DNA from: Podarcis bocagei
Taxonomy: Eukaryota
Direction: 5' to 3' (one strand)
Assembly (NCBI GenBank): GCA_964188305.1
Contig: OZ076898.1
Length of the DNA: 64,000 bases
Made by a program: the position numbers and the translations under genes. Of this stretch, positions 1-64,000 are shown in pieces. The notes beneath the pieces are model-generated. The model did no database searches. It was given only the letters and a program-made list of their open reading frames with translations, and was not told where the DNA came from. Positions within the stretch are counted from its first letter, which is position 1; the number at the start of each line of letters is the position of its first letter.

Positions 1-1170
1 CCCACTCCCGAAAGAAAACAGGCGTGTGATTCTTGGAGGTGTAAGGACACCTCTGGGTTGAGGAGTTTAGCTCGGTAAGGCTAATGCTTTAAGTACTGTG
101 GAATGGGAGAAGCCGAAACTAAAAAGCAAGATGAAATTTTGCACGCCACGTCAACAACATTTAAAAATGTATCAGTGGTGATCTTCAGTTATAGGGAGCT
201 GGTTCAAGTGGCAGCAAATTTAAGCTTGTGGCTTGCAGAATTTGCTTTAGGACACACAAATTCTTGTCTCATGGTTCTAAAACCTTTTTATGTATGTTGG
301 GTTGGGAGCCCTGTGGGTTTTACACTGCAGAACCCATGACTTAACTGTATTTTTTGCCTGCCGCATGGATTACGTCTTTGCGTTCTGAAGAAAGTAAGGT
401 ATAAAACAGCTCATCTCTATAAACATTGTGATCCAGGTCTGATGCAGCTTTATTGGAAGCCTGAATGTGAAATAAAAACCTTTTTTTATATATATAAAAA
501 AAGAACCATCTCTTATTTATTCAGCTCCTTGCTTATCCTCCAGAGGGCAGTAAATGACAATCCCCAAGCCTTGAAAATAGTGTTCTCTTTATTGCTGTTG
601 CAAATAATTGGATTTCAGCAGTTCCCAGCATAGAAATAATTGCCACATGTAATTTGAAAGTGGACTTCTATTAACTGCAAGAATCCTTCCCTGGACATAT
701 AAAGCAATTCTATGACTTCTACAGCAGTTAACACTGCGACTGAGGAGGAGGAAGCTGGCAGACAATACTATCCCCTGTATTGGGCTGTAAGTAAGAAGGC
801 AGGCAGGTGGGGCTCAGGGAAGACTGAAGATGGTGTAGCAGTGCCCCATTTGCTCTAATGGTCCAGCCTTCGCTGCAGCCAGATCTCACTTTTTATATGC
901 ATAAGCAGCAGTAATCCCAGAATCCTTTGCTGCTTCGCCTTTCCAGTTCAAATCGGCTCGTCGCAAGTCTTACTGTTCAACCAAATCCCCACAAACTTCT
1001 ATCAGTATCAGAAGCCTCTGCAGCTTAACCTTTTCCATGTCAGACGATGATGCCATGTGGATCTGTGTGCTGTTTTAAAGGACCTTTCTGGTGACTTTAC
1101 TATTAAAAGACCGAAAGCGGCTGCACACATTATTTGATTAGACATAAGCCTTAAGATATCTTAAAGAGTA

Positions 1171-1396
1171 CAGTGGTACCTCAGATTAAGTACTTAATTC
1201 GTTCCGGGGGTCCATTCTTAACCTGAAACTGTTCTTGACCTGAAGCACCACTTTAGCTAATGGGGCCTCCTGCTGCCGCCATGCCACCGGAGCCCGATTT
1301 CTGTTCTTATCCTGAAGCAAAGTTCTTAACCTGAGGCACTATTTGTGGGTTAGCAGAGTGTGTAACCTGAAACCTATGTAACCCGAGGTACCACTG
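1171..1396. mobile_element. Tc1/pogo (Tigger-like) MITE
   Basis: TIR CAGTGGTACCTC...GAGGTACCACTG with TA on both sides. Confidence 0.8.
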
Positions 1397-1829
1397 TATA
1401 TACACACTCAAGTGTGTCATGTGTGAATGTGACAAACAGCAAACAGATTTATTACCAGCACATGCTTGTCAACTTCGTGTTGAGTGGTACACCCAGGTTC
1501 GAGACTGCATAGCACCTCAAATGGCCTGTTTTCTATTTTGATCAAATTTTTTAAAAAGTGTTTCCAAAGGGTCAACATACACTATTCCAGAGGCAACTGT
1601 ACCACTTTTAAAAGGTCTTGTAGTAAAGATAAACATCTCTTTGCCACTGCTACTGCTTCTAGGCTTCAGGTCTGTTTGTTGCCAAGTTACTGCCTTTGTT
1701 CATGGGACAAGCCATCCGGAGAAATCATTAATCCATGCCCAGCCTTGTCTTAGTTCCTTGTTCCTTGTTCGTTCTACTGGCAAGAGTAAAGTGCACTGAA
1801 CAGAAACTAGAGAAATACAACCTGCAGCT

Positions 1830-2442
1830 ATGGGCGACGGCCAGGAAAGCAGTTATGAGAGGAGAGAATACAAAGCAGGTATGTGGTGGTCTTTTCCCCC
1901 TATAGATTGCTGGTTTGATCTGGGACTGATTGGTCGCAAAAATCCTCTAGCTTTTGAAATCTGTTGTTACTCTACCACTGTCACCGCCTGATCTGGAAGC
2001 ATTGTGTGCTTCTGCAAACGGAATCCTGGAAGGGGTTGGAATGCGATTTAATTAAGAGCATATCTGAAAGCGAGAGAATGGAATCAGCTTCCATTTGCCG
2101 GGCCACTTTTTAAAAAAAAGACTTATGAGGAAAACTCATCAGCAGTTGGGGAACCTCTGGTTCACTATAATCGACTTTTCAGGAAGGGGATGGTATAAAC
2201 ATATCAGGCCCTCTTAAGGAGAGATGCTGTGGAATGTGACAGCGAACATATAGATAGAATCTGGGGCCTTCTAGTGAAGGGCATGTAATGGTTAATAATA
2301 ACAGCCCCAGAGCTACAATTAATTAATTAATTTTATAATGAATGATTTTAGAGTGTTGTTTGTGCTGTACTTTTGTACTGTTTTATTGTTCTTAGCTGCC
2401 CTGAGCCCGGCTTCGGCTGGGGAGGACAGGATATAAATAAAA

Positions 2443-2497
<55 letters not shown>

Positions 2498-5400
2498 TCC
2501 CAGAGTGGCTTAACAATCCTCCTTCACAGGGAAATGGGAACTGTAGCCATGGGAGGGGAATAAGGAGGTCTCTGAACAATTCTCAGCAACCTTATCAGTT
2601 CCCAGAATTCTTTGGGGAAGCCATGACTGTTTAAAGTGGTGCCATAATGTTTTACATGTATGGTGTCAGTGTGGCCTAGAAGGGGTCAGCAAACTTTTTC
2701 ACTAGGTCCCTCAGACCTTGTGGGGGGCCGGACTATATTTTTTTTTGGGGGGGGGGATGAATGAATTCCTATGCCCCACAAATAACCCAGAGATGCATTT
2801 TAAATAAAAGCACATATTCTTCTCATGTAAAAACACCAGGCAGGCTCCACAAGTAACTCAGAGATGCATTTTAAATAAAAGAAGACATTCTACTCATGTA
2901 AAAATATGCTGATTCCCAGGCCGTCCACGGGCCAGATGTAGAAGGCAATTGAGCCGGATCCGGCCCCCGGGCCTTAGTTTGCCTACCAATGGCGCCTAGA
3001 TAGTATGTTGGATTTTTCTATATGCATGCATTGATATCTGGTGCAGGGTGCATTGGAAATGGGCTGCTGCTTCCTGAGCCATGAATGCCTCCCGTCTTAT
3101 TCTGCTTCCTCTCTCCAGGGTCCAGCTGGGGTCGCCATGGCCCGCCATCTCTCTATCTCCAGCTGCCAAGCAACCAGACACTGCGTTTCCGTGGCAACAA
3201 GGCAGCGGCCTGGGGAGCCGCTTGGGAGGGGGCATCCAAACCTGAGGTTGACCCTCAGGAACTTGTCCCGGAATTTGTAGGAGGGGAGGAAGAGGAAGAC
3301 AGCAAGCCACTGAAAGAGCTGCCCCTCTGCCTTGAGGAGAAACGGAAGCTCAGGTAGTGCCAGGACACCTGGGTCCTTGAGAAGGGGATGAGGACTGATA
3401 CTCAGAAAACTCAAGGTGCTGCAGGCTTGGGCAACCTGTGGCCCGAGGGCACATGCAACCCTCAGCTTAATTTAATGTAGATGTTGACCTTATCTGCATA
3501 CACACCCAGTGGTGTATCGTGGGTTGTCAGCACCCGGGGCAAGGCAAGTAATTTGCGCCCCCTAACCCGTGGATTTGCGCCCCCTAACCCGAACCCCCAG
3601 ATGTTGCGCCCAGTGCGGCCAGCCCCCCCTGCACCCCCCACGCTACGCCACTGTACACACCATAACATTTAAAGCACATTCCCCTCCCCAAAGAATCATG
3701 GGAACTGTAGTCTACCCCCTCACAGAGCTACAATTCCCAGCACCCTGAATATCAAATGGGGGTGACAGAAAAAGAGGGAGGAAAAAAGGAGATGGCCCCG
3801 CCCACCTGTGGTTCTGACCAAACCTTTTTTCCCTGGCCCTTCCCCACCACCTGTATACAGCCCCTGACAGGAAAAGAAGACCCCAGGTTTTCCAAACATT
3901 CTCATGGGGCAGAGAAAAGGGAAGCAAGAACATCTGGGAAAGAAAATAAGTGTTTGATGAATTTCTTCTAAAAGACAGGTGTGCCCAGTTGGGGAGGGAC
4001 GCAGGTTGCAAGGGGAGGGTACTACACAGCAACCAATGCTTAATCTATAGGTCACAGCCACATCCATGTGAAGCACACGGCTTTCTCCAAATAACTGCGA
4101 ACTGCACTTTGTTCACTGGGAAATGTTGGGAAGTGCTCTGTGGAGGAAACTACAGATCCCAGGGTCCTTTAGGAGAAGCCATTTGCTGTGTGGATGTGGC
4201 CTCCGTGACACATTTGTGTGGAAAATTAATTCACATGTAGAGAAGCTGAGGGACAGCGTTTTATAGCGTTTTGAGATATGGTGCTGTATTAGTTCATGTC
4301 GACGCTCTGAGGTTCCCAATAAGCCACCTGGGCTCTTTTCCTCCTCCCTGACCCTCCACCCCTTTTCAAGAGTTCTTCAGGAGCAAGCAGCCAGCAGGCT
4401 GAGCGGTTGGGAGCTCTGGCATGTGTGGAAGCGGAGGACACTCCGGCGTGTGAGGAGCCAAGCGAGCTCAGCAGTCGCCTATGGAGAGATGTGGAGGAGC
4501 ACGCTTCGCCACATTGGAGGTATGGGGAAGGGGCTCTTCAATGTTTAGTGGTGAGGGGGACAGAGTAGGACATGTTTTGTGTTTCATGGGCTCCGACTTG
4601 TCATCTTCTCTCCGCACAGGCCAGTTTGGAACAGGGATCCAGTCCTACTTTAACTTTCTCCGTTTTTTGGTCTTGATGAATTTTGTTGCCTCCCTGCTGG
4701 TGGCGGGGTTTGTGATTGCTCCGAATGCGGCCTTTGAAGCCTTGTCGCTCAATCGGACAAGTCACCAGAACAGCAGTTTAGGTAAGCCATTGAGTAAGGA
4801 GGGATCCTGATTAAGGTAAGGAGTTATTTAACTCTTTAGCAGGAGCTGGGCTTCCAAGGTTTATTGAGGCATGACATTTCTCTTCGAACAGGACTCCTGT
4901 GCCTTGGACAGGCAGAAGTTAAACAGGTGTAGCTTCTCCATCACAGCATTTCTGTGGTGTGTGACCTGGTGTATTTCTAAGCCCGTCATGCTTTTCAAAA
5001 AATATTTTTTTAAAAAATTACACCCCACTGGGAAGGGGAATGGAGCTAAGAGGGCTGAATCACGGACTCCAGGAACCAGTTCTGTAGAAGGGAAGGAAAC
5101 TATTTTTATTAGAAAAGGGGTACCACAAGCTCAGATACTTTGGTCCTGGTCTTGTTATTTTCTTTTTGAGCCCCTAGGCAGGAATGTGTTATGCTGCACT
5201 CAAATAAAACAACTCACCCCTCAAACTCTGTAACAAAGAGACCTTATTTTTGCATTCAAAAATATATTATGCAAACACTAATTATGTTTCCACATAGTTA
5301 CCTTGTTCTCCATGATTTATTGAGTTTTTCTGATTCAGATCTGAAATAATGGAAGCAGACATCTGTTGTGTGTGCATGTGTTATGGTGATGACATAGAGG

Positions 5401-8400
5401 AAAAGGAGTAGTAGGAAAGTATGGAAACATCTCTGTGACACTAAGGGCTAGGCACTTATTTCTAAAAGTTTGAAGCTGAGCTTCTCCAGATCCTCCGTCC
5501 CCAGGAATATATGCGAGATATTGCACCTATCTACCAAATCCACGGAATGTACAGCCCTATTCTTAAAGCAGATCAAAGTATCTCCCTTTCCACCCTATCG
5601 GATCCCAGGACTCTTGGGTTCACCAAGAGATTAACAGGGTCTAACAGGCTAGAGTGTAATAGGCTTCAGGACTCCTTGATTCTGTGGGAATGGGAATGGA
5701 ACAGGGACAATGATCTCTTCTTTCTTCCCTTTCAGTGAATGAAGCTTGTCTGGCTTACAACCCCACACCCAGAGGCTTGGTCACCTTTTTTTCCTACGTA
5801 ATGGACCTTCTGTCAGGCAAGGTGAGACGCTGTATCCCCAAGAAGAAACTGGAAGGCTGCAGCAGTGACCCATTTTCAGACTTGGTGTTCATTTCTCTCC
5901 CTGACAGAGTTTCATGGAGCTCACCTACCTCTTCTACGGCTACTACCAAAATTCAGCTGTCGATTTTGTCGGCTTCTCATACAACTGCCCTCTGGCGTAT
6001 GTACTGACAGCACTCTTCTACCTCCACTTCTCCCTGATGTGGATTGTACGGAGGTGAGGGCAACTTCAAGCCATCTTCCACACACGCCAGACAGAGAGCT
6101 CCAGCTCCAGGAATCACCTTCTTCTTTCTCTCCTACCCACCTTCCATAGATCAGTCTATTGCCTCAAACGTAGCCTGGTTAGTGAAGATGCTTCCCTCGG
6201 ATCCTACAGCAACAAAGTCTTTGCCGGTTGGGATTTTGGCCTGGTGGAGCGCAAGGCGGCGCAGTTAAAGCACAACAGTATTCGCTACGAACTGCGGGTA
6301 AGACAAAGCAGGCAAGCCAGAAAAAGAGCTTGAGGCTTGCTAGTTGGCACTTAGGATTTGATTTCAGGGGTCTAGTACAAGGTCTACTCATGGCCTCAGG
6401 CAAAGATGTAGACAAGGATGGGGAACTGGATCTGGCCGTCAGGATAGATCAGGCATAGGCAAACTCATCCCTCCAGATGTTTTGGGACTACAACTCCCAT
6501 CGTCCCTAGCTAACAGGACCAGTGGTCAGGGATGATGGGAGTTGTAGTCCCAAAACATCTGGAGGGCCGAGTTTGCCTATGCCTGGGATAGATCATTATC
6601 TCCTCCACCCACTGTGGACCAGCTTTGACAGGTGAGCAGCAGCACCCATCTGTCAGTCACCTGACATCACCATGATGTCACACATGATGTCAGACATAGG
6701 GCAAGGAGGTGTGGCCTGGCTGAAACGGCCTGGTGGGCCAAATGGGGAACCTGGTAGGCTTAATTAGGTTTTCTCCTCCTTTGGCTTAGATCCTCCCTCA
6801 CCTGCTTTGCTCCAGCCCTAACGGGAGGAAACCCAAAGCTCATCTCCCAGAATTCCCACATCACACGTAGCTTGATCCTATCTCTTCCTAATTCCAGTGA
6901 CAAACTGTTCTCTGCCTGCTACCCTCAGCTAGAGATTTGTCACCTTTCCTGAAGTCTACTTCAGGGAACCTGTGCCACCACCTCTGTTTTGTTGGATTCC
7001 AACTCCTGTCAGCCCTAGCCAGCATGAACAGTGGCCAAGGCTGACGGGAACTGGGGTCCAATGACATCTGGAGGGCCAAAGGCTCCTCATTCCTGGTCTA
7101 ATGGGTGCCTCCCCAGACAACTGGAGAGAGATTCCTCCCAGAGTCACTCGAGCTGATGAAACATCAACTGTTCCCTCTGGGGTTATTTGCCTAACAAAGC
7201 TGGTAAGTAGCCACCAACTTTGTTAGGCAAAATAACTCCAGTACTACAGTAATTTGGTCGCTAAAAATGGCAGCTAGGGTTGCCATCTCCCACCCCACAT
7301 CCCCTCAAGCTCCAGTGCTTTTCAACAGCTCTGTCAAGAGGGTGAAATTCAACAGGTGTCGTTTTCTACCCAGTTCTACTTTGCATGCTGCATACTATGC
7401 TTGTTGAAATTTCTGCCTAGTTTGCTGTTGGTTAAAAGCTACCAGAGCTTCACCAAAAAGGTGGCAATGTTAAGTACATTTGCCTTCTTAACTCCCCATC
7501 GAAGCACTGCTTTTTAGCAGTTGAATGGCAGGCAGAAATTCAACAGAGGCATCTTCTTCATCTGCATCTGGCTTTATTGGATTTCAGCCTGCTTTCCCCC
7601 CCGCCCTGTGCTGCAGGGTGGGACAGCTGAAAGCTGCTAATTGCATTTCAGCTTTTGACAAGACTTGCTAGCAACACATAGAACAAGCACTTTGATGGCT
7701 TTTTTTTTTTTTGTCCCTGGAGTTAACTAATATCCAGAACAAATGAAGATTTGGATAGGAACAATCTCACAGGAGATGCACACTGCTTATCCCTGCCCCA
7801 CCCAACACCCTAGGGTGCTCAAGGGTCTCTTTCTCACCTCTTCCTCCCCATTTCCAGATGGATCTAGAAGAGGAGGCAGTTCGCAGGCGCCAGGCAGAGA
7901 TGACCACGGCACAGCGCACAAGGCTCTATGTCCTCCGTGGGGTGCTCAATATTCTGGTTGTGGGTCTGCTAGGAGGATCTTTCTACTGCATCTACCTGGC
8001 AGCGACATATTCCCAGTCACTTCTGGGAGGGGTAAGGAAACGGCTCTCACTTCACACGCAGGAGGCAGTGACGGTCACTAACTTGGGTGCCTCAAAAAGA
8101 TGATTAAGCAAATTAATGGAGGAGAGGCTATTGATGGCTATTAGCCATTATGGCCATGCTTTGTCGCCATGTCAGAAGCAGAAATGCTTCTGGATACTTG
8201 TTACTTTAAACCATAGGCAGGAAGACACTCTTGTGCTCAAATCCTGCTTGCTACTTTCCCATGGGCTACTTGAGAACAAGATGCTGGACTAGGTGGGCTA
8301 TTGAACTGGTCCAGCAGGCTCTTTTTATGTTCTTAAGCTGAGGCATGTGGGTGATATTCCTGGGTTGACTCAGCACCATAGCTGTCAATTTACAGATTTG

Positions 8401-11400
8401 AAAATAAGGGACCAGCAGCCTCAAAAAATAAGGGCTCAGCAACCAAAATAAGGGATTTTCCAGGCACAGGTATGTTCAATTTCTGAGCCCCTCCGAGCCA
8501 AAGGCAGAAAGCCCAGCCAGCAGCCAAACGAAGCCTCAAGCGGTGGTTTCCACAGCGCAGCAACCCGGCAAAGGGGATGCAGCAAGGAAAACCACCGTCA
8601 CCTCTCTGCTGGGAAGCGCTGAGCAAAGGTGAGTCCCCAGGCAACACGGCCGGGCACAAGGCATGCAAGCTCCACCCCCCAGTCGTTCTTAGACTCCTTA
8701 TTGGGTGAGCAACGCAGCCAAGCAACACAGTTGGAGCCTCCCTCCTCCCTGGCCGGAGGGAGGGAGGGAGAGGAGCTGCTTCCTTTGAAACCCTGTAAAT
8801 TTAAGGGACAGCAGCAGGACATGGTGCTGGGATAAGGGAGTTTCCCGCCAAATAAGGGACGGTTTACAGCTATTCTCAACACTAGCCTTCCCATTGTCTA
8901 GATGAACAGTCCAAGTACTGGGGGGGGGGGGATGGACTGAGATTCTGCTTTGCAATGGCTCTGTGTCTTTAACAACTGCACAGCAGACAGAAATTCAGCC
9001 AGCATAGCTTTGCCCATCGGTGCCTCACCACCTGCCTACTGAAGTTCTGCATGTATGAAGCCCGGTTTCTCACTCTCGGAGAAGGCAGATACAAACCTTG
9101 CTCCATTTCTCACTGCAGCCTTCTTGCCCCCAGATTAACCTCTCTCTTTCTCTCTCATTCTGCAGACAGACTCCCAAGTCAAAGGCCAGTTTGTCCTGGA
9201 GCTTCTGGTGGCTTATCTCCCGTCTGTTGTCATCACAGCTGCCAACCTCATTGTCCCAATGATCTTTGAGATCATTGTTCAGCTAGAGAAATACCCGCTC
9301 AGCTTCCAAATCAAAATCACGCTTCTCAGGTACAGGAAGTGCTGAGTCCTTGGGAGTGCCTGGGACACACCAGCCTCCTCTTGCAGAGGCACCTGTAGCT
9401 TCCACCTCTGAGTGATGGACAGGACTGGATTGAGCATCATGCTACGCAGGCTATAGGGTGGGAGCCAAGGCCATCAGTTCCCCTTAGTGAACAGTAGGGA
9501 GCCTGTCTGGATCACCGTAGCCCCTGAATTATTTTCAGCTCTGTTCTGAATCATAGCCAGGGCCAGATTAACAATCATGCTAAGTAAGTCGCAGAATGGG
9601 TGCCATTTACAATGTTTCTGTGAGATCTCCATTGTCAGCCATTGCTTCCTGCAGTTCCTGAATTCTCTTTGCAGGAACTGTACCATCATAGCCCAGGGAT
9701 CATGCCTGGCTAGTGAAGTCAGGCACTAGTTGAGGGCTGGGTTGGCTTCAGGGGCCTGAGACTAGGCCCTGAGTGGGGCAGACGGTCAGTTCATGCTCTC
9801 ATTTTGCATCAGGCTCATTCAGGCTGCAGGCAGCAAGGGCCAACAGAGCTGGAACATAACAAAATTGCATCATACTGTGAGTCTGACCATGGGTCCATCT
9901 AGCTCAGTGCTGTCTACACAGACTGGCAGCAGCTCTCCAGGGTTTCTGATGGAACTCTTGTAGCTTTACCTAGATTTGCCAGGGATTTGAACTTTAGAAG
10001 ACCAGGAACAGGCCACCTCTCCCCCACCCACCCACCATTTTCCATGGTCAGTTGGCAAACCTACATATCAATCTTTCTGTCTGATAGGAGCGTCTTCCTC
10101 CGTCTTGCAAGCCTGGTGGTTCTTCTCATTTCTCTCTGGAGCCAGATCACCTGTGGTGGAGATCCACAGAACCCTGAGTGTCAGAAATGTGGCTATAACA
10201 ATCATCTCCATCCGGTGAGGTTAGAGGGAGACAAGAGGTTTGGAGCCAAGACTCCTGAGTTCTCTGGGTGGAGAATGAGTGGGCTAGAAATCGGGATGCC
10301 TTAGTTCCCTAAGAGGAGCTAGAATTCAGCTGGCAACTGCAAGAGGTGGTCCTTCCCTTGCGGGGGCAGAATTTTGTCCAGCAGGGTAGGGATCAGGAAC
10401 CATGATATGAAAGTTTAGGTAGCTTAGAGAAAGGGCTGTTCTCAACTACGATTCCTCAATTACTGTATATGGGAGAGAAATTGTGGGGCTCTTTGAATGG
10501 AGCAGAGGGGAAATAGATAGTTATAAAATAAGATAAAAATATTGAGTGTTTTCCCTCCTGTCCTTCCAGTGCTGGGAGACCTCTGTGGGGCAGGAAATGT
10601 ACCGGCTGATGATCTTTGACTTGCTTGTCATGCTGCTTGTCATGCTGTTTGTGGAGTTTCCAAGAAAGTAAGTGTTTGATACCCCCCATGTTAGGTTTAC
10701 TTGCTTTCTTATATCCCACCCTTTGACTAGAGTCCTCAAAACGACTCCCATTGTTTATAAAATACAATTGACACACCATGGACCATATGCTAAAAAACCC
10801 CCACTACAACCAGCCCCAATGGAACAAGTGCCTCCCCATCTGATGTGCTTTCCCACACAGTATTGGTATAATAACATGGCCAGCATTAAATCATTTGGTT
10901 TGGAGATTTGTTTAATTTGGTGGTGGGGCTTATAGTGGGGGACAGCTTTTGTGTCCTTCCTTCCTTCCTTCCTTCCTTCCTTCCTTCCTTCCTATGTGTT
11001 TAGTTTGGCCTGCCAGCTGAGAACGGATTGTTTCCACACCAAGAATTCCCATACTGTCTGTTATTTCCTCACTTGAATCCAGTGGATTCACTCTGTGGAA
11101 TCAAGTCAACATTGTTGCCCTCTGACTGTATTCCATTGCTTTTGTGTTGTTCTCCTATCTTTCTTCAAACCTGCTTTCTCTGCCTTTCTTTCATTTAAAA
11201 TGCAGTTACAGTACCAACCTGTTCTATGTTCTAACAAAATGCTATTGAAGCTCTTAAGGGTTCCTGTGGCTTTAAGGAGCAACTTCCTCCTTACCCCCAC
11301 TTTCCTATTGAGCATGGTAATACTGTAACATTGCACGATGACAGCTTTTTAATTGCTTCCTAATTATAAGGGGAGAAGTGGGGGAGCTTCCATTACTGAT

Positions 11401-14400
11401 TTCCCCTCATTATTATTTTCTTTTCATGTTTAAATTATGAGATAGAGCTCTGTTGAAATAAAACTAGCAATAATAAAGTCTGCTACATCCCAATACAGGA
11501 GTCAGAATGCACCATCAGACTTGATGTCATCCCTGTGTTTGTGTCATGTAATAAATTACTTTGGCTGCAGTCCTATACCCTTACTGGGAGTAAGCCCTGC
11601 AGAACCCAGAGGGACTTGCCTTTTGAACACATGCGTTTAGGATGGCGTGATTTTCCACACAGAGTAATTAAAATACAAACAATAATGTTGGTTTGTTTTT
11701 GTTTCTTCTTCCCACTCCCCACATCTGTTATGCTGATGTTTAGGCCCTTCTATCCCACACTAACCTCATTCACTCAGGCTCCGAAAATCTGAAGCAAGAA
11801 AGGCTCAAAAGCAATTTTAGTATTTTGTATGAAAATGGCGTTTTCCTAGCACGCACCCCTGCCTCAGTTCCTGTACCCGCCAGTGCTGTTTAAAACTTGT
11901 ATACATTTCAGAATAATTAGCATACTATATAATAAAACCATTCCCCACCACCACCCTTGGGAAGATGCAAGCCTAGCTGAGTGTATAGCAACCAAGGGTG
12001 CCAACTTGAATAAAATATTTGGGAGGCTCACCTTGTGATCACAATACTTTGTGTGCATACATCATTTGAATGGCAGTGCCCATTAACTTTGCGGGAGCTC
12101 AGCCCCCTCAAATGTTTTTTTTTAGGGCGCTCAGAGGGAACTTGGCCCCTAGGAGTTGGCTCCTATGATAGCAACAGAGTCCTGGGCACCAGTGGTGTAG
12201 CAGGTAGGATGTTCTACCTGCTAGGTAGACTTAGGAAGACCTAGATTCCTATCCTACTGTGGCCATGAATCTCAGTGGCCTTGGGCCAATCACACAGGTT
12301 GTTATCTTCAACTTAAGTTCTACTCAAGAGTAGGCCCACTGAAATGAATTAAGTTATTCATGCTCATTAGTTTCAATGGGTCTCCTCTGAGTAGGACTAA
12401 CACTGGATACAGCCCTTTCCCAGTTTTTTCAACCTTAGGTTCCTAAATATTGCTAGACTTCAACTGCTGTCATCCCTGACCATGGGCTATACTTACTGTG
12501 GATGATGGGTGTTGTTGTCCAACAACATCTGAGAGACCCAAGGTTGAAGAACACTTGGACTGAGCCAGACCTACTTCACAGGGTTGCAGCAAGAATAAAA
12601 GGAGGTGTGGGGTGGACCATTATTTGCCACTTTGAGCTTCCCGGAAGAAATCTGTAGTATAAATGGAATGAATGACTGGAGGAACAGAAGAGCACGTATT
12701 TGTGGCGGGGCTGCAGGTGTCAGATGCCGCCTGTGGGATCCATGCCTGCCTTCAGCTTCTTTTCTTTGCCTTCTAGGTTGCTGGTGACTGCCTTCCCTAC
12801 CTGCCGCTTGCTGAAATTCTGGGGGCAGCAGGAGTTTGTGGTGCCTGGCAATGTCCTGGACCTGGTGTATGGGCAGACCCTGTGCTGGACGGGGGTTCTT
12901 TTCTGCCCCCTGCTGCCTGTACTCAATACCATCAAGTATATTGTAGTCTTCTACTTGAAAAAGGTGACCCTCATTTAAAAGTTATGAATGTTCTCTGGCT
13001 ATGAACTGGGCAGCCTTAGTTGCAAAGGATTCTGGGACATGTTCTAAGTGGCACACTTAGTTCAGTGCGCCATCTGGTCAGGCCTTCAAGGATCACAGCG
13101 GGAGGGTCTCCTGAGCTCTTTTGCATTTTCTTCCATCTTCCTTCCAGCTAACCCTCTATGCCAATTGTCGTCCGGCCGAACGGACGTTTCGTGCCTCCAG
13201 CTCCAACTTCTTCTTCCTGTTGGTTTTGCTTTTGGGTCTGGCTATTTCCTGTGTCCCTGCCCTCTACAGCATGTTTGTGTAAGTATAAATGCACCCCCTC
13301 TGAACCCAACCGCCTCCCAATAGCTGTAATAGAGCCATTTGCAGCCACAATTGTTGTTTGCTGCTGGCACATCTTGTGTCTTAAATCTGACTGTGGGGAC
13401 TTAATGTGCTCCTTTGTGCAAAACTGCTTGCCCCCGCCTCTGAAAAAGGGAAACCCAGAAGGGCTGGCCAAAGTATAGTGAAAAACCAACACTATGTGGC
13501 TTACAAGATATGCACATGGGCAGTCAATGACCAAGGTCCTTGCAATGAAGGACATGACGACAGAATTAGAGAATTAAGAGCCTAAATGACTGGCTGCTCC
13601 ATAAAGAATGGAGGGCTAAGTAGAGAGTTTGGAAACCATTAACGCAGTTGGCTTGGTAGGGTCTGCAGCTCAGTGTTGGAGAATGTGCTCATCATGCCTG
13701 GAACCACCAATTTAAAAATTATTTTGCGATGGGAAGAACTCTGTTCATCTAAAGCAGGGGTGAATAACCTGTTGCCCTCCAGATATTCCTGAACTACAAC
13801 TCCCAGCAGCCCCAGCAAAGTTAGCCAAAGGCCAGCAATGATGTTGTCCTCCACTATCTGGAGGGCCAAATGTTCTCCACACCTGATCTTGGACAGCTTG
13901 GTGTCAGTCTGAGTAGGCAGTTCTGAGCTAGAAGGACAAATGGCCCGGCTCTGTAAAAGACAATTTTATACTGCTCCCTCATCTGAGTGAGAGAAGTAAC
14001 TGAGCAAGGATCCCTTTGCTGTTAGATCTGAAGTTTCCCATTCCCACCCCCACCCCCAAAGATCTTGTTATGGGTTTGGAGGGTCAGTATGGATGATACC
14101 CATGGGGTCCTTTCAAATCTTATGTCTGTGGTCTTAGAATCTATGAGAGGGAACCTGCTGAATCAGTCAGATTAGTCTCTTTGTTAAAGGCCTTGGTTGG
14201 ACAGTTAAGTAGTGCAATTTGCACAGGATAATAGAATCATAGAGTTGGAAGGGACCCTGGGGGGTCATCTAGTCCAACCCCTGCAATGCAGGAATCTCAA
14301 GTAGATCATACATGACAGATGGCCATCCAGCCTACCCAAAGAGGAGACAAATGAGTGAGCCTTTTCCAACCTCACCTTGCTGGAGGTCGTCGTTATCCTT

Positions 14401-16743
14401 GTAGCTGTTTCAACAGACAACTGGCCCTGCAGAAGCTGGCAATATTTTCATGGTAGCTTTTGATGCTTTTCATTTGTGTTAACCTTGAAGTTGCCCTTCA
14501 CACCTGCCGCTGCCAATTCTTCTGCTTTATCCCTGCTCTCTCTCCTCCAGTTTGCCTCCTTCGAAGGCCTGTGGTCCATTCCGGGGGGAGCCCACTATGT
14601 GGAACACTGTCAGCAGTGCTATCTCTGAGTTACCCCGCCCTGCCCGGGACTTCTTTGGCTATGTGGGCTCCATAGCATTTGCTGTGCCCTTGTTCCTGCT
14701 ATTGAGGTGAGAAGGAGCTGGGTATCGGAATGGGATGCTAGTGTGGTAAGGTTCAGGTATGGATTTGAGGAGTAAAAGAGAGAGGTCTTCTGAGTCCAGA
14801 GTCCGTCTTGTGGAATGGAAAACACTGATTTATTTAAATTCTTTTTACCCCATTGTTAAGGTGCAAAAGACACTCAGCATGGCAGTTTACAATGATCACT
14901 AGTAAGATGGCCCCTCTCCTCAGGTTTACAGTCTAAAGAGCACAGCACAAAAGGAAATAAAATTGGGAGGGAGGAGGAAAAAAACCAAACACAGGTGCTA
15001 GTTTTAAGTTACAAAGTTATTTGGGGTTCTTTTGCTGTGTGGGGAAGCAAGTTCTCTATGGTTGATCCTTCTCTGGTTGATCCCCTCCTTGCTATTCTTC
15101 TTTTTGGGATATGGAGGGAGCAGCCTCACAGCACAATGGTCCCCTGATGGCAGAGACCATTGTGTGCTGTCTTTCACCTGTATAGTCTCAGGGGAACTGC
15201 AGTGCCATTGCCACCTGTCTTCTCTCATCTGTCTTTTTTTCTTTTTAAACCTTCCTAGCATCCTCATGTTCTTCCTCAAGGCACTGGCTGACTCCTACAG
15301 CTCTGTGGTCAAAGGCCTTAAATGGCAGCTCCGTTTGGTAAGTGGTTCCCAGCAGGTTGGGATAGCCAGTGTGATGCCTTTCAGGTGGTTTGGACTGCAA
15401 CTCCCACCTTCCCCATCCAGCATGGTCAATGGTGAGGGATGATGGGAGTTGTAGTCCAACAATATCTGGAGGATCCCACATTGTCCACATCTGACAAGGG
15501 TCACAGTTAAAGAATGGGTGGGTAGTGCAATCCACTCTCGATCAATTTTATTCTATATAGCCAAAGGCCTTTACAATGGACGACAGAGAATAAAAGGAAA
15601 CTTTCATCTAAAATCATAAAATGTAACCTGTAGCAGTTTACAGCATCAAAAGAAATTTACAACATACAAATTTAAGATTGGAGTGCATTCACATAGCTGG
15701 AACGGAGCTTCTTGGCTGCCAATGCAAATTTGGCTACCTGGTGTGTAATATATAGATGTTTATCTGCTATGAGTTCCACTGTCACTTCCTGTGCAGATCG
15801 ACCTGGAAGCCAATTAAGAATTGGCGATATAAATTTTCCTCCAGGCGTTGTATACAAGGGGCAAATCCAGCGTTGACAGGTTCAAATTGGCAGACTCAGA
15901 GGAGGAAGAGATTAACAGTGTGGTGCACACATTGATAAATGTTTTGGAAACTGAGATAATTTCCTCTCTGTTAATTCTGTTATCAGTGGCCACCAAAAAA
16001 GTTCAGTGGGAGAGATTCAGTCTCTGGCTTCGTTGATAGAAGGGCTGGGAATACAACGGCCACTTAAGCATCAGTCAAAGAGAAGACACTGCTTTGCATA
16101 AAGTTTACACATGCATAGATCAGAGGTGAAAAATAGCTGTCAAATGCAGCCCTTCAAGCCTCTATCTGGTCCTCAAGTCTCTTCCCCAGGCCACCGCACA
16201 CACTTACCCTGGCTTTTGACACTTGAGGTGTATGCTTTTAGGACTCAACTTACTATCTTCTGCCAGTATCAGGAGGAGACCTCTGCTGCCAGCCACAGTA
16301 ACCAGTGTGATGCTAGAATAATCTAACTTGCTATTCAGTAGTTTCTTTAAAGATGTCTGTCCCATCACTATCCTGGTTGTGTGTTGAGGGGGGGGGGAGA
16401 GATGGGGGGGGAAGAGAGAGAAATTGTGGTAGGTGAACTCCATCCAAAATGGAGGGAGAGGGGAAAGGAAACCTAGTAGCATCCTCTCACCATCATTTCC
16501 AAAGTTGAGGGACGAATTTTATTTCTTCTCCCTCTTAGAAGAAAGGCAGATCTCATTTTTTTATTATTAAAAAGGAAGATTAAATGCTGAAAAATGTTAG
16601 TGATTATATGGGCTCCTTCACTCAGTGCAGTATAGGAGAGATGATGAGATAAATGCCATTGTTTTTAATTTTCTCTTTCTGTCCTTCAGGAGGGTCAGGA
16701 CAAACTTTTCCTGGTGAAACAGATCTCTGAGCTGAGCCAGTGA
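1830..16743 (+). CDS. TMC4: Transmembrane channel-like protein 4, 16 coding exons, about 714 aa
   Basis: Exons: 1830-1878, 3119-3353, 4371-4519, 4620-4781, 5736-5821, 5908-6053, 6150-6297, 7858-8031, 9166-9329, 10088-10214, 10570-10667, 12777-12963, 13148-13278, 14551-14706, 15259-15337, 16690-16743. All introns GT-AG, phases consistent, 2145 nt in total. Contains the TMC signature [13 protein letters not shown] and the segments [41 protein letters not shown] and [11 protein letters not shown]. Position next to LENG1/CNOT3 supports TMC4 over other TMC paralogs. The first exon and start codon are the least certain part. Confidence 0.93.
2330..2497 (+). mobile_element. LINE 3' end (L2-like) with (TTA)n tail
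   Basis: GCCCGGCTTCGGCTGGGGAGG...GATATAAATA followed by (TTA)n; the same end recurs at 36805-36893. Family assignment tentative. Confidence 0.55.
2681..2991. mobile_element. hAT-type MITE with an internal tandem duplication
   Basis: AGGGGTCAGCAAACT...AGTTTGCCTAC ends, flanking GCCTAGA repeat (imperfect TSD), and CAGAGATGCATTTTAAATAAAAG present twice internally. Confidence 0.6.
3507..3653. mobile_element. hAT MITE
   Basis: TIR CAGTGGTGTATCGTGGG / CCCACGCTACGCCACTG; 8-bp TSD TACACACC at 3499-3506 and 3654-3661. Confidence 0.8.
6450..6585. mobile_element. 136-bp palindromic hAT MITE
   Basis: TIR CAGGCATAGGCAAACTC, near-perfect hairpin, 8-bp TSD GGATAGAT at 6442-6449 and 6586-6593. Confidence 0.85.
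8377..8874. mobile_element. hAT non-autonomous element, about 500 bp
   Basis: Ends CATAGCTGTCAA / TTTACAGCTATT, repeated AAATAAGGG subterminal motifs, TSD CTCAGCAC/CTCAACAC. Confidence 0.7.
10954..10993. repeat. (CCTT)n microsatellite
   Basis: Seen directly. Confidence 0.95.
11993..12167. mobile_element. hAT MITE
   Basis: Imperfect TIRs CAAGGGTGCCAACT / AGTTGGCTCCTATG; 8-bp TSD ATAGCAAC on both sides. Confidence 0.75.
15541..15865 (-). mobile_element. Degenerate LINE 3' end (RTE-X-like)
   Basis: Minus frame gives CPLY...FISPIL...LIADK...[16 protein letters not shown], resembling non-LTR ORF C-termini, followed by AATAAA. Family from recollection only. Confidence 0.45.
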
Positions 16744-17069
16744 ACCAAATGGATGCATAATGAGAGATCTCTTCTTCTCATCAGAAAGAATGTTAGGATA
16801 TCACTGATTTTGGCAGTATTGATTCTGCAGATTCCATCAGCTCTGTTCTTCGATGCTGGATCCCCTGGCTTTTTCACCATTCTTCATAGACAGGACTCTT
16901 GACCAATTTTGCTCTACGACAAATGTATTGTTATGTTTTATGGGTGCCAGAACGGTCCCATGTACACAGATCCTTGACCCAGCTTTGAAGTGAAATGCTG
17001 CTAGATATGTAACTGAAACAAGAAACAAACACCTGTTGGGAATTAGACTTCAGTGCTGCAATGAACCAG

Positions 17070-17235
17070 AGAACCATAGCTTAGTGGCAGAGCACCTGCT
17101 TTGCATGCAAAATATCTGAGGTTCAATCCCTGACATCTCTGGGTAGGACTGGGGAAGAGCCTGGTCTTAAAACATGGAAAGCAACTGACAGACAGTGTAG
17201 ACATTACTGGGTAGATGGATTGATGGTGCGGTCTT
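17070..17235 (+). mobile_element. tRNA-derived SINE (tRNA-Ala-like head; squamate SINE)
   Basis: A/B boxes TAGCTTAGTGG and GGTTCAATCCC, followed by body CAGTGTAGACATTACTG. Related copies at 27843-28030 (+), 46440-46620 (+), 44030-44200 (-) and about 9870-9995 (-). Confidence 0.7.
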
Positions 17236-17468
17236 GCCTTAAATCCTGGAAATAGGGTTGCCATATTTCAAGCAGTGAAAATTTGGACGGAAAAGTTGGC
17301 AAAGTTGTTGGACATAGGGCAACCCTACCCGAAAAGCTACAGTTCAGTCAGTACAGACTCACTAGACTAACTTGGAAGAAGGCCGCTTCCTGTGTTCCTA
17401 ATAGCTAAAAAATATGTGCCCCCCCCCTTGGAACAATGTTTCAATATATGTAAATGTTATGCATATTC

Positions 17469-17474
17469 AATAAA
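17469..17474 (+). terminator. Probable TMC4 polyadenylation signal AATAAA
   Basis: Canonical AATAAA about 730 nt after the TMC4 stop, in AT-rich sequence. Confidence 0.5.
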
Positions 17475-17694
17475 ATTTTATGCAATTTCTTAATTGGGTG
17501 ACAGCCTACTAAGGAAGGAGACTTTGCACATTAGTTCAGGAAGAGTTGATACATATTGAAATTTATTTGTTTACCATTATGTAGTTATTATGAGTTCACC
17601 TGTGTTTTCTTAATGTATTTGATGAATGGTGAGTGGCTTTGGAATACTGGTGCTGAGGACACAACTGTGGCTGAAGTAGGAGAACTGCCTGCTT

Positions 17695-17900
17695 GGTAGG
17701 TGCACCCACCCTGTGGAACGGCCTCTCATCAGATATCAAAGACTTTAAAAAAATATGCATTTTTGTAGACATCTGAAAGCAGCCATGTTTCTGGAAGTTT
17801 TTAATGTTTCATGTTTGGTTTTGTCCCTTTATATTTTGTTGGAAGCTGCCCAGAGCAGCTGGGGTAGCACAGTCAGATGGGCAAAGTATAAGAAATAAAT
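17695..17900 (+). mobile_element. LINE (L2-like) 3' fragment
   Basis: CTGTGGAACG...AGACATCTGAAAGCAGCC...GGAAGCTGCCCAGAG...CAGTCAGATGGGC; a related sequence lies inverted at 49250-49355. Confidence 0.5.
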
Positions 17901-18149
17901 TCCTCCTCCTATAGCTACACAGGGCCTCACATGCAATTGATGGATTCAAGTACAGTATAACACATAATTGAAAACGTTTCAAAAAGTGTAGCTTTATGCA
18001 ACGTGTGTTAAGGCAAGAGGGAAATGACTGTTTCGAATATATGAAGACTACTACTGAGAATAAGCGGTAGTCGGTTTATGTCGGAGACTAAAACGGGGGT
18101 CATTTTCCGTTTCTGATGTAACCTGGGCACACGTGCAATAGAAGCTATT

Positions 18150-18740
18150 ATTGGAAGAAGACTTGTAACAATGTGTCGCAAGAACGCAGCACCTCCCGGG
18201 AAATCGGGGGTTTGATTTAGATGCAGTGACGCAGAGCCTAATAAATTCTCAGGCGCCGTTACTGAAACGAACGTGTGTGACTCTGCACCAATCAAGCCGC
18301 GGAACCAAAGGAGCACGAGCCAATCAGAACAAAGTACGAACTCAACATTCCGTCAGATTGTAAGAGCGGCGCGAGATGACGCAAGGGGCACGTACAGAGA
18401 CGGCGCGAGCACCCCACCAATCAAAAGCAGAGGGCGGGACTAGACTGCCGGAGAATAGACTGACACCGGAAACGGAAGCTAGGAGGGCGGAAGCTTCGGA
18501 AAGAAACAGCAAGAGCCAGAATGAACATTCTTCCCAAGAAGTCATGGCACGTGAGGAACAAAGACAACGTGGCCAAGGTGCGGCGGGACGAGGCGGAGGC
18601 CGAAGCGCAGCGGCAGAAGAAGGAGGCCCGAGCACTACTCGCTGAACAGGAGGTACGTTGTCACCAAGGCGCATGCGCGAAGATTTGCGCGTGCGCAGTT
18701 TTCTAGTCTGCGCGATGTCTCCCTTGCGCATGCGCTTAGG
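18150..18740 (+). promoter_or_regulatory. LENG1 CpG-rich promoter and first-exon island
   Basis: CpG-dense. CCAAT boxes at 18288, 18320 and 18417; GC box near 18432; tandem ETS-like CCGGAAACGGAAG near 18466; NRF1-type GCGCATGCGC at 18669-18678 and 18726-18735 in intron 1. Confidence 0.75.
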
Positions 18741-21700
18741 CATCTACTCTACCAGTTTAAATTGATGTCAAAAGGCAAACATATGAGGATGGTGGTTGGG
18801 CGAGTGGAACATGGCGGAGAAAAGCCAGGCGAAGCGCTTACGGGTGGGAGAAGACAGGACAATGGACTGGCGCAAATGGAAGCAGGAAAAGAAGAAGGAG
18901 AAGAAGAAATGGAAGGAGCTGAAGCTGTTGAGGAGACTGGAGAAGAAGATGATGCAGGAAGTGGCAGAGAAACAGAAAGAGGAGGCAGAGCCCATTGAAG
19001 ATAAAGGATGCAACTACACAGTCAGCGTCGCCCTTCCGGGCTCCATTCTCAGCAACACCCAGTCGGCAGAGTTGCGGACATACCTTGCTGGGCAGATCGC
19101 CAGGATTTGCGTCATCTTCTGCATGGACGAGATTGTGGTGTTTGATGAGCAAGGGGAGGATGCAAAGACAGTGGAAGGTGAATTTGAAGGGATCAAGAAG
19201 AGAGGTCAGGCCTGTGTGCAGCTGGCCCGGATTCTGCAGTACTTGGAATGTCCCCAATACATTAGGAAGTCTTTTTCCCCCAAACACCAGGACCTCCAGT
19301 TTGCAGGGGTCTTAAACCCCTTAGATAGCCCCCACCATGTGTGGATAGGTGAGGAATTGGAGTATTGGGAAGGAGTGGCTTTGTCATGACCCACCAAGCC
19401 TGGCCGGGGATCCTTTGTGAACTGTGGAATGCAAAAGAAGGTACAGATTGATAAGCAGCTGGAGGCAGGCCTTCGTGTTACAGTGCGTCTCAACCCACAG
19501 AAAAATCCAGAGAGCCAAACACAGAAGGGGGGTGGTTGTTTCATCACACCAGCTTCGAACTGCTTCTGGGCTCTACTGGGGCTACAGTGTCTGCTTGGCA
19601 TCCTGTCTGAGTGTTGTGTTTGCTGAGTCCCCATATAAAGAAGGCTACGATCTCTCCATTGGAACCTCTGAGCAAGGGACCTCTGTGGACCAGGCAACAC
19701 TGACTCCTTTCAGACATGCTTTGATAGTTTTTGGAGGCAAGCGTGGACATGGACCTGAACCTGGAGGTCACAGATCCAAGCACCTTGTTTGACTTTTATT
19801 TGAATACCTGTCCAGGGAAGGGCAGCCGCATCATCAGGACTGAGGAAGCAATTCTCATCTCTCTGTTGGTGCTGAGACCTCATATCAGTGAAGCAGTGAA
19901 GAAAGGCAGTGGCCTCCGAATAGAAGCAGAAACTCAAGCATCCAACACGGGCAGACCATCATCAATCTTTACCTCTTCCAGCCAACTTAAGACCGAAATG
20001 TGAAGCTGGACCATCTTCTCTCTCTGTTGGGAGGTCAGGAAACTCACCTCTCTGCTGCCACTGGATGGCAGTGAAACAGGTTGGAGCATCCAGACACAAA
20101 CAGAGGGGGAAGGGGGAAAGGACTAGCTCAGTTGCCACTTCTCAGAATCATCAAACTTGGGAAACAGTGAAGACCTAAGTGTGGCGATTGACTGGGGGAT
20201 GATGCCCTCTAGCCCAAATGCAATCTGTTGCAACCACATTCATGTTTAACACAGGAGCAACAACTTTATCCACAAAATTAAGACTGCTATACCTACAGTT
20301 TAAGAAGAAACGTATCAAGTGTGTGACCTAATGTGATAATATTCCAGTAGTATCTTGATCAATGAAATGGCCAAACCTTTTTAGGTGTAAACCAGTGGTT
20401 CCCAAAGTGGGCAATACTGCCCACTGGTGGAGGGCAGTGCAATTACTTAGCAGAGCAAAAAGGACTATCAGGTATTAAAAAGCTGGTATCACTGGATCAA
20501 GTTCATCAATTTTGTTGAATTAAATTAAATAGTTTTAATTGGGGGGAGAGGCAAACATATAAAAGTCAAGTATAATGAAGCACCTGAATTCATACACACT
20601 ATTTCCAAAACTTGCTATATTAAATAGTTAACCACCAGTTACCATTGTTGTGAATGTCACTGTGCTTGATCCTGTATACATTTGAGCATTGAACAGAAGT
20701 GTTCCAGACATAAGATACCTCTTACATTTCATAGAATATTATATATATTTTTCTATACCCAGGAGTGTGTACATATATGCTACTCTGCCAACTATGGATA
20801 ACATTTCATACATCAGATTTAACGGGCTGTAGTCCACAGAAACGTGTGTCACAATAAACCTGATAGTCTTAAAATGCCACACGAATTTGTGTTGCTGCTC
20901 TTGTGTTCATATTGTATATATACCATGTTGCTGCTTTTTTGTTTATAACACTTGCTCTTGACTTCTGTCCACCCAGTTATTTGTGAAAATACATGAATTT
21001 AAAAGTGGTGGGCTTAGTGGTTCCCCAATACATGCACACACTTAACATTTTTGCTTTGTCCCAGTCTTATTCTATCATAACTCCTGTCTCCAGTAATAGA
21101 ATAGATTTATTGTTAATTTGACTGCAAAGTGGCTATCTTGCAATGAGTCACAGGCTTTTAGAGAATAATGTAAGAGATTGGAAAGGAAAGGGCAGGTTGG
21201 CTATCGTAGCAGAGAAATGTGCCACAGCATGGTAACTATGCAGGCAGGGACGGCAGGGAATTGCACCTTGGGCAAATTCTTCTCCTTTGATCCTAGGCCC
21301 GGACTGAATTCCTACGCAAGAAAGCACGCCTGTCAGCTCCAGGAGGTGATGACAGCAGCTCGGACATCCTCGCTTTAGGCTCAGAAAGGCCCTCACGCCA
21401 TCTAAATCTCTTTCAAGAGTTGGAAGAAAGTGGCAACAAAGAATATGAGGAGGAGAAGAGGCAAGAGAAGGTAATGGGAGGAGGGGAGCTTGTTGTGGAG
21501 GCTTTCTTTTCACCAGCTGCAAACTTGGTGGTCTAAAGGGCTCCAACCCAGCCAGGGTGCAACATGAACTCCTTTGCCCCACTTGCAGAAAATAACTCTG
21601 GCAGAGTTGGTGTGGGGTGGTTTGGGTTCTTGCTACCCTCTGGCTGTGCAAGGGCAAAATGTGGAGGGCTTGTAGCATACATATTCAGGGGTTTATTTAT

Positions 21701-24093
21701 CTGGCAAAGAAATTTATTTTTGAAGTATCTGTTCCCACGTGCCTGTCATACATATGGAACCCTGGTTTGCCATGTCCTTTGTGCTCGACGTGCTTCTCCT
21801 TCCAGAAAATATAGGCTTCCAGCTTCCACCCTTTTGGGTTAGCCTTCATTGTAATCTGTTACTGCCTGGTAAGTACTCACTGGAAGGAAAAGAATATACT
21901 GTAGTGAGGGCCAGTGAATGGTCTGGGAGCATTCAATGCTGTAACATTGTTGAAGCTAAGTGGATAGAGGGGACCTGAGCAGTATCTGGCTCAGGGATAG
22001 CCAATACAACCCCCTCCATATGTTGTTGGGACTCCAACTCCCATCAGCCTTAGTTAGCATGGCCAATGGTCAGGGATGGTGGGAGTTATAGTCAAGCAGC
22101 ACCTTTGACTCCCCCAATATAGGGGAAATAGGGATGTAAGTTGACAGTCCATGGAGCAATCTCACACAGGCAGCATTAACAGTACTTCGAGTAACACTGC
22201 TTTGGGTTATTTCACTCCTCCCAGGAGCGTCGGGAAAAAGCTCTGGGTATCCTCACGTACTTGGGCCAGAGTTCAGCAGAGGCCCAGACGAGTCGTCCTT
22301 GGTACCAGGAGCTGCCAGAACGCAGTGAGGCCGTCGCCAAAGATGAGAAGCTGAAAGGGAAGTTGGATCCCCTGGCCGAGATGGAAAGGCACTTGTGGAA
22401 GAAGAAGGGATCCCACAAGAAAGATGGGAAGAAAGACAAGCGGGAGCAAAAAGGAAGCGGAGGAACTCTGGCTCTCGGGTGCGTTCCTTTAGCAGCCTAG
22501 GCCACAGCACAGGACACTGCTGCTCCTTCCTGCTGGCTGAGACTGGATGCCCCAGACAACAAACACCCACCCTTAGGAGGGGCGGGGGAGGGAAGCCACA
22601 CATGTGGGAAATGCAAGGTGTGCGTTTCAGGTAGCACCTCCCAACTGTAGATGGCTGCTCTGAAAAGAGGAAAATGCTCTTTTGTATAAAGTAGAGGGGA
22701 GTTTTACAGAGCAGCAGTTACAGCCAAGTCTTAAGAAATAGGTCAATGAGTGTGAGGGGGGTCGTTTGCCTGCTTTTGTGCTGCTTCAAAGAATCCAGCT
22801 CTCAGAGATAAAAGACTTAACAGTAATTTGTCAAAGTAATAAAATTGACTCCTGCTCTGTTGCAGGGTGGGATATTGGCCCTGGAAAAGTGGTGGAGGGG
22901 GACTGGAAGTTCAGCCTTTAAGTATTGCCCCCTACTGACCATGCAGTGCCTTTGTCAGGTGTTGAAAGGAGAATATAGGGCAGGTGTGGGGAACCTTTGG
23001 CCTGACAGATGTTGCTGAACCTCAGCGCTACCCCTAAACTTACGTCCCCTCCCCTACATTTTATTGGCAATAGCCTCTGTTGCATCCCAGGACAAGAGCA
23101 TAAAACAGCAGGAGAAGAGCACAAAACAAGAGATTCCTGTAGGCAGGATGGTGAGGATTACAGACATTTTGAGGGTCCAATCTACACTTCCGGACACGGG
23201 TGGCGCTGTGGGTTAAACCACAGAGCCTAGGACTTGCCGATCAGAAGGTCGGCGGTTTGAATCCCCATGACGGGGTGAGCTCCCGTTGCTCGGTCCCTAC
23301 TCCTGCCCACCTAGCAGTTTGAAAGCACGTCAAAGTGCAAGTAGATAAATAGGTACCACTCTGGCGGGAAGGTAAACGTTTCCATGCACTGCTGTGGTTC
23401 GCAAGAAGCTGCTTAGTCATGCTGGCCACATGACCCGGAAGCTGTACGCCGGCTCCCTCGGCCAATAAAGCGAGATGAGTGCCGCAACCCCAGAGTCGGC
23501 CACAACTGAACCTAATGGTCAGGGGTCCCTTTACCTTTACCTATCTACACTTCAGTTTCTAACCCAGGCATGCGGAACCTCAGCCCCAGGCATAAACTCA
23601 GCCTTCTGGGGCTGTTTGGCTCTTGAGACTTTCCAGGCCGCATCCCTCTCACCAGCTCCACTTTGCACCCTTAAACTCTGATAGTTTTTGCTGCCTCAGA
23701 TGGATAGAGGAGGATATGCAAGTGTAAAGAAGCTAGTCTATTGCGTACAAAGGTAAAATACATATTTTTTGCTTTTGTCTCTGGTCCTGCCTACCACCAG
23801 AATGCCCTCTGCCAACACAGCCTCTGGGCTGAAAAGGGCTCCAAACTCCTCTTCTTAAACCCTTTTGTTTCCACTTCAGGCCTGCCCCTTCCTCAGCATC
23901 GTCGTCATTGGAGCAACTGCGCCAGGAGAGGTTGCGCCGCGAGAAGGCAGAGCGAGCCCGCGCTGAGAGCCTTCTAGCCCAAAGGGCAGGCACCCTCCCA
24001 CTCCAGGAGGAGGAAACGGACGAAAGAAAACGGGGCTACAACTCTCAGTTTAACCCGCAGCTGGCAAGAAAGAGGGTCTGGGAACCACAGTGA
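18521..24093 (+). CDS. LENG1: Leukocyte receptor cluster member 1, 4 exons, about 257 aa
   Basis: Exons 18521-18652, 21297-21470, 22225-22478, 23880-24093 (774 nt, phases consistent). Characteristic N-terminus [24 protein letters not shown], plus [30 protein letters not shown] and C-terminal [11 protein letters not shown]. Confidence 0.93.
18785..20548 (+). pseudogene. SPOUT1: Processed (intronless) pseudogene of SPOUT1/C9orf114 SPOUT methyltransferase in LENG1 intron 1
   Basis: ATG at 18811 and uninterrupted homology: [54 protein letters not shown]. Premature TGA at 19387-19389, +1 G in the run at 19527-19532, deletion near 19731-19738, terminal stop at 20001-20003. Direct repeat AGGCAAACATAT at 18773-18784 and 20549-20560. 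Confidence 0.92.
23191..23542 (+). mobile_element. Sauria SINE, full length
   Basis: GGTGGCGCTGTGGGTTAAACC head, BovB-like 3' end, (ACCTTT)n tail, 11-bp TSD ATCTACACTTC at 23180-23190 and 23543-23553. Confidence 0.9.
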
Positions 24094-24643
24094 GGTGTCG
24101 TGCAAGTGTGATATTACCAGGCACTGCAATGAGACAATAGCAGTAGCAATGCTGTCAGGGAAAGCATGTTATCCTGCGGTATCAAGAGAGGAATGCTGTC
24201 AGAACCAATTTTCTTCAAGAGGAATATGCATAATTTTCTTCTTGCTCAGTGCAACATATTTATTGAATTCATACCCTGGCCTGGGGCGTGGACACGTTCT
24301 GGTCAATGTACGGTAATCAGGATTAGGCTGAGGAAGACTTTGGCATGTGGGCTTCAGTAATACACACACTCACCTTATCACTCGTTTTCTAGATTAGGGC
24401 TAGGTCAGAGGCTGCTCCACCAGCTATGGAATCAATCAGTTGCCTGCCTTGGGACCGTTGTGTACAATGGCAGCTGGATAACAAGTTCTGACTATTTACA
24501 CCAGCCCCCCCCCCCCCCAAGACCTGAACTCTCCCTATTCATCTTTGTTTTCCTCAAGGAAATTGGTGTAGGCCAAAGCCTGTCAGTATCTATTGTGCAG
24601 GATATGTGTCAGTATCTACTGTGTTTTGAAATGGATTCTGGGC

Positions 24644-24649
24644 AATAAA
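24644..24649 (+). terminator. Probable LENG1 polyadenylation signal AATAAA
   Basis: AATAAA about 550 nt after the LENG1 stop, followed by GT-rich sequence. Confidence 0.55.
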
Positions 24650-25156
24650 GGACACACAACATCTGGTGCTTTGTGTTCATGAGTCTCCACAGGAAGTAGT
24701 AGCAGTATCATCCTTCCACCAAAACGGCTCCCGGACCTGGAGGCAGCAACAAGAACATCCCTCTGCAGGGGAAGACATCTGCATGCATGCATGCTAAAGC
24801 TCATGACAGAAAAGGCGTGGAAATAAGCTTCCATCCATTTCTTAAAATTAGTCTATGCTTTTGTATATGTGCAAAAGTGTGTCCTAGGCAACGCAGGCCA
24901 AAGTCTCAGAAAGAAGCCTGAATAAGTAATGGAATAGAAGCACCAACTGTGAAGGGGGAACATTAGAAAAACCCTCTTGAGTCAGGGTAGCCGCCCAACT
25001 ACTGGCCAGAGTGGCCAGGGCTGCTGTGAGTTGTAATTCCAACATCTGGAGACGGCACCGTTTGCTGCTGAACTCTAGTAGGGGCAGCTAATTTCAGTGT
25101 ACACATAAATCTACATTCCCTCATCACCCAAGTAGTACTGGGGGAAGATCTCTTCT

Positions 25157-25445
25157 ATTGTTTAGTCGTGTCTGACTCTTCGTGACCCCATGGGCCAGAG
25201 CACGCCAGGCCCTCCTGTCTTCCATTGCCTCCCGCAGTTTGGTCAAACTCATGTTAGTAGCTTCGAGAACACTGTCCAACCATCTCGTCCTCTGTGGTCC
25301 CCTTCCCCTTGTGCCCTCAATCATTCCCAACATCTTTCCCAAGAGAGTATTGACTAAACGTGATCCACCTGGAGCAGGAACCAGCAAGCCACTCCAATAT
25401 CCCTGTCAAGAAAACTCCCATGGGCAAAAACAACAGGCATATAAA
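25157..25445 (-). mobile_element. Truncated and rearranged RTE-BovB insertion
   Basis: Minus frame MLGMIEGTRGRGPQRTRWLDSV...WRALAHGVTKSQTRLN matches the RTE/BovB ORF C-terminus; 12-bp TSD AAGATCTCTTCT at 25145-25156 and 25446-25457. Confidence 0.85.
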
Positions 25446-25637
25446 AAGATCTCTTCTGGGCAGCTTTTAAACATGGCACATCCCACCTTAAACATACAAT
25501 CACTACCTTGAGTCGCTGCCCCTTCTTCGAGGCACAAAGAGAAAGCAGGGTTATTGGATTTCTTCACACCCCTTTGTTCCACAACCCCCCTTTTTATCTC
25601 CCCTTTACAAGAGAAGAAGAACATTCATATAAAACTA

Positions 25638-25643
25638 TTTATT
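25638..25643 (-). terminator. Probable CNOT3 polyadenylation signal AATAAA
   Basis: TTTATT on + (AATAAA on -) about 1.23 kb downstream of the CNOT3 stop, followed on - by T-rich sequence. Confidence 0.6.
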
Positions 25644-26870
25644 CATAAATATTTTCCAAAACGAAAATAGGCTTACGAAAAAATATCTTAAACAGCGGCA
25701 TGGGCGGGTGCTCCAGTTCAGGGGGCTGCATGAGGAGGGAGATGGTGGGACACAGCTGTCTTTCCATCTCTCTCTGGGTTTCCCCAAGTCTTTCCCCTCC
25801 AATCAGGAATAAATTGCAAGTCATCAAGGGGGAGGGTCTCTCTGTGGGAGGAGCAGCAGATTAAGATATGAGCTCAGATACCAAATTTAGGGTGGCAACA
25901 AAATTTTGGAAAATGGGGGGTGGGGTGGGGGGTTAGGAGAGAAGCAGCAAAGGGGGTGGGGTGGGGGTGGGGATATACTCCCTTAAGTCAAAGTTTCAGT
26001 CAGGAAAGGGAGCTTTGGGAATTTTTCCAAACTGAACTGATGAGGACAGGTGGCGTTTTGTGTCCCTCGACAACATCACCTGCAGAAGCAAGTGAAAAAA
26101 TACGGCGGCCTATAAAATGTTAACAGAAGGTACCAGTCCACAAAATACTTTGTACTGGGATCCTTTCTGGCAGCCGGCTGACTTCACTGGTTGGTAACAA
26201 GTTGACGTCATTTTGCTTTTTGCCATTTCCAGCAGTGACAACTAGGCAGAAGTTGGAGCAAAGTCACCCTGAACTGTTCCCAACGCTTTTGACTATTGGG
26301 GATATTTATAGAGCCCTGTGCCCTCATCTGTCACAAACTTGGGCATATGATGGCAGCCAAATCGGGGGTGACGTCTGCACTTGAGAGGTTGGCGAGGAGG
26401 GCAAAGGAGGACAGGGTGTTGGTGTTTGCTGCAATTGGTGGCGGAAGGGGCATAATAAATTCTCCAATTTAGTAGACACACAAAAATGTAGATTGGGGGG
26501 AAGTCCCTCTTTTGGTGGGATTCTCAAATTCTTTTTTAATCTCCACTCTCACCCGAACCTGGTGCACATGAAGACCCCCTTTTCCCCCGACCTCTTCGTA
26601 TGCATTACAGGCAGAAGAGAGCAAGGAAAAGGCGGAGGAGAATCCCGCCACTGCCGCCCCTCCTCCTCCGTCCCGCGGTCACTTTTAAAACTTGCATGCA
26701 TTTTTTTTTTAAAAAAACGTGCAGCTCGCCCCGTTCCCCCACGGTTGTGACGGGTGGGGTGTGTGGGGGGTGATGTGGTGTTATCGGTTGGTCTTCCTTT
26801 GCTGCTGCCCCAAGCGCGCCGCAGTTGCCTCTGGAAGGAAGGCTTGGCACCCCCTGCTGGCCCCAGGTCA

Positions 26871-40860
<13,990 letters not shown>

Positions 40861-40870
40861 GTTTCCTTCA

Positions 40871-40891
40871 CTATAGAGGGGCTCTCTTCAT
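40871..40891 (-). promoter_or_regulatory. Upstream ORF (MKRAPL*) in the CNOT3 5'UTR
   Basis: ATG AAG AGA GCC CCT CTA TAG inside the start-codon exon (acceptor at 40911-40912), ending 10 nt before the main ATG. Confidence 0.7.
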
Positions 40892-43800
40892 ACTTTATAG
40901 AGCGTTGACGCTTTAAGAAAAGCCAGCAGAAAGACAAGGTTACGAAGCAAGCCCAGGACAGAAGTAGCACCTCCTGCTGGAAGGTGCTAAATGGAGGTAA
41001 GCAGGATGAGTAAGATTTGAGCTACTGCTTTGTTTTAACCGGCAGAACATTTACTGCTTTCGGCAGCTGTATATAAAACAAAGTAGAAGTCACAGGTAAG
41101 GCTTTCTTCAACACGGCGCTTCCCCCTGTTGATTTCTACCCGTTAAAAGCAGAGAGTTTCTGTCCAATGAAAAGTAAAGGCCACAAACCTAGCCGAATCA
41201 CAGAGATTATCCCAGGAGAAAGTGGGCAAGTGGGAGGTAATGCCTTGGGGGAAGTATTCTTTAGACAGGGAAACTGGACCCAGTGGAATTAAAGAACTCC
41301 TTCCCACCGCCCCCCGGTGACCATGCAACAGGCAAACGCTCAGCGTGTGGAGCTTTACTCAGTATTTGGGTGATGCAACACTAGGGAAAGCTTCATCTGT
41401 TGAGTTTGGGTTTTTTTAATCATGCAACTCTTAAAGGCACCCAGTCTTCCAGAAAAACGTAAAACACATTGATCGTACAAGGTGGAACAGATTTGGAGCA
41501 GGGATTTCCCCAACCCCATCATACCGTATCTTTATCTGCCACGCTCTTCTACAGTCTTTTCCAGACTGAGCCTTTGGTGAACAAAACAGTTAGGCTTCTT
41601 ACAAGGCCCAGAAGACTTGGGTGGTTTCACAAGCCAAACAGCTTTTTATTTTGTCCATTAAAAACAAAAACGGACTAGGTGCCAGCTTTTCTGTGCTCTG
41701 TTATTTGACAGTGTTGCTTTAACCAGGCTAGGGGATGCATTATGAGGCTTGCACTCACCTAGTGGCCCCTGGGCGCTTGTTGTCTCTCTCTCTCTTTTCC
41801 AGCCAGGTTCCTATGCAGGTGAGAAAAAGCACATGACTCACAGGGGGAAAGAGCCCCACCTTTTCCTCCTCCCCAATCCAGCTGCCCACCATGTCAGGCA
41901 GCAAGCTGGGAAGCCCAAGAGGCACCTATAAAGGCACAGTGGTGGCTGGCTGGGGCTACTGCAGTCTAAGGGACTCAGGCCTGGAATGAAGCAAATGTAC
42001 AGGCCTTGCAGATGGAAGAAATGGTTCCTGGCTCCCCAGACAATTGGAGTTGTCCTAGACTAGCAAAACCCCGGCACTAGGGGTTGGTTACTTTTTTTTC
42101 TGGCAGGGAAACACCTGCCCACCCCATCAGAAGTTGAGTGGGTTAAGCTTTCCTCATCTATACATCAGGAAAAGCTGCATTTCTCCTTGTCACACAGGTA
42201 TTAAAGGCACAGGAGCCCTGCTGGGGGGAAAGCTGGCAATCCCACCAGTCACTAGTGCAGGTATGTGAAGAGATGCTTGAAAAGGTGTCTGCAAAGCAGG
42301 ATGTTTGTTTTTTCTTCCCAGACTGAAAATATGCCACAAACAACATCCATCGTTAAGCCTGTGCAAGTTGAACTAGTAAATGTTTATGGGTTTATTCACA
42401 TGTCTGAACTAGCCCCTATTCTCTCTCCAAAATTCTCAGCTAACGCAACACATTTTCCATTCTCCTCTTGGAAAATCATGCAGCAGAATTCTGAGTGGAC
42501 TGGACCACTTTAGACTTGCGGGCAGGGAAAGGGGGAGAGGGAATGCAATGGTTAAGTGCACAATGAAAAACAGGGGGGGCCATAAAGAGGAGACAGATTC
42601 TCGCCTAGCTTGGTACCTGCTGATGGATACTAGTTTTCTACCATTTTGAATCAAATGTAAGGGAGAATTCAAAACCGTGACCCACACCTGCAGTGGCTCA
42701 GCCCAGCTTATCACTTTCTTCTGTTACCCGAGCTAGACTACATACCTGCCAGGCTCTTCACCATTTCTCTCCCAAAGATTCCATACCCTGGTAAGCACCT
42801 GCCCTCCAGCTTCAGCTTCCTAACCTCCAGAAAACCTAGGAAGTCTTTCCTTGCCTGTTTCTCTACTGCCAACTGCAAGATCCCACCATACACACCCACC
42901 CACCCACCCTCAAGGAATTGTGAGTCTGGGTCTCCCACCTCACCCCTTCAGAAACGAAGCTTTCTTCACAAAGAGGCATCAGTAGACCAACAATAAATGT
43001 GAATTTGGGGTGACCCAGGAAGTTCCTAACATTTTCCTATTCCAAGCAGGGGACCTGGGTCAAAAGCCAGCTCTGGAATAAAAGCAACTTGGTTCAGCGC
43101 ATGTCTACTCAGAAGTAAGCACCACCAAATTCGAAGGGAATTATTCTCCAAGCAAGCATGCGCAGAATTGCAATTTTGGGAGTTTCTAGGTCCTCACTTG
43201 GAGATGGTACCTAAACCTCTAAATGCACCAGGTTCCTCTTACCTGCTATGGAGGGAAATCAGAATCTCACGACAAGCTGGGGAAGAGGGAGGGAAGGGCT
43301 TCACTGGAAGAACTGGGCATTTTTAAGAAAATTAACCAGATGCTGTTCCAGTGCCCTTAAAGGCAAGTTCATCTGCAAACATCAGCAGGTGGCTATGCTT
43401 CTTTTCACACTACGAAAAGCTTCACCTGCCGATTTCTGCATATCAAGCTGCCATTAAAGGCACAGGAGTCCAGGCCAGGCCCTCTGATAACATTAGACCA
43501 GGGGTGGAGAACCTGTGGCTCTCCAGAGGTTGCCGGACACCAGCTCCCATCAGCCCCAGCCAGCACAGTCAACGATCAGGGAAGATGGGAGCTGTAGTCC
43601 AATAGCCTGAGAAAGAAGAAAAACAGCAGTGATTTGCTCACTGACATGAACAGCTTGGTGAGCAGAATCAAAAGCAAAACAAAACCCTTACACTAAGCAA
43701 TGGTGACACCAACATCTAAGATGGCAAACTTGGGCTTTTACTGAAACTACTGTAAGTTATAGGATTCCTTCTGGGTTTTTGTTGTGGGTGTTTCTTTTGG

Positions 43801-46800
43801 TTTGTATTCTGTTCCTGTGGCTGTCATTAAACAGCTATTTACAGCCTCATGTCAGTTACTTATATCTGCCATACTGATACAGCTCAGTGTCTACATTTTC
43901 TACATTCAAGGAACAACCCCCGTTTGCCAAGGAACCACTGCAAAAGATTGTGGGGCATATTCTAGAGTAAACAGTTCAGTTAATGTGGAGCACTGCATCT
44001 TGAGCAAGGGATTCATGTAGAAAGCTGCACTATACAAAGTCACACTTCTGGCCCATCTATCTTAGTAATGTCTACACTGACTGGCAGCAGCTCTTCACGG
44101 TTTCAGGCAGAACTCTTTCCCAGCTTGGAGAAGTCAAGGCTTGAAACATGGAGCCTTTCGCATGCAAAACATGTGTCCTACTGATGAACTACGAACCTTG
44201 TGTTGTATATAAGCAACACTTTCTGTTGTCTAGCCCAATTGATTTCATGGCCTGAGTAACCAAGTTGTAGTGTTTTGGGAAATAAAACTCTCTCGAGCCG
44301 CACTGTACATATCAACCTACCTAACGCAGCCCCAACAGCCTTCTGACTTGCTACAGAATATGTCCTACATGCTTTACAAAGGTCTGGGTCTTGCTTGCTG
44401 TGGAGTGACAGGGGGTTGGTGGAGGGGGGGGGAGGAGGCATATCTGGAGAAGACTTACAGCTGGATCCCATGCTGTATCTGACATGGAAGTGATGCCCAC
44501 TTTGTCCAATAGGACTGAATAGTGACTGCTGCAAGTGTCCTGAGGCTTTCGCTACATTTATGTCACAGTTCACTGGGCTTCAATTCTGGAGTATTCTAAA
44601 GCTATCTCTGCATTTATGCATCCTGTAAAGTGCACCCCCTGGAAATATTTATTTTTATATACCCTTTATATCATTTTGTAAAACTGCTCTGTGCAATCCC
44701 CATAGGGTATTTTTTTTGGGGGGGAGGGGGGAATCGCTGCAGAGGAGACCACAGATAAAAGAAAAACCTAGATTGACACACAGTCCTGAACCTCTGGTAC
44801 CCAACCGAAAGGTCCCATTTGCAGAACATGGTGGCAACATGGAATGCTGCCATGTACCCAGTGTGTGAATGGCCCCCACTAATTTGTGACTGCCTGAAGG
44901 AGGCAGCCAAGCTAAATGCAAACAGCCTTGCTTCTCTAAGTGTGGTGTAGAAGCTAAGAGTCTGAGCTGCGATTCAGAAAATTCAAGATCCGGATCTCAA
45001 TCTCCATTATGAACTTGCTACGTGGCCGTAAGAAAGCCACTTTCTCTTTGCCTCACCTGGCACCTGCAATATGGGGATAATAATATCAAAGGAATTGGAT
45101 GAAGTGGGCATGGCTCACATGGGGGGTGTTTAACCACAGGAGAGAGGAACACACAAGCCTTTGGAAAGTTAAAGAAAAATCAAGGAAGGCAGGAGACGGT
45201 TCACAAAAAAAGAGATGGGAGATGCTTTGGCACTGATGAGTGCTACTGCACTTGAATGATGAGCAAGCTCAGTCCCAACATATTTATAGGCCTTAAAAGA
45301 AAGAGAGAGAACTTTTACTGTGATTTATGTCACAGGTAGTGACCAATAGGTAGCTAGGCCCATTGAACAATGCAATCAACACTCTATATGGAGGAAAATG
45401 GCAATTTCCCACCTATAGTTTTGAATGCTGAGTAAATGCAGTTCTCCTGCAAAAGGACAATTTTTTTACAGGGACATCTGGATCCTGTGCCTTAATAACA
45501 TCTGGAAAGACCCCTTCCCACCCCCTATCAGCAATAGGGAACACTGTCATCAAACTGTTCAAGATTAACATTTACTAGGATTTGATATATTAGCATTTCC
45601 CAGAGTCAAAGGTTTAAGGACAGCCTTGCCATCAGGTTACCATCAGCTAATGTGGTCCAATCCACCTAGGAATTCAAATCCCATTTCAGTTGCGGCCTCA
45701 GAGTGTTCCCCACAGACGAGTCATTACCTCTTAGCCTCTAGTCCCTGACCTGGTACTGTCTATTCTAATGGGCAGTAGCTCTCCCAAAGCCTCAAGCAGT
45801 GGCCTTTCTTAGCTCTGCTATTAAGGGATAATTTGACAGTCACAATTGAACCTGGAACTTTTATGAACTTGCACATCCATTTAGATCATTTGCAGAGGCC
45901 TTTCTCCATCTCCTGCTGTCATCAAGAGATTGGGCTGGTGACAATGTAGGAAGCAGTTATAGAATCTCCTGCACCAGGAAATGTTCTTCGCTCCTACCCT
46001 GCTGGTGTTTAAAGACCACCTGAAGACTTAATAAATATTTTAACAAGCTTTTCAATTTCTGCTTTTTTTTTTCTTTTTAAAAATCTGGTGTATTGCATTT
46101 TTTAAAACTATGTTGTGTTTGATATTTTAAAATATTTTTGTTGTAATCTACTGGGCAGCTTTTATAAATATATAAACAAATGCACATATACTGTATAGGC
46201 AGAGTGTATTCTCTACCTTCAAGCCTTCAACATGTCCTGAACCCAAGACCTGAAAAAATAATAATACAGGGATTCCACTTGTGCACATAATCACTGAGCT
46301 ATTATGGTACAATATTAACGGTGTGCCTTACAGAACAGAAGAAATATTCCAAGTTCCTAGGATCACACACAATTTTTAAGCATCAGCCCTGAGGAGAAAG
46401 GGGAAATTCAATATCTTAGGTAGTAGCCTCAATTTGTAAGCAGCTTAGTAGTAAAGCACATGTTCTGCATGCAGAACATCCAAAGTTTTGTCCCCAGCAT
46501 CTCCAGGTAGGACAGAGAAATACTCCTTTCTGAAAACTTGGGAGAGCTATGACAGGTCAGTGTAGACAATACTAGACAGACCAATGATCTAATTTGATAA
46601 AATATGGCTTCCTGTGTTTCTGCCAAGCTATTGAGATTTCACTAGGTCTTTACGTATTCTACATAACAGCTGTAAGGCTGACCAAGGTGTGACTTGTAAT
46701 GTACTTTTTACATTACAGTCAGTGATTGGCTATAGTACCAGACAAATCTGGCACTGGAGGCAGAATTCTGAATCTTAAGAATCTTCACTTTCAATTGGGG

Positions 46801-47487
46801 GGGGGGGGATGTATATTCTAGCCCTTAAGTCTGCAAAGTGTGCAGGTAGAGGCCAATGAAATCTCAAAAGCCAGCAAGCCATCCCATAGATAAGAGGCTG
46901 CAGCTTCATTCCTCTGCCTACTTACTGCCTTGTCTCTGCCCGCAACTAGCAAAAAGCAAAACCAGTTAAGAGAACAAATAGATATGCAGACATGTTGACA
47001 GCTAGCTACACATTCCTCTAGTAATTCATTACGAATTGTTATCACTCTGAAGTTACTTATAGTTAAGAGATGCACTTATATGCTAATAGGGGTTTTCCAA
47101 CCATTGAATGCTACACTGAGAGAGAAATACTCCAGATCCCTCCCCAGGTGCACAGACGCCCCTACAGGACCCTATAACACACATCCACACACAAGCGGGG
47201 GTGGGGGGGAGAGGTGGCTTTATGAAAGCAACGTGTTTTTTCTAACGGGTTCCTTTATTTCTTTTAGCTACTTCAGCAACATAACAAGCATTGTGGAACC
47301 TTAAAGACTAACACATTTTATTACGGCATAAGCTTTTGCAAACGAGAATCCACTTCATCAGATGCCACAATGCTTATACCATAATGAGATCTGTTAAGTC
47401 TTTAAAGTACCACAATACTACTTTGTTGTTTCTGCTTAAACAGACTACCCGCTACAGGAATCGTTTCAGTAATACAGATCTCTCTCT

Positions 47488-47490
<3 letters not shown>

Positions 47491-47522
<32 letters not shown>
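47491..47522. repeat. (AC)n microsatellite
   Basis: Seen directly. Confidence 0.95.
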
Positions 47523-47524
<2 letters not shown>

Positions 47525-47599
47525 CTCTCTATGGACCTCTCCAAATCAGGTATAAACTATATGTGCAAGTTTTCCAGGTGATCACAAGGACCCACAACC

Positions 47600-48850
47600 C
47601 TTCTTGGATCAAAGTAGCCCTCATCACACGGCGCCCGCCCCACATCCTCCTGCCAGAGGCTCTCGCTCCACCCCAGGCGCTTCTTCCCCACAGAGGCATG
47701 TGGGCCTCACATCCTATAGGTGCAGGTCCTACCTGTGGAACCGCATCGCCCCCCCGCATCCTCCCCAGCAGGGCGCCCTTCGTGGCCCCTGAGCACCGCT
47801 GCAACCCCAAACACCTGGCCCCCAACAGAGGCCCCCTCCGCCTGCAGCCCCCCGCGCAGCAGCGCCTACGGAAACACCTTCCCCCTATACAGCGCCCACC
47901 TCCTATAGAGCCCCCTATAGACCTCCCATTGGCCACGCCCCCTACGGTGCTCCCGTAGGTACTCGTAGGCCCCGCCCCCTAGGCTAGGCCCCGCCCCTCC
48001 TCGCTCTCTCACCGGCGGCTCCGGAGTCTCCGGGTCTCTCTCTCTCTCTCTTTTTTTCCCTCTCTCTCTCCCTCTCCCCCCTCTCTCGGCCTCCGCGGCA
48101 TCCAAGATGGCGGCAGCCTCCCCCCCTCCTTCCGCTAGACCCGCCTCTGGCTAAACTCCATTGGACGAGTCACCCGCCCTTCAAGATAGTCTCTGTTTCC
48201 ATTGGGTGGTGGGGAAGGGGCTGGTGAAGGGAAACCGGGGCGGGACGACGCGGCGCAGCCGCAGCTGTCATTTACATAAATACCTTTAATCTATTGGTTA
48301 AGGTGGAAAGTCCGTCAAAGCGTATCCGTATACTGATTGGCTCAGTAGGTACGGATGTAGCCAGTGTGACCACGCCTACCAGCCCGCGGAAAACAACCCA
48401 AAGGGGCAGGGCTTGTAAGCAGAGCAGATCGCCTAATGGTAATAAAAAACGTCCCTCAAGTCTTACTCGTTCATGATTGGCTATACTTCTTCCAACGCGC
48501 GTACTCGTGGGCATAGAATCATTTATTGGATAGCAGTTCTGCCACTCAATCTAATAGTATTGCTGTTTGGCTGCTAGAGGGATTCGGAGGCGAGGGATAT
48601 TTCCAAGCGGTAATTCTCTATTGGCTGTAGCGAAGCAAGCCTGCACACGTTGGCCTCCCATTGGATGGCTGTACTGCCCCCCAAAACCCTTCTTCCTTTG
48701 TACTGGCTTGCATAGTTTGAGGCGGGTCATAGTGAAAAAACGTGAGGCGGGGGCGAGGCCAAGGAGTTTTCCCAGAATCCTGATTGGTACAGGTAAGTGA
48801 GGTATCCTGTCACTTAAAATCACAATAGCCAATAACACAGGAGGGAATGA
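47600..48850 (-). promoter_or_regulatory. CNOT3 CpG-island promoter and noncoding first exon (donor at 48012/48013)
   Basis: CpG-rich. CCG|GTGAG donor on - at 48013; YY1 motif CAAGATGGCGGC at 48103-48114; GC boxes near 47970-47997; nine co-oriented CCAAT boxes at 48160-48787. Confidence 0.75.
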
Positions 48851-49163
48851 GCTCACTCTAAGGTGGATATTGATAGACTTCTGTCTCAGCCAACATTTGC
48901 CAACCTGGCGCCTTCCAGATTTGAACTACAGTTCCCATCAGGCCATGGGGGCCTTGTAGTCCAAAACATCTGGAGGGCGCCAGGTTGGCGATGGCTGGTC
49001 TAGGCATCACTATTTTCACTCCTAGCTGCAGCTCACCTCTTTTGGAGGGATAGTTGTAGCCTTACTAGTATACCCTCACACCCCTTCATCATTCACTGCC
49101 ATGCAACTGAGATGAGTCCACCCCTCACAAACATTTCTCTGATGAAAATAGGACTTTATATTC

Positions 49164-49164
<1 letters not shown>

Positions 49165-49247
<83 letters not shown>
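49165..49247. repeat. (ATT)n microsatellite (LINE tail)
   Basis: Seen directly. Confidence 0.95.
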
Positions 49248-49248
<1 letters not shown>

Positions 49249-49480
49249 TTATTTATACCTCGTCCATCTGACTGGGTTGCTCCAGTAACTGTAGGTGGCT
49301 TCCAACGTATCAAGGAAATAAGAAAACATTAAACAGGGCTGCCTTCAAATGTCTTTGACAGGTTGAATAGTTTGGCTCGGGGCCGCATAACTCCATAGTC
49401 TCCGATGAAAACAGGGAAACCCTACCATACCCTCCAACATTTCTCCGATGAAAATAGGGATCTCCTAAGGAAAAGTGGAA

Positions 49481-49835
49481 GGGATGCGGGTGGCGCTGTG
49501 GGTTAAACCACAGAGCCTAGGACTTGCCAATCAGAAGATCGGCGGTTCGAATCCCCGCAACGGGATGAGCTCCCGTTGCTCAGTCCCTGCGCCTGCCAAC
49601 CTAGCAGTTCAAAAGCACCTCAAAGTACAAGTAGATAAATAGGTACTGCCCCGGCGGGAAGGTAAATGGCGTTTCCATGTGCTGCTCTGGTTTGCTAGAA
49701 GCAGCTTAGTCATGCTGGCCACATGACCCGGAAGCTGTACGCTGGCTCCCTCGGCCAATAAAGCGAGATGAGCGTCGCAACCCCAGAGTCGGCCATGACT
49801 GGACCTAATGGTCAGGGGTCCCTTTACCTTTACCT
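49481..49835 (+). mobile_element. Sauria SINE, full length, nested in an older repeat
   Basis: Same head and tail as the 23191 copy; imperfect flanking repeat CCTAAG(G/T)AAAAGTGG. Confidence 0.88.
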
Positions 49836-50169
49836 AAGTAAAAGTGGGTGATTCTGGGATCAAATAAGAAACTGGAACAGCTTGTGTAAATCTGGGACTG
49901 CCCCTGGAAAATAGGGACACTTGGAGGGTCTGTAATCACTCCCACAAGAGCCAGCGGTGGTCACCAACTTGGACTGCTTTAAAAGATGAGTCAAATTCAT
50001 GGAGGATAAGGCTGTCACCCTCAATGGCTATGCTTTGCTTTCGCAGTCATGCCTCCTTATGCCAGTGGCTGGAGGATGCTGTTGTGCCAATGTGCTGCTT
50101 GCAGGCTTCCCACAGGCATCTGGTTAGCCACTCTGAGAACATGATGTTGGACTATATTATTATGACCAG

Positions 50170-50307
50170 CAGTGATGGCCAAACTTGGCCCTCTAGCTGT
50201 TTTGGGACTACAACTCCCATCATCCCTAGCTAACAGGACCAGTGGTCAGGGATGATGGGAATTGTAGTCCCAAAACAGCTGGTCCCAAAACAGCCTGGCC
50301 ATCACCG
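50170..50307. mobile_element. Palindromic hAT MITE (same core as 6450)
   Basis: Ends CAGTGATGGCC / GGCCATCACCG around the shared GGGACTACAACTCCCATCATCCCT core. Confidence 0.7.
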
Positions 50308-50684
50308 TATGAACCCCAAGGGTGGATTACAACAATTAAAGCACAATATTAAAATCAGTTAAAATGACAGAAATAAAAAGAGGGTCCTAAAAATATACAC
50401 TTCACATGTTGAATGTGGGCTGCTGGCCTGATCCAGCATTCTCCAATGTTCTTTGAAAGAAGCTTCATAGTATTAAGCAAATGCATTGGGGATGCCTGGA
50501 CCAATCACCTGAAGAAAGAGAAGAGGGCATTCACACTTGCGCCTCTTAACACCTGCTTGCCCCACTTTCGTGAACACTGCAGGAAGGGGCCTTGCCTGCG
50601 TATCTGAATGCATAAAGCTGCCTTATACTGTTGGAGGGCACCTAACCCTTTTGCAGCCCAGCTCTTTCCCCCATCCAGGTGGTT

Positions 50685-52380
50685 AAGAACAAGAAGAGAA
50701 CCCTTCTGGATTAGACCAGAGGCTTGCCTTGCCTAGCATCCCGCTCGCCACAGTAAAGCAACCAGATGCTTGTGGGAAGGACGCAGGCAGAAGATGAGTG
50801 CAATGAGCCCTCTCCCGCTGTTGTTCTCTAGCAACTCTGCTGGTGGGGGGCGGGGAGGTAGGAGGGTTAAGCACATGGCTTTTTCCTCCATGAATTTCTC
50901 TAATCCCTTTAAATCCATCTAAGTTGGTGTCTGTCACCCACATCTTATGCCAGCAAATACCATAGTTCTAACTATCTGCTGTGTGCAAAGTACTTTCTCT
51001 AATACCACACGTAATTCTATAAACCTCTATAATGTCTCTCCTTCCTGATTTTTTTTAAAAAAAAACAACCTATAAAGCCTCCAGTGTTGTAGCCTTTCCT
51101 CATAAAAGGGAGCCACTGCAGCCCCCTGATCATTTTGAATGCACCATTTCCAGTTCTGCAATATCCTTTTCAAAGCTGGCATAATGAGCTATACACACTA
51201 TATCAAGTGTAGTCACACCATAATTTACATCACGGCATTATGATACAGGCAATTGTATTTTCTATCCCTTTCCTAATGATCCCTAGCACTGAATTCATAA
51301 CTTTTACAGTTGCCACTCACTGGGTTGAATTTTTTGTTGAGCTTTTCCCTGCAATCCCAATACAGTACCAGTCAGTGAACATCTATGTGGTTAGGATTTT
51401 TTTGCCCCACACATTTACTACTTTAATGTCCACCCCACCCCCCACAACCTCTTTATGAACTTTAACATCACTGGTTCTAATACAGATCCTTCGTAGATCC
51501 CACTTATACCCCTCTTTTGTGAGAACTGTCAATTTCCCCCCAATTATCTGCTTCCTATTCTTTAACCCAGCTATCAGTCCATCCAGTCCAAGGCCCTTGG
51601 TGAGGGGGTTTGTAAAAGCTTTTAGGAGGTCCAAGAATACAACATGTAGTGGATCACCCTGCCCACATAGCGCTTTCAAAGAACTCTTAAAATATTAGTG
51701 AGACAACTTACACCCACAGAAATCATGTTGATTCTTCTTCAATACTTGTTCTTCTAAATGCTTGATCATTTTATATTTAATGTTTTCCACCAGTTTACCC
51801 TGAACAAACATTAAGCTAACTACTCTGTAATTTCCTGCATCCCTCCTGGCTCTCTTTTTAAAAATTAGTTTTATCCTGATTGCTTCCCAGTCCCCTGGTA
51901 CAGAAGCTGATCTTAGGAACCAGGTAACTTTTGTTGTTGTTAAAAGACTAATAATTTCCACATTTGAGTTCTTTAACAACTTGGGAGGTGAGAGAATCCC
52001 AGGGTATGTTAACTTTTTAATTTGCTATTAAGGCCTAGAACTTTGTTTCTCGCCACCACTGTTGCGCTTAGTTCTTCCGACTCCCCTCCCTGAGGGAGTC
52101 AGCTCCAGCCTTGTGGTGAAAACAAATGCAGATAATTGATTCAGCTTCTCTGCAACCTCCTCGCCTCCCATTTAAGAGCAGGAATGAAAGTTGTGAGGTA
52201 TCCCTTAGGGTGTTTTTGTGGGGGGGGGGTGTTGCATCCCTTTATTACCTGCTTGTGTTTCTTTTGCCAAAGTTTATGTTCCTTTTTGTGTTCTCATTTG
52301 GACAAGGCTTCTATTTTCTGAAGGGAGCCTTCTTGCCCCTCACAGCCTCCTTGCCTCTGTTCATCAGCCATTGCTTGGAC
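50685..52380 (-). mobile_element. Degenerate CR1 LINE ORF2 (reverse transcriptase) fragments
   Basis: Minus frames give VPGDW...IFKK...DAGNYRVVSL...GKLVE...NQHDFC and GDPLHVVFLDLLKAF, matching CR1 RT motifs (VPEDWK, GNYRPVSL, NQHGF, YLDFQKAF). CR1 3' end near 50690. Confidence 0.8.
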
Positions 52381-52958
52381 TTTCTTGCTGAGAGGACGTT
52401 ATGGGTGCAAAGCAGGGATGGAGAACCTGAAGGCCACAAGCCCTTTTGGACACCTTTCCAGCTACCACATGCCTGTGGTAGGTGGAGCGATATAATTTTT
52501 CCCCTTTGTACTGTACATTGGCTTCTACACACGCCCCTCTTTATCCTCCACCCAGACACCAGAGTTCAAGAACACATTCCAGCCAGACAAAAACACTCAA
52601 GGAGAGTGTGGCCGGGTAGGGAGCATGGCCTGAGGAAAGTCCAGAGGGCAGGATGGAAAGGTCTGGAGCGCCACACTCAGGCATGATGTTACCCATCCTG
52701 GTGTAAAGCATGTGCTCTACCACTAACTTGTGGCCTATTCCTTCCCCAGGGAGCTCAGAATAGCCAACAAGGTATGATAGTCTTGACAAAATACCAAGTT
52801 AGGAGGAGCTTGGTGCAAGACAAGCACAGCAATAGCAAAGAGCTGATTTAAATCCACAACGGCTGAGCTGATTCGCCCAGCTGATTTAAATCCACAAATC
52901 CCTCCTCCTACCTTTGTCTCACCCTCACAGTTGCTGGAAACTTTATGTAGGTCCTTTA

Positions 52959-53313
52959 GGTAAAGGTAAAGGGACCCCTGACCATTAGGTCCAGTCGTGG
53001 CTGACTCTGGGGTTGCGGCGCTCATCTCGCTTTACTGGCCGAGGGAGCCGGCGTACAGCTTCCGGGTCATGTGGCCAGCATGACTAAGCTGCTTCTGACG
53101 AACCAGAGCAGCGCACAGAAACGCCGTTTACCTTCCCGCCAGAGCGGTACCTATTTTATCTACTTGCACTTTGACATGCTTTCGAACTGCTAGGTTGGCA
53201 GGAGCAGGGACCGAGCAATGGGAGCTCACCCCGTTGTGGGGATTCGAACCGCTGACCTTCTGATCGGCAAATCCTAGGCTCTGTGGTTTAACCCACAGTG
53301 CCACCCGCGTCCC
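52959..53313 (-). mobile_element. Sauria SINE, full length
   Basis: Reverse complement of the 23191 element; 14-bp TSD ATGTAGGTCCTTTA at 52945-52958 and 53314-53327. Confidence 0.9.
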
Positions 53314-54344
53314 ATGTAGGTCCTTTACCCCCTAGCAATAAGACAACTACTTAACAGGCTGTTGTCTAATAGGCATCACTAATTCTTCTCTAGGCAAGCA
53401 GGGATTAAACAACAAGCCTAGAAAAAATAGCAAAGAGTCAACACGCTAGAATGCTTTGCGGTTACTGGGCAGAGCAACCACAGGCTCAGCTCTGGATTGT
53501 TGTGCCATGGAAATGTAAACAACCTGTTTAGAACCAAAAATAAGCTTGTTTTAGAATGGCAAATTCTATGCCCAACACAGGAAAGCAAAGCCCTGCCTGA
53601 AATGCAGAGGTGTGGTATGGAAAGGGGTGGAGAAGGCCTTTCATGCTGCAAGGTTATAAAAAGCAGGCTCCTGCACAAAGAATCTATATGGAGAGTTTCC
53701 TTAGGAAATACTACCCTCCCCAACCCAGAAAGATCACAAACACAGACTCCAAAGGTGCCATTCTATTTTTTCCAAAAATGTACAGGTTACAGACAAAGAA
53801 GTTTCATGCTCCCACTGTCAAAACAGACACCCTATAAATCCTATATGTCTCTCCCCACACCCAAGGCATCCTGAAATCAGCATGAATTTAGAGTTTTTTC
53901 TAGACCGCAGAGAGAAAACATGGCATCTATACATCAAGTCTTCCTCGACTGTGCTGGCTAGGGTTCATGAGTGCTGTCCAAAACATCTGGAGGCCATCAG
54001 GTTAGGGAAGGGTATCCTACATGTAGCAAACATAGGGCCAGATCTAATTTACCCTCCAGCGAATTACATCTCCCTCCTGCCTCCCTCCCTGCAGTCCCTG
54101 CAACTGTCTCACCTATGGAATCAACCAGTCACTTCTCTCTCATGGGCGAAAAAAGTCTCTTATTCTTTAATAACTATTGCTTTTTCCTACCACATTAAAA
54201 CACATCTGAAAGTCAGACACCACAAGAAAAGTGTGATTCCCTTAATGAGCCACTCATTTACACAGTAAGAAATGGAACCAGTTACCTTCAGATCCCCCAA
54301 AGTTGCCAGTCCTGCACTCACAGTTCCATGTAACTGCAAAGCTA

Positions 54345-54350
54345 TTTATT
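54345..54350 (-). terminator. Probable PRPF31 polyadenylation signal AATAAA
   Basis: TTTATT on +, about 720 nt downstream of the PRPF31 stop. Confidence 0.55.
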
Positions 54351-55071
54351 CCACCACCCCAGCACATTCATACATAGATATAACCTTCCATAGACTTGAG
54401 CATAGAGCATTTTGAAATTTCAGTTCCTGCCAAATGACAGCACACACACACACAGCACAGTCCTTTTACAGGACAAACTTGAATCTACTTGTATGGGGGA
54501 GAGATGCCCGCACTATAACCAGTAAATCTGTTGTTTAGTTCCAGATCGTGAAACAGGACGAAGGGTTAGTAACTCCTAAACCAACACAGCAAGGGAGAAG
54601 CGCTCTGGTACTATCCCAAAGCATTACTTGTATTCATGCTGGTATTTTTACAACCTCAGTTTCATTTAAAACTTGGGCTAACGGTGAAGAGGATGGTACC
54701 CAGGATGATCTAAAGCCATGGTTGGGATCTTGTAAGTTCATTCAAGTTACTCCTTTAAGCTAACCACCCCATGCCATTATAAACAGCTCACACCTTCAGT
54801 AGCCTGCTTCTGAATACTGCATGAGACCAGGGAAGAGAACTCAATTCTCTCTACTGCATGCCTCCCCCTGCCAGAATCCTAGGCTCCCTGACAATGACAT
54901 TTCTCGAGAAAGAAAAGCAGGGTAGGGAGAGAACCACAAGGTACCACTTGGGCCCGGGAGAATGGAGAGTTCTGAAGTGCCTGTTTTCTGTGCAAAGGCT
55001 CCTCTTCTTGAATGTGATTCATGGTTCAAACTGCTAGTCAAAGGGGAGGGACAGCGTCCGTGGCAAGAGGG

Positions 55072-58000
55072 CTATGTGGTGGACATGATGCCACTTTTCT
55101 CGCTCTTCACCTTCAAGAATTCAGCCATGCTGGAGAAGTACTTCTGGTTTGCTTCGGCTACCTTCTTCTCAGCCGCCTGAGGGTTCACAATCTCCAGACC
55201 CTGGAAACAAGAGGAGGGGGGAGGTGAATGTGAGAGAGGGAGGCTATTTTTTAAAAAAATGCAGAGTCCAGAGATCTTGCTGCCTCTAGAAAGTAGGAGA
55301 GGCGCTGAATTATGATAACACATGCCCTCCAAATCTCCAGCTTCTACACCTTGGACAGAAGTAAATTGCTTGGTGTGCTCCTAGTTGGTGGAACGCTTTC
55401 CCAAGAGAAACCTGCCTGGTACCATTGTTGTATTTTTTTTAAGTGCCAGGCAAAATACACTGTTATGTACCCGGCCTTCAGTTTTTCACTGGGAGGGTAG
55501 TTAGCTATGTCCAGGGCCATTTTTGCACTCATCCATGCGGTGGGTACGATTTCTTCCTTGAAATAAATTTACAGTACTGTATTTAATTTTTTCTGTATTG
55601 CTGTTTTGATACCTGGCTTTAAAGTCCTGGTCCTTTCTGTTTTCACTGAGACACCTTAGTGCAAAAATACAACTAATGTTGTTGTTGTTGTTATACAATA
55701 ACAACAACCGATATTGCACACATGAGCTTATAACCTTTCCTCCTCAAGTGCTGCAAGCAGAACAGTGAGGGTGGGGAGACAGGGAGTTATTAGGGTTTCA
55801 GCCAAGAAAAATGTATTATAGCATTCTATAACCCGCATTTTTTAAAAAAAAGACTACAGCAAACAAAAAAAGTATTTAAGAACCAACGAACCCTGCTGGA
55901 TCAGAGGAAAGAAACATAGCCCAACATCCTTTTCCCAGTGAAGCCAACCCGATGCTCCTCTGGGAAGCCCCAAGCGGGCCCTGAGCACAACAGCACTCCC
56001 CACAAAGGTTCTTCTTTCATCCATTGGTCTTCTCAGCATCCTTGCCAGGCACACACTCAGTTCTCCAAAACTCCTAGAGCCCAGCACACCCAGCTCTTTG
56101 TGCACTCAGCCCCTTCCTTCAAAGACATCAGTGCCAATTACAGGTAATTCAGGAATGCAGGGCCAAGTGCGGTGCTTACCTGCAGCGGAGTGAAGGCCAC
56201 GCTGGACGCAGTGCCCGAGGAGCGGTCCCGGATGGTGGACTTCCCTCCATACACCATGCTCTGCTTCTGGAGAGTGCGCTGGTTGGGAGGACAAATGCAA
56301 AAAGACACGGGTGTTAGGCCTTTCATAGAGGAGGCAGTGAAAAGAGAGGGAAGTGATGCTAAAGCACGGGGCAGGGGAACGACCAAATGGCTGGCTGTCC
56401 AAAGGCACGCACTTCATTTGTTACCTTCCCTAGTACCAAAAAGCATGTCAAACGCATGTAACACTCATGTGTAGCCGCTCCAGTAGCCCTGGCACATTCT
56501 TTTGCCAATCACAGACAAAACCTAGTGTGGCACCCTTCACCTCAACATTTAAAAACCCACTTGGAACAGGGAAATTGCCTACCCTTATCAGAGACTAATG
56601 GCCAGCAATGTGACCATAGAATTAGTCTAATTCTGTGCCTGCTAAGCTCTCAAGGGCTGCTCCACACAGAGCTTGTTGGCCTGGGAGTATTTTCTGAGCG
56701 CTTTGAGTAACAATAGGACATACATGCTTGGCATAATTACACTGCAGTATGAGCTCTGATCTGGTTGCTGAGTGTAGCTGTTTGCCGAAACCTCAAGAGG
56801 ACAACGTGATGCTGCCTTCAAGAATGAACAGCCCCTGCCCAGGTCCAGAGGCTTTGAAATGCAGCCTTGATGGACCCAGTCATAAGATGATTTACGGCTC
56901 CCGGCACTCCACATCCAGTCCCCATTTCCTTACTTGCAGCGTCTTTGAGATGCGTGCCTTCGTGGCCTCGTTGACTTGTGTCTGCCGGACTCGGCCGCTG
57001 CCTGACTTCCCCAGGTGGCCCAGACTGAAACCAAGGTCTTCCTGGTAAGCATCTTCTTCAATCTAGCAAAGGTGTGGAGAGAAGAAGCGTATCACAGAGA
57101 AGAAAAGGCCAAGTTTGGATTAGATAGTACAGGACCGATGACCAAGTTGACAGTTTCAATGAGAATGCAACCCCTTCCCTTTTGTATTTTTTTTTTTTTT
57201 TTTTTTTGCCCAAGTGGCTCAATAAGGGACAACAGGTGCTTTTGAAATTTCCTTTTTTATTTTTAGCCTATAGATCCAAAAGACAGCCCCACCACTAATC
57301 CTGCAATCTAGGAAGAGGCAAATTAGTCCCTATATTTATATCCAAACTTTCTTCCAAGGTGGTCAAGTTGACATAAATAGTTCCCTCCCTCCGTCCTCAC
57401 TTTATTCCCACAAGCAGCCTGTTGTAGGGTGATTGGCACAAGGTCATCTGATGCATTTTATGACTGAGCGAGGATTTGAATCCTGGCCTGAGTCCAGCAC
57501 TCTGATCACTACACGAGAGCGACTCTCCCTGGCCACAAAGGTAATTGTGTGCCAAGGTGAGCCTCCCTGAAATGGCCTGGGTTGGGTCACATGCAAGTAC
57601 ATCCGAAGCAGAGGGGGCAGAAAACTTATTAGTCAAGGCTATAAATACATCTAGTTATCCGTCCATTCCATTAGCCTTCTCAGAACCACTTCTCATCCTA
57701 CTTATCTTATTTAAATTAAATTTATCTAATTTAATCTGTGCACACATAGGAGAAGTGTGAAGCCCACATGTGGCCATATAACACATAACCGCCACCCAAA
57801 CTTAAATATTCCTGCATGTAGATGTGGGCAGACGTGCAGCTTCTGTACACAGCAAAATGCACATATGGCTTGTCAGGTTTAATGCTTTGTATTACTTGGA
57901 AGTGCTTACTTTACATAAAATGTAAAGCAACCCAGAGATCCCTGCCCCGCAAAAGATTTCTGTTACTTCCCCCATTCCATTGTATCAGTTAAAAAGGCAC

Positions 58001-59817
58001 AGTTGGGGAACAGAGTCTGAACCGTCCGAAACTCCTGGTTTCTACTCCTGCCCTCCTGAGGGATTAGACAGCCCCCAACACCCAAAGACCAAGAGAAATC
58101 CTACACAAGGAGACTATGCAGGACTCCTTACCTCTCCAAAGCTCATCCGGTTTGCCTGCTTCCGGATTTCCGTTAGACCGAGACGTTCCTTCATCTTGCG
58201 ATATCTGGAGGAGCAAGGAAAAGCACTTTTAAGATTGGCAGCTGAGAACTGAATGATGCCAGGACAGAGTGCTGCTGCCAAGAATGAAAGCAGTGTTTGG
58301 CATAAAAACAAATTCAGGCAGGAGACAAAGGGCTGAAATGCCAGGATTCCTGGGTTCATCTCAATGAGACACTCAAGTTTACAGAATTCTGATACAACCT
58401 GACCTGACCCTCTCCTACTTCCAGTAATGTGGAAATCGAAACTTTCTTATAATCCACACATCCCCAATATTCTGGCACAATTCTGGGCTCAAGAAACATA
58501 CCAGTGACTGTATTATGAGGGAAAAATAAGTTTTAAAACTAATGTTTTGAAAAAGCAAAACAAATTGTTGCATTAAAATCTTTTTTCCATGAGAAAAGAA
58601 TATTTGATGGAAAAGATAAAATGCCATTATTCTGGTTTGATTTTAACAAGTGTGTATATATTAAAAGTAGATCCGGGATTCCCTAATACAGTCGTACCTT
58701 GGATCTCAAATGCCTTGGGTCCCGAACAAATTGGCTCCCAAATGATCGAAACCCAGAAGTGAGTGTTCCAGTTTTTGAATGATTTTTGGAAGCTGAACGT
58801 CTGGCACAGCTTCCGATTGGCTGCAGGAGTTTCCTGCAGCCAATCAGAAGCCACACTTTGGTTTCTGAACATTTTGGAAGTTGAACCGACTTCCAGAACA
58901 GATTCTGTTCTACTTCCGAGGTACGACTGTACTTATTTCCTAGCACGCTTAACACCACCCTCCTGGCTGCCTCAGCCAGCTCAGCCAACTCTCCCTCCCA
59001 CCCTGCCCCTGCCGCAAGACATTTCTTCAATTCTCTCCCCCGCACCTGCGTCCTCCACGTTTCTTCCTTTGTCCATCCAAGGGTGCTGGCAGTGGCTTCA
59101 CTTGCTTGACAGGAGGTGGCTCCTGCCACTTGTCAAATTTCCTTTCAATTTCTTCCTTGAGGTCATAGCCAACCTGAATGGTAGCAGAAGGATAAAAGAG
59201 CAGAAAGTGTTTACAAAGCAGCCACCCCCTTGGGGCCCTCCGTTATGCCTCTTACACCAGCCACTCCCCCAGGATCCTGGAGCTTTTGCCTTGTACAGTG
59301 GTGCCCTGCAAGACGAATGCCTTGCAAGACGGAAAACTCGCTAGACGAAAGAGTTTTCCGTTTTGGAGGTGCTTCGCAAAATGAATCTCCTATGGGCTTG
59401 CTTCGCAAGACGACAATGTCTTGCGAGTTCCTGCTGGTTTTTTCCCCTTCCCCCCTTTTTCTAAGCCACTAAGCCGCTTATCAGCTGATCCGATCAGCAG
59501 ATAAGACGCTAAAAGCCGCTAATAGCACTAATCCGCTAATCCGTCAATGGACTTGCTTCGCAAGACGAAAAAACCGCTAGACGAAGAGAATCACAGAACG
59601 GATTCTTTTCGTCTTGCGAGGCACCACTGTACCACATACCTTCCCTTCAGAGCTCTCGTGAAAGCTGTCCACACGTGCTGCCAGCGTGCATTTTGCTGAT
59701 ACCAAGCGAGCCGCCTTCCTTCGCAAGTCCTGCAAGGAGGGAATCAAAGGCACATGTTGGCTGGTTGCTGTTAGGAAACTCGTGCACCAACTCAAAAGAG
59801 AAAGGAGGAGGGACAGA

Positions 59818-59854
<37 letters not shown>

Positions 59855-62800
59855 CTACCGGAGGCAACGACTGTACAATGTCACTGTGATAGATGTAGCC
59901 AGTGTGAGGCAGCACCGAAGTGCTGGAAAATCCAGACAGAGTCTTCCTCTGGGCCCCCAGAAGCATGATGTTGCAGGCTGGCATCTTAGAGAGGTTTGTG
60001 AGGCCACCGGCAATGCCTTGAGAGAAGAGAAGGCAATATGGAATGAATGCTAGTTGTGGGACCAAGGGCCAAGGTGGTTCAGGGGTTTTGATCAGCCAAA
60101 CCATGGCTTCTCCCTGGCCTATTGGGATTTGTAAACAAAGTTCTTCTCTTTGTGTGCAAGGAGAGCTCTTTGCTGTTCCTGCCAGAACTGATCATACCTC
60201 AACAACATGACAGATGCTGCTAAATTTCTTGGACCGTTTAATTCATGGCTTCAAGTTTATAATTTTTTACATTAGCACTCCAGTGTTCTTTTGTGAAATA
60301 CAGTACTTCGGCAGTCTTCGGATTTGGAAAGATGAATTGTAAAAATTGGACTGGTGTTTGACCCTTTCAGAGAAGGCTTTACATTCCTTTCGGAATCTAG
60401 GGGCCTTCATGTCCCTCTCTGCCAATGACAGACTTACTTATACATCCAACTAAATCACACTAGAATAGACCCATTTACATTAAAGGACTTAAGCTAGTCA
60501 CATCCATCAATTTCAATGAATCTGCTCCAATTCTGATATAATCCCAAGTTTCCATATTCTGATACGCAAGGACCCAAGCCCACAGAGATCCCCTAAGAGT
60601 CTCACCCATTATTTTAGCAGCAGTGGAGGCTCCCACAATGATGGACAAGTTGGGGGCGATGAAGGACATGCGGGACTCCACATACTCGTAGATGCGGTGT
60701 TTAGACTGGTTCAGCTCCAGGGCCATGTCGCAGGCCTCCTCAATGCGCTCCAGTTCTTCCTCAGTTAACTGTTGCCTGCAGCAGGAGAGAGGCAACGCTT
60801 GAGGCCGAGATACCTAGGTCATCAGGTCTGGTTCACTATATCCGCACCATCGCTCCATGCCCAGAGCGTGGCATTTGTTTCAAAGCTCTCAGGACCACCC
60901 TATATGTTAATATTCTATCTCTGAGCATGGATCCTTACGTAGCCAAAAATGGCACCATCCACATACACAAAATGGGAGATATCTGTAGATTTTGAGAGCC
61001 CCACAGTATGCAGTCATACAGCAAAATTGTTGGAAAGCCCAAAGGCAGGGGAGCCCCAAAACCAGCCCTATAAAGACTGAGCATGCTCAGTGGTCACGGA
61101 ATGCTGGCTAACAGTTAAGGACGGGGAACAGATGGCTGGAAACCTGAATGGGAGCAATTCGAACTGCAATGTTTTGCTGCAGGTCCCCCTTGTGTATTTT
61201 GATCTGCAACCCACACTCTTATCTCCACCAGCATATGTAAGCCGTGAGTCATCAATAAGTTAACTCATACCATTTATCATGTGATCTGGCAGGTTCCTCC
61301 TGTCTCTTCACGTGATAAGACAGACCGTAATTGTCTGAAGGCCACTCTCTTGACAACCAAGCAGTGACCCAAATCCCACACTCTCATCCGAAATCTATTC
61401 TCTGTGCTAAAATCCCATGAAGGGAAAACTACCATGATTCTGGGCCTGCTCTACAGACAGTGGAACAAGTGGTACAGTAGACTGTAGTACTCCATACTGC
61501 CAGAGATAAGATATTATTTTTCAATGCTCCCCTATATATCAAGAGAAATCTGTAAAGGGAGGAAAAAGCACTAGCACACCAAGGGGAAAAGGGCTAAGCT
61601 AGACACTCTCCCTTCAACATAGGAGTATTCTTCTTACAGGGAATTTTGGAAAGTAATTCCCCCACCTGCAGCCTGGAATGGTACAGTCCACCTTACACCC
61701 TTCAGCACCATTTGCAAATTCAGTCTATATCCCTCTCTCACAGACCAGATGCCCACCAATCTCCCATACCCTTCCAAAAACCTCTTTTTCCTGTGCAGAG
61801 CCTTACCCCTGGGTAGTGGATGCGGTGACACTGACCACCATGATTGTAGCGTTGGTGAGGATCTGTTGAAGATTCTCATTGTTCTTGCATTTGTCCAAGC
61901 TGTTCCCTAGTTCCTGCAAGGTTCAAACGTTTTAAAGCAGAAGTTAGCCATTGAAGAAGACAGAACCCCCCCCCCCAAAAAAAAAGCACAGGTGGGAGGC
62001 ATTGTAATCATGTTTAACTGAAGCCCCAAGCTTATTTAGAGAATTCTGGTCTCAGTGCCAGGTTTTGTTCATTACTGAGAAGGACCAAGGCTGCTCCAGG
62101 GTCAGTTCTAATTTCTGTCAGCAATATAGGAATGATTTGTGGATCACATGAATATTCTTTTCCTCCAAGGGGGGAATATTTGGGGATCTTCCCCCAGCCC
62201 TCCACACACACAATCCTCATTTTTCCTAACCTGGAAGTTAGTTTAAGACTGAGCAATAACAACTTCTCAAAAGCAACCATGTGAACTTCCCGGCAGGATA
62301 AATATTTGAACACAGCTCATCTGCTAGCTCTACCCACCACACCTTTTAGGTTCAAGGTTGATTATTACACATCAAAACCATGAATTAACTGTGGACCTGA
62401 AGAATACTCAAAAGATTTTCAGTCACCGTGATTTTGTGAATGGTTGGTATTGCCGTGTGTTTACTTACCATATTTTTCTGTGTATAACACGCCCCTGTGT
62501 ATAAGACACCCCCTATTTTCAGGGACGCAAAATTGAGAAAATGGGGGGAAACTGCCCTGAGTTGTTGAGCTTTTCTTAGGGGGAATTGTCGAAAATTGCT
62601 CACCCGCATAACCTACGCTGCCACTCGCATGCGTCGTAAAAGCCACCTATCGTCTGTCCCCACGCTGGCAAAAGCTGCCAATAGCCCGCCCTAGTGCTGC
62701 AGTGGCAGCCAATCAACATCAGCCATTGCCGCAGCCACCAATAATACGCAAAATACCCACAGACAATCTCTGGCTCACGGCAGCAATCAATCCCACGTCC

Positions 62801-63955
62801 TATGCACAATCCATGTATAAGACGACCCCCAATTTTTAACTTTATTTTTGAATTAAAAAAGGTTGCCTTATACACGGAAAACTATAGTATGTATTATCTG
62901 CGTTACAATCTTAATAGTCATTTGAACATAGAGCACCTCCGCTAAATAAGTGGCAAAAGTTATATGAGGGTTGGGCTAGTTATCGATGCAAATGTAAAAA
63001 AATGACTTTGTGAAGTTCAAGACACAGATAGACACAATACCTTGACAGTCCGGATGTAGTCCAGTGCATTTGGAACAAGGGATTCTAGTTCAGGAAACCG
63101 CTTGGAGTACTTGTCTCGAATGAACTTGTGAATAATATCTGAAAAGAGAGAGGTAAAGACGACCTTTTACAAAACAGACAGAAACGCAGAGCGTCATTGC
63201 ACTAGTGAGAATAAAAGCAGGCCTCCCAGAATATACTAGCTCAGAGACATTTTAATGCTGAGCCGTATAGCCTATTCAGAGATTGGCCAGCCTGAACCTT
63301 TTCTCCTGCCCAAGAAAGAGAGTGCTCTTATCAAAACAGTCCCTGTTCTACTGTGACACCAACACACAAATGTCCTTTGTACCCCAAAACTCCTGTGAAG
63401 GTTTGTCTGGCCAGTATGTGCCCTTCTATTTACTAGATCACACCCCCTGCTCCAATGAAGCCAGCCTTTCCCAATCTCACTACTTCCCTAACTCATCATC
63501 TGCCACCCTCACAGGGTAGCAGCTACTGTATTGTTTTCAAAGCCTTCTCAACCTCCCTCACCCCAAAGCAAGTGGCTAAGGTTTGCACTTACTTAGCTCG
63601 TTCTCAATCTCCACTGTGAGGTTATTGGCATCCACAATGACTCTGTATTCAGGAGCAGCCTCTACTGGACCTAGAACTAATAAGAAAGGAACATGCAAAG
63701 TCAAAATCCATACAGGGCACCTCACTATAAGGTAACAGGGAGATGGATATATGAGTACATTAGCTCTGTACTGCAGGACAAGGAAGTCCTGTAGCAGACT
63801 CTATACTGCAGGAATCAGATTGGGTGATGCGTGCATACACATCTGCTGGGTGACCTCTTTTCCAAAGGAAATCTCAGCCAGAGACTCTCAGTACCTTCAG
63901 ATGCTTTGGGCTGTTTGCTGATGTATTCCTCAATCTTCAGCAGGATTTCAGCAAA
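55072..63955 (-). CDS. PRPF31: U4/U6 snRNP protein Prp31; last 12 coding exons (5' end outside the window)
   Basis: Exons: 63895-63955, 63593-63676, 63041-63138, 61807-61913, 60606-60775, 59859-60016, 59640-59729, 59046-59173, 58132-58204, 56934-57062, 56180-56278, 55072-55200 (1326 nt). Includes IHKFIRDKYSKRFPELESLV, Nop domain GGLTNLSKMPACN, RKQANRMSFG and GLEIVNPQAAEKKVAEANQKYFS. Confidence 0.97.
58689..58929. mobile_element. Tc1/pogo (Tigger-like) MITE
   Basis: TIR CAGTCGTACCT / AGGTACGACTG with TA TSD. Confidence 0.8.
59296..59629. mobile_element. Tc1/pogo (Tigger-like) MITE
   Basis: TIR CAGTGGTGCC / GGCACCACTG, TA TSD, repeated GCAAGACG subterminal motifs. Confidence 0.8.
59818..59854. 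repeat. Compound (CT)n(AC)n microsatellite in a PRPF31 intron
   Basis: Seen directly; on the coding strand it reads (GT)8(GA)~10 starting 4 nt into the intron. Confidence 0.95.
62468..62887. mobile_element. Tc1/pogo-type MITE
   Basis: Ends CCATATTTTTCTGTGTATAA / TTATACACGGAAAACTATAG with TA flanks; internal TATAAGAC repeats. Confidence 0.65.
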
Positions 63956-64000
63956 CTGGACAAGAGAAAAAACAAAAAGTTGAGTCTTACTTTTTGAAGA

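Follow-up and report, generated by a model that had tools for sequence, protein, structure and literature searches.

A decayed SPOUT1 retrocopy within LENG1 intron 1 of Podarcis bocagei

Why an intron-less copy of SPOUT1 should lie in sense orientation immediately behind the promoter of another gene, LENG1, and whether it is of any consequence there, is the question raised by the window, by which we mean the whole 64-kb stretch of DNA that was analysed. An earlier reading of the sequence alone had described a SPOUT1 retrocopy of nearly full length inside LENG1 intron 1, and the fused exons, the 12-bp duplication and the parental ends bear this description out. It had also raised the possibility that the copy borrows the LENG1 promoter, encodes a SPOUT1 fragment or ends LENG1 transcripts prematurely. 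Nothing shows the retrocopy to be active, and we therefore regard it as an ordinary processed pseudogene: in all probability an old one that drifts neutrally, is transcribed passively within the LENG1 pre-mRNA, is spliced out and gives no SPOUT1 product.

Structure and origin of the retrocopy

Nucleotides 18785-20548 on the plus strand are a full-length, intron-less copy of SPOUT1 cDNA, as blastn showed with the parental loci L002 (Lacerta agilis), L003 (Zootoca vivipara) and L005 (Podarcis muralis), each with 12 coding exons. The 12 exon blocks of these loci match the retrocopy block by block with all 11 introns missing, abutting at 18847, 18896, 19007, 19167, 19259, 19307, 19437, 19510, 19612, 19713 and 19845, and positions 1-125, 141-166, 166-251 and 253-300 of the Pfam profile PF02598 follow one another colinearly in successive frames. 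At its two ends the copy reaches the transcription start and the cleavage site of the parental gene (Table 1). Its 3'UTR part measures about 620 nt, not the 545 nt or so first estimated, because the stop at 20001-20003 is a read-through stop and not the parental one, which maps to 19917-19919. Contigs of run X19, which is source-like and may derive from the same sample as the assembly, span both junctions with 0 differences.

Table 1. Features of the retrocopy and of its host gene, in window coordinates
Feature	Position	Strand	Basis or remark
LENG1 promoter/exon 1 CpG island	18200-18784	.	GC 0.54; CpG observed/expected 1.11
Coding portion of LENG1 exon 1 (44 codons; Cir_N domain)	18521-18652	+	Pfam PF10197, E = 1e-7; spliced contig
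Two perfect GCGCATGCGC palindromes, NRF1-type, intron 1 before retrocopy	18669-18678, 18726-18735	.	2 matches, 0 expected
Target-site duplication, 5' copy AGGCAAACATAT	18773-18784	+	Repeat search
SPOUT1 processed pseudogene	18785-20548	+	blastn vs L002, L003, L005; X19 contigs
Retrocopy parts	25-nt 5'UTR; 12 fused coding exons 18811-19919; 3'UTR to parental cleavage site 20540; then GGGGGGAG		
Extra G, cap-like, at retrocopy 5' end	18785	+	Comparison with parental loci
Residual ORF, 192 codons + TGA	18811-19389	+	ORF translation; Pfam; 4RG1 alignment
Premature stop, parental CGG (Arg193) to TGA	19387-19389	+	Alignment with parents; common to organism G
Extra G in G run, +1 frameshift in window, doubtful	19527	+	Alignment with parents
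17-bp deletion vs all parents, frameshift	19731-19732	+	Alignment with parents
Parental stop position, TGA to CGA, this species only	19917-19919	+	Alignment with parents
Overlapping pair of ATTAAA poly(A) signals carried over from parental 3'UTR	20519-20529	+	Sequence; parental comparison
GGGGGGAG at expected poly(A) tail position	20541-20548	+	Comparison with parental 3' end
Target-site duplication, 3' copy AGGCAAACATAT	20549-20560	+	Repeat search
LENG1 exon 2, acceptor AG 21295-96	21297-21470	+	Exon model; spliced contig X6 record 25
LENG1 exon 3 (model)	22225-22478	+	Predicted from frame-consistent GT/AG sites
LENG1 exon 4 with stop codon (model)	23880-24093	+	Frame-consistent GT/AG choice

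The flanking AGGCAAACATAT is an exact 12-bp target-site duplication, found twice in the 64-kb window with 0 occurrences expected by chance, and its 5' copy is preceded by TC/AAA, a target resembling that of the L1 endonuclease. We infer that the template was a SPOUT1 mRNA, capped and spliced throughout, from an ancestor in the Podarcis lineage, and that its reverse transcript was inserted into LENG1 intron 1, 132 bp past the exon 1 donor, probably by the L1 machinery. However, a copy made by L1 should carry a poly(A) tail, which counts against this agent, since no tail is found between 20540 and the 3' duplication, where GGGGGGAG stands instead; an original tail may have disappeared or been converted.

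A wholly different origin would make the sequence the genuine SPOUT1 gene, wrongly assembled, or a duplicate that arose at the DNA level. Beyond one doubtful base nothing speaks for it: the extra G at 19527 is doubtful because it is missing from all contigs of four runs (X1, X6, X19 and X21). Against it, X19 reproduces not only both junctions but also the 17-bp deletion (record 11 spans the site with 0 differences), the 3' junction and the premature TGA recur in organism G, every intron is missing and letters of the parental type are present separately in X19. The junction contigs and the missing introns led us to reject this origin, whose probability is negligible. Intron-containing SPOUT1 parents lie at a conserved KYAT1-SPOUT1-ENDOG locus in Lacerta, Zootoca, Podarcis and Pogona. 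The sequence-only reading had expected such a parent; it is present in three related lacertid genomes, and for the source itself the evidence is limited to minority contigs of the source-like X19 with parental letters, two of the states being private to the Podarcis parent.

Decay of the coding region

The reading frame is broken in several ways. An ATG at 18811 in a good context (AACATGG) does open the 192 codons that had been pointed out, ended by the TGA at 19387-19389, and this in-frame change of CGG, not a frameshift, is the first lesion. One contig (X21 record 18) covers the TGA, and all 3 of its differences lie elsewhere. With a stop at codon 193, the 17-bp deletion and the loss of the parental stop, the retrocopy holds no intact ORF of parental length; the T at 19917 is retained in X1, X6 and X21. 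Against the human C9orf114 structure (chain 4RG1, 313 residues) the residual ORF aligns only over residues 4-131, and it holds positions 1-125 of the 302 of PF02598, the remainder being scattered over other frames. The C-terminal half of the SPOUT fold is thereby absent from it, and no single frame of the retrocopy holds a complete Methyltrn_RNA_3 domain (PF02598) with the C-terminal knot half.

The insertion is shared with related species. It is present at the same locus in organism A, where X1 record 2 bridges the 5' junction, and in organism G, where X21 record 21 bridges the 3' junction. The copy of organism G shares the TGA at codon 193 and has gained an A after 19281, which breaks the ORF at codon 157. 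In P. muralis the counterpart is UniProt A0A670K3Z2 (P0135), a protein of 371 residues automatically named 28S rRNA (uridine-N(3))-methyltransferase and known here from the protein model alone. Five derived residues (D44E, R67C, A290T, P298T and T346I) are common to P0135 and the window retrocopy and occur in none of the parents; both therefore descend from the same retroposition. The N-terminus of P0135 is frame-shifted, the ORF being broken within codons 9-35; the model then remains open over codons 36-364, lacking the stop at codon 193 and the 17-bp deletion, and ends in an altered C-terminus. The lesions of organism G and P. muralis thus differ, and the ORF is not conserved between the species. 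A maximum-likelihood tree with Pogona as outgroup did not resolve where the retrocopy branches among Lacerta, Podarcis and Zootoca, and its placement with Podarcis comes from site patterns only (3 sites in common).

Substitutions have accumulated in a manner that fits a dead copy. The retrocopy carries 56 private substitutions in 1108 sites (5%) as against 13-16 in each parent, and 21 of its 65 changes from the inferred ancestor are CpG transitions. It retains 22 CpGs where the intact genes have 39-43, so that half of the parental CpGs are gone, a decay that would be expected if the copy had drifted neutrally under germline methylation. The sequence-only reading had proposed comparing codons 1-192 with the rest for a sign of selection on the ORF. 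The two parts show the same pattern, with dN/dS of 0.38 and 0.46, respectively (Fisher p = 1.0), and, after correction for the mutation spectrum, 20 nonsynonymous changes observed versus 23.8 expected in codons 1-192 and 19 versus 22.9 in the rest. No signal of purifying selection on the ORF after insertion emerges from dN/dS by half or from these counts, which lie close to the neutral expectation. With both parts taken together the 39 nonsynonymous changes fall slightly short of the 46.6 expected (P ~0.03), and this deficit counts against the pseudogene reading, but it could be attributed to the portion of the branch during which the sequence was still a constrained parent gene.

It is possible that the retrocopy was once a working retrogene, or still is one in, for example, P. 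muralis, and that it died only in the present lineage. The annotated P0135 with its long open frame, the overall deficit and an intact SPOUT1 retrogene in Zootoca, which indicates that such genes can persist in lacertids, would fit this scenario. However, P0135 is damaged at both ends and has 14 private and 5 shared replacements in 329 codons, the deficit is marginal, equal in both halves and explicable by the constrained parent branch, and the CpG decay argues for long-term silencing. We consider such a past improbable. More improbable by far is the N-terminal SPOUT1 fragment envisaged by the sequence-only reading, which would result from translation of the 192-codon ORF and would have some regulatory or dominant-negative role. 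The ORF is open and its start well placed, but in an unspliced RNA from the LENG1 promoter eight AUGs precede it, the LENG1 start itself among them, and three of these (18765, 18783 and 18789) open a frame that overlaps the ORF start. The product would cover only residues 4-131 of the solved domain and lack the C-terminal SPOUT half, its 20 replacements in 192 codons follow the pattern of the dead half, and the frame is broken in both organism G and P. muralis. The idea of a translated fragment is therefore unsupported.

Transcription across LENG1 intron 1

The LENG1 exon 1 donor GT is at 18653, and the retrocopy begins 132 bp after the end of the exon. Two perfect GCGCATGCGC palindromes stand between them, agreeing with the NRF1 site that had been reported there; by consensus they are putative NRF1 sites. 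The CpG island stops at the insertion point, the observed/expected ratio falling from 1.11 to 0.31 exactly at the 5' junction. This drop, together with the loss of half of the parental CpGs, leaves the proposed borrowing of the promoter island unsupported.

RNA contigs from a relative of the source species, which cannot show 3' ends, indicate how the intron is handled. LENG1 is spliced normally across the retrocopy: X6 record 25 joins exon 1 to exon 2 at 21297 and skips the copy. In run X1 one exon 1 contig stops at the donor, and an overlapping contig (record 2, from organism A, in an RNA-like run) starts in exon 1, passes the donor unspliced, crosses the 5' junction and enters the retrocopy. 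The claim that the retrocopy is transcribed with LENG1 thus finds some support in this contig of a relative. The retrocopy today would be a passive passenger of the LENG1 pre-mRNA that is removed with the intron and has no demonstrated effect on LENG1.

However, because one such contig runs unspliced from exon 1 into the retrocopy, some transcripts may also end there. The retrocopy would then provide LENG1 with a polyadenylation site inside the intron, or with an alternative last exon, some LENG1 transcripts remaining unspliced after exon 1 and ending at the ATTAAA signals, giving a product of 61 residues (Cir_N plus 17 intron-coded residues) and lowering the output of full-length LENG1. The sense orientation favours this scenario, as do the two ATTAAA hexamers, which are present as had been described and precede the former cleavage site by 11-21 nt. 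Among the intronic contigs listed, those behind the retrocopy also have lower depth figures than those ahead of it; because the depth of contigs does not allow parts of a gene to be ranked, and because mRNA of the parental SPOUT1 also maps to 18947-20140, we set depth aside as a gauge of termination within the retrocopy. Against the scenario, the parental GU/U-rich downstream element is absent, having not been copied because it lies beyond the parental cleavage site, and G6AG and an A-rich flank follow 20540. RNA contigs at 20568-20881 and 20913-21091 show transcription past the signals, and the spliced contig joining exons 1 and 2 exists. Premature polyadenylation is usually suppressed near a U1-bound donor, which also weighs against this reading, the ATTAAA site being 1.9 kb away. 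On balance we find it unlikely that the retrocopy ends LENG1 transcripts. Slightly less likely still is its stronger form, in which the Podarcis-lineage retrocopy is an alternative terminal exon of LENG1 and a substantial share of transcripts skips the first donor and is polyadenylated at ATTAAA. In that case a mini-protein consisting only of Cir_N would result and LENG1 dosage would be tuned, and the arrangement would be a reptile counterpart, without imprinting, of host polyadenylation driven by a retrogene.

Recurrent SPOUT1 retroposition and known systems

As one more dead retrocopy, the processed pseudogene in LENG1 is of little importance itself. Its insertion offers a clean, datable marker that is common to several species of the Podarcis lineage, with lesions that are lineage-specific. 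It also carries a warning for annotation, as UniProt lists the P. muralis counterpart under a methyltransferase name and RNA reads from SPOUT1 also map to the retrocopy. More interesting is that SPOUT1 retroposition has been recurrent in lacertids. Zootoca vivipara has a separate intron-less SPOUT1 gene (P0122, XP_060127048 and others; L001:6001-7125) with an intact ORF of 374 codons, which differs from the lacertid consensus by 10 synonymous and 3 nonsynonymous changes and clusters with the parent gene of Zootoca (6 sites; support 86/94). This retrogene is probably functional. Like the window retrocopy it is a full-length lacertid retrocopy of the same parent gene, but its ORF is intact, it lies at another locus, beside an ARID4-like gene, and its 5' end is farther upstream. 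The different locus, the grouping with the Zootoca parent and the more distant 5' end indicate that it arose independently.

The sequence-only reading had likened the retrocopy to mouse Mcts2 in H13 and Nap1l5 in Herc3. The likeness lies in the sense orientation within an intron of a multi-exon host gene, but the arrangement otherwise differs. Mcts2 and Nap1l5 are intact, imprinted retrogenes that act through the CpG island of an active retrogene promoter; upstream of the retrogene are poly(A) sites of the host, which are used depending on its transcription and methylation (PMC3467052). The window retrocopy, in contrast, is broken and has no promoter CpG island of its own, its observed/expected ratio being 0.31 versus 1.11 in the adjacent LENG1 island, and the contigs, which do not show molecule ends, gave no alternative 3' end of LENG1. 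A more fitting comparison is with the intronic processed pseudogenes of the L1 type; in Anolis, 187 of the approximately 400 retrocopies are pseudogenes (PMC3136929). With this class the retrocopy shares the lack of introns, the full length from transcription start to poly(A) site, the extra 5' G and the 12-bp target-site duplication at an A-rich target, as well as the stops, frameshifts, CpG decay and neutral substitution pattern. It departs from the class in having G6AG in place of a poly(A) tail, and from typical cases in its position, which at ~0.3 kb from the transcription start of the host is unusually close.

Structure and origin of the SPOUT1 insert

Just two copies of the 12-mer AGGCAAACATAT are present in the whole window, at 18773-18784 and 20549-20560, against none expected by chance. 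They enclose 1764 bases (18785-20548) with SPOUT1/C9orf114 coding sequence spread over several frames: the ATG at 18811 opens the frame that contains positions 1-125 of Pfam PF02598, and positions 141-166, 166-251 and 253-300 come next, in later frames. The 192-codon ORF has lacertid SPOUT1 proteins as its top protein matches (91% to a Zootoca isoform). With its donor directly after exon 1 and the next exon at 21297, LENG1 intron 1 is 18653-21296, two thirds of which are insert. Besides LENG1 (+), the window contains TMC4 (+), CNOT3 (-) and PRPF31 (-), in the same order as at human 19q13.42. Two perfect GCGCATGCGC palindromes (NRF1 consensus) lie downstream of the exon 1 donor at 18669-18678 and 18726-18735, and the 64 kb contain no others. 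LENG1 introns 2 and 3 contain very high-copy SINE-like repeats (21932-22130 and 23126-23722), at which contig depth in DNA runs sums to between 1e5 and 3e7; many joints fall between 22048-22098 and 23191-23197.

The insert is an ordinary processed pseudogene. The sequence-only reading had described a near full-length SPOUT1 retrocopy bounded by a 12-bp repeat in LENG1 intron 1, and this is confirmed by 12 fused exons with AGGCAAACATAT at both flanks. The intron-containing parent that such a copy calls for is present in Lacerta agilis (L002), Zootoca vivipara (L003), Podarcis muralis (L005) and Pogona (L004), the parental loci used for comparison. In Zootoca and Pogona, where the gene order is KYAT1-SPOUT1-ENDOG, its neighbours encode an aminotransferase and an Endonuclease_NS protein. 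The 12 coding exons of the parent extend over about 8 kb; joined computationally for alignment and substitution counts, they reproduce the parental protein P0242 exactly, and in the window copy the 12 exon blocks abut with no intron between any of them. Homology begins 25 nt upstream of the ATG, where the parental 5'UTR also starts, with one extra G in front of it, as is often found at capped 5' ends. It stops at ...TTTTAATT at 20540, 11 nt past the second ATTAAA; beyond this cleavage point the parental genomes carry a GU/U-rich stretch (CGGTTTTGTGCAGGG, T-run, G-run) that is missing from the copy. Since both ends match the parental 5'UTR and cleavage point, the copy spans a mature mRNA from transcription start to cleavage site. 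The reconstructed target TC/AAAAGGCAAACATAT would resemble the L1 endonuclease preference. The poly(A) tail expected of such a copy is missing from the 3' end, and GGGGGGAG occupies 20541-20548 instead; loss, conversion by slippage, or use of a later cleavage site followed by deletion are possible explanations. RNA contigs of a related species stop at 20507 and restart at 20568 with 49 non-fitting letters, so the 3' end differs between species. A short interspersed repeat at 20340-20538, also present in parental 3'UTRs, lies within the SPOUT1 3'UTR part; in DNA runs it reaches about 100 times the single-copy depth, and 20411-20478 is skipped in many contigs.

Decay and selection

Alignment with the coding sequences of three parents and the Zootoca retrogene revealed the lesions listed below. 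Because the parental stop is lost, the stop at 20001-03 is a read-through one and about 620 nt belong to the 3'UTR part, so that the CDS end at 20001-03 and the 3'UTR of 545 nt proposed earlier were not borne out.

LENG1 exons and lesions of the SPOUT1 copy (window positions)
Feature	Position	Strand	Remark
LENG1 exon 1	18521-18652	+	Cir_N domain; upstream of insert; donor GT at 18653
LENG1 exon 2	21297-21470	+	located in window
LENG1 exon 3 (model)	22225-22478	+	located in window
LENG1 exon 4 (model)	23880-24093	+	located in window
Premature stop CGG>TGA, codon 193	19387-89	+	alignment to parents
+1 G (doubtful)	19527	+	alignment to parents
17-bp deletion	between 19731 and 19732	+	alignment to parents
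Parental stop TGA>CGA	19917-19	+	alignment to parents

The assembly is sound at the copy, one doubtful base excepted, as judged from contigs of four public runs (X1, X6, X19 and X21). Contigs of X19, a run of organism F, match the window without differences and cover both insertion junctions (5', 18350-18825; 3', 20496-20800) as well as the site of the 17-bp deletion (19558-19783); X19 is not fully independent, as it possibly stems from the very sample assembled. The extra G, sixth of its G run, is left out in all contigs of the four runs, X19 included, and is likely a homopolymer assembly error or a private allele.

Private substitutions affect 56 of 1108 aligned sites in the copy (5.05%) and 13-16 in each intact gene. 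CpG transitions account for 21 of the 65 changes separating the copy from the inferred ancestor, and 22 CpGs remain where the intact genes have 39-43. The CpG observed/expected ratio is 0.31 in the copy versus 1.11 in the LENG1 island, which stops at the insertion junction. Thus, the island did not extend into the copy, which looks long methylated, and the suggestion that the copy borrows the LENG1 promoter is not supported.

Selection does not distinguish the open codons 1-192 from the rest: along the branch that leads to the copy from the inferred ancestor, dN/dS amounts to 0.38 in codons 1-192 and to 0.46 in codons 193-374, with nonsynonymous to synonymous changes of 20:13 and 19:13 (Fisher p = 1.0), and no selective signal special to the open half emerged from this comparison with the dead half. 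Under a neutral model based on the observed mutation spectrum, 23.8 and 22.9 nonsynonymous changes are expected in the two halves (one-sided P about 0.09 each), and 46.6 in the whole copy, where 39 are observed (P about 0.03). For contrast, intact genes show synonymous to nonsynonymous counts of 10:3 to 19:4. The slight deficit of nonsynonymous changes over the whole copy may reflect the branch share of a still-constrained parent or a short early constraint.

Age and relatives in lacertids

The copy has three sites in common with the P. muralis parent alone, and that parent shows 13 more private changes. Two private states of this parent (19348 A, 19401 C) recur in the parental-type contigs of organisms A and F; together these findings place the genome on the Podarcis lineage and the copying of the mRNA early in that lineage. 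In pairwise comparison, introns of Lacerta, Zootoca and Podarcis differ by about 8-9%, hence by about 4% on each lineage. The copy's 5% private change is similar in magnitude, so that the insertion is almost as old as the divergence of these genera, which lies tens of millions of years back. The same insertion is found in organism A, where contig 18624-18878 joins exon 1, donor, intron and 5' junction, and in organism G, where contig 20501-22041 crosses the 3' junction. The P. muralis protein P0135 (A0A670K3Z2) has five derived residues in common with the window copy that occur in no parent, which identifies it as the P. muralis counterpart, known from its protein model alone. This model, auto-named 28S rRNA (uridine-N(3))-methyltransferase, carries 14 private replacements; its N-terminus is frame-shifted and its C-terminus altered, and it is likely a mis-annotated pseudogene. 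Organism G shares the TGA and has one A more after 19281, which disrupts the ORF at codon 157; in P0135 the frame is shifted over a stretch within codons 9-35, and codon 193 encodes Arg. Since the lesions differ between these copies, the 192-codon ORF is not conserved.

Zootoca has a noteworthy second SPOUT1 that is intron-less and intact (374 codons; L001:6001-7125, OY735902.1; P0122, four XP accessions), 5 kb from an ARID4-like gene. Its coding sequence is 2.8% divergent from that of the Zootoca parent; relative to the lacertid consensus it has 10 synonymous and 3 nonsynonymous changes. It groups with that parent: a maximum-likelihood tree including Pogona left the branching otherwise unresolved and supported this pair at 86/94, and the CDS alignment contained no sites uniting it with the window copy. 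Its 5' homology begins further upstream than that of the window copy, after an acceptor-like CTTTTGCAG. Probably, this is a functional retrogene of independent origin that has recruited 5' exon(s).

Transcription and comparison with known retrocopies

None of the runs that cover the stretch is recorded as RNA, and the organism A runs X1 and X6 are putative RNA runs. An X6 contig joins exon 1 to exon 2 at GT..AG sites (18652/21297), which shows that X6 is RNA and that the copy is removed by normal splicing. In X1, the exon 1 contig ends at the donor and another, sharing 30 bases with it, extends into the copy without splicing; unspliced molecules thus enter it. Co-transcription with LENG1, as previously proposed, is supported by this path from exon 1 through donor and 5' junction into the copy, in a related species. 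Intronic contigs downstream of the copy (20568-20881 in X1 and X6, 20913-21091 in X1) indicate that transcription goes beyond the ATTAAA signals; the contigs reveal neither ends nor strand, and their depth is unsuitable as a measure. Most contigs over 18947-20140 are 6-9% different, have parental letters and are cross-mapping parental SPOUT1 mRNA; one minor X1 contig has the copy-type letter at 19277. On sequence grounds, a poly(A) site at the ATTAAA signals would be weak, as its downstream element was left in the parent and it lies 1.9 kb from a donor, where U1-mediated suppression usually disfavours poly(A) sites.

A LENG1-promoter transcript has eight AUGs before 18811, the LENG1 start among them; unspliced, the LENG1 frame ends at 18706, and the frame of the AUGs at 18765, 18783 and 18789 continues past 18811 to 18998. 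Of the 313 residues in the solved human domain (4RG1, 8QSU), the ORF product would cover no more than residues 4-131 and hence lack the C-terminal half of the SPOUT fold. The upstream AUGs, the lack of conservation of the ORF and the missing selection signal in the open half all speak against the proposed N-terminal SPOUT1 fragment. The interpretation given in the sequence-only reading is thus only partly supported, for co-transcription, but not for promoter borrowing, polyadenylation or a protein fragment.

About 400 retrocopies are on record in Anolis (PMC3136929). The mouse cases invoked as precedent, Mcts2 in H13 and Nap1l5 in Herc3, are real, but they rely on an intact retrogene, its own differentially methylated promoter island and upstream host poly(A) sites (PMC3467052), none of which applies to the window copy.
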